Positions 1 to 64,000 are shown, counted from the first letter of the stretch. The stretch is DNA of 64,000 nucleotides from an uncultured Aminicenantes bacterium (GCA_965195285.1 CBDAFS010000031.1:64001-128000), one strand, 5' to 3'. Translations and numbers: made by a program. Notes: generated by a model from the letters alone, not told the origin.

Positions 1-1145
1 GGGATGCCGATGGCTGATACCGCCCGGCCGAAACCGTGGCCAAAAGCAATGATGGGGCCTTTTTTCATTAGATCCTGAAATATGAAATCAGATAATGCCT
101 GGGGTGCTTCATTCCAGAACAGGGCCGAGGCCATCAGTATCAATACCAGCAGGGCCAGAACACCTTCAAAAATCATTCCACCGGCACCGATAAATTTGCC
201 GCTGCTTTCCCGGTTTAATTGTTTGGCTGTGGTTCCGGATGCTACCAGTGAATGAAACCCGGAGATGGCACCGCAGGCCACAATCACAAACAGCATGGGA
301 ATCAGGGGTGTGTTGCTGGAAATGAATACGGTATGGAATGGCCCGTTGATATTCGGATGAAGGATTATAAGCCCGGCATAACCCAGGATTAAGCCCACAA
401 AAAGAATGGTCATTGACAGATAATCCCGGGGTTGCAGCAGTACCCATACCGGTATTGAGGAAGCAATATAGGCATAAAACAAAAAAACAAAAAACCAAAG
501 GTCAAAAGAGGCCACAATTGGATAGCGGTAGCCCAGCTGGACCAGAAAGACAATGATCACCCAGGCGACCAGGGTGGCCGGAATTAAATTAATCCTGAGC
601 CTGTAAACTGCCAGTCCAAATAAGGAGGCCAGGGCAACCAATCCCAGGGTGGGAATCACAATTTCAGGTTTCTCGGCCAGTGTTTTAGCTGTGATCACCG
701 AGAAAACGGCTACAATCAGGACGAGGCTCAGCCAGACAAAGATGGAAAACATCCATTTTGCTGTTGGAGATATCACTTGACCTGAAATCTCGGTTATACT
801 GATTCCCCGATTCCGGGTCGAAACCATCAATGAAAAATAGTCGTGAATGATACCGATGAAGGCGGTACCCAGAAGTATCCACAACAGTGCTGCCCCCCAT
901 CCAAAAAGGGCGTAGGCCAGTATGGGGCCGACAATGGGCCCGGCTCCGGCAATGGAAGAAAAATGATGTCCGAACAAGAGGGGTTTCGGAGATGGTACGT
1001 AGTCTATACCGTCGTTCAGGACATGGGCCGGCGTTCTGCGGGTGTCATCCGGTTTGATGACTTTTTTATCGATTCGCTTTACATAAAACCGATAAATCAG
1101 GAAAAACCAGAGCAGTCCGGCAATCAGGATTAGGGTTGAATTCAC
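1..1145 (-). CDS. cstA: Carbon starvation protein A family transporter (runs off the window start; absent from the ORF track)
   Basis: Manual minus-strand translation from GTG at 1145, after a GGAGGA SD, gives TPAHVLNDGIDYVP, LFGHHFSSIAGAGPIVGP and ACGAISGFHSLVASGTTAKQL, which are CstA hallmark motifs. Confidence 0.93.
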   Translation of the reverse strand, partial: MNSTLILIAGLLWFFLIYRFYVKRIDKKVIKPDDTRRTPAHVLNDGIDYVPSPKPLLFGHHFSSIAGAGPIVGPILAYALFGWGAALLWILLGTAFIGIIHDYFSLMVSTRNRGISITEISGQVISPTAKWMFSIFVWLSLVLIVAVFSVITAKTLAEKPEIVIPTLGLVALASLFGLAVYRLRINLIPATLVAWVIIVFLVQLGYRYPIVASFDLWFFVFLFYAYIASSIPVWVLLQPRDYLSMTILFVGLILGYAGLIILHPNINGPFHTVFISSNTPLIPMLFVIVACGAISGFHSLVASGTTAKQLNRESSGKFIGAGGMIFEGVLALLVLILMASALFWNEAPQALSDFIFQDLMKKGPIIAFGHGFGRAVSAIGI

Positions 1146-1314
1146 GAATTTCCTCCTTATTGTATCATTATAAATTGATGCTTCCCGGTTTTCAATATTG
1201 AATTTATATTTATTTTATATTGCTTTCCATATTAGAATTTGGTATCTTAGTATCCTGACACAGATCAGAAGACTGAGATTTCTTTTTTTCAACAGTGTTC
1301 CGAGGAGGATTTGA

Positions 1315-1920
1315 ATGGTTACCAAGAAAGCGACCAATGTGGTCTGGCATGAGCATAAGGTTAAACCTCAGGATCGGGAAACCTTACTGGATCAAAAGGG
1401 TGTGGTGTTGTGGTTTACCGGGTTGCCTTCCAGTGGGAAATCCACCATTGCCAATGAAGTTGCCTTCCAGCTCCATAAGCTGGGGAAATTTTCCTATGTC
1501 CTGGATGGTGATAATATCCGGCATGGTTTGAATAAAGATCTTGGTTTTTCACCGGAAGACAGAGAAGAAAATATCCGCCGTATTTCCGAGGTGGCTCACC
1601 TGTTTGCGGATTCCGGAGCCATTGCCATTACCGCTTTTGTCTCACCTTACCGCAAAGACCGTGATTTCTGCCGCCAATTATTGGGGGGGGATCGTTTTTT
1701 TGAAATTCTGGTGAAAGCGGATCTGAAAACCTGTGAGAAGCGAGATCCCAAGGGAATGTATAAGAGAGCCATCAAAGGGGAAATCAAAGAATTTACCGGG
1801 ATTTCCGCTCCCTATGAAGAACCGTTGCATCCGGAAATCGTACTGGATACAGATTCCCTGAGTATTGAAGAAGAAACCGAAATGGTGATTGACCATCTTC
1901 GAAAAAAAGGAATCATTTAA
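1315..1920 (+). CDS. cysC: Adenylyl-sulfate (APS) kinase
   Basis: WFTGLPSSGKST P-loop, LDGDNIRHGL, DREENIRR, RDPKGMY and FTGISAPYEEP motifs. Confidence 0.97.
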   Translation: MVTKKATNVVWHEHKVKPQDRETLLDQKGVVLWFTGLPSSGKSTIANEVAFQLHKLGKFSYVLDGDNIRHGLNKDLGFSPEDREENIRRISEVAHLFADSGAIAITAFVSPYRKDRDFCRQLLGGDRFFEILVKADLKTCEKRDPKGMYKRAIKGEIKEFTGISAPYEEPLHPEIVLDTDSLSIEEETEMVIDHLRKKGII

Positions 1921-1988
1921 ATGGCTTGTTTTTCCGTATGTCAAACTGATTTTTTTTAATGTGAATAAAAAAAAACAGGAGAACCAAA

Positions 1989-3245
1989 ATGAAAAAATTT
2001 AAAAAACGGGCATTTTTTGTCGCTTTTTTCTCAGCTTTTTTGCTGGTTTTTTATGTAGCTATCAATGCAGTTCCTGCTCAAGATGAGAAAGATATAATAC
2101 AGAGAGTCAGGGCCGCCATTGTTGCCCGGGGTGCTGACTGGCAGGCCGGGGAAACTTCTATGACCGCGCTCTCGAAAGAGGAAAGGCAGAAGCGGCTGGG
2201 GGCCTTAATCCCGGAAATTGAAAACCCCAAAAAAATGATTTATTCTGGTCCTCTGGTTTCAACCCCGGTAAAGATGGATTGGCGGAACCAGCTGGGAGAA
2301 AATTTCATCAGTTCGGTAAAAAACCAGGCCAGCTGTGGCAGCTGCTGGGCATTTGCCATCGTAGCGGTCATGGAAGCCATGTACAACATTGAAAATTCCA
2401 CTCCCTACGGGCAGGGCAATTTTGTCTCCCAGAATTTTGAACTGGATCTTTCCGAGCAGTTCCTGGTTTCCTGTTCCGATGCCGGTGATTGTCAGGGGGG
2501 GTATCCCGATGAGGCTGCCGATTATATTAAGAGAAATGGTATTGCCAAGGAAGAGTTTTTACCCTATGCGGCTGCCGATGCTCCCTGTAATCCTGCCCCG
2601 GACTGGATCAATCAGATATACTCAATTGAAGACTGGGGATTTGTCACCCAGGGAATCGAAGATCGGGAAGCCATCTACAATGCCCTTCAAAATGGGCCGA
2701 TTTCTCTTTATATGGTTATCTACACTGATTTTTACAGCTATCAATCCGGAATATACGAACATACATTCGGTGAAGTTGAAGGCGGTCATGCCATACTGCT
2801 GGTGGGATATGATAAGGGTGGTAACTACTGGATTTGCAAGAATTCCTGGGGTGAGAACTGGGGAGAAAACGGATATTTTAAAATCAAGATGGGTCAATGC
2901 CAATCAGGAACCTGGATGGTTGCAGCCTGGGGAGTTATCCCCCCTTCATTTTATCCTCCGGCCAATGTAGCCGGTAGCAAGGTTGAAAATAAATCACTGC
3001 TTCTTAGTGAATATGGAAATTTGATTATTTGGGAACCCAATCCCATGAACACCGGGATCAATGTCACCAAGTACAGGATTTATGAACAGCAATATGGTCA
3101 CTGGATCCAGTTGGGCGAAGTGGATGCCAGTGAATTTGAATACTTTCACCGGAACATTGACCAGTATATGCAGCAGGAATATGCAGTCACAGCTATTTCT
3201 GATAACAACCAGGAAAGTTGTGCCGGATTTATCACCGTATTTTAA
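1989..3245 (+). CDS. Secreted papain-family (C1A) cysteine protease with C-terminal Fn3-like domain
   Basis: Signal peptide; QASCGSCWAF (Gln and catalytic Cys), GGHAILLVGY (His), WICKNSWG (Asn); about 95-aa beta-rich tail. Confidence 0.92.
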   Translation: MKKFKKRAFFVAFFSAFLLVFYVAINAVPAQDEKDIIQRVRAAIVARGADWQAGETSMTALSKEERQKRLGALIPEIENPKKMIYSGPLVSTPVKMDWRNQLGENFISSVKNQASCGSCWAFAIVAVMEAMYNIENSTPYGQGNFVSQNFELDLSEQFLVSCSDAGDCQGGYPDEAADYIKRNGIAKEEFLPYAAADAPCNPAPDWINQIYSIEDWGFVTQGIEDREAIYNALQNGPISLYMVIYTDFYSYQSGIYEHTFGEVEGGHAILLVGYDKGGNYWICKNSWGENWGENGYFKIKMGQCQSGTWMVAAWGVIPPSFYPPANVAGSKVENKSLLLSEYGNLIIWEPNPMNTGINVTKYRIYEQQYGHWIQLGEVDASEFEYFHRNIDQYMQQEYAVTAISDNNQESCAGFITVF

Positions 3246-3292
3246 TACGGTTGATATAAATTTGGCCCCGCCTGGATCAGTGGGGATAGCGT

Positions 3293-4357
3293 ATGAGTGA
3301 GCCTGTTTATTTTATCAAAGTTGTTCATTCCGAAGAAGATTTGATTATCTCAAAAAAGATTCAAGAATTGATTCTAAAGCAAAATCTACTTTCATTTATA
3401 GAACCCAGGGATTTTGTGGCTATAAAAACCCATTTTGGCGAGGAGGGTACTCAGGGTTATGTGCGTCCATTGCATTTCAAGATGCTGGGCAAATTACTTA
3501 AAGATATCGGGGCTTTTCCCTTTTTAACCGAAACGTCAACCCTGTACCGGGGAAGACGCTCCAATGCCATTGAGCATATTCAACTGGCCTTTGAGCATGG
3601 TTTTTCAGTCCGGGAAACCGGACTGCCCATTATCATGTCCGACGGGTTATTGGGTGATGACGAGGTAGAAATTAATATAAATGCCAGAATATATCAGAAA
3701 GTGGGGATTGCCAAATTACTGGAGAAATCACAATCTATGGTTCTGGTATCTCACTTTACCGGCCATATGTTATCCGGTTTCGGGGCAGCGCTGAAAAATC
3801 TGGGTATGGGTTGTGCCAGCCGAAAAGGCAAGTTGATCCAGCACTCTACAGCCAAACCCTCCATCAAAACATCAAAGTGCACGGGATGCGGAGAATGTAT
3901 GAAGTGGTGTCCGGCCGATGCCATTACAGTGGTGGACGGAATTGCCCGGATTGACCGGAATGCTTGTATCGGCTGCGGGGAGTGTCTGGCCATATGCCGG
4001 TTTGATGCGGTGGGATATAACTGGTTGGAAACCCATGAAAATCTTCAAAAAAAAATGGTCGAGCATGCCCTGGGAGTCATGAAGTCCAAAAGGGGAAAGA
4101 TCATCTGTATCAATTTCCTGACCCGTATCACCAAGGATTGTGACTGCATGAGGGGGTATAACCGGATTGCGCCGGACATAGGGGTTTTGCTCTCCCATGA
4201 TCCGGTGGCTGTAGATGCCGCTTCTGTTGACCTGATTGAGAGAACCGTGGGGAAAAAATGGTCCCAGCTGACTTTTGATATTCCCAACCGGGTTCAGATC
4301 GAATACGCTGCCGAAATCGGCCTGGGCAACCCCGATTACCAACTGATGGAAATGTAG
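3293..4357 (+). CDS. DUF362-domain protein with 2x[4Fe-4S] ferredoxin insert
   Basis: VAIKTHFGE, SHFTGH and GAALKNLGMGC motifs; two CxxCxxCxxxC motifs; ITKDCDC and DPVAVD. Confidence 0.88.
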   Translation: MSEPVYFIKVVHSEEDLIISKKIQELILKQNLLSFIEPRDFVAIKTHFGEEGTQGYVRPLHFKMLGKLLKDIGAFPFLTETSTLYRGRRSNAIEHIQLAFEHGFSVRETGLPIIMSDGLLGDDEVEININARIYQKVGIAKLLEKSQSMVLVSHFTGHMLSGFGAALKNLGMGCASRKGKLIQHSTAKPSIKTSKCTGCGECMKWCPADAITVVDGIARIDRNACIGCGECLAICRFDAVGYNWLETHENLQKKMVEHALGVMKSKRGKIICINFLTRITKDCDCMRGYNRIAPDIGVLLSHDPVAVDAASVDLIERTVGKKWSQLTFDIPNRVQIEYAAEIGLGNPDYQLMEM

Positions 4358-4364
4358 ATCAAAA

Positions 4365-5831
4365 TCAATCCAATCGGTAATTGGGGGATTCTTCGGTGAT
4401 GATCACATCGTGAACATGGCTTTCCTTTAAAGATGCACCGGTCACCTTTATAAATTTGGCTTTCTTTCTCAATTCCTCGATATTTTTACACCCGGTCAAA
4501 CCCATTCCGGATTTTACCCCGCCCATCAGAAGCGGAACCAGCTGCATCACGCTTCCGCGATGGGGGACCCGACCCTCGATTCCTTCGGGGACCAGTTTGG
4601 ATTCCAAGATCTCATCATCCTGAAAGTACCGATCCTTGCTTCCGGCCTTCATGGCCGCAATTGAACCCATCCCCCGGTATTTTTTATAGGATCGGCCCTG
4701 ATAAATAATCAGTTCTCCGGGGCTTTCATCGGTTCCGGCCAGCAGGGAACCGATCATCACGCAATTGGCTCCGGCGGCAATGGCCTTGGTGATATCCCCC
4801 GAGAATTTGATCCCGCCATCGGCAATGATGGGAACTTTATCCTTAACGGTTTTGGCCACTTCCATGATGGCGGTAATTTGAGGCATCCCGGCTCCGGAAA
4901 TGATTCGGGTGGTACAGATCGATCCGGGCCCTACGCCAACCTTGATGGCATTCACACCCCGGTCAAGCAGATCGGCTGCAGCCCCGGATGTGGCGATATT
5001 TCCGGCAATGATATCAATGGTCGGGGATTTTCCTCTGATCATTTCAATGGTTTTGAGCACTTTTTTTGAGTGTCCGTGAGAGGTGTCAACCGCAATGACA
5101 TCAACCTTTTCATTGACCAGGGCCTGAACCCGCTCCAGGGTGTCATCCGCTGTTCCCACGGCTGCTCCCACTAAAAGCCTTCCGTATTTATCTTTGGAAG
5201 CGGTGGGAAATAATTCTGATTTCATGATATCTTTCAGGGTAATCAATCCTTTGAGTTTGTTTCGCTCATTTACAACCGGCAGTTTTTCGATCTTATTCAT
5301 GTGAAGCAATTTTTTGGCCTCATCGATGTTGATATCTTCCTGAACCGTAATGAGATTTTTGGCAGTCATGAAGTTTTTTATTTGCTGGTTTTTATCCGTG
5401 ATGAAGCGGATATCGCGGTTGGTCAGAATTCCGACCAGTATCCCCTGATCATCGACAATGGGAAGGCCGGAAAATCCCTTTTCTTTAATCAGCTGGATGG
5501 CTTCATATATTTTATTATGAGGCTTGAGGGTAATGGGATTTACAATGATTCCCGACTCGGATCGTTTTACTTTTTTAACTTCTTCGGCCTGCTGCTGGAT
5601 GGAATAATTCTTATGAATGATGGATATCCCCCCCAGTTGGGCCATGGCAATCGCCATACTGGATTCCGATACTGTATCCATTGCCGCCGAAACCACGGGG
5701 ATTTTCAAGTTTAGATTTGAAGTAAACCGGGCTGATGTATCGACTTTCTTGGGCAGGGCCTCCGAGTAATCCGGTACCAGCAGCACATCATCAAAGGTCA
5801 GTCCTTCATATTCAGAGAATTTGTTTTCCAT
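4365..5831 (-). CDS. guaB: IMP dehydrogenase (with CBS pair)
   Basis: [26 protein letters not shown] (catalytic Cys), IIADGGI, YRGMGS. Confidence 0.98.
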
Positions 5832-8420
5832 TTATCTCCTTCTTTTCTTCTTTTTTTTGCGCCTTTTGCTGGGCATCTTGGATGATGGCCGGGATAGTTT
5901 GGCCTTTTTCCTCTGCTTCCATTCCTCTATTTCTTCTTCCTCAACCGGGTGAAACAGAAATAAGAATTTTATCGCTTCATCATCAATGCGGGTCTGCAAT
6001 TCCTCGAATAAGCGAAAACTCTCTTTTTTGTATTCAATCAACGGATCCTTTTGGGCATAACCCCTCAATCCGATCCCTTCCTTGAGATGATCGATGTTCA
6101 GCAGGTGGTCTTTCCACTGCGAATCAATGATTTGAAGCATGATCATTCTTTCCAGTTCCCGCATCTGTTCCGAGCTGATGAGATCTTCTTTTTCCCGGTA
6201 CATGTTTTTCAGGTGTTTGAGTACGGTATCCCGGATTTCGATCTGGGGTAGGTTTTGGTAGTCTTCTTTAATGACTTCATTTACATTGAGACCAAACTGA
6301 GACATGATTTCTTTTTGAAATGATTCATAATCCCAGTCCTCCGGATCCTTATTTTCATCCAGGTTGTACTTCAGGATATCATCGAATATCTCTTCGGTTA
6401 AGGTTTCGATATGCTCCTTGAAATCTTTGCCTATCAGAATGTCCTTGCGCAGGGAGTAAATGGCCTGACGCTGCTTGTTCATCACATCATCATATTCCAG
6501 AAGGTGCTTTCGGATAGAAAAGTTTTGACTTTCAATTTGCTTCTGGGCATTCTCAATGGCTCTCGAAACCAGGCTGTTTTCAATGGGGACACCGTTGCTC
6601 ATTCCCGCCCTGACCAGCAGACCCTTGATTCGGTCGGTTCCCAGGATTTTCATCAGGTCGTCTTCCAGGGAAATATAAAATCTCGATGAACCCGGATCTC
6701 CCTGTCGGCCGGATCTCCCTCGCAATTGATTGTCGATTCGTCTGGCCTCATGTCTCTCGGTTCCCAGGATATGTACACCTCCCAATTGGATAACTGCTTC
6801 ATGTTCTTTTTTGACCTGATCCTGGATTTCCTTCTCCAACTGTTCTTTGATCACTTCGGGAGCGGTGTCAACGGAATAGTTCTTTTTCTTTAACGCTTCA
6901 CGAAAAAGGGCTTCTGGATTACCTCCCAGCAGTATATCGGTTCCCCGCCCCGCCATATTGGTGGCCAGGGTAACCGAACCGATTCTTCCGGCCTGGGCAA
7001 CGATTTCCGCTTCGCTTTCATGGTATTTGGCATTCAGGACCACATGGGGGATCTTTTGCCGCCTCAATTTTCTGCTCAATAATTCGGAGTTTTCGATGGA
7101 AATAGTTCCCACCAGTACAGGCTGCCCCTTTTGGTTGAGCTCTCTGATCTCATTGACAACCGCTTCCCACTTTTCCTCTTTGCTGCCGTAAATGACATCA
7201 GGGTATCCCGTTCTGATCAGGGTTTGATTGGTGGGAATTTCAATACTATCGAGATTGTATATGGAGGCGAATTCGGCTGCTTCTGTCATGGCCGTGCCGG
7301 TCATACCCGCCATTTTTTCATACATCCGGAAGTAGTTTTGAAAGGTAATGGAGGCCAGGGTTTGATATTCCTTTTCTATTTTTACATTTTCCTTGGCTTC
7401 CAGGGCCTGGTGAAGACCATCGGAATACCTTCTTCCCGGCATCACCCTTCCGGTAAACTCATCGACGATCAGCACCTGCCCCTCTTTCAGGAGATAGTCC
7501 ACATCGCCTCGGAAGAGCAGATGGGCCTTGAGGGCCTGGAAGATCTGATGGAGGGTGTCCATATTGGACAGGTCATAGAGATTTTCTATTTTAAAAAATC
7601 TTTCCGCTTCCTCGATTCCTTTTTCGGTGAGCACCACAGTCCTGGATTTTTCATCCAGTTCATAATTGGTAGGGTCACTTTTAGCCCGCTTTACAAAGTC
7701 ATTAACCGTATAGTAAAAGGAAGTGGATTCCTCTGTAGCCCCGGAGATGATCAACGGGGTTCTGGCTTCGTCAATGAGAATGGAGTCAACCTCATCAACA
7801 ATGGCGAAGTTGAATTCCCTCTGTACCAGGGAATCGACCTCGAATTTCATATTATCCCTCAGGAAATCGAAGCCGAATTCATTATTGGTCCCGTAGGTGA
7901 TATCACAACCATAGGCCTGTTTTCTCAGCGTTTCATCCATGTCGTGCTGGAGGGTGCCCACGGTTAAGCCTAAAAATTTATATATCCCGCCCATCCATTC
8001 GGTATCCCGCTTGGCCAGGTAATCATTGACGGTTACAATGTGTACGCCTTTTCCTTCCAGGGCATTCAGGTAGGAGGACAGGGTGGCCACCAGGGTTTTA
8101 CCCTCTCCGGTTTTCATTTCGGAAATTTTACCCTGGTGCAGAACAATGCCTCCCATGAGTTGAACATCGAAATGCCTCATGTTCAGCACCCTTTTCCCGA
8201 CTTCTCTGACCACGGCAAAGGCCTCGATCAGGAGGTCATCCAGAGACTCACCGTTTGATATCCGCTCTCTGAAGGTGTCGGTGTATGCCTTTAACTCCTC
8301 ATCGGTATGGGATTTCATCTTGGCTTCCAGATCATTGATGGCTTCGATGGTTGGAATTATCTTTTTCAACTCCCGTTCGTTCCGGGTTCCGAAAATTTTA
8401 TTAGCCAGATATTTGATCAT
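5832..8420 (-). CDS. secA: Preprotein translocase ATPase SecA
   Basis: EMKTGEGKT Walker A, DEVDSILIDEARTPLIIS, TNMAGRGTDI, QLRGRSGRQGDPG. Confidence 0.99.
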   Translation of the reverse strand: MIKYLANKIFGTRNERELKKIIPTIEAINDLEAKMKSHTDEELKAYTDTFRERISNGESLDDLLIEAFAVVREVGKRVLNMRHFDVQLMGGIVLHQGKISEMKTGEGKTLVATLSSYLNALEGKGVHIVTVNDYLAKRDTEWMGGIYKFLGLTVGTLQHDMDETLRKQAYGCDITYGTNNEFGFDFLRDNMKFEVDSLVQREFNFAIVDEVDSILIDEARTPLIISGATEESTSFYYTVNDFVKRAKSDPTNYELDEKSRTVVLTEKGIEEAERFFKIENLYDLSNMDTLHQIFQALKAHLLFRGDVDYLLKEGQVLIVDEFTGRVMPGRRYSDGLHQALEAKENVKIEKEYQTLASITFQNYFRMYEKMAGMTGTAMTEAAEFASIYNLDSIEIPTNQTLIRTGYPDVIYGSKEEKWEAVVNEIRELNQKGQPVLVGTISIENSELLSRKLRRQKIPHVVLNAKYHESEAEIVAQAGRIGSVTLATNMAGRGTDILLGGNPEALFREALKKKNYSVDTAPEVIKEQLEKEIQDQVKKEHEAVIQLGGVHILGTERHEARRIDNQLRGRSGRQGDPGSSRFYISLEDDLMKILGTDRIKGLLVRAGMSNGVPIENSLVSRAIENAQKQIESQNFSIRKHLLEYDDVMNKQRQAIYSLRKDILIGKDFKEHIETLTEEIFDDILKYNLDENKDPEDWDYESFQKEIMSQFGLNVNEVIKEDYQNLPQIEIRDTVLKHLKNMYREKEDLISSEQMRELERMIMLQIIDSQWKDHLLNIDHLKEGIGLRGYAQKDPLIEYKKESFRLFEELQTRIDDEAIKFLFLFHPVEEEEIEEWKQRKKAKLSRPSSKMPSKRRKKKKKRRR

Positions 8421-8536
8421 ATTGGATTTATTATATCAGAAATGGATAACCATTCAAAATAGTAGGCGCACAATGTAATTCTACATATCAAACATTCCCA
8501 AAATCCAATACATAAAATTGAGAATCTCTAATTAGT

Positions 8537-8606
8537 GGGCAACCGAAAGGGATTGCCCCTACAGAATTTTGATTATATTTTGTAGGGGTAAGGCTTGCCC
8601 TTACCC
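8537..8606. repeat. Inverted pair of GTAG-type REP-like palindromes
   Basis: Minus strand TGTAGGGGCAATCCCTTTCGGTTGCCC (8537-8563) and plus strand TGTAGGGGTAAGGCTTGCCCTTACCC (8581-8606). Each is GTAG followed by an imperfect hairpin; both are intergenic. Confidence 0.65.
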
Positions 8607-8681
8607 AAATTTTCAAATAAGGTGATGGGTTTTTGGGTTCTTATTTGCATTGTTTCTCTTTTTATTTTAAAATTTCCAAAG

Positions 8682-10049
8682 ATGAGAGTTATTAGGAAAG
8701 TTTTGAGGGGAGATGATTTATTTTTATCATTTCTTTTAAAACTTATTTTTATATTTTTTTTTACGGTTATTTTGGTTTCCGACTTTTCAGGAAATTCTCC
8801 TTCAATTATGAAATCCAAATCATTCGGGGATAAGCCATTTATTCTCACCGAGATGTTGTCTATGGTTGAGGTTCATTTGCAGGTGAAAAGATCAATTGTT
8901 AAAGTCGAAAAAGCGGTTCAAAAGGGCGATACCATTATCAAAATATTGGAACGGGAGGGGATCGAGTATGGTGAGGCCTTCAGATTTTTTTTGGATGTCA
9001 AAGATATATATGACCTGAAAAAAATCCGCCAAGGCCAAAAGTATTCACTGGTCTTCCAGGAAGGGCAACTGAAAACTTTTTTATATGAAATTGATTCCCA
9101 TCGATATGTAAAGGTGATCAGTGATAAGAACCGGAAGTTCATCGGCTGTATCGAACGGATTTCCTACCGGATAGAAAGAAAAATAATCCGGGGTATTATC
9201 GAAAATTCGCTTTATCTGAGCATTTTAAAACAGGGAGAGAGGGCCGACCTGGCAGATTTACTGGCTTCCCTGTTTGAATATGACATTGATTTTAACCGGG
9301 ATATCCGTCAGGGAGATACGTTCACCGTTCTGGTTGAGAAGCGGTACCAGGGAAGCGAGTTTAACCATTATGGTCCCATCCTGGCCGCCCGGTTTTCCAA
9401 CCGAGATAGAATAATTCATGTTCTGCGTTACACCGATCCGCAGGGGAAAACCGCCTATTACCATCCGGATGGACGGGCAGTACAAAAAATGTTTTTGAGA
9501 TGTCCCCTTCCCTTTATGCGGGTGACTTCAAGATATGGGATCAGGCGACATCCGGTATTAGGATTTTCCGCCCGACACAACGGGGTTGACCTGGCTGCAC
9601 CGCCGGGCACCTTGATACGGTCCACTTCCAGCGGAGTTGTTTTAAAAACCGGGTATGACCGAATAAAGGGTCGTTATGTTATCATTCGCCATCCCAACCG
9701 CTATGCGACTCATTATTATCATTTGAACCGCATCAAAACCGGGATCAGACACGGAGTTTCAGTAATCCAGGGTCAAATCATTGGCTATGTGGGAAGAACC
9801 GGACGGGTAACCGGCTGGCACCTCCATTACGGGATTCGTAAGAATGGCCGGTTTATAAACCCGCTCAATTTGAAATCCCCCAGTAAGAATCCGGTCAAAG
9901 AAACATTCAGGCAGAGTTTCGAGCAATACGCCGCCGCCATGGTGTTTCTCTTATCCGGGAGCCGGATCCTGGATATTCCGGCCCGGCTTCAGGAGGTTTT
10001 GCTGGGACCCACAGAAAATAATACGGTTCAGCCAACCGTTCCTTATTAA
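8682..10049 (+). CDS. M23 family peptidoglycan DD-metalloendopeptidase (MepM/Csd-like)
   Basis: HNGVDL (HxxxD), YYHL and HLH zinc motifs; N-terminal TM anchor. Start moved from TTG 8595 to the in-frame ATG 8682, which follows a -35/-10 promoter. Confidence 0.9.
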   Translation: MRVIRKVLRGDDLFLSFLLKLIFIFFFTVILVSDFSGNSPSIMKSKSFGDKPFILTEMLSMVEVHLQVKRSIVKVEKAVQKGDTIIKILEREGIEYGEAFRFFLDVKDIYDLKKIRQGQKYSLVFQEGQLKTFLYEIDSHRYVKVISDKNRKFIGCIERISYRIERKIIRGIIENSLYLSILKQGERADLADLLASLFEYDIDFNRDIRQGDTFTVLVEKRYQGSEFNHYGPILAARFSNRDRIIHVLRYTDPQGKTAYYHPDGRAVQKMFLRCPLPFMRVTSRYGIRRHPVLGFSARHNGVDLAAPPGTLIRSTSSGVVLKTGYDRIKGRYVIIRHPNRYATHYYHLNRIKTGIRHGVSVIQGQIIGYVGRTGRVTGWHLHYGIRKNGRFINPLNLKSPSKNPVKETFRQSFEQYAAAMVFLLSGSRILDIPARLQEVLLGPTENNTVQPTVPY

Positions 10050-10110
10050 AGTAATTCAAATTTTCAGAACCGAGCTCGAAGTGCGTGATGACCCCTTTTA
10101 GATTATTAGA

Positions 10111-10139
10111 TTGAATTTTATAAATAATGATATTATAAT
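10111..10139 (+). promoter_or_regulatory. Sigma70-type promoter of the brnTA operon
   Basis: TTGAAT-N17-TATAAT, followed by the palindrome ATTATATAAT (10141-10150), a possible antitoxin operator. Confidence 0.6.
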
Positions 10140-10151
10140 TATTATATAATT

Positions 10152-10448
10152 ATGAAAAAGTCTATCCGGTTCTTATGGGACAAGAGGAAAAATGCCTCAA
10201 ATAAGAAGAAGCACGGAATTTCTTTTGAAGAGGCAGAAACGGTGTTCTATGATGAGAATGCGAGGCTTATCCATGATCCGGATCATTCTGATGATGAGGA
10301 CAGATTTATTTTGTTAGGTATAAGCTTTAAATTAAATATACTGGTTGTTGTTCATTGCTATAAAAGGGATGATGAGATTATAAGGATCATATCAGCAAGA
10401 AGGGCGACCAAAAATGAAAGTAAACAATACGGGGAGTATTTAAAATGA
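10152..10448 (+). CDS. brnT: BrnT family type II toxin
   Basis: WDKRKNASNKKKHGISFEEA, EDRFILLG and IRIISARRAT signature. Confidence 0.95.
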   Translation: MKKSIRFLWDKRKNASNKKKHGISFEEAETVFYDENARLIHDPDHSDDEDRFILLGISFKLNILVVVHCYKRDDEIIRIISARRATKNESKQYGEYLK

Positions 10449-10660
10449 AAAAAGAATACGATTTTTCAAAATCCAGAAGAAACCCTTATTCAAAGAACCT
10501 GAAAAAACAGATAACAATAAAAATAGAAACAGAAACAATCGAATATTTTAAAAAAATGGCGGCTGAGACCGGAATACCCTATCAGAATCTCATAAATCTT
10601 TATTTAAGGGACTGCACAAAAAATAAAAGAAAATTTGAGCTGACCTGGAACGCATCTTAG
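10445..10660 (+). CDS. brnA: BrnA family antitoxin (RHH)
   Basis: MKKEYDFS...KKQITIKI...GIPYQNLINLYL; 4-bp overlap with brnT. Confidence 0.92.
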   Translation: MKKEYDFSKSRRNPYSKNLKKQITIKIETETIEYFKKMAAETGIPYQNLINLYLRDCTKNKRKFELTWNAS

Positions 10661-10697
10661 AAGAAAATGAAGAATGGGAACTTTTTAGAGAGGAGAT

Positions 10698-12116
10698 ATG
10701 ATAAGAATATTTAAAGCATTTGTGTTAATGTTCTGTTTAGTAATTCTAATTGTTTCATACGTACTATCTCAGGAAGAACCAATTATAACAGAAAAGGTTT
10801 TAGTAAAATGGTGGGTAATACCTTTTTTTGCAGTGGATAAGACTGGAAAGCCTATTATGGATTTGGATAAAGATGATATAGATTTAACTTTTGATAAACA
10901 TAAGATTAAAAAATTTATTGTTTATAAAAAACAATTTTATTTTACTGAAACAACAATTGAAAAAACACAAATAAAGCCACAGAGGAGATATGTTTTTTTA
11001 CTTTTTGATACCGCTTTATCAACAATTTCAACAGTAAACCGCTCGAAAGTGATTGCAAAAAGAATTGTGAATGAATCAGATGAAAATAATTACTTTATCC
11101 TAATGAGTCTAGAACCTTTTAGAGGATTAACTTATTTTGAAGGTCCTACAAATAACAAAGATTTGATCTTAAAATCGATTAAAAAGAAGATAAGCAGTAA
11201 ATATAATGAGTTTTCAATATCTAGAAATTTGAATCCTAAAACCGTTACTGATTCGAGTTTGAGAGAATGGAAAGCCAACCAGGTAATAGATAATGTTAGA
11301 GAATCAGGATTTTTTAATTCTTTAAGAACACTGCACTATGCATTAAAAACTATTGATGATAATAAGTTTGTTTATATGTTTGCTGAAGGTTTAAGAAATA
11401 TTAAAGCATTCGGGCGTGGAACAATCTCACACTATATGTTTTTATTAAAAAATGTAGCAAAACTAATAAATCAGAGTGGGGCAGTTCTTTTTATAATAAA
11501 TCCTTCAGGTGCATTTGAGTCTATGGCGAAATCAAGTTCTGGTGAGTTTTCAATGAGATATTTGGCTGAAATAAGTGGTGGGAAATATATTGAAGGCAAG
11601 AAGGAGATTGTTACCCAAAGAATAAACAGCATAAATAGAGCATATTATGAGATTGCTTTTTCAGATTCACCTGATTTTAAAGGGGATGTCCATAAAATTT
11701 CAATTAAAGCAAATAGAAAAGGGATTGAAATTTACTCAGTGAGGGCTTTATCAAGAGGAAAAGATTATAAGGATATGGATGAAATTGAAAGAGAAATATT
11801 GATTTTAAATGTTGTAGAAAAAGGATATTTGGCAAAATCAAAACTAAAGTTAGGCAAATTATATTTAGTTGAGAAAAAATCAAATAAAAACCAAATTGCT
11901 TATAAATTTAGATTACCTGATAATTATTTAAAAAATGAGATTGATTTATATAAAGTGTGGATAAATAGAGATAAGAAAGATGCAAAAATAGAGGTTGTGT
12001 GTTTAATTCCTGCAAAAAAAGAAATTTTTGTGAATGTAAAGAAGAAGAAAGGGTATAAAGAAAATATTGTTGTTGTTAATAAAAGCCAGAATTCAGCCCT
12101 TTTAAAAAAATTGTAA
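10698..12116 (+). CDS. Exported VWA-domain-related protein (Acidobacteria VWFA-related type)
   Basis: Signal peptide; AVDKTGKPIMDLDKDD, YVFLLFD, LAEISGGKY, YYEIAF and HKISIK pattern; AT-rich. Confidence 0.65.
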   Translation: MIRIFKAFVLMFCLVILIVSYVLSQEEPIITEKVLVKWWVIPFFAVDKTGKPIMDLDKDDIDLTFDKHKIKKFIVYKKQFYFTETTIEKTQIKPQRRYVFLLFDTALSTISTVNRSKVIAKRIVNESDENNYFILMSLEPFRGLTYFEGPTNNKDLILKSIKKKISSKYNEFSISRNLNPKTVTDSSLREWKANQVIDNVRESGFFNSLRTLHYALKTIDDNKFVYMFAEGLRNIKAFGRGTISHYMFLLKNVAKLINQSGAVLFIINPSGAFESMAKSSSGEFSMRYLAEISGGKYIEGKKEIVTQRINSINRAYYEIAFSDSPDFKGDVHKISIKANRKGIEIYSVRALSRGKDYKDMDEIEREILILNVVEKGYLAKSKLKLGKLYLVEKKSNKNQIAYKFRLPDNYLKNEIDLYKVWINRDKKDAKIEVVCLIPAKKEIFVNVKKKKGYKENIVVVNKSQNSALLKKL

Positions 12117-12265
12117 AAGATCTTCCTTTCCAACATAATAGTGGCTTCTATAACCTCTATTCATAAAGATAATTAAAAATTTAAATTTGGTAATCTATCA
12201 GACTTCTAAAAAATATCCACCATCTTATATCTTAAATCCCTCATGTTATAAAAAATACTATAAGT

Positions 12266-13465
12266 TTAGTTTTCAATTAATTCTATTATTTTTTGTTCAA
12301 ATTTATTGAAATTGTCTGCACCGAGTTTAAAATCCACGATGGTACCTTTGGGATTGATTACAAATAAGGTCGGGAAACCCAGGACTCCGAAATCATTCAG
12401 TGTTTTTGAGTCCTCTACCAGGGCGATGGGAAAGGTGGCCTTATGTCGGTTCAAAAGTTTTTTGATCAGCTCGATTTCATCTGACCGGGAAACGGAAATT
12501 TTATGGTGAATGTCATCACTGTAACGGCCGGTTAAGCGGGTGATGCCGATAAGCAAGAATTCAGGGTGTTGATGTTGCTGAAATAATTTTTGCAGTTTCG
12601 GAAACAGCTCCCGGCAGGGAAAACATCCGGGAGACCAGAAATAGATGAGTGTCACCTTGCCCTGCATTTTCTGTTTGCTTAACGGTTCTGAGTTCAACCA
12701 GGTTGTGAATTTCATTTCCGATAGAGGGATATTGATCTGTTTCAGGGCTTCCAGATAACAGCGTATGGTTCGTTCAGCTACACGGTTTAATGGTTGTTTC
12801 AGGGCTTTTCCCAGGAATGCAATGGCCTTTCCGGGACCGGATCTATCTTTTTCAATTTCGGCAAGATTGGTATAGATTCGACCGGCCTGGGGTCCAAGTG
12901 AAATTTCTTTCCTGGCTGCTTTCAAAAATTTGTTCGAATACAGCCATCTGTCTTCCCTTTTTTTTGAATGAAGGGACAATTGATAGATAATTTGATAATA
13001 GGCCTTATTCGGGATGGTCTTATTCTCGATCGATTGAAAAACAGATAATGCCTCACTGACATTTTTCTTTGCCAATTGAACCCTGACCTTTTCCAACTTG
13101 ACCTCTGGTGATAGGGGCGACTTTTTCTGGATCAAGGTGTCATAGATGACCAGTGATTGATCGTGTTGGCCCAAATCGAACCATATTTTGCCCCGGATTA
13201 ATTCATTTTGATTACTGGGGGTAACCTCTTTCAATCTTTTTAATAAATTTCTCAGTTTTGTTTCACGGGTTTGATTTAACTGTTCATGTTCCCGATCGGA
13301 TCGGACCTGGTTTAATCGGGAATAGTATGATTTATTGATTGAATGGTATTCCTGGGCAGGGGAGCGGGAGGACTGATTTTGTGAGCATTGACTGAGGCTA
13401 AGCAGAAGACAAATATACAGGCCGCATATACGGATCCTTGATTCCGTACGGGGTTCTTTTTTCAT
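12266..13465 (-). CDS. TlpA/ResA-like disulfide reductase with N-terminal TPR-like region (possible lipoprotein)
   Basis: GKVTLIYFWSPGCFPC and GFPTLFVINPKG; helical repeats upstream; hydrophobic N-terminus ending in Cys. Confidence 0.82.
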   Translation of the reverse strand: MKKEPRTESRIRICGLYICLLLSLSQCSQNQSSRSPAQEYHSINKSYYSRLNQVRSDREHEQLNQTRETKLRNLLKRLKEVTPSNQNELIRGKIWFDLGQHDQSLVIYDTLIQKKSPLSPEVKLEKVRVQLAKKNVSEALSVFQSIENKTIPNKAYYQIIYQLSLHSKKREDRWLYSNKFLKAARKEISLGPQAGRIYTNLAEIEKDRSGPGKAIAFLGKALKQPLNRVAERTIRCYLEALKQINIPLSEMKFTTWLNSEPLSKQKMQGKVTLIYFWSPGCFPCRELFPKLQKLFQQHQHPEFLLIGITRLTGRYSDDIHHKISVSRSDEIELIKKLLNRHKATFPIALVEDSKTLNDFGVLGFPTLFVINPKGTIVDFKLGADNFNKFEQKIIELIEN

Positions 13466-13628
13466 ATTTATTATTGAATATTATAGCATTAAAAAATATA
13501 ATTTATTCTGGGTTTTTCAAAAAATAGTTTGAAAATTGAAACCATATTGATATCATAATAGTCAACAATATGGAGAAAAGGGGGAAATTATTTTATTTGT
13601 CCGACAAACGGTTTTTAAGGAGGCAACC

Positions 13629-14756
13629 ATGAAAAAGGGAAAAACATTTTTTATTTTAATTGTGGTGCTGGTGATATTTTTGGGCTTGCTACCGGCCAGA
13701 GAGAAAAGTCGTCAATCTGTTATTCAGATGGTGATTCTGCTGGATACCAGCGGAAGTATGGAGGGGTTGATTGAACAGGCCAAGACCCAGTTGTGGAAGA
13801 TTGTCAATGAAATGGCCCTGGCCAAAAAGAATGGGAAAGTTCCCAGGCTCCTGGTTGGCCTTTATGAATATGGCAAAAGCACTATCCCGGCCAGCGAAGG
13901 ATATCTTCGGATGCTTGTTCCCTTGAGTGAAGATCTGGATCGGATATCCGAAGAACTTTTCAAACTTAAGACCAATGGCGGCCAGGAGTACTGCGGAAAA
14001 GTGATTCGGGCAGCGACCCGGGGATTGCAGTGGAGTCAGAACAACAGTGATTACAAAGTGGTTTTTATTGCCGGGAACGAACCCTTTACCCAGGGTGATG
14101 TGGATTACAAAACAGCCTGCCGGTCAGCCATAAAAAAAGGCATTGTGGTGAATACCATTTTTTGTGGTAATTATGAACAGGGAATCAGAACATCCTGGAA
14201 AGACGGAGCCGATCTGGCGGATGGGAAATATATGAATATTGATCACAATCAAAAGATCGTTCATATTTCGGCACCCCAGGACAAAGCGATTGTCGAGCTG
14301 GGCCAGGAACTCAATCAGACCTATATAGCCTATGGAAAAGCCGGGAAGGGGAAAAAGGAACGGCAGAAACGGCAGGATAAAAATGCCCTGTCTGTGAATG
14401 AGGAAGTGATGGTACAGCGGTCCGTGGCCAAATCTTCTCCCCAGTATTCCAATGCCACCTGGGATATGGTGGATGCGGTAAAAGAGGGTAAGGTTAAGAT
14501 CGAAGATATAAAAGAAGAGGATTTGCCTGAAGAGCTGAAAAAAATGAACAAGCGAGAGCGAGTGAAATATGTGAATAAACTGAAAAAAAAGCGGGAGGAT
14601 ATTCAGACGAAAATCAATCAGTTGAACCGGGAGAGAGAAAAGTATGTGACCCAGAAACGCAAAGAAATTTCCGATGAATTGACGCTTGATGAAGTGCTGG
14701 TCAAGACCATCAAGGAGCAGGCCTCGAAAAAAAATTATAAATTCGAAAAGAAATAA
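13629..14756 (+). CDS. Secreted VWA-domain protein with C-terminal coiled coil
   Basis: Signal peptide; MIDAS LDTSGSM; TNGGQE; FIAGNEPF; charged helical C-terminus. Confidence 0.85.
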   Translation: MKKGKTFFILIVVLVIFLGLLPAREKSRQSVIQMVILLDTSGSMEGLIEQAKTQLWKIVNEMALAKKNGKVPRLLVGLYEYGKSTIPASEGYLRMLVPLSEDLDRISEELFKLKTNGGQEYCGKVIRAATRGLQWSQNNSDYKVVFIAGNEPFTQGDVDYKTACRSAIKKGIVVNTIFCGNYEQGIRTSWKDGADLADGKYMNIDHNQKIVHISAPQDKAIVELGQELNQTYIAYGKAGKGKKERQKRQDKNALSVNEEVMVQRSVAKSSPQYSNATWDMVDAVKEGKVKIEDIKEEDLPEELKKMNKRERVKYVNKLKKKREDIQTKINQLNREREKYVTQKRKEISDELTLDEVLVKTIKEQASKKNYKFEKK

Positions 14757-14778
14757 GTTTTTAATATAGGAGGGTACA

Positions 14779-17019
14779 ATGTTTCAGGAAAAGATTATAA
14801 AGACGGCCTTGTTTTTGGTGATGATCATTGGCTTAACAGCCGGAGTTTTTGCAGATGGTTTCATTGTGGTTCCTCATCCTCCCCATCCGTTTACCCCGTT
14901 TCCCCTGGAGGTTCAGTATCATCACGTGGATGTAATCATCAAAGATCAAATTGCCACCACCTCCATCGATCAGGTGTTTTACAATCCCACCCGCAGAAGG
15001 CTGGAGGGGTATTACCTGTTCCCGATTCCCAAACAGGCAGTGATTAAAAAATTCAGCATGTTTGTGAATGGCAAAGAAGTGGAAGCCGAACTCCTGGATG
15101 CCGGGAAAGCCAGGCGAATTTATGAGGATATTGTCAGAAAGCAGCGGGATCCCGCTTTGCTGGAATACAGCGGGACCGGTGTTTTTAAAGTCCGGATATT
15201 TCCCATAGAGCCCCATTCAAAAAAAAGGGTAAAAATTTCTTATCATGAGTTCTTAAAAAAAGATAATAATACCATTGAGTATCTTTATCCACTTAATACG
15301 GAAAAGTTTTCAGCTAAACCATTGAAGAATGTCAGTATAAAAGTTGATCTTAATTCAAAAGGGGAATTAAAAAATATCTATTGTCCGACCCATAATGCAG
15401 AGATCATCCGTAAAGGCAAGAACAGAGCAATTATTGGCTATGAAGAAAGAAATATCAGACCTGATATTGATTTTAAACTTTATTACACCACAGACAATAC
15501 TAAAGTTGGATTTTCCCTTCTATCTTATAAAAAGAAGGTGGAGAATGGTTATTTCTTTTTGAGTTTAAGTCCCACTTTTAAATTCAGGAAAAATGAAGTT
15601 GTTGAGAAAAATATCACCTTTGTTCTTGATGTTTCTGGAAGTATGGTAGGGGAGAAGCTAAAACAGGCTAAGAAAGCATTGTTGTTCTGTATTGAAAATC
15701 TAAACCGGGGAGATCGATTTGAAATTATTCGGTTCTCAACTGAAGCAGAGGCTCTGTTCGGGAATCTATCCATTGTAAATGAGAACAATCGGGATAAAGC
15801 CAGAGATTTTTTAGAAGAATTGAGAGCCATCGGTGGAACAAATATTGATGAAGCCCTGAGTATGGCATTAAAGCAAAAAACAAAAAGAGGACGACCTTAT
15901 ATAATAATATTTTTAACTGACGGGAAGCCAACCATTGGCGAAACCAATGAAACAACCCTGGTAAAAAAAATAAAACAAAACAATATATCGAACACCAGAA
16001 TATTTACCTTTGGCATAGGAAATGAAATAAACACCCATTTGTTGGATAAAATAACCGAAATGACTAAAGCTTACCGTACCTATATTTCACCTCAGGAGGA
16101 TATCGAAGTCAAAGTGTCCAATTTTTACACCAAAATCCAGTCTCCCGTTCTAACTGATATAAAGATAAAATTTGGTGAGAATATAAAAGTTTCTAAAATT
16201 TATCCTCTTGAATTACCTGATCTTTTTAAAGGATCTACCTTGTCAATTTTTGGGCGTTATAAAGGAAGTGGAAGAACCAAAATTATCCTTGAGGGGAAAG
16301 TAAGAAATAGGGTAGAAAGATTTGAATATGATGTGACTACGGGTTTTAAATCCATTTCTTCACCTGATAGAGAAAAAAATGACTTTATCGCTCCCTTATG
16401 GGCTGCTAGACGAATTGGGTATTTACTGGATCAGATCAGACTTCATGGGAAGAGCAAAGAATTGATAGATGAAATTACAGAGCTTGCCAGAACTTATGGG
16501 ATTATTACACCCTATACCAGTTATCTGATTGTGGAAGATGAAAAATCCCGTGTGGAACGAAGAGATATTCGATTAGCTGATCAAACCCTGGCTCCTGCTG
16601 CCAGAAGTGACCGGGAGTTCGAAAAAAGAAACCGGGAAGAATTTCATAGTATTAAGAAAAAATCAGGTGAAAAGAGTGTTCAGGTGAGTAAAGAATTCCA
16701 GGAGCTTAATGTGGCTTCCAATTATTCTCAGATGATACAGGGAAAGTCCCGGCTTGGTTATGTTGATAATAAAGGAAATATACAGAATATAACCCAGCAG
16801 GTTAAAAATATTCAGGGTAGAGCCATATACAATAATGGAGACTCCTGGGTGGATTCCAGAATTCAAACTCAAAAGTTCAAAAAAACTATAAGGATTCAAT
16901 TTGCCAGCAGGGAATATTTTGAATTGTTCAGGACCCATCCGGAATCAGCTCAATTCTTAGCCCTGGGCCAGAACGTCCGCTTTATCTTAAAGGACAGTCT
17001 CTACGAAATATATGAATAA
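14779..17019 (+). CDS. Secreted VIT + VWA domain protein (inter-alpha-trypsin-inhibitor-like)
   Basis: Signal peptide; VIT region (QVFYNP...LEGYYLFPIP, ARRIYEDIVR..DPALLE); MIDAS LDVSGSM, GGTNI, FLTDG; LWAARRIG; ITPYTSYL. Confidence 0.9.
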   Translation: MFQEKIIKTALFLVMIIGLTAGVFADGFIVVPHPPHPFTPFPLEVQYHHVDVIIKDQIATTSIDQVFYNPTRRRLEGYYLFPIPKQAVIKKFSMFVNGKEVEAELLDAGKARRIYEDIVRKQRDPALLEYSGTGVFKVRIFPIEPHSKKRVKISYHEFLKKDNNTIEYLYPLNTEKFSAKPLKNVSIKVDLNSKGELKNIYCPTHNAEIIRKGKNRAIIGYEERNIRPDIDFKLYYTTDNTKVGFSLLSYKKKVENGYFFLSLSPTFKFRKNEVVEKNITFVLDVSGSMVGEKLKQAKKALLFCIENLNRGDRFEIIRFSTEAEALFGNLSIVNENNRDKARDFLEELRAIGGTNIDEALSMALKQKTKRGRPYIIIFLTDGKPTIGETNETTLVKKIKQNNISNTRIFTFGIGNEINTHLLDKITEMTKAYRTYISPQEDIEVKVSNFYTKIQSPVLTDIKIKFGENIKVSKIYPLELPDLFKGSTLSIFGRYKGSGRTKIILEGKVRNRVERFEYDVTTGFKSISSPDREKNDFIAPLWAARRIGYLLDQIRLHGKSKELIDEITELARTYGIITPYTSYLIVEDEKSRVERRDIRLADQTLAPAARSDREFEKRNREEFHSIKKKSGEKSVQVSKEFQELNVASNYSQMIQGKSRLGYVDNKGNIQNITQQVKNIQGRAIYNNGDSWVDSRIQTQKFKKTIRIQFASREYFELFRTHPESAQFLALGQNVRFILKDSLYEIYE

Positions 17020-17035
17020 ATGACAAGTGGACAAG

Positions 17036-17086
17036 TGGGGTCAGGTCTTGCATTGCGGCAATGTTATAATGCAAGACCTGACCCCA
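17036..17086. repeat. Perfect 19-bp inverted repeat (REP-like element or terminator)
   Basis: TGGGGTCAGGTCTTGCATT-N13-AATGCAAGACCTGACCCCA, 17 bp after the VIT-VWA stop codon. Confidence 0.8.
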
Positions 17087-17199
17087 TGTTTTCTTATTCA
17101 TCCGTTTGCAGTTTTGGAAACCGTATTAATTGATTTGGCAGTATGCATCCGATTTACTATTTATTTATCCAACAAATTAAGTTATTATGAGGAATACAA

Positions 17200-18078
17200 A
17201 TGTTCATGGGATCCGAATTCAAATTAAAAATTAGCCGGAAGATGAATCCTTCCGGCAACCGTTTTCTGTCTCTTTTATTGGTATTCATGTTCTTGTTTTC
17301 CGTTTTCGTTCCCTGTTTTTCCCAGGATTCTCCCCCGGAACCCGTTATATACAGCATGGAGCAGGCCGACGCACTGTTCATCGCCGGGCTTTATGATGAA
17401 GCACTGAAGATGCTGGATAAACTGGAAGAAGAAATTTCTACTCCCGAGCAGCAGGTGCAGCTATATCTGTTGAAAGCCAGGAGCCACCTGGGCCGGGAAG
17501 ATACGGAAAATGGTGAAAATACGGTCCGGGAAATTTTCAAACAGGGCCTGTCCGACCGTATTCAAATGGACAGTCTGGAAGAAAAACTCCGGTTTCTGTT
17601 TGAGAAAGTACGCCCGGAATACTGGTTTGCTTTAAAAAAGGAAAAAATCGATGAGGAAAAATTCGACCGCCTGGTCATCCAGCAGTACCGGAAAAAGCCG
17701 AAAAAAAAGAGATTGCTGCCCAAGCTGATTCTCGGAGCAGTGCTGGTCGGTGCGGTGGTGGCTGCAGTACTGTTCATCACCTCCAATACAAAGGAAGAAG
17801 AGGATAAGGGAAATCTGGGGACATTGAAATTTGAGAACTCAATCCACTGGGACGTTAGCATTGAGGTTTGTAATATTGTCAAAAATGTGCCGGGAACCAA
17901 TAACAATAGCTGGGGCAAACCGCCGGTTAACTTCGCCTATGTGGACTTGCCCCCGGGAACCCATACCCTGACCGTCACCTCGACAAGCACCTATACGGGG
18001 GAAACCACCGTTTTTACCTATTCTATTGAAATCATTACCGGCCAGGAAACCCATTTTGTGTTTTACCCTACATCCTGA
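17200..18078 (+). CDS. Hypothetical membrane/exported protein (TPR-like N-domain, TM helix, small beta domain)
   Basis: Signal-like segment; TPR-like helices (AGLYDEALKML...LYLLKARSHL); KKPKKKR followed by a hydrophobic helix; LPPGTHTLTV beta domain. The start may be 17242. Confidence 0.7.
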   Translation: MFMGSEFKLKISRKMNPSGNRFLSLLLVFMFLFSVFVPCFSQDSPPEPVIYSMEQADALFIAGLYDEALKMLDKLEEEISTPEQQVQLYLLKARSHLGREDTENGENTVREIFKQGLSDRIQMDSLEEKLRFLFEKVRPEYWFALKKEKIDEEKFDRLVIQQYRKKPKKKRLLPKLILGAVLVGAVVAAVLFITSNTKEEEDKGNLGTLKFENSIHWDVSIEVCNIVKNVPGTNNNSWGKPPVNFAYVDLPPGTHTLTVTSTSTYTGETTVFTYSIEIITGQETHFVFYPTS

Positions 18079-18144
18079 TTCAGAAAGCCGGGATCCCGGA
18101 ATCCAACCCCCCATGACCCTCGGGGTCTTTAAGGCTAAAGAGGC

Positions 18145-18173
18145 TTGACATATCGGTATTTTTGGGGTATTTT
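18145..18173 (+). promoter_or_regulatory. Sigma70 promoter of the ribH operon
   Basis: TTGACA-N17-TATTTT upstream of a GGAG SD. Confidence 0.6.
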
Positions 18174-18191
18174 TAACTTTTGGAGAAAAAA

Positions 18192-18659
18192 ATGAAAGAA
18201 TATGAAGGCCAACTGATATCAAAAGGATTCAAATATGCGGTGGTGGTTTCCCGTTTCAATTATTTCATAACCGAAAAACTGCTGGATGGTGCCATAGATG
18301 CCCTGAGCCGCACCGGAGCCACCGATAATGAAATAGAAGTATTCAAAGTTCCCGGTTCGTTTGAAATACCCCTGGTGGTGAAGCGTCTGGCCCAGAAAAA
18401 AAAATTCGATGCCATTATTTGTCTGGGTTCAATTATCCGGGGTGAAACCCCCCATTTTGATTATATTGCCAGTGAAGTTTCCAAAGGTATTGCCATGCTG
18501 AATCTGGAGTATACCATTCCCATTTCCTTTGGCATCATAACTGCCGATAATACCGATCAAGCCATTGAAAGAGCCGGAAACAAAATGGGAAACAAAGGCT
18601 TCCAGGCTGCCCAGTCAGCAGTGGAATTGTTGAATCTTTTTAAAGATGCCAAGATTTAA
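18192..18659 (+). CDS. ribH: 6,7-dimethyl-8-ribityllumazine synthase
   Basis: [35 protein letters not shown]; ATG 18192 follows GGAG. Confidence 0.98.
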
Positions 18660-19060
18660 TGTTTCGGATTAAGTACAGCCGGGAAGTTACATTAAAACTA
18701 TTGTATCAAATCGATGTCCTTGACCTCGGAGAGGAGGCTGGCCGTGATATCCTTGAGAACAATTTAAATTTTTTCAAGGGCCTCAACCAGAAAGAAAAGG
18801 ATTTTATTCAAAAAATGGTGTCGCAGGTTTTATCCAACATTCGGACCATTGATGATCAAATCTCTAAGCGCCTGATCGATTGGTCATTAAAACGGCTGAC
18901 CCCGGTGGACCGGAATTTACTGAGAATGGGCATTGCAGAATCCAGTTTCAATACGGAAAAGGCCATTATCATAGATGATATCATTCGGATTTCCAAAAAA
19001 TACAGTGGTGAAGATTCCTATAAAATTATCAATGCCATTCTGGATAAAGTGATTGTATGA
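18659..19060 (+). CDS. nusB: Transcription antitermination factor NusB
   Basis: WSLKRLTPVDRNLLRMG and SYKIINAILDK; conserved ribH-nusB synteny. Confidence 0.92.
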   Translation: MFRIKYSREVTLKLLYQIDVLDLGEEAGRDILENNLNFFKGLNQKEKDFIQKMVSQVLSNIRTIDDQISKRLIDWSLKRLTPVDRNLLRMGIAESSFNTEKAIIIDDIIRISKKYSGEDSYKIINAILDKVIV

Positions 19061-19743
19061 AGATATTTTTAATCCTTCTTTTTTTTATTTCTCCGTTGCG
19101 TCAGGTCGAGAATTTTCAGTTTTGTTTTCTGAGCCAGCAACTCGATATTTTTCCTGATTACAGCAATGGTAATTTTTCACAGAAGATATACTACCGGAAT
19201 GGAAAAACTTATCCGGAAACCAAGGGTCTGAATTTTTTCGATATCAATCTGAATTTTCGGATTTTCTTGAACCATGGATATGTATCCAGGCTGGATCCTG
19301 AAGTGCGGAAAATTCTGGTTGGCCTGCCGGTTCAATCCATGACCTTGAGAAGATTTCTAAGTCATGTGGGAGATTTTTTAAAAAAAAACATTCAATATCA
19401 GGACAATGACTTTCCACAGGATCCGGTATCGGTGCTGGTGAACGGGCGGGCCAATTGTATTGGTTATTCCGACCTTTTCAGCACGCTTTTAAACTCTGTA
19501 GGGGTTAAGAATAAATTTGTAAAAGGTTTTTATTTAAAAAAAGGGAAACAGAATAAATGGGTTCCGGTTCCCCACCGCTGGATTGAAATTTCACTTTCCA
19601 ATGGTTTTAAGTATTTTTATGATCCGCAATACCAAGATTTTTCTGCCAATTATGTGGTCATTAAGGATGGGATCGATTTTTTCAGTATTAAGAAATTTAA
19701 GGCGTATTTGATTAAAAAATCCAAAGAAATTATTAACCGGTGA
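19057..19743 (+). CDS. Transglutaminase-like domain protein
   Basis: GRANCIGYS (Cys), PHRWIE (His) and FYDP (Asp) triad; hydrophobic N-terminus. Confidence 0.78.
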   Translation: MKIFLILLFFISPLRQVENFQFCFLSQQLDIFPDYSNGNFSQKIYYRNGKTYPETKGLNFFDINLNFRIFLNHGYVSRLDPEVRKILVGLPVQSMTLRRFLSHVGDFLKKNIQYQDNDFPQDPVSVLVNGRANCIGYSDLFSTLLNSVGVKNKFVKGFYLKKGKQNKWVPVPHRWIEISLSNGFKYFYDPQYQDFSANYVVIKDGIDFFSIKKFKAYLIKKSKEIINR

Positions 19744-19750
19744 GGCGTGC

Positions 19751-21223
19751 ATGGAAGAACAATTCAAAATCAGATTGGAAAAACTCAAAAAACTCGAAGA
19801 AATGGGAATCGAGATATATCCATATGAATTTGAGAAAACGGATGATTTTTCCGGCATCAAATCAGAATATGCTGAAATGTCCCGGGAAGACCTGGAAAAG
19901 GTTGACCGTACATTTAAAATTGCCGGCCGTATTACGTCCATACGAAAAATGGGAAAGAGTTCTTTTTTGCATTTATTTGATGGCCAGGAAAAACTACAGG
20001 TCTATATTCGGAAGGATTTTCTTCCCAAGGCGGAATATGCGGTATTCGGATATCTGGATATCGGTGATATCATCGGTGTTCACGGAACTGTTTTCAAAAC
20101 CCACAGCAATGAACTGACCATTCTGGTTTCCCGACTGGTATTCTTGTCGAAATCATTACATCCCCTGCCTGAAAAATGGCATGGCTTGCAGGATAAGGAA
20201 CTGAGGTTCAGGCAACGCTATCTTGACCTGATTGTGAATGAAAATTCCAGAAAGAATTTTCAGGTACGGTCAGAAATTATCCAGCGCCTTCGAATGTTTT
20301 TTTATGACCGGGGCTACCGTGAAGTCGAAACCCCAATGATGCAGCCCATACCCGGGGGGGCATCTGCTCGTCCCTTTGTTACTCATCACAATGCCTTGAA
20401 TATTGATTTGTATCTCAGGGTGGCACCTGAATTGTACTTGAAACGATTGCTTATCGGTGGTCTGGAAAAGGTGTTTGAAATCAATCGGAATTTCAGAAAT
20501 GAGGGGATCTCATTGATGCACAATCCTGAATTTACCATGCTGGAATTTTATCAACTGTACCGGGATTTCAATTTCTATATGGCCTTGACCGAGGAGCTCT
20601 TTGAAATGCTGAACAGGCATTTTTCAGAGGGCAGCCAGATTCAATTCCTCGACACTGAAATATCTATGAAAGCACCCTTTAAAAGGGTCAAATTCATGGA
20701 TTTAATATCCACAGCCACCGGTGTACCACTTGAAGATCTGTGGGATGAGAAAAAAATAAGGACATTCATCGGACAGCAGGTTCCGGATGAAACCCTTCCC
20801 CCCACTTACGGTAAGATGCTGGAACTGGTTTTTGATCACTATGTGGAACCGACCCTGATGGAGCCGACTTTTGTCACCTATTATCCAAAGGTTATTTCAC
20901 CCCTCTCCAAAGTCTCCAGATTGGATAATCGGGAAACCGAACGGTTTGAATTGTACGTGGGGGGGATGGAAATCGCCAATGGTTTTTCAGAATTGAATGA
21001 TCCGGTTGATCAGAAGCAGCGGTTTGAAGATCAGCTCAGGGACCGGGAAAAGGGGGATGAAGAAGCCCAGGTCCTGGACAGTGATTTTCTGAAAGCACTG
21101 GAGTATGGTATGCCGCCCGCTGCGGGAGAAGGTATCGGTATTGATCGTCTGGTCATGCTGTATACCGGAGCCAACTCTATCAAAGAGGTTATTTTATTTC
21201 CCTTATTACGACCCAAAAAATGA
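19751..21223 (+). CDS. lysS: Lysine--tRNA ligase (class II)
   Basis: OB-fold RKMGK, RQRYLDL, GGASARPF, FRNEG, HNPEFTMLE, GIGIDRL. Confidence 0.99.
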   Translation: MEEQFKIRLEKLKKLEEMGIEIYPYEFEKTDDFSGIKSEYAEMSREDLEKVDRTFKIAGRITSIRKMGKSSFLHLFDGQEKLQVYIRKDFLPKAEYAVFGYLDIGDIIGVHGTVFKTHSNELTILVSRLVFLSKSLHPLPEKWHGLQDKELRFRQRYLDLIVNENSRKNFQVRSEIIQRLRMFFYDRGYREVETPMMQPIPGGASARPFVTHHNALNIDLYLRVAPELYLKRLLIGGLEKVFEINRNFRNEGISLMHNPEFTMLEFYQLYRDFNFYMALTEELFEMLNRHFSEGSQIQFLDTEISMKAPFKRVKFMDLISTATGVPLEDLWDEKKIRTFIGQQVPDETLPPTYGKMLELVFDHYVEPTLMEPTFVTYYPKVISPLSKVSRLDNRETERFELYVGGMEIANGFSELNDPVDQKQRFEDQLRDREKGDEEAQVLDSDFLKALEYGMPPAAGEGIGIDRLVMLYTGANSIKEVILFPLLRPKK

Positions 21224-22443
21224 AATTTGAATTTTTTATAGCCCGGAGATACCTGGTTAAAGGCAGGAAAAGTTCGTTCATTTCCATTATCTCCCTGGTT
21301 TCCATCATCGGTGTAACCATCGGGGTGGCCGCCCTCATCATTGCCCTGTCATTGATCAATGGTTTTCAAAATGACATCAGAAACAAAATTCTGAGTTCGA
21401 CGGCCCATATCATGGTAAATAATATTCTGGGCGATGGACTGGATGGGTATGAGGAAATTATCCTTGATTTGAAAAAACGCTTTGATAAAATAGAAACCGC
21501 AGGTCCGGTGGTCTTCGGGACCATATTGCTTAAGGGATCTAATAGGAATACATCGGGTGCGGTTTTGCGCGGGGTTGATCTGGATTTGATCCGGGATGAG
21601 GGCTGGCAGCAAAAGCTAATGACCGGCAAGCTCCCTCTGGAAAAGAATGAAATTTTAATTGGAAAGGGACTCTCCAAGTACATGAGCCTGTACAGCGGTG
21701 ATTCCTGTTTGATCATATCACCCCAGCCAGTGCTGTCTCCCAGCGGTATTATTCCCAAGGTGAAAAAGTTTGTCATTTCGGGAATTTTCAATTCCGGATT
21801 GTATGAGGTTGACAGAGGCACCATTATTACCAATCTTGAAAACGCCCAGAAATTATTTAACCTGAAGGGTAAAATCAGCTATATTCAAATTTATTTGAAG
21901 GATTTATTTGATGCGGAAAAAGTGGCGAAGAAATTGAGGGAAATACTTCCGGTTCGTTTATCGGTGATTACCTGGAAAGAACTGAATGCCTCGCTTTATT
22001 CTGCCCTGGAAATGGAGAAAACCGTGTTGTTTTTTACCCTGACCCTGATCATTGTAGTGGCCGCTCTGAATATTATTGCCGGATTGATCCTGCTGGTGAT
22101 GCAAAAAATAAAGGATATCGGAATTTTACTTTCCTATGGAGCCACTCCTAAAATAATCAAGCGAATATTTTTTATTCAGGGCAGTATCATCGGGGTACTG
22201 GGTACCACCCTTGGGGTGGTCATCGGAGTGGTTTTTTGTTTTTTGGCCAATAAATTTGAATTAATCGGTGTCCCGGCCGGAATGGAAGAAATTTATCAAT
22301 TGAGTTATATACCCTTTAACACTTCTTTGTTTGATCTGTCGGCGGTTGTTCTGGCTTCTCTGTTGATCAGTTTTGTGGCGACCCTGATCCCATCCAAAAA
22401 AGCTGCTTCTGTGAATGTGGTGGAGGCGGTTAAGAATGAATAG
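21220..22443 (+). CDS. lolE: Lipoprotein-releasing ABC permease LolC/E family
   Basis: FIARRYL...SFISIISLVS, VAALNII and DIGIL motifs; 4-TM MacB/FtsX-like layout; lysS-lolCE synteny. Confidence 0.88.
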   Translation: MKFEFFIARRYLVKGRKSSFISIISLVSIIGVTIGVAALIIALSLINGFQNDIRNKILSSTAHIMVNNILGDGLDGYEEIILDLKKRFDKIETAGPVVFGTILLKGSNRNTSGAVLRGVDLDLIRDEGWQQKLMTGKLPLEKNEILIGKGLSKYMSLYSGDSCLIISPQPVLSPSGIIPKVKKFVISGIFNSGLYEVDRGTIITNLENAQKLFNLKGKISYIQIYLKDLFDAEKVAKKLREILPVRLSVITWKELNASLYSALEMEKTVLFFTLTLIIVVAALNIIAGLILLVMQKIKDIGILLSYGATPKIIKRIFFIQGSIIGVLGTTLGVVIGVVFCFLANKFELIGVPAGMEEIYQLSYIPFNTSLFDLSAVVLASLLISFVATLIPSKKAASVNVVEAVKNE

Positions 22444-23605
22444 CCCGGGACCGGTTCCGGGAATTGATATTTTCAGTGATCAGGCGGCCACGGTTTTAAA
22501 AAACCGAAAAATTGCCCTGGTCACCGGCAGCTCCAATGTGGACACCTCAGGGAGACCGGTCTATTTGCAGGTCATGAAAATGGCAGGCCAACGACTGAAG
22601 GCGATCTGGTCACTTCAGCATGGCTTTTTCGTTGATCAGCAGGATAACATGATCCTCTCCCGGTCTTTTTTCTGGGAAGAAATGGGGTGTAAGGTGTTGA
22701 GCTTATACGGGGATGAGTGCCTTCCCGCCCAGGATTCCCTGAAAGATATCGATGCCCTGCTCGTGGATGTTTTTGATGTGGGAACCCGGGTCTATACTTT
22801 TTTGAATCATGTGGTCATGATCATGAAACATCTGTCCGGAAGGGCAATAGATCTGATTGTTCTGGACCGCCCCAATCCCCTGAATGGAATCGATCATGAG
22901 GGGAATATTCTGGATGAAGATCATTTCAGCCTGGTGGGCATGCTTCCGGTTCCCATGCGGCATGGCTTAACGGCCGGAGAATTTTTAAGCATGGCTTTAA
23001 CCTATTATGATATCGATATGAATTTGGAAATCGTAAAAGTTCAGAAATGGGAGCGACAGGAATATTTTAAGGGAATATGGTCCTATCCCTCTCCCAACAT
23101 GCCCTCATTGAATACGGCACTGGTTTACCCCGGAGCGGTAATCTTCGAAGCCACCAATCTTTCAGAGGGGAGGGGTACTACCAGGCCTTTTGAATTTGTC
23201 GGCAGTCCGTTTCTGGACAGCCCCAAACTGATTGATGCCCTGAAAGCGTTGAAATTAACCGGGGTTGTTTTTGTTCCGGTTTTTTTCAAGCCCGAGTTTT
23301 CCAAATATTCAGGCCAAGTGTGTCAGGGAATCCAGGTAATCCCCCAAAACCGGATTGAATTCAAAGGCTTTCAGGTGTATTATGAAATCCTCAGGTTGAT
23401 CGTTGACAGGTATCCCCGTCAATTCAGTTGGAATCCACCGCCCTACGAATTCGAATACCAGCGTTTACCCATCGATATGATCTGTGGGACTGACTTCATC
23501 AGGAAATCGCTGGAAGCGAATATGCCTTTTGAAGCCATCAAAGCGGACATTGATACCGGTATTCGGGATTACCGGGACCGGGCGGCAAATTTTTTACTGT
23601 ATTAG
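22436..23605 (+). CDS. DUF1343 / NamZ-like exo-beta-N-acetylmuramidase family protein
   Basis: DVGTRVYTF, VLDRPNPL, PMRHGLTAGE, PSPNMP, NLSEGRGTTRPFE; likely start is ATG 22436. Confidence 0.9.
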   Translation: MNSPGPVPGIDIFSDQAATVLKNRKIALVTGSSNVDTSGRPVYLQVMKMAGQRLKAIWSLQHGFFVDQQDNMILSRSFFWEEMGCKVLSLYGDECLPAQDSLKDIDALLVDVFDVGTRVYTFLNHVVMIMKHLSGRAIDLIVLDRPNPLNGIDHEGNILDEDHFSLVGMLPVPMRHGLTAGEFLSMALTYYDIDMNLEIVKVQKWERQEYFKGIWSYPSPNMPSLNTALVYPGAVIFEATNLSEGRGTTRPFEFVGSPFLDSPKLIDALKALKLTGVVFVPVFFKPEFSKYSGQVCQGIQVIPQNRIEFKGFQVYYEILRLIVDRYPRQFSWNPPPYEFEYQRLPIDMICGTDFIRKSLEANMPFEAIKADIDTGIRDYRDRAANFLLY

Positions 23606-23707
23606 AGGTCGGAACCGATGACTAAGGCTTTTGCTATTGAAATAAGGGCATGATTTATATACAATACCAGTCTGATCAGAAGGAGACAGGGTTTTAGGAC
23701 CGGAATC

Positions 23708-26239
23708 ATGCTCAGGGAATATTCAGTTGAAGTCTGTAATCAATTGATGGAGAGGTTTCGACATCTCCGCTTGGTCCGTCCCATGCGGATATCCCGTTAC
23801 GATGCGGGTACAGAAGTGGATTTTGATATTGTTGGTGTGGAGAAGCGGAATAAAGGTCGGGTTCGCTTTTTAGTGGAATCATTTGTAGGCGGGGGATTTG
23901 CCGGCCAGGTATACCGGGTCCGGGTAATTGGTCTGGATACCCCTGAGGGTCCCATCGGTTCCCTGAAGCTGAAGGGAAGATATGCGTTGAAAATCCTCAT
24001 CCCTGCCTCCGGTTTTGCCCGGTTTTTCCGCAATTTTTTGTACTGGATCGGGTTTCAAGGTTTTTTTCAGCATCAGGTCAATCCCGAGGCTGTCCGGGCC
24101 GGTGCCCTCTGGCAGAAATTTTTTCGAAGGGGGGCCAAACTGCGCCTGGGTGATGAAAGTATGATCAATGATGTTCAGGCCACCCTGGTGGACATAAATC
24201 TGGGCAGTTGCGGGGAGATCAGTAATTGGGTTGATGGCCGGACCTGGAAGCTGGAGGTTGATGAATGTTTGGATGTATTGAAAAGGTTTTATCGCCGCCT
24301 CCCCGTGGACCGGGAAAAACTGGGATCGCCGGAGTACCGTGCCAAAAAAAAATTTATGACTGATTTTGTCCGGTTGCTTCATGATATGGGAGGGTATGAA
24401 TTTGCCCGGCAATATGAATGGTGGACCGGTAAGAGTCAGCCCAATTGTTTGAAGCGCAATACCACTCCCTATGATCCTTCAACCGGTCTGGTCGCGGTTG
24501 ATTTCAGAGCTGGTTTGGTGCTCTTGCCTTTTTTTCCCATGAGCCCGGTCGATATCAAATTGATTTTACAAGGACTGTGGAGGAGAAGTCTGGTTCAGTT
24601 TGACCGGGGGGATATCAGTAAATTGGAAGGCTTCATCAAAAGCCATCAGGATTCGTTTGCTGATTGTCAGTCCATGCTGTGTGAACTGAAACGTTCAGAA
24701 GCAATTTACCGGAACTCTGTTCCCGATATCACCCACCATCGTTTTAGGTTGCTATACAGCCGCAAGCTGTGGTCAACGATTTTTTCCAGTGCCATTACCG
24801 GCTGGCGTATCCGGAATTTGATTGATGGGGAATATGAACCGAAGCTCCGCGACAGCAGATACAGAACCATTGGGTTTTTCATGCTGGGATTGATTCCCTT
24901 TCTGGGAGGTCTCATCAGAAAATGGATGGGAAATGGCGATTGGAAACAGCACTCTAAAAAACTGATTTCAAGCTGGAATTATTTCAAAAAGGCCCTCCGG
25001 GGGAAATGTATCGAGAAAACCATCAACTGGCATCGGAAAGGCCGAATAAATGAATTCCGGACCATGCGGATTTCGGAATCACTGGGGAGATTCAGTTTTC
25101 ATCTGGTTTTGTCGTTGTTGCCTGTCGGATTACATCGGTTTCTGTCGGACAGAGGTTTTGCACGGGAACGTCTGGCTTATTTTTTTATCAGACCGGTTAA
25201 ACTTTATTTCAATGGAAAGGTTCGGGAACAATGGCTGAAAACCATGATCATTGAGGGGAAAAAAAAGCAGATACTCAGTGAGAATGATGTCCGGGTTATC
25301 CATTCCCAGCTCAAGGAACCCTACATTCAAAAATATTTGAAAAGCCTGGCTGTCCATGTTTTTACCTTGCCCGTTACCCAGATTGTTTCGGTTCTGGTCA
25401 GCTGGATATATGTTAAAACCCATCCCGGCCTATCCGGAGCAGAAGCCATGGCCGCGGTGGCCACAATTCTGGTTCTGTTCCAGATCACCCCCATTTCACC
25501 CGGATCCCTGGTTAGGGGACTCTATGTGTTGTTTCTGGTCATAAAGGAACGAAATTTCAAAGACTATAACATTGCCATTTTCTTAAGTTTTTTTAAATAT
25601 ATCGGTTATCTGGCTTTTCCGATTCAGATGACCTACTACTATCCTGAATTGGCCAGGTTTATGGCTGGCCATTGGGCAACCGAAGCGGTCCATCATATTC
25701 CGGTTTTTGGTGAAAGAGGAGCTCTGCTGGAACACTGGGTTTTTAATTTATTCTACAACTGGCCCCTGACTATCCGCCGTCGAATGAGGAAAATAGCCGA
25801 GATCAGGCAGAAACAAAAATCCAGATACTGGCATACCGGTTTGATAGCCATAATTGGGGCGGGCATTTTCGGATTGGCTGATCATTTTTACCTGGTGCTG
25901 GCCGGGACCATGCCCGGATTTAAAGATCTCTGGTGGTTCATGTTTATTTTACCTTTTATTTCCGGGATGATCCTGACCAGGGGCAGTGGTGGTGCCAAGC
26001 TGTCAAAAAGGGTTGTGTCCGCGGCGATATGCGGAATTTTTTTGGGTTTGTTTTACACTCTGATTTCTGTTTTTTTTGGCCAGGCTATCGGAATTTTCCC
26101 GGGTGAATGGATTACGGCCGGAACCTGGAGGATATTCATTTTTTCAATTATGGCTGTTCTCGGAGTCCTGTATTTTGAGTTGAGACTGCCGGATCCGGAA
26201 TTGAAATCAATATCCGAAAGAATATCAGTTCAGTCTTGA
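23708..26239 (+). CDS. Large hypothetical membrane protein with N-terminal protein-kinase-like motifs
   Basis: VGGGFAGQVYRV glycine loop, YALKIL, KSQPNCL, VAVDFR; several C-terminal TM helices. Confidence 0.7.
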   Translation: MLREYSVEVCNQLMERFRHLRLVRPMRISRYDAGTEVDFDIVGVEKRNKGRVRFLVESFVGGGFAGQVYRVRVIGLDTPEGPIGSLKLKGRYALKILIPASGFARFFRNFLYWIGFQGFFQHQVNPEAVRAGALWQKFFRRGAKLRLGDESMINDVQATLVDINLGSCGEISNWVDGRTWKLEVDECLDVLKRFYRRLPVDREKLGSPEYRAKKKFMTDFVRLLHDMGGYEFARQYEWWTGKSQPNCLKRNTTPYDPSTGLVAVDFRAGLVLLPFFPMSPVDIKLILQGLWRRSLVQFDRGDISKLEGFIKSHQDSFADCQSMLCELKRSEAIYRNSVPDITHHRFRLLYSRKLWSTIFSSAITGWRIRNLIDGEYEPKLRDSRYRTIGFFMLGLIPFLGGLIRKWMGNGDWKQHSKKLISSWNYFKKALRGKCIEKTINWHRKGRINEFRTMRISESLGRFSFHLVLSLLPVGLHRFLSDRGFARERLAYFFIRPVKLYFNGKVREQWLKTMIIEGKKKQILSENDVRVIHSQLKEPYIQKYLKSLAVHVFTLPVTQIVSVLVSWIYVKTHPGLSGAEAMAAVATILVLFQITPISPGSLVRGLYVLFLVIKERNFKDYNIAIFLSFFKYIGYLAFPIQMTYYYPELARFMAGHWATEAVHHIPVFGERGALLEHWVFNLFYNWPLTIRRRMRKIAEIRQKQKSRYWHTGLIAIIGAGIFGLADHFYLVLAGTMPGFKDLWWFMFILPFISGMILTRGSGGAKLSKRVVSAAICGIFLGLFYTLISVFFGQAIGIFPGEWITAGTWRIFIFSIMAVLGVLYFELRLPDPELKSISERISVQS

Positions 26240-27609
26240 ATACTTTCAATATGGGCTTTGATGGAACGCAACACCGGATCAACCGTATTTTGAATTTCAG
26301 CCAAATGGTCCCGACTGTCGGCTTCGTATCGAACCACCAGTGCTGGCTGGGTATTGGATGCCCTGACCAGGGCCCATCCGTTAGGGAACTTAATCCTGGC
26401 CCCGTCAATGTCTATGACTTCATGATTCTTTTTGAAATGGGATACGATCCGGGCAACAATTTTGAATTTGGCTGTCTCGGTTGTATCAATTCGAATTTCC
26501 GGAGTATTGACTGCTTTGGGGATTTCCCGAATAATATCGGTGAATGATTTTTCCGAATGGCTGAGGATTTCCAGAAGCCTGGCTCCTGAATAAACAGCGT
26601 CATCGAAACCATACCAGCGATCATTAAAGAATATGTGGCCACTCATTTCGCCGGCAAAAATGGCATTTTCTTCCACTATTTTTTTCTTGATCAGTGAATG
26701 TCCGGTTTTCCACATGATCGGAATACCCCCATATTTCTGGATTTGCTGGTAAAGCACTTCCGATGCCTTGACCTCGGATATAATTTTACGGCCGGGATTT
26801 TTGGCCAAAATATCCTTTGAAAAAATGATCATCAACTGGTCTCCCCAGAGAATGGTCCCTTCTTGATCCACCACACCAATCCGGTCGGCATCACCATCAA
26901 ATGCAATCCCCACATCCGCTTTCACCTCCTTGACCTTGGATATCAGGTCCCTGAGGTTTTCCGGTTTGGTGGGATCGGGATGATGATTGGGAAACCGGCC
27001 ATCCACTTCAGAAAAAATATCAATCACTTCTACCCCCATTTTTTTATATAGCGGTATAGCGGTCAAACCACCGGTTCCGTTTCCACAATCAACCACCATT
27101 TTTATTTTTTTGGATAGTTGAATATCATTCAGTATGGTGGCGATATAGTCATCTATAATATCCATTTCGGTAATGGTTCCCGGGCGTTCGGCCGGAAATT
27201 TTCCCTTGGAGGCTAGATGGTAAATTTCTTTGATCTGATCGCCTGATTGGGCTTCTTTTCCTACCAGTGCTTTGAAGCCATTGTATTCCGGGGGATTGTG
27301 GGAAGCGGTGACAATAATTCCACCATCGAGATTCATTTTGAAAACCGCATAATACATGACCGGTGTAGGCACAAGTCCGATATCCAACACATCCAGTCCG
27401 TATTTTGACAGGCCGGAAATGACCATGTCCTTTATGTGGATGGAGCTGGGCCTTCCATCCATGCCCACTGCAATCTTTTTTTTACCTTCCCGGATATATA
27501 CGGTGGCAAAAGCAGATGTGATTTTATCCACCACCTCATCCTGAAGCTCGCTGTCGACTATTCCTCTGATATCGTATTCTCTGAAGATGCTTTCTTCAAT
27601 TTGACTCAT
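26230..27609 (-). CDS. Phosphomannomutase/phosphoglucomutase (AlgC-like)
   Basis: FREYDIRG, TASHNP, FDGDADR, GEMSGH, RASNTQP; ATG 27609 follows GGAGG. Confidence 0.96.
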   Translation of the reverse strand: MSQIEESIFREYDIRGIVDSELQDEVVDKITSAFATVYIREGKKKIAVGMDGRPSSIHIKDMVISGLSKYGLDVLDIGLVPTPVMYYAVFKMNLDGGIIVTASHNPPEYNGFKALVGKEAQSGDQIKEIYHLASKGKFPAERPGTITEMDIIDDYIATILNDIQLSKKIKMVVDCGNGTGGLTAIPLYKKMGVEVIDIFSEVDGRFPNHHPDPTKPENLRDLISKVKEVKADVGIAFDGDADRIGVVDQEGTILWGDQLMIIFSKDILAKNPGRKIISEVKASEVLYQQIQKYGGIPIMWKTGHSLIKKKIVEENAIFAGEMSGHIFFNDRWYGFDDAVYSGARLLEILSHSEKSFTDIIREIPKAVNTPEIRIDTTETAKFKIVARIVSHFKKNHEVIDIDGARIKFPNGWALVRASNTQPALVVRYEADSRDHLAEIQNTVDPVLRSIKAHIESIQD

Positions 27610-27768
27610 GAATCCTCCTGCCAAAACAGGAGATTATACATGACTGAACAGTTTTAGACAAATATGTGACGGTACTCTCCGCCCGATAACACTATTCCAT
27701 TCTATCCACTGATCAACCAGCCGGGCCTGGTATTGTCTTTTGCAGGCTTTAATACTATAATATAGTAC

Positions 27769-29649
27769 ATGTTAAGGCGCTGGAAAAAAGTAGATCTGTT
27801 TATTGTCCTTTTGTTCATTCTGACCGGATTGTCTTTTCTTGCTTTTAGAGATCTGTATCAGATTTTTTTCTGGGTTCTCATTGTGGTACTGGCCTTACGG
27901 GTTTCACTTTTTTTAAAAAGGAAGTTGTTGTGGAAAACCAGAAATCGGCTTATTTTTTCTGGTTTGTTTTTCGTGATTACCCCTATTGTTTTGATTTTGA
28001 TATTCTTTTTGTTTATTGTCTATATTATCATCGCCCAGTACGGGGTGATTATCATTGATAATTTGATTAGTCGACAGGTGGTTCAGTATGAGGCCAATGT
28101 GGAACGATACCTGGTGAATCTGGATGAAAATGAGATGATCAGGCGATCAACCCAACTCACCCGGTTCAAGCCGGAAAACCTGATTATTGCCCTGTATAGA
28201 AAAACAGGAGGAGGCTACCAGCATTTTTTTGTATATCCGGACGGATTTGGTTTCAACAAATTAAAAATCAATCAATATACCGGTTATTTTAAAATAAATA
28301 ACACATTTTACCTTGGGGTGCTAAAAAAACGGGGTGATTTTGCCGTGCTGATTTCCTCGGTGGTGGATCAGGATTTTTTAGATCAACTCTCAACCATTAG
28401 CGATTTTAAAATAAAATTTGTCAAATATGATTCCCTTTCCAGTATGGGTCAGAAGACGGATGAAATTGCCGATATGGCCTCCAATGAAGAGGAAAAGCTT
28501 TTCCTGCCCTGGCCATACAAATTCAAGTTTATTGATTTTGATCAGGATCACTCCGGCAGGATCATTGAAAAAGAGCATCTTCACTGGCTGCTTATTGACT
28601 ATGATAAAATTTTTCAGAAAATCCGCGGGATAAATTCCCATTCTGTACAGGTCAATATCCTGAAATTCATATATTTTTTAATTGGTCTTTTTGCCACTTT
28701 CATTATCATTTCATTTTTCGTTGGTTTTCGGATCATCCGGGTGCTCACCAAATCCATTAATCTGATCACCCGGGGAACCCAGAAAATCAGGAAGGGCGAT
28801 TTCAGTTTTCGCATTAAAATTAAGTCCGGTGATCAACTTCAATATCTGGCTGAATCCTTTAATGAAATGGCTTCGGGAATTAACCGCCTGCTGATTGAGG
28901 AGAAGGAAAAACAGAGACTTGAAGAAGAGTTGAGGATAGCCCGGAGTATCCAATTAAAGCTGCTACCGAAAGAAGAACTGGATACTCCGGAATTTGAGAT
29001 CGCTGCTGTCAATATCCCGGCCGAAGAGATCGCCGGAGATTATTTTGATTACTTTTATGAAGATTCAAAATATATGTATATACTGGTGGCTGACGTTTCC
29101 GGCAAGGGAACATCGGCCGCTTTCTATATGGCAGAATTGAAAGGGATAATGAATTATCTTCAGAAAAAAAAGATATCTCCCGCTGAATTGATTTCCGAAT
29201 GCCATTCCAGTTTGAGCCACTCATTTGACAAGGTAACTTTCATTACCATTAATATTGCAGAATTTAAAATTCCGGAAAAGAAATTCATTCTGTCCCGGGC
29301 CGGACATACACCCGCGCTATATTACAATCATAAAAAGAAGCAATGCATTCAGTTAACTCCGGCTGGGCATGCAATTGGATTGAGAAGTTTTTCCAAGGAA
29401 AGGATAAAAGAAGTTGTGATTCATTACCAGTCAGGCGATATATTGTTTCTTTTTTCGGACGGATTATCAGAAATCATGAATGAAGCGGATGAAATGCTGG
29501 GGATTGAAAACCTGAAAAAAATCATTGAGCAGAATCACCATTTGTCAGCCAATGATATCAAACAAAAGATTCTGGATTTCAGTTTTGATTTTTCAGATTC
29601 CAGCTTCAATTCCGATGATTTAACCTTTATCGTATTGAAAGTAAAGTGA
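27769..29649 (+). CDS. Membrane HAMP + PP2C/SpoIIE-family serine phosphatase (RsbU-like)
   Basis: N-terminal TMs; HAMP (GDFSFRI...LAESFNEMA); ELRIARSIQ, AGDYFD, ADVSGKG, RAGH, FSDG, DDLT. Confidence 0.92.
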   Translation: MLRRWKKVDLFIVLLFILTGLSFLAFRDLYQIFFWVLIVVLALRVSLFLKRKLLWKTRNRLIFSGLFFVITPIVLILIFFLFIVYIIIAQYGVIIIDNLISRQVVQYEANVERYLVNLDENEMIRRSTQLTRFKPENLIIALYRKTGGGYQHFFVYPDGFGFNKLKINQYTGYFKINNTFYLGVLKKRGDFAVLISSVVDQDFLDQLSTISDFKIKFVKYDSLSSMGQKTDEIADMASNEEEKLFLPWPYKFKFIDFDQDHSGRIIEKEHLHWLLIDYDKIFQKIRGINSHSVQVNILKFIYFLIGLFATFIIISFFVGFRIIRVLTKSINLITRGTQKIRKGDFSFRIKIKSGDQLQYLAESFNEMASGINRLLIEEKEKQRLEEELRIARSIQLKLLPKEELDTPEFEIAAVNIPAEEIAGDYFDYFYEDSKYMYILVADVSGKGTSAAFYMAELKGIMNYLQKKKISPAELISECHSSLSHSFDKVTFITINIAEFKIPEKKFILSRAGHTPALYYNHKKKQCIQLTPAGHAIGLRSFSKERIKEVVIHYQSGDILFLFSDGLSEIMNEADEMLGIENLKKIIEQNHHLSANDIKQKILDFSFDFSDSSFNSDDLTFIVLKVK

Positions 29650-30377
29650 TTGAAGAACTGGAACAAAAAATAAACTACCATTTCAGGAACAAGGAGATTC
29701 TTAGGAATGCCCTGGTGCATAAGTCCTATAACGAGGGGGTAAAAAAGGGGACCATCAACAATGAGAAACTTGAGTTTTTAGGTGATTCGGTAATCAATCT
29801 TATTGTGACGGATCTTTTGTTCAAGCGGTTTAAAAAATCAAGTGAGGGTGATCTGTCAAAGCTAAAGGCCCATCTGGTATCGACAAATTTCCTGTTTGAG
29901 ATTGCCGAGTCCATCAATTTAAAGGATTATATACTTATGGGAAAAAGCGAGGAAAAAGGCGGAGGCAGGAGGAATAAAAAAATTATTTCTTCCCTTTTTG
30001 AGGCAATGGTGGGGGGCATATATATTGATTCCAATTTCAAGCTGGTATCGGCCATCATTGGTCCTTTTTTTAAAAAATTTCTGGAGAGTCTAGTTGAAAA
30101 AGATGTTAAGATAAATGATTACAAGTCAGAGCTTCAGGAAATTCTTCAAAGACACAAGAATATTCTGCCTTTATATGAAATTCTTGAAGAATCAGGCAAA
30201 CCACCCCATATGACTTTTACTGCTGCTGTTTATTTATCCAACCAGGAGATCGGCAAGGGAGAGGGGAAAAGCAAACGACAGGCCGAACAGAACGCTGCAT
30301 TTAATGCCCTGGAAAAGATTGAGGAATTTATAAATTATGAAAAACTATCGGAGGTATTCTTTTTAAAAAATGATTAG
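29646..30377 (+). CDS. rnc: Ribonuclease III
   Basis: NEKLEFLGDS, FEAMVGGIYID, and a dsRBD (DYKSELQE...GKSKRQAEQNAA). Confidence 0.97.
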   Translation: MIEELEQKINYHFRNKEILRNALVHKSYNEGVKKGTINNEKLEFLGDSVINLIVTDLLFKRFKKSSEGDLSKLKAHLVSTNFLFEIAESINLKDYILMGKSEEKGGGRRNKKIISSLFEAMVGGIYIDSNFKLVSAIIGPFFKKFLESLVEKDVKINDYKSELQEILQRHKNILPLYEILEESGKPPHMTFTAAVYLSNQEIGKGEGKSKRQAEQNAAFNALEKIEEFINYEKLSEVFFLKND

Positions 30378-30606
30378 ATTAATTCGCCAAGACGGGGTTG
30401 AGATATTATTAAATGTGGATGTCATTAAATCCATACAGGGAACGGAGCCAACGGTTATCACCCTTGCCAACGGAGAAAAACTGGAAGTAAAAAATCATTC
30501 CCGGGATATTACCGAGAAAATCAAAGCTTATAAGGCCGGGATTGATCTGGCTGATCACAATGGCTTGTTTGTACCCGAGGAAATAGGAAGGGATAAATCT
30601 CGGTAA
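30370..30606 (+). CDS. flbD: FlbD/SwrD family small protein
   Basis: MIRLIRQDGVEILLNVDVIKSIQGTEPTVITLANGEKLEV matches the FlbD pattern MIxLTRLNG..xLNxDxIxxIE..PDTxITLxNG.K..V. Confidence 0.7.
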   Translation: MIRLIRQDGVEILLNVDVIKSIQGTEPTVITLANGEKLEVKNHSRDITEKIKAYKAGIDLADHNGLFVPEEIGRDKSR

Positions 30607-30679
30607 AACCGAATACTGATCGATTCCCGATTAAATCAATGCTCTTGCTTTTTAAAACCCAGTAAAGTAAAATTTCTAT

Positions 30680-31786
30680 ATGAAAGATTACTACCGGATC
30701 CTGGGTATCAACCAGAAGGCACCCCTTTCCGAGATAAAGAAATCCTATAGAAAACTGGCCCGTAAATATCATCCTGATCTGAATCCGGGAGATGAAAATG
30801 CCGAAAAGAATTTTAAAGAAATCACCGAGGCTTATGAAGTATTGAAGGACCCCAAAAAGCGGAAACAATACGATATCTTCGGTTCAGTAAAGGGAGATTT
30901 CAGAAATGACCGGGGGTTTTCGAATTTTGAAGGTTTTGATTTCACTTCACCGGGGGGCGCTTCTTTTGGAGATATATTTGAAACCATTTTTGGCGGGGCT
31001 GGAGGTTTCCAAGCTCAGCAAAAGGCCAGAAAAAACCGGCCACAGAGAGGCGAAGACCTTAATTATTCGATGAATTTAAGTTTTTTAGATGCGGCCAGGG
31101 GTATTGAGACCCCCATTCAGATAGTCAGAAAAGAGACCTGTGCCGCCTGCAAAGGCAAAGGAATTCAATCGGATTCGTCTAAAAAAACTTGTTCGGTATG
31201 CAAGGGAAGTGGTCGAATCCAGAAGCAGACCGGTTTTATGAAGTTTGCCTCGCTCTGTACCCATTGTGGGGGGAGCGGGATTTTACCAGGTGATACCTGT
31301 ACTTCCTGTCGGGGTGAAGGCAGGATTGAAAAAGTCGCCCGGATCAAGGTGAAAATTCCTCCCGGAGTTGATAATCACTCAAGGGTGAGAATCAACGGAA
31401 AGGGCAATACCGGAAAATTCGGAGGTCCGGGTGGTGATTTGATCATTACCATTCAGGTGACACCGCATCCGTTTTTCAAACGGGATGGCCGTCATTTGGA
31501 AATTGAATTACCTGTAACCTATGCGGAAGCTGCATTGGGAGCGAAAATCGAAGTCCCCACCCTGGACGGTTATTCGGTATTGAAAGTCCCACCCTCCATT
31601 CAATCGGGTGTTAAATTGAGATTAAAAGCCAAGGGTATCCTGAATCCAAAAACCAAAAGCATGGGAGATATGATTGTCAGGATTAAAATTATTCCACCCT
31701 CTATTAAAGATTTGGAGGTCAGGGATTTGCTCAAGAAGATCGAAAAAATTGCGCCTTATAACCCGAGAGAGGGGCTGGGTAAATGA
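30680..31786 (+). CDS. dnaJ: Molecular chaperone DnaJ
   Basis: J domain with HPD, G/F-rich region, four CxxCxGxG zinc motifs, C-terminal domain. Confidence 0.96.
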   Translation: MKDYYRILGINQKAPLSEIKKSYRKLARKYHPDLNPGDENAEKNFKEITEAYEVLKDPKKRKQYDIFGSVKGDFRNDRGFSNFEGFDFTSPGGASFGDIFETIFGGAGGFQAQQKARKNRPQRGEDLNYSMNLSFLDAARGIETPIQIVRKETCAACKGKGIQSDSSKKTCSVCKGSGRIQKQTGFMKFASLCTHCGGSGILPGDTCTSCRGEGRIEKVARIKVKIPPGVDNHSRVRINGKGNTGKFGGPGGDLIITIQVTPHPFFKRDGRHLEIELPVTYAEAALGAKIEVPTLDGYSVLKVPPSIQSGVKLRLKAKGILNPKTKSMGDMIVRIKIIPPSIKDLEVRDLLKKIEKIAPYNPREGLGK

Positions 31787-32169
31787 AGGAAAAAACCTAT
31801 TTGATATCGGCAGTGGCTTCTAAATATAATATCCATCCCCAAACCCTGCGTCTGTATGAGCGGGAGGGATTGTTGATTCCCAGCCGGACCAAAGGAAATA
31901 CCCGGGTATACAAAGAGGAGGATTTAAAAAAACTGGAATTTATATTGAATCTGTCCAGGGATATGGGTGTGAATCTGGCCGGAATCGAAATCATTCTCAA
32001 TATGAAGGAAAAAATGGAGTCCATGCAAGAGGAGTTTTCAAAGTTCCTCGAGGAACTCAAGAGGGAATTCGAAGATAAAGAAGCCCTGTTTGAAGAAAAG
32101 AAAAATTCCATCGTAAAGTTTTCACCCTCAAAGGTTACGATTTTCAGAAATGACAAAAAACAATCCTAG
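31783..32169 (+). CDS. hspR: HspR-like MerR family heat-shock regulator
   Basis: IHPQTLRLYEREGL.PSRTKGNTRVY and GVNLAGIEII; overlaps dnaJ. Confidence 0.88.
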   Translation: MKEKTYLISAVASKYNIHPQTLRLYEREGLLIPSRTKGNTRVYKEEDLKKLEFILNLSRDMGVNLAGIEIILNMKEKMESMQEEFSKFLEELKREFEDKEALFEEKKNSIVKFSPSKVTIFRNDKKQS

Positions 32170-32998
32170 GGAATCCCTGAATTCCCTGAACCTATATTTC
32201 CAAAAGATCAAGGGTATATCGATTTTAAATCCGGTTGAGGAAAAGGAATTGATTAAAAAAGCCAAGCAGGGGGATGAGGAGGCTTTTCAAAAAATCATCA
32301 TTGCCAATCAAAAATTGGTGGTGAAGGAAGCTTTAAAATATTACTTCAAAGAGGATAATCTGCTGGACCTGATCAATGAGGGCAATAAAGGATTAATCGA
32401 GGCCTTGAAGCGGTTTGATGTTACCAGGGATAATCGTTTTTATACCTATGCCCTGTGGTGGGTCAGGAGTGAGATTAGACGATATCTGTCCAAGAATCAG
32501 AATATTATTTCTTTCCCGGATATTTTTTATAATGATTATCTCAATTTTAAAAAAGCTTATTTCAAATTGAGCAAAATTTTAAACCGGAAGCCCAGCGAGA
32601 GTGAATTGGCAGAACATCTGGATATCCCTGAAAAAAAAGTGAAGGTCATGCTTTCGGTCCCGAATGAAATCGTTTCTCTTGATGTAGGGATCGCCGATGG
32701 CCGGTTTCCCAACCTGGCATCCTTTCTCCCGGATGATTCGGCTGATGATCCCCAGAAAATCATGCTGGGAATTTCAATGAAGAATGTCATCCGCGATGAT
32801 GTTGAGGAATTAACCGAAAAGGAAGCCCGGGTAATCAAGATGAGATTTGGTTTTAACACGGAAGAACCCATGAAATTGAGGGAAATTGCCAAAATCATGA
32901 AAATGAGCCCGGAGGGAGTGCGAAGAATTGAAATGAAGGCCCTGTCCAAATTGAAAAGAAAACTGATCAAGAAAGGAATTTATGGAGTTTTGAATTGA
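32150..32998 (+). CDS. Sigma-70 family RNA polymerase sigma factor (RpoD-like, lacking region 1.1)
   Basis: Region 2 DLINEGNKGLIEALKRFD...RFYTYALWWVR; region 3 SLD; region 4 LREIAKIMKMSPEGVRRIEMKAL; 282 aa. Confidence 0.93.
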   Translation: MTKNNPRESLNSLNLYFQKIKGISILNPVEEKELIKKAKQGDEEAFQKIIIANQKLVVKEALKYYFKEDNLLDLINEGNKGLIEALKRFDVTRDNRFYTYALWWVRSEIRRYLSKNQNIISFPDIFYNDYLNFKKAYFKLSKILNRKPSESELAEHLDIPEKKVKVMLSVPNEIVSLDVGIADGRFPNLASFLPDDSADDPQKIMLGISMKNVIRDDVEELTEKEARVIKMRFGFNTEEPMKLREIAKIMKMSPEGVRRIEMKALSKLKRKLIKKGIYGVLN

Positions 32999-33699
32999 GC
33001 CAGAAATTGTGTACAAAATGTAATGGAACCGGTTGGATCATAAAGAACAGGAAGGGCCAGGAATTTGCCATCCGGTGTGAATGCCAGGTCGAGGATTTGG
33101 TGCTGAATAAGTGCCAGTCGGCCAATATTCCCCAGAGATTTCTGGGAGCGGAATTGAAGGGTTATCAACTGGATCCTCAAAAACCTTCTCAGAAACGGGC
33201 CAAAAATACCGTTGGAAAATTTATTCAGGATTATCCGGCTGTGGAAAAGGGTTTGTTGTTGCAGGGTTCCATTGGCCTGGGCAAAACCAGGCTTCTCTGT
33301 TCTATAGGCTTTGAGCTGATAAAAAAAATGGATGTTGATGTGTACTATATTGACTGGAATGACCTGGTCAGGGAGATGAAAACCGGGGAAGATCATGCCA
33401 GCAGGGATTTTCAGGCTATTAATCAATTAATGAACCGTTTGATTGCGGTTGAATTGCTTTTATTCGATGAGCTGGGGGCTTCCAAAGTCAGCCCCTGGGT
33501 AAATGACAATATTTACTATGTGTTCAACAAGCGTTACAACCTGAAAAAAACGACGGTGTGTGCAACCAATTTTTATGATGATCCGTCCGATGGAAAAGAA
33601 TCACTGACCCAGCGAATCGGTGATCGAATCAGAAGCCGGTTGTATGAAATGGCCCGGGTTATTGAAATCAATGGAATTGATTACAGACTAAATTACTAA
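32995..33699 (+). CDS. DnaC/IstB-like AAA+ ATPase with N-terminal Zn-binding motif
   Basis: CTKCNGTG...CEC; GSIGLGKT Walker A; LLLFDELG Walker B; NKRYN; ATN; RIRSRLYEM. Confidence 0.88.
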   Translation: MSQKLCTKCNGTGWIIKNRKGQEFAIRCECQVEDLVLNKCQSANIPQRFLGAELKGYQLDPQKPSQKRAKNTVGKFIQDYPAVEKGLLLQGSIGLGKTRLLCSIGFELIKKMDVDVYYIDWNDLVREMKTGEDHASRDFQAINQLMNRLIAVELLLFDELGASKVSPWVNDNIYYVFNKRYNLKKTTVCATNFYDDPSDGKESLTQRIGDRIRSRLYEMARVIEINGIDYRLNY

Positions 33700-33711
33700 G
33701 AGGAGATTAAT

Positions 33712-34701
33712 ATGGATCCGGATATCACCTTCATCAATGAAAAAGTGAAAGAGGAAAGTGAAATTGTTGAAAGGATATTGTCAGAAATGGGAAAGACAAT
33801 TGTTGGCCAGAGAATCTTGCTGGAAAGGATGATGATTGCCCTGGTCACTTCCGGACACATTCTTCTGGAAGGTGTTCCGGGCCTGGCCAAAACCCTGTCC
33901 ATTAAAACCCTTTCCCAGGTACTGGATTTGAATTTCAGCCGGATTCAGTTTACTCCAGATTTATTGCCTGCCGATTTGACCGGAACCCTGGTTTTTAACC
34001 CCAAGACATCTGATTTCTATACCCGAAAGGGGCCGTTATTCACCAATCTCCTCCTGGCTGATGAAATCAACCGAGCCCCGGCAAAGGTGCAGAGTGCGCT
34101 GCTTGAGGCCATGCAAGAGTTGCAGGTGACCATCGGAGAGAAGAGTCATGAAATTGAGAAACCCTTTCTGGTGATGGCTACCCAGAACCCGATCGAACAA
34201 GAGGGGACCTATCCGTTGCCGGAAGCTCAGATAGACCGTTTTTTATTGAAGATAAAGGTGACATATCCGTCCAAAGAAGAGGAAAAGGATATCGTCACGA
34301 AAATGGCCGGATCAGAACCCCAGCCGGTCCAGACCATTTGTTCCAAGGATGAAGTCTTCAGAATGAATCAATCCTATAAAATGGTTTATATGGATGAGCG
34401 CATCAAGGATTACATCATTAATCTGGTTTTTGCTACCCGGTTTCCGGAGGAGGCCGGGCTGGAAAAATTGAAAAACCTGATTCAATTCGGGGCTTCGCCC
34501 AGGGCATCCATTTATTTAACTGAAACATCCAGGGCGCTGGCATTTATCAAGCGGCGGGGATACGTGACCCCGGAAGATGTCAAAACCATTGGAATGGATG
34601 TGTTGAGGCATCGCATTATTCTTTCTTATGAAGCTGAGGCCGAAGAAATGACCACCGATGACATTATAACCGAAATTTTCAATAATATTGTTGTGCCCTG
34701 A
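33712..34701 (+). CDS. moxR: MoxR family AAA+ ATPase
   Basis: LEGVPGLAKT, RIQFTPDLLPAD, LADEINRAPAKVQSALLEAM, ATQNPIEQEGTYPLPEAQIDRF. Confidence 0.96.
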   Translation: MDPDITFINEKVKEESEIVERILSEMGKTIVGQRILLERMMIALVTSGHILLEGVPGLAKTLSIKTLSQVLDLNFSRIQFTPDLLPADLTGTLVFNPKTSDFYTRKGPLFTNLLLADEINRAPAKVQSALLEAMQELQVTIGEKSHEIEKPFLVMATQNPIEQEGTYPLPEAQIDRFLLKIKVTYPSKEEEKDIVTKMAGSEPQPVQTICSKDEVFRMNQSYKMVYMDERIKDYIINLVFATRFPEEAGLEKLKNLIQFGASPRASIYLTETSRALAFIKRRGYVTPEDVKTIGMDVLRHRIILSYEAEAEEMTTDDIITEIFNNIVVP

Positions 34702-34717
34702 ACCAAGCCGGATACCA

Positions 34718-35149
34718 ATGGGGAAAAAAAAGAAACGAATACTTCAGAAGATCAATCCGGAAAAGTCCAACAAGATGATTTATGCAGTGGGTATCGGACT
34801 GGTGATCATTTTTACGGTTTTCTTCATTTTAATTAGCAGAGGAACCGATCCGGAAAATAAAAAGGAATTGCTTTCTGGGGTTTTGAGGTACTTAACCAAA
34901 ACCCAGGGTATAATCGATTTGGTGATATTACCTGAAAAGAACAATGTCCAAATCCGATATGACGGTCTGGACCGTAAAGATTTTTTTAAAATCACCACCT
35001 ATGCCGGTATCAAGCTTTCTTTGGAATTGAAGGGTGAAAAAATAAAGGTGGAACTCTTTCGAGACAATGAAAAACGGCCGGTCTATACGATTTTTTTAAA
35101 GAACGGAACCATTTTGAAAGAGGAGAGATCCATTCCGGCTGGGCAGTGA
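34718..35149 (+). CDS. Hypothetical single-pass membrane protein
   Basis: ATG 34718, basic N-terminus, one TM helix; follows moxR on the same strand. Confidence 0.7.
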   Translation: MGKKKKRILQKINPEKSNKMIYAVGIGLVIIFTVFFILISRGTDPENKKELLSGVLRYLTKTQGIIDLVILPEKNNVQIRYDGLDRKDFFKITTYAGIKLSLELKGEKIKVELFRDNEKRPVYTIFLKNGTILKEERSIPAGQ

Positions 35150-35194
35150 TCCCTGACCGGCTGGGGGTTCGGAAGTCCCGAATCACCACTTGAG

Positions 35195-35366
35195 TGTAGC
35201 GAATCGAAACACTCAAGATACAACTTTAAGCTTCTGAGTTGTTGCCTTTTGCCAATTTATTGTCCTCGAGTGTATCAAAATGGAACAATTTGATCAGTTA
35301 TCGATAGAGCAGTAATAAAAGTAACGTTGACCTGATTTACGGATTTGGCTGTAGCGATTTGCTACA
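35195..35366. promoter_or_regulatory. Three TGT-N11-ACA palindromes (putative enhancer sites for a sigma54 activator)
   Basis: TGTAGCGAATCGAAACA (35195), TGTATCAAAATGGAACA (35271), TGTAGCGATTTGCTACA (35350); spacing 76 and 79 bp. Confidence 0.75.
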
Positions 35367-35443
35367 CTTACATGATAATTGAAAATATAATCTGTTTCTG
35401 AAAAGCCTTTCCGGATAAGAAATTCCCTTCCTATTGCTTTTTT

Positions 35444-35458
35444 TGGAAAATAAATTGC
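35444..35458 (+). promoter_or_regulatory. Putative sigma54 (-24/-12) promoter
   Basis: TGGAAAATAAATTGC = GG-N10-GC, 94 bp downstream of the start of the last enhancer site. Confidence 0.68.
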
Positions 35459-35599
35459 TTGCTATTTATTATACGATTGCCTGAAATATTGTAAATCTGC
35501 TTGGTAGGAATTGGATATAAATTAATTTGATAACCGGAGGGTAAAATTATGCAGAAAGCAATGTTAAATCCAATAAAAATATCAAAAAGGAGAAATCAG

Positions 35600-36253
35600 A
35601 TGAAAAAAAAGGTTTTAAAACCGATTTTGGTTGTTTTGCTGGCGGTCTTTATTTTATCCGCCTGGTCAGGTCAGGCGTATGCCAGACTGGTTTATAATCA
35701 GGTTGATGGCTGCTTCGATGATACGGGCCGGCAGGCCATTCGAACTCACATTATTGAAGCGGCAGGCTATTTTCTGAAAGCCTATTCGGAGATTCTGGCC
35801 TTATCGGATCGTATCGAAATGTCGGATTTGAGCGGTATTGATTACTTTGAATCCCGGTTATTGGTTGACCAGGCGATTTTCAACCTGGAGAATGCCAGGG
35901 AGAAATATCTGATTCTGACTCAAATTGCAGCCAACACTCCTTATAACCCGGGAGTGATCAACAATTTGCTCATTTTCAATTATCGGGAATTCAGAGATAA
36001 TCAACAGTTAAAGGGGTTACAGTTTGATCAGGTCAAAAGTTTCCTGATGAATGGCGATGTCCGGGGGATATTTGATAAAGCGCTGGCCGATGTGGAAAAT
36101 ATCCTGGAAAGGCTGGACCGGGTAAAAATTGCCATTTATTCCCTTTCATTGCCTGAGATGTCAGATATTTGGGAATTGAACCGGCTGTGCTCCGAATTCA
36201 TGATGTTCGGGCAATATTCAGCCAGAATCTTTTATCGGGTCACTGGAAAATAA
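35600..36253 (+). CDS. Secreted alpha-helical hypothetical protein
   Basis: Sec signal MKKKVLKPILVVLLAVFILSAWSGQAYA after an AGGAG SD (the in-frame ATG 35549 also has an SD); amphipathic helical mature region with two Cys. Confidence 0.8.
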   Translation: MKKKVLKPILVVLLAVFILSAWSGQAYARLVYNQVDGCFDDTGRQAIRTHIIEAAGYFLKAYSEILALSDRIEMSDLSGIDYFESRLLVDQAIFNLENAREKYLILTQIAANTPYNPGVINNLLIFNYREFRDNQQLKGLQFDQVKSFLMNGDVRGIFDKALADVENILERLDRVKIAIYSLSLPEMSDIWELNRLCSEFMMFGQYSARIFYRVTGK

Positions 36254-36278
36254 TGTAAAATTGGTTTACTATTAAACG

Positions 36279-37616
36279 GTGAAAACTTTATACACCGTTT
36301 TTTTATTGGAACTCAGGAGGGTATTCAGTAAGCGAAATATTGTCATTTTAATCTTATTCCTGATGCTATGCCTGTATTTTGTTCAGGTAGGTATTCAGCA
36401 CTACCGGACCATCATTGATAACAAGGAGAAATTCCTGGAGACCGAACGCTTAAAAACCGATCTTTATATCACTTATTCCATGTATGCCGCTTATGGTTTT
36501 AGGCTTCAGTTTGTCCCCTCTCCTCTGAGTGTTTTGTTTGTTAATTCAACGGTAATATCAGAACTCTCATCCAATGTGGATGTGGCCAGTCTGTTGAATA
36601 TATACAAATCTTACAAGGGCAGGGTCCTGTTTGCTGAAAAGTCCGGGGGATTTAAAGATTTTTCCGGAATCATTCTCCTGTTTGGCACCATGATAGTGCT
36701 CTATCTGGGGTTTGAAACCTTCCTGAATAAAGACTATATTCGTTTTATATCCAGTTTTATTCAACCCAAAAAGTTGTTTTATTCCATTGTCGGGTCCCGA
36801 TTGTTGTTGCTTGTACTGTACTTTTTTTTCATGACCATCAGCTCGATTATTTTACTCGGGATAAACGGGATTCAGCTTTTGAAAAATGAATTCAGTCATC
36901 TCTATTATTATTTGCTGGTCATGGCCATAATGCTGGTTTTCTTTTTCATATTGGGTTTGGTTTCCGGAACCATAAAATCTCGATTTGCCGGATTTATCAT
37001 GGTGATTTCGGTATGGTTTATTTTTGTTTTTTTGATCCCCGGGGTCATTCAGTCCCTTATTGCCACCAGTGCAGAAAATATCACCTCCGGTTATGATCTG
37101 GAATTGAAAAAACTTCAGGCCCATATGGGTTTTGAAAAAAGAGCCATGGAGCAGGAAGGGGTTTTGCAGGATTCCCGAAAAAACACCCAGTCTGAAAGGG
37201 ATATAATGGAGAGCTATTGGAAAAATGAATTGAAAAAAATTCAAAGCCTGGAAAAAAACATGGAAAACGATATGAGAAAGAATATCAGGAATTTTCAAAG
37301 AATGTCCCTGATTGTTCCCTCCAGTTTTTATATATCGGTAAGCAATGAAATCAGCAGTCGGGGCTACAAGAATTTTGTTAATTTTTTCAGTTATTTGCAG
37401 AAGCTGAAGGAGGGATTTATTCGGTTTTACATTGATAAGCGCTTCTATTCCAATTTTTCAAAGGTTGAGTTGTATATCAAAGGCGAAGAAAATATTTATT
37501 ATTCCAGAAATCTCCTGCCGGATTTTTTTATATGGGGCGTGTGTTTAACCCTGCTTTACATCATGTCATTATTTATTTTTGCTTATTATCGGTTTAAAGG
37601 GTCTCTGGTGATATGA
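36279..37616 (+). CDS. ABC-2-like permease with large extracytoplasmic loops
   Basis: LELRRVF N-terminus; about 6 hydrophobic helices; long coiled-coil-like loop before the last TM; overlaps the following NBD gene. Confidence 0.75.
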   Translation: MKTLYTVFLLELRRVFSKRNIVILILFLMLCLYFVQVGIQHYRTIIDNKEKFLETERLKTDLYITYSMYAAYGFRLQFVPSPLSVLFVNSTVISELSSNVDVASLLNIYKSYKGRVLFAEKSGGFKDFSGIILLFGTMIVLYLGFETFLNKDYIRFISSFIQPKKLFYSIVGSRLLLLVLYFFFMTISSIILLGINGIQLLKNEFSHLYYYLLVMAIMLVFFFILGLVSGTIKSRFAGFIMVISVWFIFVFLIPGVIQSLIATSAENITSGYDLELKKLQAHMGFEKRAMEQEGVLQDSRKNTQSERDIMESYWKNELKKIQSLEKNMENDMRKNIRNFQRMSLIVPSSFYISVSNEISSRGYKNFVNFFSYLQKLKEGFIRFYIDKRFYSNFSKVELYIKGEENIYYSRNLLPDFFIWGVCLTLLYIMSLFIFAYYRFKGSLVI

Positions 37617-38305
37617 TCAGGATTGACAATCTGTTTTTAAAAAAGAAAATTCCCGAAATCAGTGATCTCAGTCTACAGGTGAAAGCCGGGGAAACGTTTG
37701 TATTGTTGTCCTCCGGTGAAAGGGTCAGCAACCATCTGATTAATATTTTTACCGGAAGGGAACGAGATTTTTCCGGGACTGTGAAGGTTGATCAACAAAA
37801 TATATTAAATGATCTGAAAGAACTCAGAAAAAACCTGGTTTATATAGGTAAGGAAAGCGACTGGCCTCCGGTGATCAGAATCAAAGATATCATGGGCTTT
37901 CTGAGGAGGATTACCCGCATTTCAGAGGAAGAGTACGAGGAATTCAAAATAAAAATGAATCTTGATCAATTGAACCGCTACCGGATCAATGACCTGGAAG
38001 AGGTGGAAAAACGTCGATTGTTGTTTTCAATTGTTCAGCTGGGCAAAAGCAACAATTTTGTAATCCATGACCTGGCCAAGGGTATGCCCATTGATTTTAT
38101 CCTGGAATTCAAGGAAAATATTCGCCAGTTGAAACAAAACGGCTGTTCAATACTCTATATCAGCGATGATGTTTTTTTTGCTCCTGAGATCGGGGATCGC
38201 ATTGGATTTTTGAAAAAAGGCAAGCTGTTACTGGAGCTAAAAGGAAGAAAAGTAAAACGGATGGACCTGAAGGAACTGTATTTCAGGTTTCTGGCCGAAG
38301 AATAA
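37613..38305 (+). CDS. Degenerate ABC transporter ATP-binding domain (probable pseudo-ATPase)
   Basis: NBD scaffold retained (IRIDNL, DLSLQVKAGE, SGTVKVD, GDRIGFLKKGKL, LKELY). The Walker A, signature, Walker B/D-loop and H-switch positions are all substituted. Confidence 0.78.
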   Translation: MIRIDNLFLKKKIPEISDLSLQVKAGETFVLLSSGERVSNHLINIFTGRERDFSGTVKVDQQNILNDLKELRKNLVYIGKESDWPPVIRIKDIMGFLRRITRISEEEYEEFKIKMNLDQLNRYRINDLEEVEKRRLLFSIVQLGKSNNFVIHDLAKGMPIDFILEFKENIRQLKQNGCSILYISDDVFFAPEIGDRIGFLKKGKLLLELKGRKVKRMDLKELYFRFLAEE

Positions 38306-38306
38306 G

Positions 38307-39536
38307 TCAGATTTCATCTTCTTCCTCAAAGGAATAAGCCAGGGAAAGAATGACTTCGGTACCCTTGGCGGAACTGTTTATGGTGATTTCTCCTCCCAGG
38401 GATTTCATTAATCCGTAACAGGTATATAATCCCAGACCGGTCCCTTCCTCCTTGGTGGTTTGAAAGGGTTGAAACAGTTTTTCCTTAAAGGATTTTGGGA
38501 TACCGGGACCTGTATCCCGGATAGATATGTTAAACAATTCATTCTCGGGAAGCTGATCCCTTCCGCTAATATAGGTGGAAATATGGATCTGGCCATCTTT
38601 TTTTCCGATGGCATCCACTGCGTTAAACAGGATATTGATCAATACCTGCTGCAATCTCTGGGCATCGGTTTTCACCAATAGGGGAGGGTCCAGGCTTTTG
38701 ATTAATTTTATATTCCTGGGGATTTTCAGAGCAATGGATTGGATGGTGTTGTCAATCAAATCAGGAAGTTCGATTTTGTTGATCTTTTTCTTTTCATGTT
38801 TTGAAAAACTCAGCAATGATTTAATAATATGATCGATGCGCTGGATCGACTGTTTCATGATGGCCAGTTCGTCCATGAAAGCTTCGGGGCCTAGGTTCCT
38901 TTTTTCGGTAAAATATTTGATATAGGTGGATATCCCGGCCAGGGGATTTTTGATTTCATGGGCAGCCGAGGCAGCCAGTTCACCCACCAGAGCCAGGCGA
39001 TCCATTCTGTAGATCCGGTAGTAATTGCGACTGTCATCAATGCGGGTTCTCTCGTAAGTGATCTGGGGAATTAATATATGGGATAATATGTTGAAAAACC
39101 GGGAAATCAGATTTATTTCCTTCAGGGTTTTTTTACTGGCCCCGATGACCGCAAAACCATTGAGGGTTCCCAATGACAGGAGGGGCACCACCACATCCAC
39201 GGCCAGTATTTCGAACAGCTCAGGGTTGGATTTCTTAAATATATTGATTTTGGCCGGTTTTTCTCTGGACATGATAATGGTAGTTTTGGTATTTTTTAGC
39301 TGAATCAAGAGATTGGATTTTTCGTTTATGGGATTCAGTTTTATCCGGGGAAAGCGATCGGAATAATAGGGTTTGAATTTGCTTTTTTCCTGGTTGATAT
39401 AAAACAGGGTAATACTCTCAAGTGGAAGCTGTTTGGACAGGAAATCCGGGAGTAGATCGAGGCTTTGCTCTGCATAATGAAGGGTATTCAACATCCCGAT
39501 CACTTCTTGCAGTTTTTTTAAATAATCTCTGTTCAT
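38307..39536 (-). CDS. Soluble sensor histidine kinase (GAF-like N-domain, NtrB-type HisKA/HATPase)
   Basis: LAASAAHEIKNPL H-box, QVLINILFNA, DTGPGI, FQPFQTTK, GTGLGL; no clear TM helix. Confidence 0.93.
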   Translation of the reverse strand: MNRDYLKKLQEVIGMLNTLHYAEQSLDLLPDFLSKQLPLESITLFYINQEKSKFKPYYSDRFPRIKLNPINEKSNLLIQLKNTKTTIIMSREKPAKINIFKKSNPELFEILAVDVVVPLLSLGTLNGFAVIGASKKTLKEINLISRFFNILSHILIPQITYERTRIDDSRNYYRIYRMDRLALVGELAASAAHEIKNPLAGISTYIKYFTEKRNLGPEAFMDELAIMKQSIQRIDHIIKSLLSFSKHEKKKINKIELPDLIDNTIQSIALKIPRNIKLIKSLDPPLLVKTDAQRLQQVLINILFNAVDAIGKKDGQIHISTYISGRDQLPENELFNISIRDTGPGIPKSFKEKLFQPFQTTKEEGTGLGLYTCYGLMKSLGGEITINSSAKGTEVILSLAYSFEEEDEI

Positions 39537-39580
39537 TCTAACCTGATCCCGGGCTCAATTATATCTCCCTTGGGGGTTTG

Positions 39581-40927
39581 TCACTGTTGTTTTCGGTTCA
39601 TATCAATTTGGTCCATTTTTCGATACAACCGGGTTCTGGATATTCCGAGAATTTTAGCTGTTTTGGTGACATTGAAATTGTGCAATTCGAGAACCTTTTT
39701 AATGTATTGGTACTCATAATCCCTGAGTGACAGCTGATAATTTTCAGTCATTTCTTCATGGATGTTCAGAGAAAGAATGAGGTCATTGGGGGTGATGAGA
39801 TCATCGTCTTTATAGGCAAAAATTCCCTTTACCGCATTTTTTAACTCCCTGACATTTCCCTCCCATGAGTATTCCAGCAGGTGTTTTTCAGTTTTTTTGG
39901 ATATGCCTTTGATATTTTTATCATATATATTGTTGTAAAAAGAAATAAAATGATGGAAGAGCGGTAAGATATCCTCTTTGCGCTCCCGCAAGGGGGGAAT
40001 GGTAATCATGGTTTCTCTGAGTCTGAAGTATAAATCCTTGCGGAAACGATCCGCTCCGACCTCCTTCCAGAGGTCCTTGTTGGTAGCCGTGATCAGCCGG
40101 ACATCTAATTTCTGGGGATTTTTATTTCCCAGCTGGTAGATGATTTTATCATCCAGAATTCGGAGTAATTTGGCCTGAAGGTTCAGGGGCATGTCGCTGA
40201 TTTCGTCCAGGAAGAGGGTTCCCTGGTTGGCCTGTAAGAATCTCCCGCTGTAGTCTTTTGATGCGCCGGTAAATGCTCCCCTTTTGAAGCCGAACAATTC
40301 CGATTCAAACAGTTGTTCGGGAATAGTCGAACAATTTATGGGCAGAAAAGTCTTGTTTTTTCGTTTTGAGTTTCGATGGACGAAACTGGCGATGATTTCT
40401 TTTCCCACCCCGGTTTCTCCCTGGATAACGATGATATCTTCCGTTTTGGATAGTTTTGTTGCCTGCGTAATGATATCAGACATGGCCTGGCTTTTGTAGA
40501 TGATGGCTTCCGATGACTGGTTATACAGCAGTTCTTTTTTCAGGGATATGTTCTTTTCCTTCAAGTGGGAATATTCAATAATTTTTTTCATTTGAATAAA
40601 CAGCAAATCTTCATCAAGCGGTTTTTCAAGATAATAAAAAGCCCCATTTTTTATGGCTTCGACAGCGCTGGAAACTGTAGCATGAGCGGTAATGATGATG
40701 GTTTTCCCCTCCATTTTTTCCGGAAATTCTTTCAGGAGATTGATGCCGTTGTTATCCGGAAGTCTTAAATCCAGTATGAATATAGCATATTCTCCGTTTG
40801 ATACTTTCCTTTTGGCAGTTTGGTAGTCTTCCGCCTCATCAATCATATAATCTCTCAATTCCAGTAATTTTTTCAGAGAATTTCTAAGTGACAGCTCATC
40901 TTCAATAATCAATACCCGAACGCTCAT
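39581..40927 (-). CDS. Sigma54-dependent response regulator (NtrC/AtoC family: REC-AAA+-Fis HTH)
   Basis: IIEDE and LDLRLPD receiver; GETGVGKE; ESELFG; intact GAFTGA; LFLDEI; WEGNVREL; TAKILGISRTRLYRK. Confidence 0.97.
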   Translation of the reverse strand: MSVRVLIIEDELSLRNSLKKLLELRDYMIDEAEDYQTAKRKVSNGEYAIFILDLRLPDNNGINLLKEFPEKMEGKTIIITAHATVSSAVEAIKNGAFYYLEKPLDEDLLFIQMKKIIEYSHLKEKNISLKKELLYNQSSEAIIYKSQAMSDIITQATKLSKTEDIIVIQGETGVGKEIIASFVHRNSKRKNKTFLPINCSTIPEQLFESELFGFKRGAFTGASKDYSGRFLQANQGTLFLDEISDMPLNLQAKLLRILDDKIIYQLGNKNPQKLDVRLITATNKDLWKEVGADRFRKDLYFRLRETMITIPPLRERKEDILPLFHHFISFYNNIYDKNIKGISKKTEKHLLEYSWEGNVRELKNAVKGIFAYKDDDLITPNDLILSLNIHEEMTENYQLSLRDYEYQYIKKVLELHNFNVTKTAKILGISRTRLYRKMDQIDMNRKQQ

Positions 40928-41007
40928 AACAAAATTATATAAGATTAAAATTAAAATTCAATTGATTAGACGGACAAAATCGGATTTTAGATTTATGACT
41001 GAAAATA

Positions 41008-41177
41008 TGTTTCAAAACGCAACAATTTTATAGAGGGTCAGAAGGCTTGGTGTTGCGGCCAATTCTGGATATTCGCGGAAAAAGCGTATCGAAACGATAC
41101 ATTCCGAGTATATCAAAAAAGCTATATATATGGGTGATTTTGAAAGAAATGAAAAAATGGTGTTTCATTCTTGGACA
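41008..41177. promoter_or_regulatory. Second triplet of (T/C)GT-N11-ACA palindromes
   Basis: TGTTTCAAAACGCAACA (41008), CGTATCGAAACGATACA (41085), TGTTTCATTCTTGGACA (41161); spacing 77 and 76 bp. Confidence 0.72.
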
Positions 41178-41250
41178 AAATAAAAAAAAATTATTTTTTC
41201 AAACATCTCGAACCCCTTTTCTGTAGCGTAATTGGGCTTATATGCTTAAC

Positions 41251-41265
41251 TGGAAAACATATTGC
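41251..41265 (+). promoter_or_regulatory. Putative sigma54 (-24/-12) promoter
   Basis: TGGAAAACATATTGC = GG-N10-GC, 90 bp downstream of the start of the last enhancer site; 13/15 identical to the 35444 box. Confidence 0.68.
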
Positions 41266-41342
41266 TATATTATTTATTTTGGTAATGACAGCATTCAGGA
41301 GTTTGAGGCATGAAGTCGTTGAAAGAGAAAAATTATTGAAAA

Positions 41343-41597
41343 ATGAGAAGAAAGGAAATTATTGAAAAAGAATATTATAGAGTTCATAAGGATCATGTTT
41401 TTTTCAATGGTTTTTTTACCCGGGAGAAACTGATAGTCTTGATCGATTTAAAGGAAAAAGAAGGCTGGAGTTATATGGGGGACAAGGATATTCTTAAAAT
41501 CGGCAGTTTTGGAATGGGTCTGGGGGATTCAGATATTTATCATCCCAGGATCGTGGCGGTTTTCGAGCGGAACCCTGTTCTACCTGAAACCAGATAG
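41343..41597 (+). CDS. Small hypothetical protein, DUF4177-like
   Basis: EY...L......EGW.........AVFER pattern resembles DUF4177; lies downstream of the sigma54 box. Confidence 0.6.
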   Translation: MRRKEIIEKEYYRVHKDHVFFNGFFTREKLIVLIDLKEKEGWSYMGDKDILKIGSFGMGLGDSDIYHPRIVAVFERNPVLPETR

Positions 41598-41618
41598 AAA
41601 TGATTTTTGAACTATTTT

Positions 41619-41999
41619 TCAAATTCTCTTTTCCTTAAGATATTCATAAACCCGACGCAAGGCTGAACCGCCTTCATAACTGCGCTGGCCGGAGGGATCG
41701 TAAATAATGAAATAGGGTATACTTCTGAGATTATATTGCCGGGCAGCCGGTGAGTTCCAGTCAATACCCTGGATGTTTTTCCGGTTGATATCGATTTTAA
41801 TCACCTCAATATCGTCATTCAATTCATCCAGGCGCTCCAACCGGGGAGAAATTTTCAGGCATGGCCCGCAATACTTGCTGTAGAAATCAAATATAGTGAT
41901 TTTCCCCGGTGCCAACAGGTCTTCCAGGTCTATCCTTTCACCGGGTTGATATGAACCGGATGTTTGGTTCGGATTAAGGATAAATACGATAGTTTGCAT
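41619..41999 (-). CDS. Thioredoxin-family protein (possibly 5'-truncated)
   Basis: GKITIFDFYSKYCGPC and SIPYF (cis-Pro). Confidence 0.82.
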   Translation of the reverse strand: MQTIVFILNPNQTSGSYQPGERIDLEDLLAPGKITIFDFYSKYCGPCLKISPRLERLDELNDDIEVIKIDINRKNIQGIDWNSPAARQYNLRSIPYFIIYDPSGQRSYEGGSALRRVYEYLKEKRI

Positions 42000-42034
42000 C
42001 CATTTTCGGTGCCTGTGTTATAATGAAGGACGAA

Positions 42035-42517
42035 ATGCGAAGAAAGGAAAAGGAAATAAAAAACATTAATGAAATTAAAAAGATCCTGGGTTCTACCCAA
42101 TATATCACCGTGGCCATGTGTGAGAAAAACCGCCCTTATCTGGTCACTTTAAGTCATGGTTTTGATGCAGAGAAGAACTGTTTGTATTTCCACTGCGCTT
42201 CAGCAGGGAAGAAAATGGATATCCTAAAATCCAATTCCCAGGTATGGGGGCAGGCCATTATGGATATGGGTTATGCAGATGATCAATGTGATCATCTTTT
42301 TGTTTCGGTGCATTTTGAGGGCCGGGTGATTTTCCTGGAAAGCATTCCGGAAAAAAAGCAGGCCTTGGGGATCATGATCAAACAGCTGGAAAAAAATCCC
42401 GACCGGGTGATGTCCGAGCAATTGGGTGAAGAGGCGCTTAAAAAAGTGGTTATCGGAAAGATTGAAATCGAGAGGGTTTATGCTAAAAAATCCGAAAAGG
42501 TGGTCGTATCCCTTTAA
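42035..42517 (+). CDS. Pyridoxamine 5'-phosphate oxidase-like flavin-binding protein (NimA-like)
   Basis: MRRKEKEI, PYLVTLSHG, LYFHCASAGKKMDIL, SVHFEG; ATG 42035 follows GAAGGA. Confidence 0.88.
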   Translation: MRRKEKEIKNINEIKKILGSTQYITVAMCEKNRPYLVTLSHGFDAEKNCLYFHCASAGKKMDILKSNSQVWGQAIMDMGYADDQCDHLFVSVHFEGRVIFLESIPEKKQALGIMIKQLEKNPDRVMSEQLGEEALKKVVIGKIEIERVYAKKSEKVVVSL

Positions 42518-42591
42518 ATATTGACTGATCCCGGTGTCCTGGCCACTACCCGGCAATTGTTGCGGTGGTGGTTGCGGGTTTTTAGGCTACA

Positions 42592-43392
42592 TTAAAATTC
42601 CAGAATTTTTCCGGTCCCCATTTTGATAAAATTCCGGCCGTAGGCCTTTTTGAACATCTCGATTTGTTTTTTACCGGTACAGTGAGTGGGACCCACTTTT
42701 TTGACTCCCATAAGTTTGAATTGTTCGATGATTTTTTGCATTTGTTGTTCGGTTTTTTGCATCAGGTGGAAGCCTCCGAAAACCGTGTGTATATCTTTTC
42801 CCAGGATATGTTTGGCTTTTCTGATGATGCTTAAAATCCCCGGGTGGGAACAGCCGGTAATTAAAATACCACCACTGTCAGTATCCATGATCAATGAGAG
42901 TTCCGGGATGCGGTCTCCCAGCTGACCGGTCAGGTAAATGTTTCTGCCGATTTTAACGGGATTGGAAACGGCTATGGCTTTGGCTCCGTGATTTTTTACC
43001 CTCTGGTAAAAGTCATCCGGGAAAGCATGGGGCATATAGACCGTTACCTGGTGGTTTCGCTTGAGGAGTTCAAACAAGCCGCCGGTATGATCGCCATGCT
43101 GGTGGGATAACACTATCAGTTTCACTTCTTGGGGATTGACCTTCAATTGCTTGATATTATGAAACAGTATCTCCGGTTTGGTGCCGGTATCAAATAAGAT
43201 GGTTTTTTCAATACCCTTGATCAGGCAGGAAAATCCCCAGTCCGCTCGGGTCCCCTCGGTATAAACATAATTGTCATACAATATGGTAACCGTTGGACCG
43301 GTTGTCTCGGTTCCCTGGGCTGGAATGAAACCCAGCATTAATAAGATTGGACCAAAAAAAGCAAAAAAACTGGTCATGTTTATCTCCTGCAT
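42592..43392 (-). CDS. MBL-fold metallo-hydrolase
   Basis: WGFSCLI, LFDTG, SHQHGDHTGG, TGCSHPG, GGFHL, PTHCTG. Confidence 0.92.
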   Translation of the reverse strand: MQEINMTSFFAFFGPILLMLGFIPAQGTETTGPTVTILYDNYVYTEGTRADWGFSCLIKGIEKTILFDTGTKPEILFHNIKQLKVNPQEVKLIVLSHQHGDHTGGLFELLKRNHQVTVYMPHAFPDDFYQRVKNHGAKAIAVSNPVKIGRNIYLTGQLGDRIPELSLIMDTDSGGILITGCSHPGILSIIRKAKHILGKDIHTVFGGFHLMQKTEQQMQKIIEQFKLMGVKKVGPTHCTGKKQIEMFKKAYGRNFIKMGTGKILEF

Positions 43393-43432
43393 TGTAACTT
43401 GACTTGTATGATGTCACTCTCGGCAATCGCAC

Positions 43433-44755
43433 TCAGGCGAAAGAAAGTCTTTCATGGGTCAGGCACAACAATCCCTGGATGGGGACTTCATAGGGGCAGG
43501 CTTTTTCACAGAAACCGGAACAGTCACTGCAGACATCAGCCTTTTTTCCGCTTAAGTGAAAATATTTTGAAAGCGCAACCTTTTCCTGTCCCTGGGCTTC
43601 GAAATAGTGGTTGTATCGCATGATGGTATTTACCGGAACTTGGTGGGGACAGCTGGATTCGCATATGCCACAGGCGTGCCGGCAGTAGAATTTTCCAGGG
43701 CCCCGGGTGAAAGCGGCCAGTTTTCTGGCTTCTTCGGCCGATAAGGGGGTACCGGAAGCTTCCAGAAATTGTTCCGCATCCTCAAATGAGGCTGTGCGGG
43801 CCAAAACGGTGGAAACGTCCGGATTTGACAGTACATAGCGGGTGGAAGCAATACGGATTTCGGTCGGATTGGTCAATTTGAATTTGTTAATAAACCATTC
43901 GCCCTGCTCGGCTGTTTTCTTAAGGTTTTCAAAGTAATCTTCCATTCTTTTCAAGCGTTCCGGATCCTGATCCTGTTTTGATTTCATTTCCTCGATCCGC
44001 TCTTTCATAGAGAGATAGCGTCCCACCGGATTGGTTTTCATCAGGGTCACCCCGATTTTTTTCTCCCCACAAACCGCAATCACCCGTTCAGCCATTTCCT
44101 GCTGGATGAAATTATAAACCAGCAACATTACGGAAAAGCGGCCGTCCCGGGAAGCTGCCAATAGAATCTTGTCCATGGGCTCACCTTCCCGCCCATGTCT
44201 TGCCCCGTGGCTGGATATGCCGATGAATTTTAGCTTGCCCTGTTCTTTCAATTGCTGGCAGGCCTGAAAAAAGGGTTCATAGGCCACCAGCTCAGTAGAG
44301 GAGGGATTATGGGTCATCAGGCAGTCGACATAGGGGGTGTCCAGCCGTTTCAGACATTGCTCCGCTCTTTTGAGTATGGATTCCCGGCTCTCGTTTTCCT
44401 TGATATGCAATTTGGTATTGATAAAAAGCGACTCCCTTTTAAAACTTTTGATGGCCTGCCCCATGCTGATTTCCGATTTACCCCGGCCGTAACTCTCGGC
44501 GGTGTCAATATAATTGACACCGGCCTCCAGCATGGCTTTAATGACTTCCACATTTGAAACCCCTCCCAGGGAGACATCTGATATTTTGAATCCGGTCTGA
44601 CCCAGGGGGCGAAATGATTTTATTTTGCCCAGGGAAGGAGTGGGATCTTCAGCAGCATCGAGTTTGATGTTTTTCCCGGCAAGACTGACTCCCATAACTC
44701 CCAGGGCAGAATTTTTCATGAATTGTCTGCGATTTATACCCTTTTTTTCAATCAT
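43433..44755 (-). CDS. Tat-exported aldo/keto reductase with C-terminal Fe-S domain
   Basis: INRRQFMK Tat motif; YIDTAESYG; IGISSH; CRHACGICESSCP and CSDCSGFCEKACP. Confidence 0.9.
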   Translation of the reverse strand: MIEKKGINRRQFMKNSALGVMGVSLAGKNIKLDAAEDPTPSLGKIKSFRPLGQTGFKISDVSLGGVSNVEVIKAMLEAGVNYIDTAESYGRGKSEISMGQAIKSFKRESLFINTKLHIKENESRESILKRAEQCLKRLDTPYVDCLMTHNPSSTELVAYEPFFQACQQLKEQGKLKFIGISSHGARHGREGEPMDKILLAASRDGRFSVMLLVYNFIQQEMAERVIAVCGEKKIGVTLMKTNPVGRYLSMKERIEEMKSKQDQDPERLKRMEDYFENLKKTAEQGEWFINKFKLTNPTEIRIASTRYVLSNPDVSTVLARTASFEDAEQFLEASGTPLSAEEARKLAAFTRGPGKFYCRHACGICESSCPHQVPVNTIMRYNHYFEAQGQEKVALSKYFHLSGKKADVCSDCSGFCEKACPYEVPIQGLLCLTHERLSFA

Positions 44756-44909
44756 TTTTACCTCCGATCACCGATTTTATTTATTTTATATCATACTGAC
44801 ATTTTTATTAAAAGTGATACGGGGATGATTTTGTTGTTAACTTTTACGGGTGTTGAGCCGTTATGGGATATGAGATCCTGGGTTCTATCAATATCATTTT
44901 GGAGGAAAC

Positions 44910-45342
44910 ATGAAAAAAATAATACTCTTTCTTATGTTGATGTTATTCATATTCTTGATTTTCCCGCGGAAAATCGGTGATCTGACCGAGGTTTTGAAAC
45001 CGGATAATATCAGTATTTTTCAGCAAGACCTGTTTGTGGCCGAAGGTTTCACTTTTTATATTTACTCGATTGAGAATATTCACCTGAAGAAAAAATTCAG
45101 CAGAAAGGGGGAGGGTCCAGACTTTCAGAAAAAAACAGGGTAAGGAGGAATATATTATCATGGATTTATCAGGGAAAATTTAAAAGACGGTCTATATCCC
45201 CTGCAAAGTGAAGGTGTCGCTCATGCCCCAGATAATGGGGGTGAAACTGTATGCCATCCACAACCAGAATCTTTTCTATATCAATGAAAATGAGGTCGAT
45301 GAAACCTGGGAACTGCACGCAGAGAATATGCTCAGGGAATAA
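44910..45342 (+). pseudogene. Internally deleted secreted beta-propeller gene
   Basis: Signal peptide and first blade end at RKGEGP. A shifted frame then gives QTFRKKQGKEEYIIMDLSGKI*KTVYIP...KLYAIHNQNLFYINENEVDETWELHAENMLRE*, a C-terminus with an internal stop. Confidence 0.72.
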
Positions 45343-46039
45343 GTCCGTTCCAAAAATCATTGAGGTTGTGCAGGCTTTGTTTTCGTTCGGCGGATATTTT
45401 TTCTACGGGGTGTCGAACAAATTTCTGAAAATTCTCTGATTTGATCGTTTGGCTTAAACGGGTTTGACCATCTTTACCGTTGTAATCGGCCAGTTTTATG
45501 ATTTTTACAGCGGCATGGTTGATGGCCAACCAGAACACATCATTGTCCGGATGAAGGTCAGGTCTTGTCTTCAGGCAATTGAGCAGTTCCAGCAATGTAT
45601 TGTTTATGCTTTCCAGTTTCAAATTGAAAAAATCACTTTCAACTTTTTCCCCTGCCGACACCAGTATTCCCAGTCTGGCTATCCGATCGATAAATGATTC
45701 CAGTTCCTCAATACATAAGGGAACCTGAAATTTTCCTCTCTCCTCTTCTTTGAAATAGGCTTGAGCCGGGGATACATTGGAGAGTTCCATGGGCCTGAAA
45801 AAATCCGAACACTGCCAATTCAAGCGTCGGTCATGAAATCCGCGCCAAAGGTGAATGACAACCGCATACCATCGGATATGTATGTTTCCATTTTCAGCCA
45901 CGTTATTCAGGTGGGAAAAAATACTCTGTATAACTTCATATTCTTTTCCATTTTCGCCGTGGTATCGGTATTTATTGAGGGTATGATTGAGCAACTCCTC
46001 GATCCGGAGCTCAAATTTCAGGTGTGAATATGCTTGCAT
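45332..46039 (-). CDS. Hypothetical protein
   Basis: 235-aa ORF directly downstream of the PilZ gene on the same strand; no motif recognised. Confidence 0.65.
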   Translation of the reverse strand: MQAYSHLKFELRIEELLNHTLNKYRYHGENGKEYEVIQSIFSHLNNVAENGNIHIRWYAVVIHLWRGFHDRRLNWQCSDFFRPMELSNVSPAQAYFKEEERGKFQVPLCIEELESFIDRIARLGILVSAGEKVESDFFNLKLESINNTLLELLNCLKTRPDLHPDNDVFWLAINHAAVKIIKLADYNGKDGQTRLSQTIKSENFQKFVRHPVEKISAERKQSLHNLNDFWNGLIP

Positions 46040-46088
46040 TATGTTGTTTCAGGTTCTGGAAATTCGGGGCAAAAGTCGGAGATTCGAT

Positions 46089-46433
46089 TCACTGAATCAT
46101 CTGAGCTGAGTATTTCAGGTACTCGATATAGTTCAGGTATTCAGCTGGTGCTTCGGTAAGCTTTATTCCGATGCCCTGGATGGATTTTTTTGTGGTCTTT
46201 ATGGGCAGGTTCTTGATCCAGGCGATTTCCCCTCTCAATTGGTAAAGGCTCCTCTCAACTGCTGCAATGATGGATAATTCCTGGTCTATGGATGATTTGA
46301 TATCAATGGCCTCAATATACATTCCATTTTTTGATATGTTCTGGGTGATTCCGGAAAATACCTGGCCATTATATTTTACATTGATGGTCAGGCAATAATT
46401 TAGCCTGAGCTCACCTCTATGATTTGAAATCAT
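46089..46433 (-). CDS. Stand-alone PilZ domain protein
   Basis: RGELR (RxxxR), NISKNG (D/NxSxxG), GEIAW, GIGIKL. Confidence 0.85.
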   Translation of the reverse strand: MISNHRGELRLNYCLTINVKYNGQVFSGITQNISKNGMYIEAIDIKSSIDQELSIIAAVERSLYQLRGEIAWIKNLPIKTTKKSIQGIGIKLTEAPAEYLNYIEYLKYSAQMIQ

Positions 46434-46479
46434 TTTTCTTTCACTTTTAAGTTATTTTACAGATCAACACTTTATTTTA

Positions 46480-46494
46480 GCAATTTTGATGCCT
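46480..46494 (-). promoter_or_regulatory. Putative sigma54 promoter upstream of the PilZ gene
   Basis: Minus strand AGGCATCAAAATTGC = GGCA-N6-TTGC with GG-N10-GC spacing, ending 47 bp before the ATG. Confidence 0.6.
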
Positions 46495-46896
46495 TTTGAA
46501 AGATTTTTTACCTAAAAAGGATTGGAATAAAGTCAGATTGTCATAATGATGATTATAAGATAATCGAGAACCCTACAATCAATTGAATCGCTTGGTTATG
46601 AAGCGGGTTTGTTAAAAACCGGAATGATTTTTTGGAGTAATATTTACACACATGAGAATGTAAATTCACAATGAACCATGACCCATTCAAAACGAATAAC
46701 CAATTTTTTAAATAGAGAAACGAGGATGAATGTTTGGGTTTCTGGATTACAAATTTTCTTTTTTATTAAAATTTATTTGAATTTTATTCCAATTCAAAGT
46801 ATACTCTCTGTCATTAAGTTCTATTGGCTTTATGATTGATTTTGAAAATACTTCCAATGATTTGGATGATTGAAAAAAAAGAGTAGACGCTATACC

Positions 46897-47367
46897 ATGA
46901 AACTAAGTGAGATACTGAACAAGAATTTGATTTGTTTTTCAGAATTAGAGAAAAAACAGGATAATTTGGAAGTGTTACTCCAGATGATCGAGAAGAAAAA
47001 TCTGGTTGAAGACAAAAATAAATTAAGGGAATCTATTTTTGAGCGAGAAGATCTTATGAGCACCGGAATAGGACTTGGAATTGCTATCCCTCATGTCAGG
47101 ATTAAAGGAGTTGATGATATTCTTATTTCAATTCTGATAAACAAAAAAGGCATAAAAGACTATGATTCTTTAGACGGATTACCGGTCAAAATTATAATTA
47201 TGATTGTTGCCGGTGATGAGCAGCATAGAGACTATTTGATTGTACTTTCGCGAATTGTTAAGATGCTGAAAAAAGATTTTATCAGAAAGAGTATAGTAGA
47301 ATCCATAACAGAAGAAGAGGTTATTGAACTTATTTCAGAGAATTTAAATTCTGATCCGTTGAAATAA
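46897..47367 (+). CDS. PTS EIIA-like (Ntr/fructose type) protein
   Basis: EREDLMSTGIGLGIAIPH (phospho-His), DSLDGLPV, HRDYL. Confidence 0.9.
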   Translation: MKLSEILNKNLICFSELEKKQDNLEVLLQMIEKKNLVEDKNKLRESIFEREDLMSTGIGLGIAIPHVRIKGVDDILISILINKKGIKDYDSLDGLPVKIIIMIVAGDEQHRDYLIVLSRIVKMLKKDFIRKSIVESITEEEVIELISENLNSDPLK

Positions 47368-47603
47368 ATTTTTTTAATAAAAAATGGGTGACATTCGGAT
47401 CAATAAGGAAAAAGAACAGTCACTTCTGAGTTTGAATAGATGATGAGGTCAATCAGTGGATTTTGATACAATACTTGGTTTGATTTTAATCTTTGGCGGG
47501 ATTTTTTTTATTACTTATTTGTTTTTATGGAGTTGCAAAACCATTAATATTATTTCGAAAGACAACCTCCGTTCACTTCGAGAGATCCTGAATCGATTAC
47601 GAA

Positions 47604-49871
47604 ATGGCCGATAGAGATTCTATCCAATCAGAACTATCTCGTGAATTAAATCTATTCCATATTACCATGATGGGATTGGGTATGATGATCGGTGCCGGTG
47701 TATTTTTGGGTGTAGGAAATGCCATTTATGTGGCTGGCCCCGGAGGAGTGGTTTTAACTTTTTTATTAAATGGTGTCATTGCTCTATTTACAGCCGCATC
47801 TTATGCTGAATTGAGTTCAGCAATACCCCATGCGGGTGGTGCATATAACTATGCCAGAGTTGGATTTGGCAAAGGTCCAAGTTTTGTTGCTGGTTGGATG
47901 GAGTGGTTCGCATCCAGCGTAGCCGGAAGTTTATATGCGGTCACTTTTTCTATTTATACGGTTCGATACCTGAGTGTTCTGGGTCTGTTATCCTGGTTGC
48001 CTTTTCCCACAATAATCACAGAAAAGATAATGGCTATACTGGTGGCTCTATTATTCATATACATTAATTATTGGGGTGCATCGAAAACCGGAAAAATCGG
48101 AGCTTTATTCACATTAGGACAAACTATATTTTTGATATTGATAGGACTGATTGGTGTAATCGTTGCCATTAAAGATCCTTCTCGTTTGCAGAATTTTCAA
48201 CCTTTTCTCCCCAAAGGGTGGGCAAAATTATTGGTTACCATGGGATTTACTTATGTTGCTTTCGAGGGTTTTGAGGTGATTGCTCAAGCAGGAGATGAAA
48301 CCATTGAGCCAAGAAAAAATTTACCCAAAGCCATGTTATATTCCGTATTTATTGTTACCATAATCTATATGATAGTTGCATTCGCAACAGTTATAGCAGT
48401 AAAAGCCGGTGACCCGGGAATCAATGTTGCTCCCTGGCAATGGATCGGTGGTTTCAAAGAAAGAGGTTTTGGAGAGGCCATTTCCCGATTATTGCCAATG
48501 GGAAATTTCCTGTTGACGCTGGCGGTTATTTTTGCTTCAACTTCAGCTCTGAATTCTACTATCTATTCAGCTACCAGGGCGTTGTATGCTCTGGGACGTG
48601 ATCGCATGGTATCTCCATTTTTTGCCAAAATTTCAAAAAAGCGAAAAACTCCCTGGGCGGCTTTACTGGGTACAGCAATTCTACTTATTATTGTAGCTAC
48701 CGTGTTACCGACTATGGATGTTGCCTCCAGTGCCAGCATGATGTTTTTGATTTTGTTTTTTTTGGTTAATATATGTGTGATCAGAGTCAGATGGCATATC
48801 GGAGATGAATTAACCTATGGTTTTGTTATGCCATTGTTTCCATTGTTTCCATTGCTTGCCATTATTTGCCAGGCTGTATTAATTTTCTGGATGATACACA
48901 TGAGTATTATTGCTTGGATAATTGCTCCATTGTGGATTATTTCTGGTGTGTTGATATTCAGATTGTATTCAAAAAAGCATGCCATAGCCACAGCGGATGA
49001 AATTCAGGTACTGGAAGAAGAGGAAGCCCCTGCTGGTGAGGAATACCGGATCATGGTTGCTGTTGCCCATCCCAAGAATGCCATTGAAATGATGAAGACA
49101 ACTTATAAGCTGAGTACTGCAAAAAAGGCCAGGATCGAGCTCATCCATATGGTTCCCGTACCGGAACAGGTTCCCCTGACTGCAGCCAGAGATTATATGT
49201 GGGAGGGCAAGGAAGCTATTGTCGAGAGCATGATGTATCTGGAACCGTTATTCCAAATCAGTTCAACCATTCGTTATTGTCGAAATATTTCTCGTGGCAT
49301 TGTGACGGCTGCCCGGGAAAAAAAAGTAAACATGTTGATAACAGGCTGGCATGGTCGTCGACGTACCCATGATTTCATATTCGGAAGCACCATTGATCCC
49401 ATTATGGAGCGGTCGCCCTGCAATGTGGTAGTATTAAAGGGCGGGAAAATTGATTCTTATCAGAAAATTTTATTACCTCTGGCTGGAGGCCCGAACGGGC
49501 CATTTGCTCTGGAAGTGGCCAGTCTTCTGGTTGATACAGATGGAAAGATCACACTGCTCTATGTATATAACGCAGAAACTGAAAAAAGGAAGTTTGATGT
49601 TTATCTGTTTTTAAAAGAATATTCTCAGAAGTATCATCTGGCATCAGAGAGAATCGAAGTGAAAATAGTCAAAAATGATAATATTGAAAAAGCAGTATTA
49701 AAAGAAGCGGAAAATTACGATCTGCTCATTCTCGGAACCACCCGAAAACCTCTTCTGGCCCAGCTGGGAAAGGAGTCAATCCCGGAAATTATCTCCCGGA
49801 AATGCTCAAAACCATTGATTATGGTGCATGCGGCAACCGGAATTCAATCCTGGATCAAACGATTAATATAA
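47604..49871 (+). CDS. APC-family amino acid permease with two C-terminal universal stress protein domains
   Basis: MIGAGVF, YAELSSA.P.AGG.Y and FEGFE; about 12 TMs; USP motifs IMVAVAHP, FGSTID..PCNVVV, ILLPLAGG. Confidence 0.92.
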   Translation: MADRDSIQSELSRELNLFHITMMGLGMMIGAGVFLGVGNAIYVAGPGGVVLTFLLNGVIALFTAASYAELSSAIPHAGGAYNYARVGFGKGPSFVAGWMEWFASSVAGSLYAVTFSIYTVRYLSVLGLLSWLPFPTIITEKIMAILVALLFIYINYWGASKTGKIGALFTLGQTIFLILIGLIGVIVAIKDPSRLQNFQPFLPKGWAKLLVTMGFTYVAFEGFEVIAQAGDETIEPRKNLPKAMLYSVFIVTIIYMIVAFATVIAVKAGDPGINVAPWQWIGGFKERGFGEAISRLLPMGNFLLTLAVIFASTSALNSTIYSATRALYALGRDRMVSPFFAKISKKRKTPWAALLGTAILLIIVATVLPTMDVASSASMMFLILFFLVNICVIRVRWHIGDELTYGFVMPLFPLFPLLAIICQAVLIFWMIHMSIIAWIIAPLWIISGVLIFRLYSKKHAIATADEIQVLEEEEAPAGEEYRIMVAVAHPKNAIEMMKTTYKLSTAKKARIELIHMVPVPEQVPLTAARDYMWEGKEAIVESMMYLEPLFQISSTIRYCRNISRGIVTAAREKKVNMLITGWHGRRRTHDFIFGSTIDPIMERSPCNVVVLKGGKIDSYQKILLPLAGGPNGPFALEVASLLVDTDGKITLLYVYNAETEKRKFDVYLFLKEYSQKYHLASERIEVKIVKNDNIEKAVLKEAENYDLLILGTTRKPLLAQLGKESIPEIISRKCSKPLIMVHAATGIQSWIKRLI

Positions 49872-49906
49872 ACCTGTGATTGTGATTGGGAACGGTGGAT
49901 CTATAT

Positions 49907-50347
49907 TTAATGCGCCGTCTCCACTCCTTTTTTAATCCTGACTGCTTCAAAATACAGTTGTCGGGGATTGCGCTGGGAAAACACTTTGAACCAGTCTTTG
50001 CCAATGAATTTAATCATAGAGGTGGAAAAGGTAACCGGTCTTCCGTTTTTATAGATTCCCCGGCATAAATAGGACTTGTTGTATTTTTTTATCTTTAAAA
50101 CGGCATAGATGTATTCCCGGCTCAATGGTTTTTGAGATGTTTTATATTGATAGAACTTGAAACCATAGAATTTCCTGACAAATTGCTTGGAATACTCAAA
50201 TGTATAATTGCTGTCCTGAATTTTCCAGGTTCCCAGGATTAGTTTTGCGGTCTCCGGATCCGGTTCTGCAACTTCCATGAAACTCTCAGCCAGGATCATG
50301 GTGGTTGAGAGCAACACCATCATAAAGAGAAAATTGATTTTTTTCAT
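49907..50347 (-). CDS. Secreted hypothetical protein (lipocalin-like beta-rich)
   Basis: Signal peptide; LILGTWK motif; AAGGA SD. Confidence 0.65.
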   Translation of the reverse strand: MKKINFLFMMVLLSTTMILAESFMEVAEPDPETAKLILGTWKIQDSNYTFEYSKQFVRKFYGFKFYQYKTSQKPLSREYIYAVLKIKKYNKSYLCRGIYKNGRPVTFSTSMIKFIGKDWFKVFSQRNPRQLYFEAVRIKKGVETAH

Positions 50348-50476
50348 GCTATTCCTTTATACTCTTTTATACTGGAGTTTCTATGAAAAAGTCTTTTAAG
50401 TTTAATTTTTATTTTATCACATTCTTCACTTTTTTTTACTTTTCTGTTATTAAGAGAGAAGAAATCGGAGGAATTC

Positions 50477-51565
50477 ATGAAGGTACTTGAGCCCCTGACA
50501 TTGAAATCTCATGAGTTGATCAATCGTTTCATCCGATCTGCTACCTGTGAATATATGGCGGATGAAAAGGGCGTACCGGAAGATAGATTCGTGGAACTTT
50601 ACCGTCAACTGGCATCCGGAGGAATCGGAATTGTGATTTCCGGATATGCCTATGTGATGCCCAATGGCAAATCCAATCCCGGGCAATCTGCAATTTGTTC
50701 TGATGAATTGATTCCAGCCTGGAAAAAAGTCACCCGGATATTTCAGGATTCGCCCTCATTGTTTCTGCTTCAGATTGTTCATGGCGGGAGACAGGTCCGT
50801 CCCAAGCATCACCAGGGATCCATATGGGCTCCTTCGGCGGTTCCGGACCATGCCTATAAGACCCGGCCCCGGGAAATGACTGTTGCCCAGATCGAAGAGG
50901 TGGGTGAGGCTTTTATCCAGGCTGCGGATCGGGCCAAGAAAGCCGGATTCGATGGTGTCCAGCTGCATGTGGCACATGGTTATTTGCTGAGCCAGTTTAT
51001 TTCTCCCTATACCAACCGGAGAAATGATGCCTATGGGGGGGATCAGAAAAAACGAACACGGCTGGTTGTGGATATCATAAACGGTATAAAGAAACAGGTT
51101 GGAGATGAATTTATTGTTTCTGCCAAAATCAATGGGGAGGATTTTGTTCCGGGAGGCCTGAAACTCGAACAGGCTGTGGCTTCCGCCCGGCTGATGAAAA
51201 ATGCCGGCCTTGATCTTATCGAAGTTTCAGGTGGAATGGCAGAATCCAGGCTGGGGACGGTCAGGAGGGACATAAAATCCATTGATCAGGAAGGATATTT
51301 CCGGCAGCATTCCGGGATGATATGCCGGAAAGTTAAAATTCCCACTGCAGTGGTGGGGGGATTCAGAACCCTTTCCGTCATGGAGCAAACCATCAGTTCT
51401 GGTGAAGCCGATTTTATCAGCCTGTGCCGCCCCTTTATCCGCGAACCTCAGCTGGTTCTCCACTTTGAGAAAGCGTTACAAAAGCGGGCTTCATGTGTTT
51501 CCTGCAACCGCTGCTTCAATCCCCGGGGATTGAAGTGCTGGCAGCTCGATTTGAGAAAAATCTGA
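50477..51565 (+). CDS. NADH:flavin oxidoreductase (Old Yellow Enzyme family)
   Basis: NRFIRSAT, QIVHGGRQ, AGFDGVQLHVAHGYLLSQF, NRRNDAYGG, CVSCNRC. Confidence 0.95.
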   Translation: MKVLEPLTLKSHELINRFIRSATCEYMADEKGVPEDRFVELYRQLASGGIGIVISGYAYVMPNGKSNPGQSAICSDELIPAWKKVTRIFQDSPSLFLLQIVHGGRQVRPKHHQGSIWAPSAVPDHAYKTRPREMTVAQIEEVGEAFIQAADRAKKAGFDGVQLHVAHGYLLSQFISPYTNRRNDAYGGDQKKRTRLVVDIINGIKKQVGDEFIVSAKINGEDFVPGGLKLEQAVASARLMKNAGLDLIEVSGGMAESRLGTVRRDIKSIDQEGYFRQHSGMICRKVKIPTAVVGGFRTLSVMEQTISSGEADFISLCRPFIREPQLVLHFEKALQKRASCVSCNRCFNPRGLKCWQLDLRKI

Positions 51566-51648
51566 ATTTAAACAATTGTGTGAAAAGAGGTTGACATCGG
51601 GTATATTTTGTATTACCTTCGAAAACGGGTCGATAATGAAGGAGTCAC

Positions 51649-52605
51649 ATGCCTGAGGAAAAGACACCGGTTTCACTGCGGTTAAGGAATCTCTCCAAAT
51701 CTTACAGGGATATAAAAGCAGTGAGAAATTTGACTCTGGACATATTTAAGGGGGAAGTGTTCGGTTTTTTGGGACCCAATGGGGCCGGTAAGACCACAAC
51801 CATCCATATGATCTGTGGCTTGCTGAAAAGTGATTCCGGTGAAGTGTTCATCCAGGGCAAATCACTGAATCAATTTTACCGTGAATGCAAATCTTCACTG
51901 GGATTGTGCCCCCAGAACCTGATTGTCTGGGAAACACTGACATGCCTGGAACAATTAGAGTTCATAGGTAGGCAATACAATGTGAGTCAGAAGAATGTCA
52001 GGAAAAAAGTCTGTGAACTCCTGGAGTTGTTGGGGCTTTATGATAAACGACACAAGCTGGCCAAAACCCTGTCCGGTGGCATGAAGAGACGGTTGAATCT
52101 GGCCCTGGGATTGGTTCATGACCCGGATATCTTAATACTGGATGAACCCCAGGCCGGGCTTGATCCGCAGAGCCGAATACTGGTAAGGGAGTACATCCGT
52201 TCAATGGCCAGGCACAAAACCATTATTTTGACTACCCATGAAATGGTTGAGGCTGATCAGCTTTCCGATCGGATTGCCATTATTGATCACGGACAGCTGC
52301 TGGTTCTGGACACACCCGATGAATTGAAAAACCGCATGGGCCAGGGTAATATTCTGGAGATTAAACTTGCCCCTGGCCAGCATCAAAAAATTTCACCGTT
52401 TATTGAGCATCTGCCCCGGAGACTCCGGCATCTCTCTCTGCAAAATGATAGCCTGCATATGGTGGATACCGATATCCTGGGTATCTTGTCGGTTCTGATT
52501 GATAAACTCAGGAAGGGCAATATCAAAACCGAAGATGTTAAGATCCGGAAAAAGACACTGGAGGATGTTTTCATATCCCTGACCGGCAGGAGGCTTAGAG
52601 AATGA
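51649..52605 (+). CDS. ABC transporter ATP-binding protein (ABC-2/DrrA-like)
   Basis: GPNGAGKTT, LSGGMKRR, ILDEP and TTH are all intact. Confidence 0.96.
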   Translation: MPEEKTPVSLRLRNLSKSYRDIKAVRNLTLDIFKGEVFGFLGPNGAGKTTTIHMICGLLKSDSGEVFIQGKSLNQFYRECKSSLGLCPQNLIVWETLTCLEQLEFIGRQYNVSQKNVRKKVCELLELLGLYDKRHKLAKTLSGGMKRRLNLALGLVHDPDILILDEPQAGLDPQSRILVREYIRSMARHKTIILTTHEMVEADQLSDRIAIIDHGQLLVLDTPDELKNRMGQGNILEIKLAPGQHQKISPFIEHLPRRLRHLSLQNDSLHMVDTDILGILSVLIDKLRKGNIKTEDVKIRKKTLEDVFISLTGRRLRE

Positions 52606-53771
52606 GATTGCTAAGCCTGATCAAAAAGGCCTTGATTGAAAACTTCAGGGACTGGAAAATTATGGTCCTCATTTTGACTTTCGCCCCTTTTTTTGTTTTC
52701 CTGATGTACTTTTATTTCGGAGAGACCACCAAGGTTTACCGGATCACCGTGGTAAATCATGACCAGGGACTGCAGCGTGACAATGGAGAGTGGTTCCGGG
52801 CCGGAGAAGAACTGATTTCGGAAATGATGCAGATCCGTTCATCCGAAGGTAAAAACATGTTGAAAATTCATATGGAAAAGAACTTGAAAAATGCCCGGAA
52901 GCGGGTGGAGAACAGGTCCGCGGATCTGGTGGTGGAAATCCCCCGGGATTTCTCCCGGATACTTACGGATTATAAACAGGGAAGTCAACCCGATCCCGCC
53001 ATTGTGCGAACTCACGGTGACCAGTCCAACCTGGACTACCTGATGGCAGTGGTCTGGAGTGATGTCATTACCTATCAATATGCCAGCCGGGTAACAGGGT
53101 GGAAAGGTCCGCTCGACCTGCAGGCACTGCCCGTGGGAAATATGAAATTCCTTAATGAGTTTGACTTATATGTGCCGGGTTTGCTGGTTCTGTCGCTGAT
53201 AATGCTGATGTTTACCGCAGCGGCCTCGCTCATAAAAGAAAAGGATAAGGAAACCCTGGTCCGTCTGCGCATGTCCCGTATGACCACTTTTGAATGGCTT
53301 CTGGCCGTGAGTTTCACTCAGATCATTATCGGGCTTCTGGCCCTGGCCCTGACTTTTCTGTCTGCTCTGGCAGTGGGTTATGAAACCGGCGGATCTATAT
53401 TGGCCATGATGGTGGTGGGCCTGTTGTCATGCCTGTCGGTTATGGCCATCGGGGTCATTGTGGCAGCCTTTTTACGGACTGTTTTTGATCTCATGACCAT
53501 TGGCTGTTTTCCCTTTTTCATTCTGATGTTTTTTTCTGGCGGAATGTTTCCGCTTCCCCGCCTGAAGCTCTTTTTCCTGTTCGGTCATGCCATCAATGTC
53601 AATGATATCCTTCCGACCACCCATACTATCTCGGCCTTGAACCAGATACTGAATTTCGGGGCCAGCCTGGGTGATGTATTATTTGAGCTGGTAGCCATCC
53701 TCATCCTGACCGTGATTTATTTCTCTCTGGGAGCCTGGATTTTTACCCGGCGTCACATGATGGCTCGATGA
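52602..53771 (+). CDS. ABC-2 type permease
   Basis: VVNHDQG loop, EKDKETLVRL, FFSGGMFP; 6 TMs; overlaps the ATPase gene. Confidence 0.92.
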   Translation: MRLLSLIKKALIENFRDWKIMVLILTFAPFFVFLMYFYFGETTKVYRITVVNHDQGLQRDNGEWFRAGEELISEMMQIRSSEGKNMLKIHMEKNLKNARKRVENRSADLVVEIPRDFSRILTDYKQGSQPDPAIVRTHGDQSNLDYLMAVVWSDVITYQYASRVTGWKGPLDLQALPVGNMKFLNEFDLYVPGLLVLSLIMLMFTAAASLIKEKDKETLVRLRMSRMTTFEWLLAVSFTQIIIGLLALALTFLSALAVGYETGGSILAMMVVGLLSCLSVMAIGVIVAAFLRTVFDLMTIGCFPFFILMFFSGGMFPLPRLKLFFLFGHAINVNDILPTTHTISALNQILNFGASLGDVLFELVAILILTVIYFSLGAWIFTRRHMMAR

Positions 53772-53812
53772 ATTTTAAGATCGGCCGGAATCTTATTTTT
53801 TGGTGCAATCGC

Positions 53813-56800
53813 TTAGATAGCGGTTGAATCCTGGTTGGACGGTTTCTCATCCAGGACATCCCGGATTTTTTTTGATAATTCTTTTATATTAAAGGGTTTT
53901 TGAATGAATCCGTTACAGCCACGCTGGAGGAGTTCGCTGGCCTGGCCATCAACACTATATCCACTGGAAAGAAGAATTTTTACATTGGGATTGATTCCCT
54001 TAAGCCTTTCGAAAGTAACGCCCCCACTCATTTTTGGCATGACCATGTCCAAAACAACCAGATCAATTTCCTTTTTTCTCCCCCAGTAAATTTCAATGGC
54101 TTCCTGGCCACTTCGAGCCACAAAAACATTGTAGCCAAGACTTTCCATTATTTGTCCAACAACCTCAATCACGATCTCTTCATCATCCACCAGCAGTATG
54201 GTTTCGGTTCCGTAAACCAGATCTTCCTTGACCACCTTTTCTACCATCGGTTGTTTACTGGAAGCCGGAAGAAAAATATCGAAAGTAGAACCGATATCCA
54301 GTTCGCTATGTACGGTGATAAATCCGCCATGATTTTTTAAAATACCATAAACTGTTGCCAGTCCCAGTCCAGTACCGCGCCCTCTCTCTTTGGTGGTAAA
54401 AAACGGATCAAAAATCCTTTGTTTGGTCTCGTCATCCATACCTTTTCCGGTATCGGTTACTGATATTTTGACAAAATTTCCCGGTTCTATAAGATGGGGT
54501 TTTGTCTGGTTGTGATCCAGATAAACATTTCTGGTTTCAATCAGGATATCTCCGCTCTCCGGCATTGCCTGCCAGGCGTTTACAAACAGGTTCATGAAGA
54601 CCTGATCCATCTGACCCGGATCCACTTCAACCGTAGAGATGTTATCTTGATATTGAGCACGAATACCAATTTCCTTTTTGGTTCGACCAAACATCAATAC
54701 GTTATCTTTGACCAGGTTATTTATGTTGATTGGTTTGACCTCGAATTTTCCTTTTCTGGCAAAACCAAGTAATTGTTTGGTCAGATCCGCAGCATTCTTT
54801 ACATAATGTTCCATTTCCTTTAAATGATCTTTTGGGCTGGATTTTTTATCAAATCCAATTTGCATGAGCGAAACCCTTCCCTGGATTCCAGTCAGAAGGT
54901 TGTTGAAATCATGGGCGATACCACCGGCCAGAGTACCCAACGCTTCCAGTTTCTGTGCCTGTTGGATCATTTTTTCCATGTTTTTGCGTTCGGTAATATC
55001 TCTCAATATGCCCTGAACAGCAACTCCGCCTTTATATAAAATAGTGGTGACCGACGCTTCAACTTCCAATTCTTTTTGATCTGATGTGAGAGCGGTGTAG
55101 TTGAATTGTGATTCCGACTTTTTTTCATCAATGATCTGCTGGAATTTCCGTTCAACAGAATTTTTGCTCTTGAGTGAAATCAACTCCAGATAATCGAACT
55201 CGGGCCGACATACATATTCCTGACTGACACTAAAGAGTTGCCTGAATTTTTCGTTAATCAATTCGAATTTTCGGTTATGCAGAATAAAAATCGGATCATT
55301 GGAAGATTCTACCAGATGCCGGTATTTCTTTTCGCTGGCCCTTATCTCTTCCTCAGCGCGTAGTTTTTCTTCAATCTCCTGATTTAGCTTCAGATTTTTC
55401 CTCTTCAGCTCGTCAACTTTTTTTCTTATGGAATAAGTCCGGTAAAAATACAGTAAACCAATAAACAGCGAAGCAATTAACAGACCCAATAATCGGATCC
55501 AGGTGTTGGAAAAAAACGGAGGTGTGATGGAAATTCTTACAGCCGTACCTTTTTCATTCCATATTCCTTCGTTATTTGATGCTCGCACCCTGAAGGTATA
55601 TTCTCCCGGTGGAATTCCTGAATACGTTGCATGTCTCAGATGTTTGATGTAATTCCAGTTTTCCTCCAGCCCCTCCATCTTGATGGCATACTCATTTTTT
55701 TCTGGAAAAATGTAGTTTAATGCTGAAAAATTTAAGGTAAAAATATTTTCTTTATAGGAGAGATTAACCTCTGAATATTTCGAAGAAGACTTCCGGGATG
55801 AATTTGATTGGGTCCTGGATTGCCAGATCTGTATCGGTTTGTTGAATATTTTAAAATCCGTGATTATAACCGGGGGTATATACCGGTTGATTCGTACCTC
55901 ATAGGGATGAAAACAGTTCAATCCTCGAATTCCCCCAAAAAAAAGCCGACCTGACCTGGTTTTATAATGAGCACCGGTGTTGAAGGTGTTGGATTGCAAA
56001 CCATCTTGAAGTGTAAAGTTTCTTATGGTTTTGTTATCGATATCAAAATGGGATAATCCTTTCTTGGTACTCAGCCAGAGATTGTTTTTTGCTCCGGGAA
56101 GAATTCCGGTTATGATATTGTCAGGGAGTCCGTTATTTTTTGTGTAATGTATAAAGGTTTTATTCTTTTTTACAAATTGGTTCAACCCCTTGCTGGTACC
56201 GATCCAAAGACGCCCTTGTTGATCTTCCATTATTGACAATACCTCATTTATACTGAGGCTGTTTATGTCACCCGGGCTATATAAGTAGCGAATTGGAGGA
56301 AGAGTCGGATTGAAACATATTAATCCTCCACGGCTGGTTCCGGCCCAAATATTTTGGTTTTGATCCTGGTAAAGGACATTGATTTGGTCATCATTGAGAT
56401 CGTTCAATTGCGGAAATTGAGAAGTTATTGCGTTAATGGTCGAGTTTTCGATATCCATTTTAAACAGACCTTGATCTGTTCCCACCCACAGGTTGTTTTC
56501 ATTTTCAGCCAATAGGGCAGTTACCGATGTGCCTTTGAAATTAAATATGCTATCGAAGTCATATTCTTTAATTATGTGTCGGGTATTTCGACTCAATTTA
56601 TTGAGTTCCTGGTTTTCATTTTTTAGGCCCAGCCAAATAATATCGTTTTTTGTGTGGGGATTAATATAGATTACCTGTATGTTTCCTGTTGGACCGGATC
56701 TGGGAACTATGTTGACAAATTGATCGGTTTGGGGATCGAATCGATTAAGCCCCTTATACCCCCCGATCCAAATTTTTCCTTCAGGATCTTCGCAAATTGA

Positions 56801-57949
56801 GTGAACACTCGATATTTTCAGACTATTTGTACTTTCGGAAATATTCTGATACTTTCTGAATTTTTGCATGCATGGATTCCAGTAATTTAATCCACTGCTC
56901 CGGGTGCCAATCCATATAGTAAAGCTGCGATCCCGGTACAGGTGGGTAATGGTATCATGACTTAAACTATCCGGGTTAATGGGATCGCGATATTGATGGA
57001 AAAACAGGTTGCTCTTTTTATAAAAAATATCAATTCCTTTTTGCTGAAATCCTATCCAAATTCGTCCCATATTGTCCTCACAGATATAATTGACAAAATT
57101 ATCCGAAAGGCTGGTGGGATTTTTGGGGTTGTGGGTGAAATGAGAAAATGTTGATTCACCTGGCTTCAAACGATACAATCCTGAGCCCATTGTGCCGATC
57201 CATAGATTGTTTTCACTATCGACAAAGAGATCATTTGGATTTTTTATTTGATTGTTATATGCTTCTGAATCGATGATTTGAATGGATTGAGATTTAAGAT
57301 CACCTTTCTTTAAATGGAATAGCTCCTTACTCGAAGCCATCCAAAAATGACCTTTGCCATCCTCTACGATATCTTTTATGACTTGGCTGTTAATTTTTTG
57401 AATCTTACTCTGTTCAGTATCAAGAAAGTATATTCCTTGTCGGGTTCCCACCCAAAAATGATTGTCGTTATCTTCAAAAAGACAGGTGATATGTTCCTGA
57501 AATTTCCCCTTTCTTTTGCGATTGTTATAAGGGATGAAAAGTTCAATTCTTTCATGTTCTTTGCTAAAGCGGTACAATCCTTTTTCGGTTCCCACCCAGA
57601 TAGTACCGTTATGACTTTCCAGTATGGTGGTGATATTATAATTGGCCCATTTGATAGGGGTATTCGTATCTCTCGGAAATATATTAAAATCATATCCATC
57701 ATAACGATATAGCCTTTCGGTGGTAGCAAACCACATGAATCCGCTGGCATCCTGTAAAATTCCCTGTATTTTGCTTAAAGGCAGATCATCTGGAAGAGAA
57801 AGGTATTTGAATTGATGCTGGATTTGACCCTGATCAGAAGATCTTTCCTGGTTGTTGGATTCGAGGTTTATTGCAAATAAAAGAATAATAACCAGGGTAC
57901 TCAGTATTGCTCTCAAAAAGAAGAAAAATAAATTGTATACTTTTTTCAT
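53813..57949 (-). CDS. Hybrid sensor kinase: periplasmic beta-propeller + Y_Y_Y, TM, PAS, HisKA, HATPase, REC
   Basis: Repeated ED..G.(L/I)W(I/V)GT blades; [17 protein letters not shown]; [13 protein letters not shown]; [14 protein letters not shown]; ILLVDDE and LDMVMP. Confidence 0.95.
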
Positions 57950-58065
57950 TTAAAAACAAACACTGTTTCTGGTTTGGTCTGGTCTCCCTTACCTAATAAT
58001 TATTAATCTTATTTAGTGAATTTGCAACCTTTTTATCATTTTTTTTAAATTATCAAATTTCTTGA

Positions 58066-59187
58066 TCAATCAGCCCTTGGTACCTTTATCGAAAACTTGG
58101 AAACAGCCAGGTTTCCCTCTTCATCCTCGGTAGCAATAAAAAGCCACTGGTCCCATATAGTGAAAGTTTTGATGGACAGACCGTCTTCCACCTTCATCTC
58201 TGAGGTGTAAAGATATTTTCCCTGCGGGGAAAATATATCGATTGATTTACGGGACCTGCTTTCCGGTTCTGAAACAAAAATGTAGATCATTCCGTTTTTA
58301 TCGATAAACATATTGTAAAAATACGAGGCGGTTTCAGGCAGGCCATCAATGATTTTCTTAACCATATCCTGGGGCGCATCATTGAACTGTTTCCCCAATT
58401 CCTTTTTGTATTGATTGGATATTTTTTTAGGTTCCCGGTTCTCGATACAGAAGCTGTTAACAGGCTTTCCTTCCAGGTCCATGATATGGATCCGATACTG
58501 ACTGGTCATACCCTGGTATATTTTCCCATCATGGTATCTCACAATCATCAAAGGAGTGATGTCACCGATCACGATGGCAATCATGACCTTATTCCCCCGG
58601 TTTTCCTCAGAAACGGTTGCTTTTTTAAAGGGTGTAAATGTGGCAATGACTTTTTCTGCATTATCTTTCAAATTATACAATTTGATTTTGGCTTCGGGTT
58701 TTCTCGGGTTATCAATAGTGGCCGGGGCAGAGATGAAAACATCTTCTGAAACAAAAGTCTGGGGTTTTGTCTGAAAAGGATACGGAGCGGTTCTTTTAAA
58801 TTCCCCTTTGCGGGTGAAAAAGTGGACCCTTCCCCGGTCAACCACAATGATATTGTTTCCGATACTGAAAAGCTGTGCCCCCATCCGGAGATTTTTTATT
58901 TCACCCGGGCCTTCTCCCTTTCTGCCAAAGGCGGATATAAATTTTCCATTTTTGTCAAAAATAAAAATCTTGAAATTTTTAGCATCCAAAATATAGACCT
59001 TCCCATCTGGAGTGATGTCAATTTCTTGTATAGCACCGAACACATCGTTTCCGGCGGTTTCAATCTCCCACATTTTTTTCATCTGCAGGTTCCAGGAGCC
59101 TTTTTCAGGCTTATCTGGATTTATGATCTGGCCAAAAGTGAGACAACTGGCAATGATGAAAACCAGGAAAAATAAATTTTTTTTCAT
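58066..59187 (-). CDS. Secreted 6-bladed beta-propeller protein (NHL/DUF5128-like)
   Basis: Signal peptide; DGKVYILD..KIFIFDKNGKFISAFGRKGEGPGE; IDIFSPQGKYL. Confidence 0.85.
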   Translation of the reverse strand: MKKNLFFLVFIIASCLTFGQIINPDKPEKGSWNLQMKKMWEIETAGNDVFGAIQEIDITPDGKVYILDAKNFKIFIFDKNGKFISAFGRKGEGPGEIKNLRMGAQLFSIGNNIIVVDRGRVHFFTRKGEFKRTAPYPFQTKPQTFVSEDVFISAPATIDNPRKPEAKIKLYNLKDNAEKVIATFTPFKKATVSEENRGNKVMIAIVIGDITPLMIVRYHDGKIYQGMTSQYRIHIMDLEGKPVNSFCIENREPKKISNQYKKELGKQFNDAPQDMVKKIIDGLPETASYFYNMFIDKNGMIYIFVSEPESRSRKSIDIFSPQGKYLYTSEMKVEDGLSIKTFTIWDQWLFIATEDEEGNLAVSKFSIKVPRAD

Positions 59188-59374
59188 CTTTTTCTCCTAA
59201 AAAGTCATTAAAAATATGAATTGATATGTGATTTATTTGCATGGAGCAAACAGACAACATATTACCATGACGCCAACATTTAAGTTAAAGTTTATTCAGA
59301 GAGAATATCTTGGAATATTATATCATTATTCTTAATAATTACCAATTTGATTTTGGTTTTTTCTTTCTGTGGAA

Positions 59375-59403
59375 TTGACATTTTCAGGGGTGAGTTTTAT
59401 AAT
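59375..59403 (+). promoter_or_regulatory. Perfect-consensus sigma70 promoter
   Basis: TTGACA-N17-TATAAT, then an AAGGAG SD and ATG 59425. Confidence 0.85.
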
Positions 59404-59424
59404 CACCGGCAGTAAGGAGATAAC

Positions 59425-59934
59425 ATGAAATATTACCGGTTTATATGGGTTGTATTCGTTATGGTTTTTCTTGCTTCCTGCGCTTCCAAGGGTGTGATGA
59501 TCAACATCACCCCTTCGGAAGTGAAACTTTCTTCCTACAAATCCCTTTGGGTGAGCGTTTCGTCTGAGACTGCCAATGAAGATGAGATGAGAATGCTGGT
59601 AGACGAAGTGGTCAAAAAGTTGAAGTCGACAACCATGTTTGAGCAAATTTCAGGTCTCGAAGATTCAGCAACTCCGCTGGATCTGCATTTGAAACTGAAT
59701 ATTGTGGATGTCATCCGGGTGAGCATGCAGGACAGGGCTTTTGCCGGAGCCATACCGGGAAAGGCGAAAATTCTGGTTGATGGGGAGCTTATCGATACCG
59801 CATCCGGGAATTCAGTCGGGTCTTTCCGGGTGGAAGGGAAATCCTCCGGAGGTTCTGTGTTTGCCGGGGATACCCGCCAGGCTATTTTGCGGGCCTCTGA
59901 AATGATTATAGAATATATTTCTATAAATCATTGA
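59425..59934 (+). CDS. Lipoprotein, DUF4410-like
   Basis: Lipobox LASC; RAFAGAIPGKAKILVDGELID pattern. Confidence 0.7.
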   Translation: MKYYRFIWVVFVMVFLASCASKGVMINITPSEVKLSSYKSLWVSVSSETANEDEMRMLVDEVVKKLKSTTMFEQISGLEDSATPLDLHLKLNIVDVIRVSMQDRAFAGAIPGKAKILVDGELIDTASGNSVGSFRVEGKSSGGSVFAGDTRQAILRASEMIIEYISINH

Positions 59935-60122
59935 TATTTGATATTATAATGGTTTGATTATTGTATTTCAGCCCTTTACCAGAAGCTCTGATATTTCCTC
60001 TATATTGCATTTGATTCACTATTCAGAGGCTACTGGATTCAAATCAAAATAGGGCAGGTAATCATCAATAGCCCCTATGTTTATAAAAATGGTTTTCATT
60101 ATCAAATAAATATATTTTTGTA

Positions 60123-60151
60123 TTGACAAAAGTAGAGATGAGAATTATCAT
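60123..60151 (+). promoter_or_regulatory. Sigma70 promoter
   Basis: TTGACA-N17-TATCAT upstream of the oxidoreductase gene. Confidence 0.7.
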
Positions 60152-60214
60152 AGCCTGTTAAGTTCCTGACAGAGACGTCAAGACTGCAAAAAAAAAATTT
60201 GAAGGAGTAAGCTG

Positions 60215-61561
60215 ATGATAAAAACCGACATTGCCGTGATCGGGGGCAGTGCAGCCGGATTGACCGCTGCTATTACGGCACGACGTCATTACCCTGATAA
60301 GAAGATCACGCTTATACGCAAAGAAAAAAAGGTTTTAATTCCATGCGGAATCCCTTACATTTTCGGAACAGTTGGGACACCGGACAAGAATTTAATGCCG
60401 GATGCGGCACTTGAGAAAAACAATGTTGAGCTTATGATAAGCGAAGCAACCGACATAAACCGGGAGAAAAAGACGATTCTCACCAAAGACGGGGAGATCG
60501 GCTATGACAAGTTGATTATTGCTACCGGTTCCAAACCGGTCATGCCACCGATTCCCGGCTTTGAGCTGGAAGGGGTCTATGCGGTGGTCAAAGACATTGA
60601 TTATCTTTCCGCCCTGCAGAAAAAGCTGGAAACCGTCAAGGAGATTGTCATCATCGGGGGCGGTTTTATCGGTATCGAATTTGCGGATGAAATAAACAAG
60701 CTCGGGGGCAAGAATGTAACCGTGGTTGAAATTGCACCCCATTGTTTGAACCTGGCCTATGATGAAGAATTCTGTGAGGAAATGGAAAATCATCTGCGGG
60801 ATCGCGGGATCAATATACTGACTTCAACTAAAGTTGAGCGTATTGCCGGCAGGGAAAAGGTCGAGAAGGTTATCTTTTCCAATGGAGATGAAATAAAAGC
60901 GGATATTGTCATCCTGGGGATCGGGTCGGTTGCCCATAACGAACTGGCCAGGAAGGCGAAATTAAGGATCGGATTGACCGGTGGGATTGAAGTGGACCGT
61001 ACCATGAAAACTTCGGATGAGCATATCTTCTGCTGCGGCGATTGTGCGGAAAAGGTGTCGTTTTTTGGTGGTAAAGCGTCGCCTCTGAAGCTGGCTTCTA
61101 TTGCTTCCCTGGAAGCCCGGATTGCCGGAGCCAATTTGTATGGGTTGCACCGGGAGAACGGAGGTACCATCGGGGTGTGGTCAACCGCAGTGGGTGATCT
61201 GGCCCTGGCCACTGCCGGGTTAACCGAAGAAATGGCCAAAATGCTCGGTTATGGTATCGTGGTGGCCAAAATCGAGGGTCCCAACCGCCACCCGGGAATG
61301 ATGCCCGGAGTCAAATTGCACAAACTCAAGCTGGTTTTTGAAAAAACCACGGGAGTATTATTAGGGGGTCAGGTATTGGGTGGAGAAAGTACCGGGGAAA
61401 TATCGAATATCATTTCTGCCTGCATTATCTCCCGTATGACGACCAATGATATTTCCATGTTCCAGGTCGGAACTCACCCGGCTTTGACATCTTCACCGGT
61501 GGCATATCCCCTGATCAATGCGGCCGAGATGGCCATCGGGCAGATGAAAAAAACCAAATAA
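60215..61561 (+). CDS. FAD-dependent pyridine nucleotide-disulfide oxidoreductase (NADH oxidase / CoA-disulfide reductase family)
   Basis: IGGSAAG, PCGIPY (redox Cys), ATGS, IGGGFIGIE, GDCA, C-terminal dimerisation domain. Confidence 0.93.
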   Translation: MIKTDIAVIGGSAAGLTAAITARRHYPDKKITLIRKEKKVLIPCGIPYIFGTVGTPDKNLMPDAALEKNNVELMISEATDINREKKTILTKDGEIGYDKLIIATGSKPVMPPIPGFELEGVYAVVKDIDYLSALQKKLETVKEIVIIGGGFIGIEFADEINKLGGKNVTVVEIAPHCLNLAYDEEFCEEMENHLRDRGINILTSTKVERIAGREKVEKVIFSNGDEIKADIVILGIGSVAHNELARKAKLRIGLTGGIEVDRTMKTSDEHIFCCGDCAEKVSFFGGKASPLKLASIASLEARIAGANLYGLHRENGGTIGVWSTAVGDLALATAGLTEEMAKMLGYGIVVAKIEGPNRHPGMMPGVKLHKLKLVFEKTTGVLLGGQVLGGESTGEISNIISACIISRMTTNDISMFQVGTHPALTSSPVAYPLINAAEMAIGQMKKTK

Positions 61562-61584
61562 ATGACCCTGTCCAGAGGTGGATT

Positions 61585-61995
61585 ATGTTAAAAATTTTAT
61601 TGATAGACGATGATTTGGATTGCATCGAGCCCCTGAAGATTGTACTGACTTCAGAGGGATTCGGGGTAGAAACAGCTTTATCTCCCCAGGAAGGAATCGA
61701 AAAGGTAAAACAGACAAACCCTGATCTGGTGGTCCTGGATGTCATGATGCCCAATGATTACGAGGGTTTTGAAGTGGCTAAGCATATACGGGAAAATTTG
61801 GGATTAAAGGAATTGCCCATCCTGATACTCTCCAATGTACACAATGTTAAAAAAGTTCCTTACCGGTTTGCCCCGGATAAGGATTTTTTACCGGTGGATG
61901 TTTTCATCGACAAACCGGTTGATCCTGATATTTTACTTGATACGGTGAATAAACTGCTTGGCGAAAAACGTGAAGATCCCAGGACCCCCCTATAG
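61585..61995 (+). CDS. Single-domain response regulator
   Basis: ILLIDDD, PDLVVLDVMMP, ILILS, FIDKP. Confidence 0.93.
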   Translation: MLKILLIDDDLDCIEPLKIVLTSEGFGVETALSPQEGIEKVKQTNPDLVVLDVMMPNDYEGFEVAKHIRENLGLKELPILILSNVHNVKKVPYRFAPDKDFLPVDVFIDKPVDPDILLDTVNKLLGEKREDPRTPL

Positions 61996-62071
61996 AGGGA
62001 ATCTGATTTCCGGCATCATTCCATTATAACCCGGTGCAGGATCACTTCAGCTGTAAAATTTCAGATTTGGA

Positions 62072-63394
62072 TTAAATTCCGGAAACCACCACGTCGGTAA
62101 ATACCAGGCTGGGTGTGCGCCAGCTGGAATAGATCCAGGGATCGTTGGCCGCTTCAGACAGTTTCTGCCAGAATTCCAGATGATTGTAAGCAATATTCAT
62201 TTCCACCACGGTTTGAACCGGTAGGCCCTTGTCAAAGAGTTTTCCGATGATGCCTACCGAGGCATCCCCGGTGATGGAGTTGGAATTACCACCGATAAAT
62301 CCGGTAATGAAAATTCCCCGGCCCAGGTCTTTCATGATCTCTGACACCGATCGTTTCCCCGGGGGGATGATAATATTGGAAGGCCGTCCGGCGGTCGGTT
62401 CCCAGCCCAGTTTCCGGCTGTAATACCAATCCAGATAAAATTCCTTTAAAACGCCCTTTTCAACCATGGTTCTTTTCTTGGCGGCAAATCCGTCACCATC
62501 ATACAAACGGCTGCCCAGGCCCCCTTGCATCAGGGGATCATCGATTAGGGTAAACCAATCGCTGCCTATTTTCTGTCCCTTTTTCTCAGCCAGGAATGAA
62601 CGTTTTTGTTGAATGCTTCGTCCGAACAGGGGAGACAAGAATCCATACATGATGCGGGGAACGTTACGGTTTTCAATGATGATGGGCAGGGTTTCGGTTT
62701 TGATTTTTTTGCCTCCCAAAAGGTCAAAGGTGCGTTTGGCTGCCACTTTTCCGATTTCCTCTGCTGGGGGAAGTCCCTTTTGATTGACCGAGGCCACATA
62801 GTTGTACCCATTGGGCCGGCGGTCTCCCTCATCCTGCATGGTTATTTCCGCTCCGGCCCAGTAAATGGTGGCCTGCCTGTATCCTTCGAAGCCGTTACTG
62901 GCCATCATGACCGATTCATAACGGTTGTCATATTCCATGGCCGTTACTGAAATTGTTTTTTCCCCGCCTTTTTTCAGGCAGGCATTTTCAATGGCCTTAG
63001 CCATTTTATGCCGTCCTTCGGCAGTCAGATTCTTATAATCCGGATCATTGATTTCCAGATCCACATTGGCTCTGCCCTGATAATATTTGGGGTCCGGCAA
63101 GATTCTGAAAGGGTCCTCGGCCAGAAGTTTGGTGGCACTAACCGCATTGGTAATAAAGGTTTTCAGCGCATTCATTCTCAAATCGGATGTCCATTGGCGG
63201 GAATAACGCTTGTTGACAAAAATTTCGACCGAGAGTTGCATTTTAGAGGCTTCTTTTATATTTTCCGGCTTCTGATTGCGGTAGCTGATTTCAACAAATC
63301 GTTCACTGTCAATATTAACCCGGCATTCATCTGCTCCGGCTGCCTTGGCTGTTTTTATTGAAAATTCAGACAAATCACACATTTCTTTTTTCAT
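62072..63394 (-). CDS. pmbA: TldE/PmbA family protein
   Basis: DDPL..GLGSRLYDGDG, GGNSNSITGDAS and TPSL motifs; downstream of tldD. Confidence 0.9.
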   Translation of the reverse strand: MKKEMCDLSEFSIKTAKAAGADECRVNIDSERFVEISYRNQKPENIKEASKMQLSVEIFVNKRYSRQWTSDLRMNALKTFITNAVSATKLLAEDPFRILPDPKYYQGRANVDLEINDPDYKNLTAEGRHKMAKAIENACLKKGGEKTISVTAMEYDNRYESVMMASNGFEGYRQATIYWAGAEITMQDEGDRRPNGYNYVASVNQKGLPPAEEIGKVAAKRTFDLLGGKKIKTETLPIIIENRNVPRIMYGFLSPLFGRSIQQKRSFLAEKKGQKIGSDWFTLIDDPLMQGGLGSRLYDGDGFAAKKRTMVEKGVLKEFYLDWYYSRKLGWEPTAGRPSNIIIPPGKRSVSEIMKDLGRGIFITGFIGGNSNSITGDASVGIIGKLFDKGLPVQTVVEMNIAYNHLEFWQKLSEAANDPWIYSSWRTPSLVFTDVVVSGI

Positions 63395-63409
63395 GGTTAC
63401 CTCCCTGAT

Positions 63410-64000
63410 TTAGGCTTTTCGCCCGCCAACCGTCATTGATTTGACCAGAACCGTAGGCATCCCAAAACCAACCGGAACTCTCTGACCGTCTTTGCCGCAA
63501 TATCCGGTACCGCCTTTGGACATCTCCAGATCGTTGGCCACCATGGTCATATTTTTCAGCATCTTGGGGCCATTTCCCATGATATTCATGTCTTTTATAG
63601 GGGCGGTCAATTTTCCGTTTTCGATCATGAGTCCCTGGGACACATAGAAGGCAAAATCTCCCTCGCCAATTTTAACCTGGCCATTGCTAACGTCTTTTAC
63701 ATAGATTCCCTTTTTAACACTCTTGATAATTTCTTCGGGTGTGGATGGCCCTGCCAGCATATAAGTGTTTCTCATTCGAGGGACTACATAGTGTTCATAG
63801 CTTTGACGGCGGCCGTTTCCGGTGGGTTTCACCTGGTAGTGTCTGGCTGAAATTTTGTCATGCATATAGCTGGTCAAAATTCCATTTTCTACCAGAATGG
63901 TTTTTTGACCCGGTGTTCCTTCATCGTCTACATTCAGTGCACCCAGTAATTTTGGAATGGTCCCATCATCGATAATGGTCACAAAGGGTTCGGCCACTTT
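63410..64000 (-). CDS. tldD: TldD family metalloprotease (C-terminal part; 5' end outside the window)
   Basis: DDEGTPGQ, TGNGRRQSY, PRMRNTY, CGKDGQRVPVGFGMPT. Confidence 0.95.
   Translation of the reverse strand, partial: KVAEPFVTIIDDGTIPKLLGALNVDDEGTPGQKTILVENGILTSYMHDKISARHYQVKPTGNGRRQSYEHYVVPRMRNTYMLAGPSTPEEIIKSVKKGIYVKDVSNGQVKIGEGDFAFYVSQGLMIENGKLTAPIKDMNIMGNGPKMLKNMTMVANDLEMSKGGTGYCGKDGQRVPVGFGMPTVLVKSMTVGGRKA

Follow-up and report, generated by a model that had tools for sequence, protein, structure and literature searches.

The window analysed here, a 64,000-nt stretch of DNA from an uncultured Aminicenantes bacterium from sediment, carries between 35.2 and 41.6 kb a five-gene unit, SEC-PERM-NBD-HK-RR, that is conserved in one Candidatus Aminicenantes family, and for which no published description was found in the literature. 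The genes and control elements of the region are the following.

35195-35211, +, putative upstream activator site 1, TGTAGCGAATCGAAACA, at -249 from the operon promoter (sequence read and genome-wide scan)
35271-35287, +, putative upstream activator site 2, TGTATCAAAATGGAACA, at -173 from the operon promoter (read and genome-wide scan)
35350-35366, +, putative upstream activator site 3, a palindrome, TGTAGCGATTTGCTACA, at -94 from the operon promoter (read and genome-wide scan)
35444-35459, +, predicted sigma-54 -24/-12 promoter of the three-gene operon, TGGAAAATAAATTGCT (read and scan)
35600-36253, +, SEC, a signal-peptide four-helix-bundle protein, predicted periplasmic, 217 aa (234 aa from the alternative start at 35549)
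36279-37616, +, PERM, a NosY-like type V ABC membrane domain with 6 TM (PF12679 on homologues, structure model)
37613-38305, +, pseudo-NBD, an ABC ATPase domain by fold, without any of the catalytic motifs (alignment, family profile)
38307-39536, -, HK, a soluble histidine kinase with a weakly GAF-like N-domain of ~170 aa, HisKA and HATPase_c (Pfam, NCBIfam)
39581-40927, -, RR, an NtrC-type response regulator and sigma-54 activator with REC, AAA+ with GAFTGA, and HTH_8 (Pfam, NCBIfam)
41008-41024, +, putative upstream activator site, TGTTTCAAAACGCAACA, at -243 from the second promoter (read and genome-wide scan)
41085-41101, +, imperfect middle site, CGTATCGAAACGATACA, CGT-N11-ACA, at -166 from the second promoter (read; missed by the strict pattern)
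41161-41177, +, putative upstream activator site, TGTTTCATTCTTGGACA, at -90 from the second promoter (read and genome-wide scan)
41251-41266, +, predicted sigma-54 promoter of the 84-aa gene, TGGAAAACATATTGCT (read and scan)
41343-41597, +, small gene for an 84-aa protein, putative regulon member (gene call)

The PERM and NBD reading frames overlap by 4 bp, and the NBD and HK stop codons lie tail-to-tail, 1 bp apart, so that the gene coordinates agree with the original prediction of a three-gene operon ending next to a convergent kinase/activator operon. Because homologues of SEC begin at its residue 18 or beyond, 35600 is a likelier start for this gene than 35549. The other neighbors of the module in the window are a thioredoxin gene and a PNPOx-like gene, and no nos genes were found near the module in the window.

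With PERM and NBD as separate genes, the unit was found in 33 unique loci of nine genera, all from the one Aminicenantes family, and these loci are not independent, as 14 of them belong to a single genus. A kinase/activator pair lies no more than 5 kb away in 30 of the 33, representing eight of the nine genera, and the linkage of the five genes across genomes therefore holds for this split form. The HK/RR pair, or its remnant at a contig end, is tail-to-tail with the NBD gene in 27 of these loci (in one of which a hybrid kinase gene intervenes between NBD and pair), convergent at a distance of 1.3-2.3 kb in two, divergent at 3.4 kb in one, and missing in three. Such tail-to-tail layout is kept although the two genes stand in the order RR-HK in one of the two deep clades and HK-RR in the second. 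The kinase N-domain was detected in 30 of 72 family genomes, and was found neither in the four genomes where fused modules alone were seen nor in the eight module-less genera. A fused sister form, where permease and dead NBD make up one protein, occurs at 18 loci; none of these has the kinase/activator pair, and XRE-type HTH genes lie within five genes of the module in 11 of them. SEC accompanies the permease at every one of the 18 fused loci and at all 27 split loci for which upstream DNA was available. Since SEC and the permease/pseudo-NBD persist at the fused loci in the absence of the kinase, the module has a function of its own, and its core is kinase-independent. Additional genes were seen at some of the loci. 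Nine of the 14 loci of one genus have a stand-alone receiver gene immediately before SEC, a soluble PAS-GAF-PAS hybrid kinase is also present in loci of one genus, and the neighbors include genes for peptide natural products, namely radical-SAM/SPASM genes in L030 and L033, NRPS genes in L060, and NRPS genes beside the kinase in L130. One genome, G007, carries two modules and two HK/RR pairs, all of the close type, distributed over different contigs.

SEC begins with a signal-like hydrophobic segment and is modelled as an all-helical protein (pLDDT 94.6), a 22-kDa four-helix bundle whose matches in a structure-model search were generic helical bundles only; it has homologues in 736 representative clusters at E<=1e-3 and no Pfam or NCBIfam family. 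Six hydrophobic segments were detected in PERM by hydrophobicity scan. Many of its homologues carry a precomputed PF12679 (ABC2_membrane_2) assignment, and the window protein itself has no Pfam match at E<=5. The PERM model (pLDDT 85.6) has the type V six-TM fold, with the N-terminus inside and a loop between TM1 and TM2, and is closest to NosY (Z 18.7-20.6; at best 243 of 250 residues aligned at an rmsd of 2.8 A), followed by ABCG and ABCA proteins (Z 14-17; ABCG25, Z 17.3). Two large periplasmic insertions, at residues ~39-126 and ~268-415, are conserved, and the former ranks with the best-conserved regions of PERM (0.61, compared to 0.47-0.55 for most TM helices). As for the 84-aa protein, labelled DUF4177-like in the original prediction, no Pfam match was obtained even at E<=5, which does not support that label, and its homologues are restricted to the genus, being found in the two congeners only.

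The NBD taken as a single sequence scores 21.2 bits against Pfam ABC_tran (PF00005), below the cut-off of 25, but the family profile (A4) matches 185 PDB NBD sequences, including those of ABCA3 (E 3.4e-16), a sulfate/molybdate NBD (E 4.1e-16), ABCA1 and ABCG, which identifies the family as having the ABC NBD fold and ancestry. Compared to L047, a genuine ABC NBD, all four types of catalytic motif are degenerate in the window protein, as first proposed. Walker A reads LLSSGERVS instead of GANGAGKTT, with loss of the P-loop lysine; the signature reads LEEVEKRRL instead of FSKGMRQKL; Walker B reads VIHDLAKGMP instead of LLLDEPTAGLD, with the Asp kept and the catalytic Glu replaced by Leu; and the H-loop reads ISDD instead of STHD, with the switch His replaced by Asp. 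Such loss is not peculiar to this genome but a trait of the family, as GxxGxGK[ST] is absent from all 19 family members aligned, and Walker A, the signature, the Walker B Glu and the H-loop are missing from every aligned member, whether split or fused. Non-catalytic residues are nonetheless retained as invariant, dN/dS is 0.16 and 0.19 in two pairs of orthologues (L074/L075 and L077/L078, respectively), and between the window protein and its congener pN is 0.10 and pS 0.83. Because the loss is family-wide and the NBD is under purifying selection, it does not represent decay. A C-terminal segment of ~28 residues with the motif MDLKxLYxKFL, in which Y223 and L227 are invariant in alignment A4, is kept in 33 of 33 split forms and absent from 17 of the 18 kinase-less fused forms. 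The best NCBIfam match of the NBD is a lantibiotic-protection ABC ATPase family, at a score far under the cut-off (36.6 vs 309.75 bits).

HK is a class I histidine kinase (HisKA, 7.8e-13; HATPase_c, 1.5e-21), with H193 and the G-box residues invariant in alignment A5, and RR is an NtrC-class regulator (Response_reg, 1.9e-22; Sigma54_activat, 5.8e-63; HTH_8, 6.2e-13; GAFTGA read in the translation). Their best NCBIfam matches are AtoS/ZraS for HK and PrsR/NtrC/AtoC for RR, all with scores under the family cut-offs (e.g. PrsR, 360 vs 502.6 bits), and the PrsK alignment covers HK residues 32-399. In keeping with the view that the kinase has no TM segment, the hydrophobicity scan found no membrane-spanning segment in the window protein or in 13 orthologues. 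The sole hydrophobic stretch flagged by this crude scan, at residues 106-124 with a score of 1.63, is lacking from 9 of these 13 orthologues, and we read it as a buried strand. The HK N-domain is orthologous across loci. As for its description as GAF-like, its profile (A6) weakly matches the GAF domains of PtsP (3trc, E 0.0047; 3ci6, E 0.073), and no Pfam match was seen at E<=5.

The sigma-54 consensus has GG at -24 and GC at -12 (TGGCAC-N5-TTGCW). Both TGGAAAATAAATTGCT and TGGAAAACATATTGCT qualify as predicted sigma-54 promoters, and rpoN is located on contig C53 of the genome. The sequence read and the scan recovered the common enhancer-plus-sigma54 architecture originally described for the operon and the small gene, where a -24/-12 element follows three TGT-N11-ACA-type sites at about -92, -170, and -245. 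In the whole 3.28-Mb genome, at least two TGT-N11-ACA sites within 320 bp accompany 5 of 1457 promoter-like matches, compared to 0 of 333 in the reversed genome and 0-2 in ten block shuffles, and a site at -87 to -94 is common to all five. The three further promoters of this design precede a gene for a 67-aa peptide-like product, one more locus, and a radical-SAM RiPP cassette encoding a 79-aa peptide ending in GG-CGIGCW and a PapB-like rSAM/SPASM enzyme. In the related locus L030, the DNA immediately upstream of the module has a sigma-54 promoter and encodes a 62-aa GG-leader Cys peptide as well as a CcpM-like rSAM enzyme. The strict promoter-plus-site pattern occurs upstream of SEC in just 7 of 27 split loci, and in the largest genus a conserved TGGAARCCAGYGTGC element occurs on its own in 5 of 10 loci. 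Judging only by its position between the two window promoters, the activator, one of ~14 sigma-54 activators of this genome, probably binds the TGT-N11-ACA sites and drives both promoters.

The module shares parts with several known systems. Like CFTR, TM287/288, and the heterodimeric type I exporters, it has a conserved NBD with lost catalytic motifs; those proteins, however, retain a single competent site and continue to cycle ATP, whereas the only NBD of the module has no P-loop, and a homodimer would therefore have no competent site. With NtrB/NtrC-class systems such as AtoSC, ZraSR, and PrsKR it shares the HisKA-HATPase_c and REC-AAA+(GAFTGA)-HTH_8 architectures, the palindromic TGT...ACA sites and a GG/GC -24/-12 promoter, but its NCBIfam scores are below the cut-offs, its kinase has no membrane domain, and its partner is an ATPase-dead ABC module. 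NosFY reportedly serves a docked periplasmic partner and does not pump a solute, according to structural work from 2022; NosF is catalytically active as an ATPase, and NosD has a fold other than the four-helix bundle. The NosDFY(L) complex of nitrous-oxide reductase maturation (PDB 7o0y, 7znq, 7qba) resembles the module in its NosY-like permease, in PF12679, and in the layout of periplasmic protein, ABC-2 permease, and NBD. The module lies outside of the NosDFY group, as its NBD is dead, its partner SEC is a four-helix bundle, there is no nos context, PERM has ~200 extra periplasmic residues, and the unit is tied to a sigma-54 two-component pair. The transporter of Bce-type systems acts as co-sensor for its kinase, and has an FtsX-type permease with 10 TM and a large extracellular domain, and an active NBD needed for signalling; BceS is a membrane-embedded, intramembrane-sensing kinase, and BceR an OmpR-type, sigma-70-dependent regulator. 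PMC3023708 describes the Bce-type modules of Firmicutes (BceAB-BceRS, YvcPQRS, YxdJKLM) as an ABC complex paired with a two-component system whose kinase has no sensing domain, the transporter operon being the own target of the latter. The module here is not of the Bce type either, having a NosY-type permease with 6 TM, a dead NBD, a soluble kinase, and an NtrC-type regulator with sigma-54. Co-sensing ABC complexes of the Bce kind and NosDFY are both known, and both burn ATP; here a whole family retains a NosFY-like chassis under selection after the loss of every ATPase motif, and one branch of it is tightly linked, in 30 of 33 loci, to a kinase without membrane segments and its sigma-54 activator.

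Without a P-loop an ATP cycle would be impossible, and the complex would therefore not be a pump; our results suggest that it now serves signalling or protection. The reading that we tentatively prefer, although we would give it somewhat less than an even chance, is that the ATPase-dead complex acts as co-sensor for the soluble kinase, with a Bce-like logic on a NosDFY-like chassis and no use of ATP. The SEC bundle and the periplasmic domains of the permease would bind an envelope or extracellular cue, with peptide products of the TGT-N11-ACA regulon as leading candidates; the NosY-like membrane domain would relay the change inward to the pseudo-NBD dimer; the latter would modulate the kinase, which has no membrane sensor, and a feedback loop would close through sigma-54. 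This is consistent with the kinase/activator linkage and its tail-to-tail layout in spite of the swapped gene order, with a C-terminal NBD segment that follows the presence of the kinase, with the co-occurrence of kinase N-domain and split module across family genomes, and with an anatomy that combines a kinase lacking membrane-spanning segments, a conserved periplasmic loop, and an ancient, selected loss of motifs. It is also in line with the NosY fold, since solved complexes of NosY, by their PDB entry titles, hold the periplasmic partner NosD, with the five-promoter regulon and the peptide/rSAM genes upstream of the module in L030, and with the receiver gene preceding SEC in one genus. On the other hand, a regulator adjoining its target operon is common and requires no co-sensing, the kinase N-domain could itself bind a cytoplasmic ligand, the PAS-GAF-PAS hybrid kinase could be the real sensor in one genus, the fused loci keep the module without the kinase, and modules and pairs are on different contigs in G007. 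The assignment of the sites to RR by position, in a genome with that many activators, the scarcity of the promoter-plus-site pattern, and the non-independence of the loci also weigh against co-sensing. If the complex does signal, an ABC architecture could pass information outside-in without nucleotide, and this would be a first handle on how peptide natural products are regulated in the Aminicenantes, an uncultured lineage widespread in sediments. More doubtful is the proposal of an ATP-independent pseudo-ABC receptor whose NosY-like domain and SEC sense the cell's own radical-SAM or other peptides, with the dead NBD dimer docking and gating the soluble sigma-54 kinase. The result would be a circuit for peptide quorum sensing or autoinduction, in an uncultured phylum, in which a pseudo-ABC complex is the receptor, and the fused, kinase-less paralogues would be that same receptor connected to other outputs.

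Nearly as likely as co-sensing is a role as effector only. A cytoplasmic cue would then reach the kinase by way of its N-domain, and the activator would induce the module along with the peptide genes, with no feedback on the kinase. Working by itself in the envelope, the ATPase-dead complex could, for example, confer immunity against peptides that the cell makes, or sequester them, or else serve some periplasmic process as a scaffold. The fused forms, free of the kinase and beside other regulators (XRE-type HTH genes), would fit this alternative, as would the peptide natural-product genes found as neighbors or regulon partners, the lantibiotic-protection family as best, if far sub-cut-off, match of the NBD, and the weak resemblance of the kinase N-domain to ligand-binding GAF domains. 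Known immunity ABC systems, however, require ATP, and an effector role leaves unexplained both the tail-to-tail pairing of kinase and pseudo-NBD across two deep clades and the C-terminal segment that tracks the kinase. As an effector only, the module would remain a clear example of an ABC pseudo-enzyme that has been conserved. The unit is small enough to be rebuilt in a laboratory host, which makes the question directly testable with a sigma-54 reporter.

It is improbable that the complex is still a transporter, energized by an active NBD in trans or by ion gradients, or through non-canonical nucleotide binding. Its TMD fold is fully that of a type V ABC exporter, as the NosY and ABCG25 matches attest, and the genome has at least 10 other ABC NBD-like genes. 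Nevertheless, no active NBD gene is a conserved neighbor, all catalytic motifs are missing in every aligned member, and in the fused forms the dead NBD is attached covalently, so that both NBD positions of the dimer would hold dead domains.

We consider it less probable still that SEC is, as originally proposed, a protein autoinducer, released from the cell and then acting back on the kinase by binding to the permease on its return. SEC does have a signal peptide, and is made from a promoter that the system would control; its constant association with the permease, in kinase-less fused loci as well as split ones, is however the pattern of a fixed subunit, its size and four-helix fold speak against such a role, and the closest solved relative of the permease has a resident periplasmic partner. 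By analogy with NosD on NosFY, SEC is therefore better read as a permanent periplasmic subunit of the complex than as a diffusible autoinducer, and if a feedback signal exists, the small peptide genes and the radical-SAM RiPP cassette would be better candidates for it. Finally, a decaying, non-functional transporter remnant, which the loss of all catalytic motifs might bring to mind, is very unlikely. Contigs from two metatranscriptome runs of a single study contain fragments of all the genes, a weak indication as DNA carry-over is possible. The conservation data already contradict such decay, since 44 of 71 family genomes have unbroken reading frames and the invariant residues and low dN/dS values point to selection.

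The five-gene unit made up of the module and its two-component pair is conserved and, in the window, is followed by a small gene, for a locus total of six genes in which a single base pair separates the stop codons of the pseudo-NBD and the kinase.

35549 or 35600 to 36253, + strand: SEC, the secreted helical bundle (234 or 217 aa)
36279-37616, + strand: PERM, the NosY-like permease (445 aa)
37613-38305, + strand: NBD, the pseudo-NBD (230 aa)
38307-39536, - strand: HK, the histidine kinase (409 aa)
39581-40927, - strand: RR, the NtrC-type sigma-54 activator (448 aa)
41343-41597, + strand: small gene (84-aa protein)

According to Pfam, HK carries HisKA and HATPase_c and RR carries REC, Sigma54_activat and HTH_8 domains; the nearest NCBIfam entries (AtoS/ZraS for HK, PrsR/NtrC/AtoC for RR) all score under the curated cut-offs. 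No family was named by Pfam, NCBIfam or PADLOC for SEC, PERM, the 84-aa protein or the small peptides. The genome assembly (3.28 Mb, 62 contigs) is 94.9% complete, and sequencing runs containing window DNA carry the labels marine sediment and cold seep. Contigs from two metatranscriptome runs of one study match parts of each of the six genes at 99% identity or higher; we consider them weak evidence for expression of the locus, because DNA carry-over is possible and the contigs carry neither strand nor ends, and the uncovered parts are uninformative. In one of these contigs (run X8), window positions 35269-35356 and 35369-35587 are joined on opposite strands at palindromic upstream sites, probably as an assembly artefact. 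The DNA upstream of the unit (window 32150-35149) holds genes for a sigma-70 family protein (282 aa), an IstB/DnaA-like ATPase (234 aa), a MoxR AAA+ protein (329 aa) and a 153-aa protein with a single hydrophobic segment, none of which recurs next to the module at the other loci.

In the case of the NBD, the protein is an ABC domain that has lost its catalytic motifs and is nonetheless kept under selection. The Pfam ABC_tran match of the window protein is sub-threshold (21.2 bits against a cut-off of 25), and when this protein and 18 relatives were aligned with a genuine ABC NBD of a class-mate (L047, with motifs GANGAGKTT, FSKGMRQKL, LLLDEPTAGLD and STHD), the Walker A lysine, the signature motif, the Walker B glutamate and the H-loop histidine were found in none of the 19 family members. 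Nevertheless, the family profile matches ABCA3, ABCA1, ABCA4, ABCG and many importer NBDs in the PDB (best E 3e-16), and the domain still has the NBD fold. Selection on it is purifying: two orthologue pairs free of saturation have dN/dS values of 0.16 and 0.19, and between the window and its congener pN is 0.10 against a pS of 0.83. The original prediction had recognized the NBD as dead; since motif loss is common to the family and selection is purifying, a decay unique to the window genome is contradicted, and the protein is, on its sequence, a conserved pseudo-enzyme. Elsewhere in the class, beyond the window's family, NBD matches have 21-24% identity, and one of them, L047, proved on checking to be an ordinary motif-bearing NBD. 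A C-terminal segment of about 28 residues (GFxKxGxL ... MDLKxLYxKFL) is kept in all 33 NBDs encoded as separate genes (split form) and is missing from 17 of the 18 that are joined to PERM in a single protein (fused form), L033 being the fused form that retains it.

PERM, for its part, is a NosY-type membrane domain bearing conserved periplasmic additions. Its homologues carry PF12679 (ABC2_membrane_2) and are NosY-like by name in some sources, and its AlphaFold model (pLDDT 85.6) aligns structurally with NosY from the NosDFY complex with Z 20.6 and an rmsd of 2.8 A over 243 of 250 residues, followed by ABCG and ABCA membrane domains (Z 14-17) and by KpsM, Wzm and TarG (Z 10-12); Foldseek alone paired it with NosY at a probability of 1.0 but an E of 0.027. 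The protein has six hydrophobic segments which, taken together with a positive-inside pattern, predict residues 39-126 and 268-415 to be periplasmic, and the position of the NBD directly after TM6 in the fused forms agrees with this topology. The loop at 39-126 is among the best-conserved regions of the protein.

The periplasmic bundle partner of the permease is constant as well. SEC has a signal-peptide-like N-terminus ending in AYA, its model (pLDDT 94.6) is an up-down bundle of four helices, and its family comprises 736 representative clusters at E<=1e-3 in a library of 1.84 billion proteins. Because family members begin at residue 18 of the window protein or later, 35600 is favoured as the start of the gene. 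Fold searches returned generic helical bundles only, with de novo designs at the top (Z 12-14), and the protein Atlas gave unnamed clusters only, with scores up to 0.78. Sensor domains (the MCP ligand-binding domain, LytS-N, TorS) were matched at Z of about 10, an uninformative range for helical bundles, and a chemoreceptor-like ligand domain is not claimed.

Relatives were sought with the NBD, with the permease, for which a 10-row alignment was used, and with the kinase N-domain, and retrieval of their flanks gave 51 unique loci, in which ORFs were called by a simple in-house script and proteins identified by phmmer/hmmsearch against the window proteins and family profiles. The split form accounts for 33 loci in nine genera of one family, and in 27 of these the HK/RR pair, or its contig-end remnant, stands tail-to-tail with the NBD, one of the 27 having an intervening hybrid kinase gene; two further loci (L132, L133) have the pair convergent at 1.3-2.3 kb, and one (L125) has it divergent at 3.4 kb. 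The linkage of the five genes originally proposed is thus borne out for this form, with HK/RR near the module in 30 of 33 loci. The pair was not found in the DNA retrieved for the other three (L039, and L030 and L031 of a single genome, G007). Genome G007 has two close-type HK/RR pairs elsewhere (L130 and L131), one of which faces an NRPS gene: at L130 (7715-16534), a close RR-HK orthologue with no adjoining module is arranged tail-to-tail with an NRPS gene of 1988 aa. The split-locus kinases all form, by their N-domains, one orthologous group, and none of them contains a membrane-spanning segment. Kinase N-domain matches occur in 30 of 72 family genomes and were absent from fused-only genomes and from genera without the module, sensitivity being limited in one GC-rich genus.

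The fused form was found at 18 loci, and also in records labelled Deferrimicrobium and Omnitrophota. Here PERM and NBD make up a protein of 640-680 aa, SEC is always present, and the HK/RR pair is present at none of the 18. One or two XRE-type HTH genes of about 150 aa lie within five genes at 11 of these loci, Pfam HTH_3/HTH_19 being confirmed for six proteins of four loci. Large genomes carry up to 6-7 fused paralogues each (L033-L046, L060, L063-L069); the HTH proteins beside them share a conserved C-terminal half, and unnamed genes of 125-144 aa and of about 230 aa are other recurrent neighbours. A maximum-likelihood tree of 46 permease domains (28 split, 18 fused), from which five split rows truncated by contig ends or frameshifts were omitted, has two deep clades (100/100), one with 20 split and 2 fused forms and the other with 16 fused forms, among which fall L086 and the split clade that includes the window (7 rows, 96/98), and requires 2-3 changes between split and fused under an arbitrary root. 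The window's clade has the two-component genes in the order RR-HK and the other clade has them in the order HK-RR, yet in both they meet the NBD tail-to-tail.

We infer from the missing catalytic motifs that the module does not pump. The reading that we tentatively and slightly favour is that this pseudo-ABC module would act as a membrane sensor serving the TM-less kinase, because the tail-to-tail junction persists through the swap in gene order, because the kinase has no membrane domain, and because the C-terminal NBD segment tracks kinase presence. These same observations speak against the module being an effector of the regulon only, a possible if doubtful explanation that stays close in view of the kinase-less fused subfamily, where the module can work alone. 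The original view of SEC as a diffusible signal fits the data worst, since SEC behaves as a fixed subunit. A predicted complex of kinase and pseudo-NBD (alignments A5 and A4) scored 0.31 against a mark of 0.32, which weighs on neither side of the question of binding. As for known systems, NosDFY is structurally the closest, and Bce-type modules (PMC3023708) are the closest by logic; the unit lacks the defining features of both. A search of literature listings and abstract openings turned up neither an ABC module with wholly degenerate motifs linked to a sigma-54 pair nor a description of the five-gene unit of Aminicenantes. We regard the unit as an ABC/two-component pairing on an ATPase-dead NosFY-like chassis with sigma-54 output. 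It may, with a low but appreciable probability, be an ATP-independent receptor; if so, the ABC architecture would have been put to a new use.

Sigma-54 promoters with common upstream sites precede the module, small genes and a likely RiPP cassette. Both window promoters have GG/GC -24/-12 elements, rpoN is present in the genome, and each promoter is preceded by three sites.

-249/-173/-94: three 17-bp TGT-N11-ACA sites upstream of the SEC operon promoter
-243/-166/-90: three 17-bp sites upstream of the 84-aa gene promoter, the -166 site being CGT-N11-ACA

Of 1457 promoter-like matches to YGG-N9-TGCW across the whole genome, 5 had two or more half-specified sites within 320 bp, compared to 0 of 333 in the reversed genome and 0-2 in ten 500-bp block shuffles; each of the five has a site between -87 and -94. 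Outside the window, the same promoter/enhancer design precedes a monocistronic 67-aa gene on contig C15 (L070:7320-7523, - strand; start MNETKKKKWEKPEL...), whose product has a Lys-rich N-terminus followed by KPEL. On contig C45 (L072:5007-6969), the sigma-54 promoter TGGCATTTAAAATGCT with two TGT-N11-ACA sites is followed after about 500 bp by a 79-aa ORF ending in ...NVANGG-CGIGCW and by a PapB-like radical SAM/SPASM enzyme (E 9e-49, under the family cut-off), likely a RiPP cassette of the same putative regulon. The fifth promoter is on contig C39 (L071:6560-7500, - strand), in the 940 bp that separate etfA from a gene of 200 aa. No convincing ORF follows it, and it could drive a small peptide or RNA; purH-like and maf-like genes stand between this promoter and the nearest other activator. 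As the genome has about 14 sigma-54 activators, the assignment of the window activator to the TGT-N11-ACA sites is inferred from position.

Both congeners have homologues of the 67-aa gene and the same design upstream of the 67-aa and 84-aa gene homologues; at L028 the former sits between the promoter and the latter. All five loci of the window's clade for which upstream DNA is available have a -24/-12 element ahead of SEC. The strict promoter-plus-site pattern precedes the module at 7 of 27 split and 0 of 18 fused loci. A looser pattern (TGT-N11-ACA, gap, TGG-N9-TGC) sought in five relatives was discarded as mostly noise, a control pattern matching too, and only same-genus sites looked real. 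In the largest genus, the only conserved element found was TGGAARCCAGYGTGC, about 530-575 bp upstream at 5 of 10 loci; 9 of 14 loci there have a stand-alone receiver gene immediately ahead of SEC, with a soluble 820-aa PAS-GAF-PAS hybrid kinase further upstream. At L074 (2786-6839) and other loci of its genus, a CarboxypepD_reg-domain protein is also encoded upstream of SEC. At L030, the module is immediately preceded by a canonical sigma-54 promoter, a GG-leader Cys peptide of 62 aa and a CcpM-like rSAM enzyme. A scan of the window locus for sigma-70 promoters and terminators did no better than in shuffled sequence (18 matches where 17.4 were expected, and 9 where 6.8 were). A sigma-70-like TTGAAT-16-TATAAT match (window 40934-40961, - strand), just upstream of RR and within the divergent enhancer region of the 84-aa gene, could serve the RR-HK operon as its basal promoter.
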